Shown: positions 1-15,645 of the stretch, one piece after another
How positions within the stretch are numbered: position 1 is the first letter of the stretch
Layout of the letters: every line of letters begins with the position of its first letter
NCBI GenBank assembly: GCA_003166335.1
Contig: PMWA01000084.1
Location: 1 to 15,645 of the forward strand
Direction: 5' to 3'
DNA from: Methanobacterium sp.
Lineage (GTDB): Archaea; Methanobacteriota; Methanobacteria; Methanobacteriales; Methanobacteriaceae
Length of the DNA: 15,645 nt
The notes under the pieces: model-generated
Told to the model about the DNA's origin: nothing
Database searches by the model: none
Seen by the model: the letters and a program-made list of their open reading frames with translations, nothing else
Position numbers and translations under genes: made by a program

Positions 1-1
1 C

Positions 2-325
2 ATGGTGGAAATAATACGCCCAGAAACCACTGAAGCCGGTTATCTGGAGAAACTTATTTTAAAACCACAAGTTGCCGATTTATACGTGGTGGATAAAGGG
101 CAAGCTGAAATATTGGAGATAGAAGTAAAAAGCGATAAGATTATAGGTAAAACCATTAATGAATTGAGTCCTACCGACGATTACATCATATGTGGATACT
201 GCGAGAATAATGACGATAAAATTACTATATGTAAACCGGAAATGGTATTAAAATATGGGGATAAAATATCAATTCTGAGTAAAAGAGATTCTACTAAAAA
301 AGTTCTTGAAAAATTCACCGTATAA
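2..325 (+). CDS. trkA: TrkA-family K+ uptake regulatory subunit, C-terminal part (RCK_C domain); 5' end lies outside the window
   Basis: IIRPETTEAGYLEKLILKP (end of RCK_N) followed by AEILEIEVKSDKIIGKTINEL...MVLKYGDKISIL, typical of TrkA-C. Confidence 0.8.
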   Translation: MVEIIRPETTEAGYLEKLILKPQVADLYVVDKGQAEILEIEVKSDKIIGKTINELSPTDDYIICGYCENNDDKITICKPEMVLKYGDKISILSKRDSTKKVLEKFTV

Positions 326-353
326 AAATTTGATTTTAATCACTTTTTTCAAT

Positions 354-565
354 TTATTCTGAGTTTAATGCTTTATCATAGTAATGTTTTCTTTTTATCC
401 ATTTAAAACCTCATATTTGGTAATTGTAGCCACTTCAATGGGACCACCAATTTTATTATCACCCGGCGTGAATTTTGAATAGTTTGCTGCTGTTTCTACT
501 AGAAAAATTGCTAAGTCGATAGCGTCTTGAATGGGCATCACTCTATTTACCATGATATAAATCAT
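354..565 (-). pseudogene. Frameshifted C-terminal remnant of a proteasome-subunit-like (Ntn-hydrolase) gene
   Basis: Manual translation: MIYIMVNRVMPIQDAIDLAIFLVETAANYSKFTPGDNKIGGPIEVATITKYE. Restoring one base near 409-410 gives GFKWIKRKHYYDKALNSE* (stop 354-356); as written the frame stops at 395-397. Confidence 0.6.
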
Positions 566-755
566 GAATTTATGACAAAGTTAAGAATAAGAAAATTGAA
601 TAATGTATTAAATAGACTTAGAAAAGTAAAATAGAGTATTTTTTAATTAAATAATTTCCACTTCAGCTAAATATATGTTAAAAAAGAATGGTATTTGGAA
701 TAATTAAAAAAGAGTTGTAATATTAAATGTAATTAATCATTTGAAGTTTAGCTTT

Positions 756-2165
756 TCATGATAATTTTTTGTTATATGATGGTATGAATTGGGATATTAT
801 TATACCTATAATTAACATGATTGCTATGACGTAGAATGCGTTAGTTATGCCACCAATTAATTTCAAGACGGATAAAGCATTATAAGTGCCCATCAGTAAT
901 ATGAACCCTAATATTGCTGTTCCCATGGATGTGGATAGATTATTAAGAGTATTCATTACTGCTGATGCATCTGGTTGTTTATCTCGACTAATGTCAGTGA
1001 AGAGAAGGTTGGATGAGGAAGGGAAGATAATTCCCACTCCAAATCCAATTGAAGCCATTCCTAATACCATCTGTAATAGAGTAGTATGTGTACTGAAAGT
1101 ACTGATTAAGTAAATAGATCCTATTAAAGCTATTAAGAATCCAAAGGATATGATGTAGCGTGGTTGGAATCTTTTTGAAAGAAAACCCGTTGCATAAGCC
1201 ATTATAAACCTTGGTGCAGCCAATGCTGCAAATAAAAAGCCCGTGGTTAAGGCACTGAACCCTAATACTGTTTGCACAAATACAGGTACAATAAAAATAA
1301 TACCACCACTCATTAAACTAATTATAATTCTAGTCATATTACCTAAATCGAATCTATAATCTTGGAAGATTCTAACATCAACTAGAGGATGTTCACCATT
1401 CTTTATCCTATTTCTCTGGTTAAGATAGAATATAATAAGGAGAATAATCCCAGCTGTGATTAAATAAGGTGATAAATATTGAGTAGTAGGGTTGTTAAGA
1501 ACTATAAACCCATAAACGAATAAGAGTATTCCTATTGCTGAGTTTAAAGCGCCGACAATATTTATATCCTTCCAAGTCAATGTTTTAGGGAATGATAATA
1601 TTGATCTCGAGAATAACAGAATAACTAATACTATAATGAATTCTAGTCCAAATGCATAACGCCAGGTGAAGTAAGTAGTTAAAGAACCTCCGATAAAAGG
1701 CCCTAATACTGCAGCACCGGCTGACATTGAGCTGATTATGCCTAAAGCATAAGCTCTTCTCTCGCCTGAGTAACTACCTACCACTATAGATGATGCACTT
1801 ACCAGCATAAAGGCACCGCCGATACCCTCTAATATAGACCAGCCCAGAAGCAGCATCGTACTATTAATACTTAATGCAGCAATAAGAGTCCCAATACCAT
1901 AGATAACAGCACCCATAAGAAACGTTCTCTTACGACCGAAAACTTTCTGCAACTCACCGCTGAGGAGAGTTAAACTCGCTAAAACCAAGACATAAACAAC
2001 GATTATATCCTGAATAGTAGCAAAATTAGTATGCAAATCATGAACTAAAGTTGTAATTGCCACATTCAAAAAACTGATGTCGATAGATAAAATAAAAACA
2101 CCTAAAGAAACTAGTATTAAAGTCAACCAACCCACATTAGACACATTATCTGCCTTTTCATTCAT
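756..2165 (-). CDS. MFS transporter, DHA2 (EmrB/QacA-like) efflux family
   Basis: About 14 hydrophobic segments; IDISFLNVA (motif D1-like), GELQKVFGRKRTF (motif A), GPFIGG..TTYFTWRYAF (motif C/H region). Confidence 0.9.
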   Translation of the reverse strand: MNEKADNVSNVGWLTLILVSLGVFILSIDISFLNVAITTLVHDLHTNFATIQDIIVVYVLVLASLTLLSGELQKVFGRKRTFLMGAVIYGIGTLIAALSINSTMLLLGWSILEGIGGAFMLVSASSIVVGSYSGERRAYALGIISSMSAGAAVLGPFIGGSLTTYFTWRYAFGLEFIIVLVILLFSRSILSFPKTLTWKDINIVGALNSAIGILLFVYGFIVLNNPTTQYLSPYLITAGIILLIIFYLNQRNRIKNGEHPLVDVRIFQDYRFDLGNMTRIIISLMSGGIIFIVPVFVQTVLGFSALTTGFLFAALAAPRFIMAYATGFLSKRFQPRYIISFGFLIALIGSIYLISTFSTHTTLLQMVLGMASIGFGVGIIFPSSSNLLFTDISRDKQPDASAVMNTLNNLSTSMGTAILGFILLMGTYNALSVLKLIGGITNAFYVIAIMLIIGIIISQFIPSYNKKLS

Positions 2166-2301
2166 CTTATGACCCCTGAATTACTATCCTCTTTTTCATT
2201 TACTAATAACTGGGATATCATTGAAATGTTTTAAAACATCATTTTTTATACTCATATGCTGTTCATTCCCTGTTTTCTTATTTTATTTGAATTTCTTTTA
2301 A

Positions 2302-2835
2302 TTAGAGGGATTTTTTTATTTTTTCAAGTCTTTCCATAAAATTTTCTATTCGTTTCTCGTTGAGTGCTAGTTTTTCTTTCTTAATATCCTCCAGGAAAGA
2401 AATATAACTATCAATTTCATTTAATGCAGTTTCTATTGCTATTGCGCTACGATCTATAGGTTCAGTTAATGAGTGTTGTATTTGAGATCCTAATATTCTA
2501 TTAGTAGTCTCGTACCCTACTTCTGTTAACTCGTATATTCCGTCTTCTTTTTTTATTATTAGACCTTCCGCGACTAGTTTTTTAAGCATGGGGTATATTG
2601 AGCCGGGTGATGGTTTAAATGATGTAAGGGATTCATTTTTTTTCACTTGATTCCCTTGATACTTTTGATGAGGCTTTAATACTTGTTGAATTTGTTCACG
2701 ATGCCATTGAATGGATTCCGTTACTTCTGAACCAGTTTTTGGGCTATGCTCTAAGACATGTAATGTCATGAACCTCAAGCCCCCTAATTTATCTAATTCA
2801 TTTATTCTTCCACATATATCTTTCAAATTCCACAT
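2302..2835 (-). CDS. PadR-family transcriptional regulator
   Basis: KPSPGSIYPMLKKLVAEGLI...YELTEVG PadR signature. Start moved to the ATG at 2835 (MWNLKD) because GAGGT precedes it. Confidence 0.85.
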   Translation of the reverse strand: MWNLKDICGRINELDKLGGLRFMTLHVLEHSPKTGSEVTESIQWHREQIQQVLKPHQKYQGNQVKKNESLTSFKPSPGSIYPMLKKLVAEGLIIKKEDGIYELTEVGYETTNRILGSQIQHSLTEPIDRSAIAIETALNEIDSYISFLEDIKKEKLALNEKRIENFMERLEKIKKSL

Positions 2836-2942
2836 TGTACAATAACCTCGCATTGTTTAATCAATATATATCTATATTAATATTTTTTAAAAACAATTAG
2901 AAACGACTTATTTTAATATTAAATATAAGAAAATAGTATTTA

Positions 2943-2958
2943 AATATATCGATATCGA
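2943..2958. promoter_or_regulatory. Overlapping palindromes upstream of padR; putative autoregulatory operator
   Basis: ATATCGATAT (2946-2955) and TCGATATCGA (2949-2958); related ATATATCTATAT at ~2866-2877. Confidence 0.35.
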
Positions 2959-3345
2959 GTAATAGATGAAATAATTTAAAAAAAAATATTTGAAAATAAT
3001 GTTAATTTTACTTCACATACGAAACTATCAATATCTAAGAATAATCTTTTTATAAAATGGTAATATAATACTCTACCAGCTATCAAAAAATGACTAGTTT
3101 TTCATTATTTCCTTTAAATTAATGGATCTAATGGTATGTTTTATTTTATTATCTGAAATAATCAGAAAGAAAATCTGTTCTCATAAATATCATCTTTTTT
3201 CAATAGGTTTATAATTATCCAAAAAAAATTTCTATTTTATAATTTACTGGATATTTCAAAGATAGTCTTAGTTTTTTTATCCCAAATCAATCCAAATATT
3301 ACATCATTCATTATATAATTTGTATATGTCAACAAAATAAATACG

Positions 3346-3410
3346 TGATCTAATTTAGATCATATAAATTATGTGATCTAATTTATAATACATGATCTAA
3401 TTTGGATCAT
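3346..3410. promoter_or_regulatory. Cluster of TGATCTAATTT repeats/palindromes; putative operator array
   Basis: TGATCTAATTT at 3346, 3374 and 3393; perfect palindrome TGATCTAA-T-TTAGATCA (3346-3362); one-mismatch palindrome ATGATCTAA-T-TTGGATCAT (3392-3410). Confidence 0.55.
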
Positions 3411-3777
3411 AATTAGTATATTTAAAAATAAAAGAATCTAAATTAAGTTCTTGTTAAGTCAATTAATATATATATATATATAATTTTATTTTTAACTACA
3501 ATTCATTTGCTTACCTGTATTTATCCTCTGATGGTTGAGAATGGGTCAATTACCAAGGATGATAACGCCTGCAATGAATTTAATAGAACTTACATTACAG
3601 TGATTAGTCATTAAATCAAGGTTAAAATCCTTATTTTAGGCATTTGAATAATAAAATTTATACATAAATTTGAAATATTAGATTAAATTCTCAAATTATA
3701 AATTATACTATTATTTAAATTATTTTTACTAATTCTTTATGGGCTTAGCAACTAATATTTTACTTAGGGGATTTAGT

Positions 3778-4059
3778 GTGAGAAAGCTTTTATGGTGGTT
3801 GATTGCGGGCTCACCGGGTGGGCCGAATCGTGCTAGGATACTTATGGAGATTCATAATAGACCTAGCAATGCTCATCAGCTTTCTGAAAGGTTAAATTTG
3901 AATTATAAAACTGTACGTCATCATCTTAAGATTTTAGAGGATAATGGTATGATTGTATCTGCTGGGAAGAAGAGTGGGGTGAAATTATTTTTCCTATCGG
4001 ATGAAATGATTAAAAATTATGATATTTTCGATCGAATTAATAGTGAGCAAAATGAATGA
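3778..4059 (+). CDS. ArsR-like winged-helix transcriptional regulator (archaeal subfamily)
   Basis: RKLLWWLIAGSPGGPNRARIL...RPSNAHQLSERLNLNYKTVRHHLKILEDNGMI. GTG at 3778 after AGGGGA is a more likely start than the ATG at 3739. Confidence 0.85.
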   Translation: MRKLLWWLIAGSPGGPNRARILMEIHNRPSNAHQLSERLNLNYKTVRHHLKILEDNGMIVSAGKKSGVKLFFLSDEMIKNYDIFDRINSEQNE

Positions 4060-4306
4060 AATGGGAGCTAAAGAATAGTTATGATGAGAATGGATAAAAG
4101 TCTAGTGTTCAATTATTTGGATTAATCTCAATTTATAAAATTCACATATAATCATTGGTTAATCTCCCAAATTTTGCTGGAAAAGTAACTAAAAATCATG
4201 GGATAATTCCATAATAAAGTGGAAGATTCCTCTTTTCAGATGAGAATAGGCTTCCTAAATATTTGGATGATTCATAAAAGAAATAGTATATTTTAATAAA
4301 AAAAAA

Positions 4307-4348
4307 TGGGGCACGATTTGTGTACTATTTGTGCATAATTATTTAAAA
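4307..4348 (+). promoter_or_regulatory. Promoter copy 1: 11-bp tandem repeats abutting a TATA-like box
   Basis: TGGGG-CACGATTTGTG-TACTATTTGTG-CATAA-TTATTTAAAA, ending ~37 bp before the ATG at 4385; 37/42 identical to 4749-4790. Confidence 0.75.
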
Positions 4349-4384
4349 TATTATTTAGACAATTAAATTTAGGGTGAGCTTAAA

Positions 4385-4720
4385 ATGGTATTTGAGGGAT
4401 TTCAACAGAGTTATGTGCTAATATTGGCATTAATTTTTGGATTATTAAACATTTCATTAGTCTTATGGTTTCTTCAGACGTATGGGAAAGTTTATCAAAA
4501 AATACAAACTAGATTTACCTTGGGATTAATCATATATTTTACATATATTTTAATTCTTAATCTTTTTCTCATTTTAATTTTAGGTTTTGCATTAACACAC
4601 GTTCCTATTTTAGAATTGCAAACCACGGTACAAAATCTAACCATCCCTAATATCCTATTTGTAGTTAACTTAATCCAGTTACTTGCGCTAATCATCTTAT
4701 TTATAGTAATAAGGGAATAA
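4385..4720 (+). CDS. Small three-TM membrane protein
   Basis: Three hydrophobic helices with a basic loop YGKVYQKIQTRFTLGL; GGTGA RBS. Confidence 0.8.
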   Translation: MVFEGFQQSYVLILALIFGLLNISLVLWFLQTYGKVYQKIQTRFTLGLIIYFTYILILNLFLILILGFALTHVPILELQTTVQNLTIPNILFVVNLIQLLALIILFIVIRE

Positions 4721-4748
4721 TCTTCACTAAAAAAAATGTTTAGTAGAT

Positions 4749-4790
4749 TGGGGCATGGTTTGTGCACGATTTGTGCATAAATATTTAAAA
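4749..4790 (+). promoter_or_regulatory. Promoter copy 2: 11-bp tandem repeats abutting a TATA-like box
   Basis: TGGGG-CATGGTTTGTG-CACGATTTGTG-CATAA-ATATTTAAAA. Confidence 0.75.
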
Positions 4791-4929
4791 ATAATCGACT
4801 AAAAAATTAAATAAAGTTATGACGTGTTAAATTATTTACTTTGTTAAGAATTGACTCGCAAACCATGAATTAATGGTTCACCAGAAAAATTCACGTAATT
4901 GAAAAAGCAATATAAATGGAGTATTTAAA

Positions 4930-5124
4930 ATGAAATCAATTTGGAAAAATATCAAACATCGAAACCGATTAATCATAGCTATGATTTTTGCCATCATCCT
5001 CACAGTCTATTTAGATGTCACATATTTAAGATACATGTTCGTGGAACGATTAATCGTTAATGTATTAATATGGGTAGTTTTCATATCTATTTTCTGGATA
5101 TTGTATATAAACAAACGATTATAA
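4930..5124 (+). CDS. Small two-TM membrane protein (64 aa)
   Basis: GGAG RBS; basic N-terminus and two hydrophobic helices; T-tract at ~5143-5158 downstream. Confidence 0.7.
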   Translation: MKSIWKNIKHRNRLIIAMIFAIILTVYLDVTYLRYMFVERLIVNVLIWVVFISIFWILYINKRL

Positions 5125-5218
5125 TAGAGCTACCTTTACAATTCTTTAATTTTTTTTAGTCACTCTTTAAAGGTACCTTGAAATGGATATTTATAAAATA
5201 GTTAATGTTACATTTGCA

Positions 5219-5266
5219 TTAATACGCAATAATCCCAATAATATATAAAACGGTTTTTGACTTCAT
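5219..5266 (-). pseudogene. Possible N-terminal remnant of a membrane or secreted protein gene
   Basis: GAGGGGG RBS then MKSKTVLYIIGIIAY*, signal-anchor-like but ending after 15 aa. Confidence 0.3.
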
Positions 5267-5785
5267 ATTATATTTCCCCCTCATCATCATGCTCATGGAT
5301 ATTTTAACACAAATATTTTGTTTAATTAACTCTTTATATTCCTTTTATTCACTGTAAGAATTTATCCCGTTGCTTTAGCATAATTTGCAAAATTAGCCCC
5401 ACATTGAATTACAATGATAAAAATAATACCAATAGCATTTATAGTTTCAGTATCTGATGCTAATACTACAATATTTTCTATTTATTCTAAATTTACAGAT
5501 ATAAATATGTGAAAAAGTATGATATTTCAAATACTTTGTCTTTTAAAACGTTTATCTGGCATTATAGCTAGGTAGCTGCCTATGGTTGGATCTAAAATAT
5601 ACCCTGCACTTGCACTTATTAAATAGCTAAAATTTTTAAATTATTTAAATTTTAATTTTTATTTCCATAAACGCTTGAATTCTAAATTAAATAAAGAATT
5701 TTTTGAAAATATTTAATTATTATAAGTCTTGATATAAATCAGTATTAAATATGAAAAAATATTTTTTTTTAGGAGAGTTAATATT

Positions 5786-7406
5786 ATATCTGAATTAATT
5801 ACTGGTAGATCAAATTTACTGAAAGGGTATTCTGAATTTGTATCAATTTTAATCGCTTTAATTGGGATTCTAATTCTCATTGGATGGCAGTTTAATATTC
5901 AAATCTTATTAACCCCCGGGTCTGGATTTTCAACAATTAAATCCAATACGGGTTTAGCTTTTCTATTAATTGGATTTTCCCTTTGGTTTGTACAGACGAA
6001 AAGAATTAATATGCACAATCAACGGGTAGCACAGTTATTAGCTTTTATTGTAATGATGATTGGATTTCTAACTCTTATGGAATATGTTTTTAATTTAAAT
6101 TTTGGTATTGATCAGATACTTTTTAAAGAGGCTGTTGGAGCATTAAACACTTCGGCACCAAATAGAATGGCTTTAACTACTACAATAAACTTTATTTTAG
6201 CAGGATTATCCATTTTGCTATGGAATATCAAAACTCCTCGTGTTTACAGACCTACTCAGATTTTAGCAATTATTGGTGGGTTTATTTCGCTTATTGGATT
6301 CCTAGCGTATATTTATAATGTTTCGTTATTGTATCATATTCCCCAATTTACTGCAATATCAATCTATGCTACATTTACTTTTATTTTACTATTTACTGCG
6401 ATATTATTTTCACGTCCGGATACAGGAATTATGTCAATAATTAATACTGATCATATAAGTGGTGTTTTATCACGACGGTTTCTGCCTTTAATTATTTTTG
6501 TACCAATAATATTTGGATTAATATTGAATTATGGTGCAAGTATAGGTCTTTATAGTGAACAATTAGGAGCTATTTTGTTCCTTTTTTCTATAATTATATT
6601 CCTATCCATAATAGTTTGGATAACTACACTTTCCATTAAAAAAATTGATGATGATCGTAGATCATTGGAAATGGAATACCAGACATCTCTTGAAGAAAAA
6701 GTTAGTGATCGTACTAAAGAATTAGAACAATCTAATAAAGATTTACAGCAGTTTGCCTATGTAGCAGCTCATGATCTGAGAGAGCCATTACGTATGATCA
6801 GTAGCTTTTTACAGTTACTTGAACGTAAATATGATGATAAACTAGATGATGAAGCTAATGAATTCATTGAATTTGCCGTTACTGGAGCTCAGCGCTTGGA
6901 TTTTATGATCAATGATCTTCTAGAGTACTCTAGAGTAGTTAATAAAAAAAGAGAATTCAGCAAAGGTCAGTATTAATAAAGTTTTAGAACAGACTATTTT
7001 AAATTTAAAATCATCTATAGATGTTAATAATGCTGAAATAACGTACAATCAATTGCCTACAATAATCGGAGACGATCAGTTGATGATTCTACTATTTCAA
7101 AACCTAATAAGTAACTCAATCAAATATCGTAGTGAAGAAATACCTAAAATCAACATCTCAGCCGTTAAAGAATCCAATCAATACCTCTTTACAGTTAAGG
7201 ATAATGGAATTGGAATGTCCAAGGAACATTTGGGAAGAATATTTACTATCTTCCAACGACTTCACAACAAAGATGAGTATGAAGGAACAGGGATTGGACT
7301 TGCAATTGTACAAAAAATCGTACATCAACACGGTGGACAAATCTGGGCGGAATCAGAACTTGATAAAGGTTCAACTTTCTACTTTACTATTCCAAAAAAA
7401 TTATAA
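5786..7406 (+). pseudogene. Membrane-bound sensor histidine kinase (multi-TM + HisKA + HATPase) with an ATA start and a frameshift
   Basis: Frame of 6011-6976 is open back to ATA at 5786 behind AGGAG (5771-5775); H-box FAYVAAHDLREPLR; an extra A at ~6962-6964 breaks ...EFSK/VSINKVLEQTILNL...; N, G1 and G2 boxes lie in 7053-7406. Confidence 0.85.
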
Positions 7407-7454
7407 AGAGAATAATTTTCAAAATCTATAAAATAAAATTAAATATTTTTTTTA

Positions 7455-7871
7455 TTATTTTTTTATTTTATTCAATACTTGTTGTATACAGTTTGCTATT
7501 TTCTCGAATTCTTCCAATTCGGTTGATTTTAGTAAAATAGCGTCCACAAATTTAGCATACGGATTATTTTCTACATCTTGTGCGGAACCTGTCAGGATGA
7601 TGATGGGGATATTATTCAATTTATTATTTAGTTTTATATCCTTAAGAACATCTTTTCCATCTTTTTTAGGAAGATCCATATCTAATAAAATAAGATTCGG
7701 TCTGGGAATATCAGAATACTCCCCTTCGTGATGTAGCATTTGTACTGCTATTTCACCGTCTTTTGCATGATAAAGATTATTGGAGATTTTAAATTCGTTT
7801 AATATTTCTTTAATTAGACGTGCGTCACCAAGATTATCTTCTACTATTAAAATATTCTGTTTCATTTTCAT
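7455..7871 (-). CDS. Single-domain response regulator (Rcp1-like receiver)
   Basis: ILIVEDNLGD, RPNLILLDMDLPKKDG (phospho-Asp), IPIIILTGS, conserved Lys in LLKS. Confidence 0.9.
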   Translation of the reverse strand: MKMKQNILIVEDNLGDARLIKEILNEFKISNNLYHAKDGEIAVQMLHHEGEYSDIPRPNLILLDMDLPKKDGKDVLKDIKLNNKLNNIPIIILTGSAQDVENNPYAKFVDAILLKSTELEEFEKIANCIQQVLNKIKK

Positions 7872-8047
7872 CTTTTTAAAAAAATAATCATTTAATAATA
7901 TAAATATGTTTTAAATAATAATAGATATCACTTACAATAATAATTATGTATTTTTTTTTAAAAAATAATATATTTTTGCAACAAATTTAGTAAAAAGTAT
8001 CAGATTTTTTAGATTAAATTTAAAAAAAAAATATTATAAATAATTAT

Positions 8048-9781
8048 TTATGTTATAGGGATGGTGAAGTAGAAGGTTGAGCCTTTTCCTGGTTCGGATT
8101 CCACCCAGATATGTCCACCATGTCGTTTTATGATTTTTTTACTTATAGATAATCCTATGCCTGAACCGGGATATTTATTTCGAGTATGTAAACGTTTAAA
8201 TATCTCAAAGATTTGTTTTTGATATTCTTTTTCAATGCCAATTCCATTATCTTTCACAGCAAATATCCATTCTTTTTCATCTCTATGGGCAGATATATCG
8301 ATTATTGGAGTGTTTGATCCATGGAATTTTATGGCGTTGAGTATTAAATTCTGGAAAACCTGCCCCATCTGAGATTTATCCGCCATAATAATGGGAAGTG
8401 TATCATGAGTTATAATAGCATTACTCTCCTCTAGGGATACAGTTAAATTTGATAGAACATCATTTAATACGATTTCTAGGTCAACATTCTCAAAATCCTT
8501 AGTTTGATTAGAAACTCGTGAAAATGTTAAAAGGTCATCGATTAAATATTTCATACGATGAGCACCCTCAACTATAAAATCAATATATTCATCAGCATCA
8601 GTGTCAAGTTGATTTCTATAACGTCTTTCTAACAATTGGGTGAAACTAGTTACCATACGTAAGGGTTCTTGCAGGTCATGTGATGAAACATAAGCAAACT
8701 GTTCTAACTCCTTGTTTGATCTTTCCAATTCAATATTAGATTTTGAAAGTTCTTGAGTACGTTCTTTAACTTGTTCTTCTAGAGTTTCATTTATTTTCTT
8801 CAATGCGTTTTGTGTCTGTCTTTGTTCAGTAACATCAACATCCATCTCGAGGATTAAAGGTGTGCCATCTACATCTGTGAATGGGAAATCGTAAGCTTCA
8901 ATTATACTGCCATCTGGTGCTTTTACTTCCCATTGATGTGGTTGGCCTGTTTCAAGCACCTTATATGATTCACAAAAATCACATGGTTCTGTACGTCCGA
9001 AACAATAATCATAACAATATCGTCCTTCTGATTCGCCGAATTTATCACGGAAAGCTCGATTTGCAAATTTAACATGATAATCTGGAGTTAAAAGACATAT
9101 CATAGTTGGTAGAGTTTCCAGTACATCAAAAATTCGCTTTGCTTCAGCAAAACGTTGTTCATTATCATTTAAAGCTTCTTTCATCTTCTTTTTTTTGGTG
9201 CTTTCAAACTGTGTCCATTCGCCTTGACGTTTTACTAATGCAAATTCATGATTATTTACCACTTCTATTATCTCACTGGCATTGCATTTGTCAATACTAT
9301 AAGTACACATTGCGATCATTGGATAATTGATTAATATTGAGTCTACTTCTTCTTCATAATCAACGAAGTTATTCCAATTATCTTTCTCAAGCCAGGAAGT
9401 GTTACCGGTGAGTCTTAAACCATCAAATCCATTATCCAGCGCTTTATTTAATTTATTAACCCAACCATTAAGTACTATATCAGAATCGAATTCTCCTTCA
9501 ATTATATACCATTCATTGTAGGGAATTATTTCTAGTTGACCCTTCTCCAAGTATACATCAATATTTGGAAGGGCAAGCCTCAGTGCTTTTTCTACGTCTT
9601 CTATTTTTAATGGTTCAGATGTAACCCACATACAAAATTCATTATTCTCTAATCCTGCTTTGAAGTAAGGAACTAGAATATTAATTAAATCTTCTTTAGA
9701 TTCATAGAACATACAAAAATGGGTTCCCCATGGTACATTAGAGATACTATTAACACCGGTTTTTCTCAGGTCATCTTTCAT
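8048..9781 (-). CDS. Cytoplasmic sensor histidine kinase, MEDS-PAS-HisKA-HATPase
   Basis: MEDS motifs WGTHFCMFY, GFDGLRLTGN, IAMCTY; PAS with CYDYCFGRTEPCDFC; H-box FAYVSSHDLQEPLR; NLILNAIKF, DNGIG, GSGIGL. Confidence 0.92.
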   Translation of the reverse strand: MKDDLRKTGVNSISNVPWGTHFCMFYESKEDLINILVPYFKAGLENNEFCMWVTSEPLKIEDVEKALRLALPNIDVYLEKGQLEIIPYNEWYIIEGEFDSDIVLNGWVNKLNKALDNGFDGLRLTGNTSWLEKDNWNNFVDYEEEVDSILINYPMIAMCTYSIDKCNASEIIEVVNNHEFALVKRQGEWTQFESTKKKKMKEALNDNEQRFAEAKRIFDVLETLPTMICLLTPDYHVKFANRAFRDKFGESEGRYCYDYCFGRTEPCDFCESYKVLETGQPHQWEVKAPDGSIIEAYDFPFTDVDGTPLILEMDVDVTEQRQTQNALKKINETLEEQVKERTQELSKSNIELERSNKELEQFAYVSSHDLQEPLRMVTSFTQLLERRYRNQLDTDADEYIDFIVEGAHRMKYLIDDLLTFSRVSNQTKDFENVDLEIVLNDVLSNLTVSLEESNAIITHDTLPIIMADKSQMGQVFQNLILNAIKFHGSNTPIIDISAHRDEKEWIFAVKDNGIGIEKEYQKQIFEIFKRLHTRNKYPGSGIGLSISKKIIKRHGGHIWVESEPGKGSTFYFTIPIT

Positions 9782-9950
9782 TGGAGTTTTTCTCCGACTA
9801 TCATAAATATGTTAAAAAAAAATAATTCTATAAAATATGTTATTATAAAACATTATATAGTTTTTTATCTAACTCATGAAAATATAAAACTATGAATTCA
9901 TATGAAAACAGACAAACTGTACTTTATTTTACTTTTTGTTCTTTTATAAA

Positions 9951-11675
9951 CTAAAGAATAAATGGAATAAGTCTTTTAGTTTTCTTTGAATATTCAATGT
10001 ATTCATCTCCAAGTTCAGAGGTTAATGTTTTTTCTTCTACCTGGATGCGGTAACCATAAGCTACTGCGAATATGATTATTATTAATAGGGTGGCTGTCCA
10101 TGATTGTAATGCTAATCCAAATCCAATTAGGGAGTTACCGCATTTTATATTATCCCCTAAATCTGGAAGTGCTCTTTCTTTAAAGAGTTTTTGTTGTGCT
10201 TCTAAAGCATCTCGATTCTCTCCTTCCAGAACTTTAAGTAACAAACTGAGCTTAGTTACATTTACTGCTTGGGAGTCTATATCCACACCGTAGATGTTGT
10301 TTAGGAGTATTCTTTTCTTTTCTCTTATTGTGAGGTAATATTCTCCGCTTTTTCCCTGATATATCTTATCCTTTAAGCGATTTTTATCTTTATGTTTTGT
10401 ATAGTAATCTATGTGCCATTTTAATAAGTAAGTGAATGCTCCTAGGAGGAATGAACCAGATCCACAGGCAGGGTCTAATATCCTGAGTTCGGATACTTTA
10501 TTCGGTGTTTTACCCTTGCAGAGTTTCTCGACAGTATTCTCCACGATATAATCCACAATAAATTGTGGTGTATAGTACACACCACCTGCCTTTTTAACTT
10601 CGGGTTTATCTTCGATTTTAGCTTGATGTCCTGGGGTTAATCTGATGACTTTACCTAAGAATTGTTCATATACATTACCCAATATCTCTGGAGATAGTAC
10701 AGAAAACTCATATGGGCTATTAGGGTAATATAAGTCTTTTATAATAGTCTTGAAAATCGTATCATCTATCTTTAGATTCAAAGTAAATTTATCTGGTGAT
10801 GTGATTCTTCCATTCTCCTCATGGAAATGGAATAATCCAGAATTGTATTTTGCATCCGCTTTAATACAGATCTCACTGAAATGCTGGTAAATATTATCAT
10901 TATCCAGTAAAGTGCGGAGTTGCTCGTATTTTTCCACTCCTTGGTCTTCACACATCCTTAGAAAAACTATACGATCTATAATTTGTTGTACGGCATAATT
11001 CAGCTCTTCGATGGTTATTTCAGTATTCCGAAGAGCAATATTTTTAGCAAATAAATACCGCCATTCTTCAATTTCGGATAAGAATGCATCATCAACTTCA
11101 GTAGTGCCCCTCTTTTTCTTAGTCGCTTCTGCAAATTTATCAAACGACCCTTGGAGTACAGCCTGTCGAGAGAATATACTATATATCTCATCCCACTTTT
11201 CAAGATATTCATGGTAGTTTAGAAATATTATCCTGCCCGTGCTGGCTCGGTCATTCTTTTGAGGTTTCGTCCTCGACTCATAGACCGCCATCTCATCGAA
11301 ATCAGTGAGAATAGACAATGGTAGCTTAGCACTCCAAGCGTATCTCCTTAACTGATAGGAAGGTTCAATGCTCATTCTAACATTCACGGATGGCTTTTTA
11401 GCCTCTACAAAAAACATTTTCCTACCTGCCAAGGTGAAACAGAAATCAGGTGCTTTAGTACCACCACCAACCTTAATAGAATCCTCAAATATGACATCAC
11501 GATACTGGGGGGCTGCACCGGAAATATTATCCACATCCCATCCCAAAGCTTTAAAGAATGGATTGATGAATTCCTGCTTGAGCTGTTCTTCTTTGTAAGC
11601 TGGATTTTTATAGGCATTTAAATTACGCTCAAACTTATCCACCAACTCTCTTATCTCATTTGGTGCTTCCGGCAA
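9951..11675 (-). pseudogene. Truncated type IIG/IIL (Eco57I-like) restriction-modification enzyme fused in frame to the C-terminus of an ICMT-like membrane methyltransferase
   Basis: Nuclease motif APDFCF...FFVEAK; GVYYTP; motif I ILDPACGSGSFL; NIYGVDID; no NPPY. After IKCGNSLIG the sequence switches to FGLALQSW...YRIQVEEKTL...GDEYIEYSKKTKRLIPFIL, an ICMT/Ste14-type C-terminus. Confidence 0.8.
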
Positions 11676-11770
11676 TTTTCTATCTCCAATGTTTTGTATT
11701 AATGAATAACAAAAGTTATGTATCTATTTACTATAATTAATAATAAATTATTAAGTTACTGGGGGTTTTT

Positions 11771-12280
11771 ATGATGGTGATTGTAAAATGTGAGAAATGT
11801 GGGCAAGAATATCAATTAGGACCTAATGATAAACTTTCCGACTTTAAATGTGAATGTGGGGGAGAATTATCCTTAAAAGAGGCAGTAGTTGAACCTGTAA
11901 ATACTACAAAACCTAATAAACAACGTAAAAGTTGGAAAGAACAGACTAAGGGTGTTAAAGCTGGTGCTGATGAATTTGAATTTAATAAACTCTTTGAATA
12001 TGAAGAAAAAGCCAGTCGTTTAGAATTATTTATTAGGATATTTTATGCTATTCCTGTTGGCATAATACTCATTTTCTATAGTATAATAGCAGGTGTATTG
12101 GTAGCTTTACAATGGATAATAATATTAATCCTTGGGAAACGAAGTGAAGGTTTAACTGTTTTCATTAGAGGATATTTAGAATATAATATCCATTTAATGA
12201 GCTATTTTTCTATCATGACTGATAAAAGACCCGGAGTAACTCCTAAAAAAGTTAAAATATATGAAGTCATAGCAGAATAA
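11771..12280 (+). CDS. Zn-ribbon N-terminus joined to a DUF4389-like membrane domain (possible chimera)
   Basis: CEKCG...CECGG; then ASRLELFIRIFYAIP...LQWIIILILGKR...YFSIMTDKRP, resembling DUF4389. Confidence 0.65.
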   Translation: MMVIVKCEKCGQEYQLGPNDKLSDFKCECGGELSLKEAVVEPVNTTKPNKQRKSWKEQTKGVKAGADEFEFNKLFEYEEKASRLELFIRIFYAIPVGIILIFYSIIAGVLVALQWIIILILGKRSEGLTVFIRGYLEYNIHLMSYFSIMTDKRPGVTPKKVKIYEVIAE

Positions 12281-12313
12281 ATTTTATAATTTTACTTAAT
12301 AAATTATAAATCG

Positions 12314-12538
12314 AGAGATGGCTTAGATGCTTTCTAAACCAGATAAGTTGCCTAAACCTCCAAGAAAGGAACAACAAAAACAGGGGTAGACCTAAAGCAA
12401 AACAAAAGATGGAACAAATTACTATAAAGTTGCCCCCCCAAGATACTGGGAGAATTAATGAAATTATCATAAGAGAGCTACAATCCTATGAGTTATCACA
12501 TCCGCCAAGCTTTAGCAGAATATTTAGGAAAAAAATAA
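12314..12538 (+). pseudogene. Degraded ribbon-helix-helix (CopG-like) gene
   Basis: Pieces across frames: RDGLDA / SKPDKLPKPPRKE / NRGRPKAKQKMEQITIKLPP / KILGELMKLS*ESYNPMSYHIRQALAEYLGKK*; shift in the C7 run (12433-12439) and in-frame TAA at 12470. Confidence 0.7.
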
Positions 12539-13393
12539 TTAATTAAATCTTATATTTTCAATTTAGTCAGCAAACCTCATTCGTTATAAAATTTAAATGG
12601 ATATTAATCGTTTGATATACATGAAATGCATGATTTACACATAATTTTAGATAATACCAAATTTATTTTCTCTATTTCTTGTAATTATTAGTAAAATTGC
12701 TCAAATGATATATTTCATTTAAAGTCATTTAACTTAATCAGAATTAATAGTCTTTTTAATAATACAATAATATTCCTATTTAAATCCGATAAATTATTAA
12801 TTATTGAAAAAAATTTTGCATAATTTTGCATTTTTTAGAGATTTTTCTCAAATGTATGCGTTAGGTTTTGCATTCTTAAAAATTAAAATTTATAATTTTT
12901 ATTAATACTTTAAATCTATAAATTAATAATATATTTTTTAATATCAATCTTTTATTCATTCATGATAATTTAAAATAGGTTTAATTATATTATCATTTTA
13001 TCATGGTGTAATCTATTTCCTAGTCTAATCTATTAATCTCTTGAAACTATGCTGTTAATAATATCTCAACTTTATAACCGCTTAATAGGAAATAACTATT
13101 TTATTAGTTTTTTAATATGGGGGATGGAATAACCTCACAGCTTATATGTTCAAAATTTCGATTTTTGAATTACGGTCATAAAAAGACAGCCGAGTATTTA
13201 TGTGGCACATATCTAGTTACATAGGTGTTTAAAGAGTTATTCATGTAATTGACCTTAAATAGAGGAGATCCGTAGATAATAATGAAGTTATATAGCATTA
13301 TAAATGCTGGTTTTATAAGACACTCCATAGTATGTAATTATTTTAGAGTGTGAGAAATAAATGTGATGTTTTATGGTAATTAAAGTGATATAG

Positions 13394-13419
13394 TTTTCTC
13401 GCTCTCATCCTATAGTCAG
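13394..13419. repeat. Left arm of a perfect 26-bp inverted repeat
   Basis: TTTTCTCGCTCTCATCCTATAGTCAG, the exact reverse complement of 13966-13991. Confidence 0.95.
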
Positions 13420-13622
13420 GTTACATATATAGGTATAAAATATATATCATAAAAAATCTTCTTAAAATGGATTTAATGCAACTGTAATTAGTTAAATAAT
13501 AGTTATTCATAATATAATAAATTTTTAATGAATGTTTATTTCAAAGAATGATTAATATTCATTTAAAATTTTTTTTAATACATATTAAACATAATGTTAA
13601 TAAAAAAATAAAAAATATAAAG

Positions 13623-13751
13623 ACTCTCCCCCTAATATGATGCATATAAAGGATATAAAATGTTTCCAGTATCTGGAGTTATCCTCAGTTTACTGATTCA
13701 GGTACTGCTATTATTGTACGTGCTTAAAATTACTCTAGTTAGAAGGGGAGT
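13623..13751 (-). ncRNA. Candidate ~130-nt structured antisense RNA
   Basis: Minus-strand ends ACUCCCCUUCUAA / UUAGGGGGAGAGU pair at 12 of 13 positions (2 GU); internal AGGAUA/UAUCCU and UCCAG/CUGGA stems; TATA-like sequence upstream (~13765-13790) and U-rich tract downstream. Confidence 0.4.
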
Positions 13752-13770
13752 ATTTAGTTTTTTGATATAA
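13660..13770 (+). CDS. 36-aa hydrophobic single-TM peptide, type I toxin-like
   Basis: MFPVSGVILSLLIQVLLLLYVLKITLVRRGVFSFLI*; AAGGA just upstream of the ATG; not in the supplied ORF track. Confidence 0.5.
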   Translation: MFPVSGVILSLLIQVLLLLYVLKITLVRRGVFSFLI

Positions 13771-13965
13771 AATAATATAATATTATATAATTATTATTAT
13801 GAAAAAATTTAAAGAGTTTACAATACTTTATTTTATTCTAATTAAAAAAAACTGCATTGCTTGTGGAAATAAATAGATTTTATAAGATTTAAAATTTAAA
13901 AACATATTCTCCTGATGTTTTCGCTTTCTAAATATATTATATATTTTTAACCCTACCCTTTAAAG

Positions 13966-13991
13966 CTGACTATAGGATGAGAGCGAGAAAA
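13966..13991. repeat. Right arm of a perfect 26-bp inverted repeat
   Basis: CTGACTATAGGATGAGAGCGAGAAAA. Confidence 0.95.
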
Positions 13992-14232
13992 GTAATGGAT
14001 GTTTATTTCATAAATATATTATATTTATTTCTTGCTTTGTTAAAAAAAAAACTTAACTCATGGTTTGAATTTTGAAATACTATTCATATTCTTTATTAAA
14101 CCAATGATGATAGGGGACTGTAATAATTACAGAAAAAAATAAATTATTTAGGAAATAATTAACTTTAACTAATTATATTCGAAATAAAAAATATAATGAG
14201 CATATAAATCTCTTAAACTTAGAAAATAAGAG

Positions 14233-14799
14233 TTATATACTGAATTTATATTTCTTAACAATTTCGTATTTTTCTTCGGAATAACCTAAGTTTCTCAAGT
14301 AAAATAACTTAATCTTAAAAAGATATTTTCCCCATCCAACCTTTTTGTTAGTTATATCATTTTCTGGTATTCCAGCATCAATTAACTCTTGTTTCTTATA
14401 TCCATACACATATATCATAGATCTACCGCATGGAACATCTAAAGTGTGTCCTTTACCTTCTGAAGGATATTTCCACTTTTGTTCTTCCCAAGGACTATTA
14501 TCTTTTCGTTTTATTAAATGTTTAGCACTTCTTCTATTCCCATTAATCTTATAACGTTCTTTTGAAAGTCTATTCATGCAAATATTGCATATATCATTTC
14601 GCTTAGCATAGTTATAGTAATTATCGATGCTCAGAGTGTTTCCACATTCTTTACATATCTCTTTTTGGCTAAAATCTTCTCCAGCATATATTTCACGACA
14701 ATTGTTACATACACTTTCTATATCATCTGATTCATAGAATTCTTCCATTGTTAATTTAGAACCACACTTTTTACATCGAATATTTAACGTATCGACCAT
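14233..14799 (-). CDS. Hypothetical protein with two tandem C4 Zn-finger-like repeats and a basic C-terminal domain
   Basis: CKKC..CNNC and CKEC..CNIC with similar spacing; Lys/Arg-rich C-terminus. Confidence 0.75.
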   Translation of the reverse strand: MVDTLNIRCKKCGSKLTMEEFYESDDIESVCNNCREIYAGEDFSQKEICKECGNTLSIDNYYNYAKRNDICNICMNRLSKERYKINGNRRSAKHLIKRKDNSPWEEQKWKYPSEGKGHTLDVPCGRSMIYVYGYKKQELIDAGIPENDITNKKVGWGKYLFKIKLFYLRNLGYSEEKYEIVKKYKFSI

Positions 14800-14858
14800 T
14801 ATAATACTTCCTTTTACACTCTTATTTAATTTTTAGTCATTAATCCTTAAAGTATCCT

Positions 14859-14990
14859 TTAATATTCATAATTATCTTTGCGAACTTCTTCAAGTAATGC
14901 TTCCAGTTCAGCATCATCAATTCTAACTTCTTCAAGCAATGCTTCTAGATCATCATTATCAATATTTTCAGAATTTATTTCGTTGATCAT
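14859..14990 (-). CDS. 43-aa acidic peptide with a duplicated 14-aa motif
   Basis: GAGGT RBS; MINEINSEN-IDNDDLEALLEEVR-IDDAELEALLEEVR-KDNYEY*; 16 of 43 residues are D/E. Confidence 0.7.
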   Translation of the reverse strand: MINEINSENIDNDDLEALLEEVRIDDAELEALLEEVRKDNYEY

Positions 14991-15064
14991 ATCTTTTACC
15001 TCATTTTAAAGTCATATATTCACTTAATAATAAAAATTGGAATAAAACATCCATAATGATTCAA

Positions 15065-15247
15065 TTACATATGTTTTTTTCTAAATCTATTTTTTACAAA
15101 TTTAAGATACTCTGTTAATGCAAGATTTACAATCATGGATGTATCAAGATCAATTCCTGATTTATCATATATTTTGCCGGTAACCGATTTAATGGCCGAA
15201 TATTGCTCTTCATTTATGTATACACAATAAAATTCTTCATTAGACAT
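15065..15247 (-). CDS. Small RHH-like DNA-binding protein (60 aa)
   Basis: GAGGT RBS before the ATG at 15247; beta-strand YCVYI, a helix, then TSMIVNLALTEYL. Confidence 0.6.
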   Translation of the reverse strand: MSNEEFYCVYINEEQYSAIKSVTGKIYDKSGIDLDTSMIVNLALTEYLKFVKNRFRKKHM

Positions 15248-15258
15248 GCTTTTACCTC

Positions 15259-15405
15259 TCAATTTTTATTATTTATAGTCTTTAGATGTTTAATTACGGC
15301 TGTTTGAATAAATTCAGAAACATTGTTATAGTTTCCATTATCAACAGCATTTTTAATTGCTATTATATCCTTAAGTTCCAGCGAAACACTTTTGCTTAGT
15401 TTAAT
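15259..15405 (-). CDS. RHH (CopG/MetJ/Arc-like) protein with an ATT start codon (48 aa)
   Basis: GGAGGT 6 nt before ATT; (M)KLSKSVSLELKDIIAIKNAVDNGNYNNVSEFIQTAVIKHLKTINNKN*; its stop abuts the RBS of the next gene. Confidence 0.65.
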   Translation of the reverse strand: MKLSKSVSLELKDIIAIKNAVDNGNYNNVSEFIQTAVIKHLKTINNKN

Positions 15406-15538
15406 GATTTTACCTCCATTAAATTTAATTTATAATAACTTTTATTATAATCATTATTAGGAGTCAGGCACTTATATAGCTAACGGAAATGATCTAAAAT
15501 CGATTAATAAAACTTACCAATGGTTTTTATTTATTTTA

Positions 15539-15645
15539 TAACTAGTTCAGATTCTCCAGAATCAAAAGTCATCGTCATAACAGAAATTAGAACCTAATTA
15601 CAAAAAATGTAAGACAAAATAGGTATTCTAACTAGTTCAGATTCT
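15539..15645. repeat. 17-bp direct repeat with a 90-bp period; second copy cut by the window end
   Basis: TAACTAGTTCAGATTCT at 15539-15555 and 15629-15645. Confidence 0.85.

Follow-up and report, generated by a model that had tools for sequence, protein, structure and literature searches.

Features of the hairpin locus

We analysed a 15,645-nt stretch of DNA (the window) that constitutes contig C126 of a 2.49-Mb, 99%-complete Methanobacterium sp. assembly and whose sequence occurs mainly in peat metagenomes. Apart from the locus described here, the window encodes a MEDS-domain kinase, TrkA, MFS and PadR, in keeping with a Methanobacteriaceae methanogen. The locus is embedded in about 1.95 kb of sequence (12281-14232) that lacks a convincing ORF of at least 60 aa; a 67-codon minus-strand frame at 12267-12470 overlaps an RHH-like fragment, which has a copy on contig C106. 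The following features were located in and around this stretch.

13350..13451, no strand assigned: left repeat arm, with a perfect 26-bp core at 13394-13419 and an inverted GYRAGAAA pair (13350 plus, 13402 minus)
13599..13620, minus strand: U-tract (18/22) directly past the closing stem, candidate terminator of an antisense RNA
13616..13621, plus strand: weak TATA candidate (score 3.0), the best plus-strand site ahead of the ORF
13623..13751, no strand assigned: imperfect palindrome with closing arms at 13623-13635 and 13739-13751
13650..13655, plus strand: weak SD-like AGGA(TA), 4 nt of which are complementary to an assumed anti-SD
13660..13770, plus strand: 36-codon ORF with a predicted membrane helix at about residues 4-22, followed by K..RR and a hydrophobic tail
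13806..13821, minus strand: TATA-like site (13813, score 8.9), with a predicted minus-strand start near 13782
13935..14035, no strand assigned: right repeat arm, with a perfect core at 13966-13991 and an inverted GYRAGAAA pair (13983 plus, 14035 minus)
14233..15429, minus strand: orphan four-gene run encoding an RHH-like protein, a 65-aa protein, an acidic repeat protein and a 188-aa zinc-ribbon protein
15536..15645, no strand assigned: onset of a non-coding 90-bp tandem repeat, four copies of which lie at 8789-9180 of metagenome contig L069, by the island junction

Coding signal of the 36-codon ORF

The ORF at 13660-13770 translates into the 36-aa peptide MFPVSGVILSLLIQVLLLLYVLKITLVRRGVFSFLI. 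As the original prediction had described, it carries a hydrophobic stretch followed by a lysine and two arginines, and its best 19-residue Kyte-Doolittle mean was 2.6. Equal hydrophobicity with two K/R residues behind it was found in 17 of 1753 intergenic ORFs of 25-60 codons as compared to 1-5 of about 1750 in each of five block shuffles, and several of the 17 resemble genuine small membrane genes. The second codon position was T in 23 of 35 codons (p 5e-4), a periodicity reached by 26 of the 1753 real intergenic ORFs and by 0-4 shuffled ones; many of these 26 resemble off-frame shadows of genes. The frame antisense to the ORF has four stops, so an antisense gene is not the source of the ORF's periodicity. 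Both tests read one common signal and are not independent, and their thresholds, including the cut-off of the hydrophobic count, were the values of the ORF itself. A comparable ORF arose in 1% of 20000 dinucleotide shuffles of 13600-13800.

Under a codon model built from membrane segments of this genome, the ORF frame scored 4.9 bits, at the 24th percentile of real segments. A 22-codon shifted frame over the ORF also scored as real genes do (37th percentile); as 541 of 996 real membrane segments keep the corresponding shifted frame open, it needs no cause of its own. The overall codon score was low, in the bottom 4% of gene pieces, and was attained by 43% of intergenic ORFs. The SD scored -3.8 kcal/mol against an assumed anti-SD (the 16S end was not found in the assembly), a value equalled or bettered in 25% of 1664 intergenic ORFs. 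Neighbouring ORFs showed gene-like SD signals. The ORF has gene-free flanks of 1380 nt upstream and 463 nt downstream, where the four-gene run ends. Two more ORFs encoding a hydrophobic stretch followed by KK lie within 350 nt (13645 minus and 13977 plus), both without T2 periodicity, indicating that toxin look-alikes arise easily in this DNA. We judge it marginally favoured that ORF 13660-13770 is a real, intact gene.

Folding of the hairpin and pairing of the start site

The GC content of the palindrome was 35% against 12-16% in its flanks. By mirror score the palindrome ranked seventh across 621 kb of intergenic sequence; of the six peaks above it, three resembled tRNA stretches by eye. Both the hairpin and the 36-codon ORF are rarer in the genome than expected by chance. 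The two arms of the proposed closing stem do pair. The further claim that this stem pairs better on the minus strand held by pair count in the mirror register only (12/13 minus, 11/13 plus), whereas by energy the plus strand was as stable or more so (-9.5 versus -9.1 and -14.7 versus -11.5 kcal/mol). As a whole, the plus strand of the element folded into one rod of -34.3 kcal/mol (z -1.9; matched or bettered by 8 of 200 shuffles) and the minus strand reached -26.2 kcal/mol (z -1.1). The inner helix at 13667-13707 relies on G-U pairs present only on the plus strand (-14.9 plus versus -8.3 minus). Folding z scores were modest for plus-strand forms with both arms (-1.9 to -2.4) and lay between -0.3 and -1.2 for minus-strand forms and for plus-strand forms beginning after 13640; windows adjoining the hairpin reached -2.9 and -3.0.

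The AGGATA word at 13650-13655 and its complement TATCCT at 13680-13685 are both present as originally described. The proposed sequestration of the ribosome binding site by TATCCT was not the dominant fold of the full-length plus-strand RNA, in which the computed probability of this pairing was 0.04; it rose to 0.53 only when the nascent chain was ended at 13690. In the full-length fold the SD and AUG were instead paired with the 3' part of the ORF. Opening the start region cost a computed 4.9 kcal/mol, and 53% of 300 ordinary genes required at least this much. As this cost is the median of ordinary genes, special occlusion of the start site is unsupported.

Rfam covariance models run over the whole window gave no match at E<=1. 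Pairing of outward transcripts of the repeat arms with the hairpin was no better than in shuffles. Readings of the hairpin as attC, dif or tRNA-like were rejected by eye against consensus sequences, and no tRNA was present in L069.

A 26-bp inverted repeat brackets the hairpin

The original prediction overlooked a 26-bp inverted repeat on either side of the hairpin. The two arms are about 75% identical over 100 bp, and the unit of about 600 bp that they bound is centred on the hairpin, with the centres of the repeat (13692.5), closing stem (13687) and inner hairpin (13690.5) nearly coinciding. No other perfect inverted repeat of at least 24 bp, spaced 100-3000 bp apart, was found in the assembly, and the core had no third copy in the genome at up to 6 mismatches. 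Similarity between the arms extended beyond the perfect core both outward (0/2000 shuffles) and inward (3/2000). The GYRAGAAA motif, which was picked post hoc, occurred 4 times against 0.19 expected, with identical pair spacing in each arm. The AT-rich spacers between arms and hairpin had mirror similarity at chance level (z -1.05; equalled by 29% of 1884 controls). The symmetric, repeat-bounded cassette makes the anatomy of this locus more unusual than was originally held.

No target duplication was seen at the repeat-bounded unit. Only the two arms were found in the genome at up to 6 mismatches, and 327 other genomes had no copy when up to 3 were allowed, so the unit did not behave as a member of a MITE family. 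No PF00078 reverse-transcriptase match was found in the assembly, which sets the unit apart from retrons. No resolvase was found in the 99%-complete assembly; eight tyrosine-recombinase matches were, none of them on the contig of the window. Four RNA runs (X17-X20) contained no strand-switch joints. A 14-nt stretch of contig C34 that matches the repeat core falls within a broken gene for a membrane protein and was regarded as coincidental.

Candidate promoter and terminator signals and RNA data

Promoters were scored with a model trained on 17 tRNA upstream sites (training scores 2-12.3), after an initial model spoiled by tRNA T-loops had been discarded. The original prediction had described the minus strand as TATA-like upstream of the hairpin. 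The nearest minus-strand sites, at 13771 and 13791, scored only 2.5 and 1.4, but a good site was found at 13813 (8.9), from which a start near 13782 was placed using an assumed 31-nt offset from TATA to start. The TTTAAA in this site is palindromic and scored 8.7 on the plus strand. There were seven TATA-like sites scoring at least 8.5 in 12560-14233, and the region held 16 sites at a score of at least 6 against 8.3 in shuffles, and 46 against 47 at a score of 3. No strong plus-strand promoter was found for the 36-aa ORF with this model. The minus-strand U-rich downstream sequence proved to be the strongest U-tract in 12560-14233 (13599-13620), but it doubles as a TATA-like sequence (10.0). 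The minus strand thus carries a TATA-like site, the closing helix and the region's top U-tract in the correct order.

Parts of the stretch were contained in five RNA runs. The RNA data consisted of contigs from four of 22 listed runs, X17, X18, X19 and X20; these contigs are unstranded and do not give true ends, and gaps in cover were not counted. X20 contained a single adapter-flanked insert covering 13641-13782 on 4.5 kb, whose right end coincides with the predicted minus-strand start although the insert carries no strand. By our own post hoc count such a match is expected at about 2% of positions (seven sites scoring at least 8.5, +/-2 nt, 1670 nt). Coming from one strandless insert and noted after the fact, it is a weak hint. 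X19 contained a piece at 13563-13723 as well as pieces elsewhere, and X18 had no piece on the element. X17 covered 29 of 30 bins and may for that reason reflect DNA or pervasive RNA. One X17 contig spanned 12981-13421, a somewhat GC-richer non-coding region, and ended two bases beyond the left repeat core; folding of this region was not above shuffles.

Searches for relatives

The DNA of the element had no other copy in its own genome. Among 200 family genomes, 89 had matches, all short (19-59 nt) and mostly AT-rich, and three matches inspected near the 3' arm were unrelated. A covariance model built from the element found nothing in its own genome or in 150 family genomes. The repeat core was absent from 327 order genomes and from an exact scan of GTDB, and the longer repeat arm gave five short matches at chance level in 300 genomes. 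Window positions 12570-15645 had no match at E<=1e-8 in 18 genus genomes. Two pattern searches of viral contigs returned nothing; five further pattern loci in viral contigs had no model support (best E 1.1), and one more was interrupted by a stop at codon 15.

No homologue of the peptide was found in the 18 genus genomes, among 5.8 billion proteins (searched with the 44-codon open frame) or in the ESM Atlas. A TBLASTN search for frame-preserving homologues, as the original prediction had proposed, gave no match in phage and plasmid records. Five peptide matches in 320 order genomes (E 0.01-0.05) were rejected as all had internal stops, and three were antisense to a conserved gene. The peptide matched no family in Pfam, PHROGs, NCBIfam or PADLOC, known toxin families (Ibs, Hok, Ldr/Fst, TxpA and others) included, and no paralogue, tandem copies included, was found in its own genome. 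No homologue of peptide, hairpin or repeat was found in any of these searches, which did not cover some withheld stretches of the genomes and may miss near-identical records. These blank searches weigh little against the 36-aa ORF since neighbouring ORFs with gene-like SDs are equally orphan. Judged by these searches, the locus is a single-lineage candidate and has no comparative support.

Island context of the locus

Over 12301-14800 the window and metagenome contig L069 have identical sequences, and L069 extends beyond the window end. Six of the 18 genus genomes matched L069 closely up to about 8765 and no further, and a 9-bp word, TCTATTTAA, marks the insertion point (L069 8749-8757). In two genomes (G063, G152) this word runs straight into sequence found on contig C88 of the window's assembly (G000), where the word recurs at about 2899. 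In a third genome (G131) it is followed by a different insert, whose first bases match 25-nt repeats at window 3337-3411. By these empty and filled patterns, the window belongs to an island that was inserted at a reused site. Judging from apparent TrkA halves, C88 appears to connect to the window start. The insertion site with its duplicated 9-bp word was empty in G063 and G152 (L069, C88, L071, L072, L076). No integrase was found in the portions of the island that were read.

The RHH-like frame of the four-gene run matched Pfam RHH_8 at E 0.008, below the cut-off. This frame (15259-15429, minus) contains no ATG, GTG or TTG, and a GGAGG just ahead of an ATT suggests the latter as its start. 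The 188-aa zinc-ribbon protein showed weak PHROG likeness to phage endonuclease families (E 2.5e-6) and had two distant relatives, both without DNA context; the other frames of the run were as orphan in homologue searches as the peptide. A metagenome scan using the neighbour proteins returned only the same sequence (L069).

Interpretation and comparison with known systems

We tentatively favour, at rather less than even probability, a lineage-restricted gene for a membrane peptide, overlapped along its full length by a convergent antisense RNA and set in a 600-bp repeat-bounded cassette at the edge of an island. The plus-strand RNA would adopt a long rod with its start codon paired. A minus-strand RNA some 170-180 nt long (from about 13782 to about 13605) would start from the 13813 TATA-like site, stop at the U-tract and span the entire ORF. 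It would pair end to end with the plus-strand RNA, blocking translation or triggering decay, and when its level dropped the peptide would be synthesised and insert in the membrane. We infer both transcripts, translation of the peptide and its repression by the antisense RNA. The peptide and antisense reading gains from the coding-like signal, the agreement with published filters given below, the order of promoter and U-tract on the minus strand and the X20 end, and loses from the blank homologue searches, weak SD, low codon score, ordinary start-site occlusion, lack of a strong plus-strand promoter, modest folding z, nearby look-alike ORFs and strandless RNA data.

If the two RNAs are made, the odds are about even between a toxic peptide, as in type I systems, and a harmless stress peptide resembling M. 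mazei sP24. A true archaeal type I toxin-antitoxin, with a new membrane-toxin family silenced by an antisense RNA and a cassette that stabilises an island in a peat methanogen, is unlikely. Of the original type I-like reading, the layout stands (single-helix ORF, isolation, a plausible convergent minus-strand unit, the island), while pairing with TATCCT is a minor fold and occlusion of the ribosome binding site is ordinary. The toxin-antitoxin reading is less well supported than originally claimed, and the suggested addiction or abortive module of a mobile element is a hypothetical role.

In E. coli ibs/Sib the antisense RNA covers the whole ORF. The present locus is like ibs/Sib in layout, with a small membrane peptide and a predicted, fully overlapping antisense RNA, but unlike it and other type I loci it belongs to no known family, has no tandem paralogues and no marked SD sequestration, and its cassette is flanked by a 26-bp inverted repeat. 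Antisense RNAs also control plasmid replicons of the cop-tap-rep kind, and such control has been proposed for the Methanothermobacter plasmid pME2001, a precedent for which our literature search found nothing. Common to these and the locus are a Methanobacteriales mobile piece with an RHH-like gene, repeats and a short ORF that may be overlapped by an antisense RNA, but here the plus strand has no rep gene downstream of the short ORF and there was no similarity to plasmid or phage records. MITEs, ERIC-like degenerate palindromes and mobile insertion cassettes are short units with inverted ends and an internal palindrome, as here, but the present unit is single copy, shows no target duplication and has similarity past the core on both sides.

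Fozo et al. 2010 (PMC2887945) give as filters for such loci fewer than 70 aa, one membrane stretch, a charged or aromatic C-terminus, and more than 400 nt upstream and 250 nt downstream free of genes. The ORF fits these with 36 aa, a 19-residue Kyte-Doolittle mean of 2.6, a K/R/R/F/F tail and 1380 and 463 nt free. Marked SD occlusion is described as a hallmark of type I toxins in the T1TAdb report (PMC8594479); here the computed opening energy was at the genome median. According to PMC12390103 (2025), type I systems have so far come from three bacterial phyla only. PMC6523106 reports, among archaeal toxin-antitoxin loci, antisense RNAs on those of type II only. Our literature search, with most subscription journals outside its scope, found no validated archaeal type I toxin-antitoxin.

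The closest likeness is to M. mazei spRNA24/asRNA94. In that work Northern blots detected both RNAs, of which the mRNA is probably leaderless; the sP24 membrane peptide aids growth in salt and does not kill (bioRxiv 10.1101/2025.10.28.685009). The two loci share a methanogen host, a one-helix peptide (here predicted), an intergenic short RNA with a main stem and an overlapping antisense RNA (both predicted here) and a narrow distribution; they differ in that the M. mazei RNAs are demonstrated and the peptide growth-promoting, and the likeness to the window peptide is one of layout. The one methanogen membrane-peptide/antisense pair that our literature search brought up, sP24, is non-toxic. If the present peptide were toxic, RNA-antitoxin addiction modules would extend to Archaea and a small tool for plasmid maintenance in methanogens would be at hand; if only the cassette is real, it would be a symmetric element, so far undescribed, on an orphan mobile piece of a methanogen.

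A non-coding, two-fold symmetric cis element with the hairpin at its centre and the ORF incidental is nearly as likely as the favoured reading, though likewise at less than even probability. Such an element might serve as an origin, a partition site or a recombination cassette, or be what is left of an inverted duplication, with GYRAGAAA as possible half-sites for the RHH-like protein encoded in the neighbouring operon. It would account for the assembly-unique perfect repeat with its coinciding centres, the similarity past the core both ways, the motif excess (subject to the post hoc choice of motif) and the adjoining RHH-like frame and 90-bp repeats, but leaves the codon periodicity unexplained. 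The spacers are not mirror-similar, strand-switch joints were absent from the four RNA runs, no resolvase or reverse transcriptase was found and the tyrosine recombinases lie on other contigs, all of which count against it. A multi-copy MITE is excluded by the lack of any further repeat copy at up to 6 mismatches.

Against the favoured peptide and antisense pair stand two further accounts of the ORF. That it is a plain small membrane-protein gene, with the hairpin as the fold of its mRNA and any minus-strand RNA as background from AT-rich DNA, seems rather unlikely to us. The better folding of the plus strand and the abundance of TATA-like sites in the region fit it, as does the description in PMC6523106 of H. 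salinarum antisense RNAs as mostly low-level and unconserved, but it is the minus strand that owns the better promoter and U-tract, and the symmetric cassette would be unaccounted for. It is improbable that the ORF is a decayed remnant of a lost membrane-protein gene, without present function, among broken genes. The perfect 26-bp core inside 75%-identical arms suggests upkeep and the parent protein was not found in our searches; while the shifted frame scored in the range of real genes, such a frame is open in many real membrane segments anyway. Broken neighbours, namely a truncated type IIG gene and the RHH-like fragment with its C106 copy, do point toward decay.

Other features of the window

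The type IIG restriction-modification gene (9951-11675, minus) is truncated near half its length and runs into an unrelated membrane-protein tail. A DUF4389 gene (11771-12373; L065) encodes an N-terminal zinc ribbon, and in one genome (G159) copies of the gene and of the sequence downstream of it surround 15 kb of varied defence-like and membrane genes in a cassette-array-like arrangement. A 42-bp direct repeat (88%; 4307-4350 and 4749-4792, 442 bp apart) flanks a 111-aa membrane ORF. The acidic ORF of the four-gene run (14859-14990) encodes 43 aa in the window and 71 aa in L069 (9726-9941). The difference amounts to two additional 42-nt (14-residue) repeat copies in L069, reflecting either assembly collapse or real length variation. 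The 90-bp units, which lie upstream of the RHH-like gene and are collapsed at the contig end, follow the order A-B-B-A and share a core of about 30 bp; a 10-mer match to these units was not significant by a rough k-mer count. An ORF at 13995-14075 (plus; 26-32 aa), encoding a hydrophobic stretch followed by KKK, starts in the right repeat arm. It has a high-scoring TATA site ahead of it at 13959 and a local fold z of about -2.9, and is without codon periodicity.
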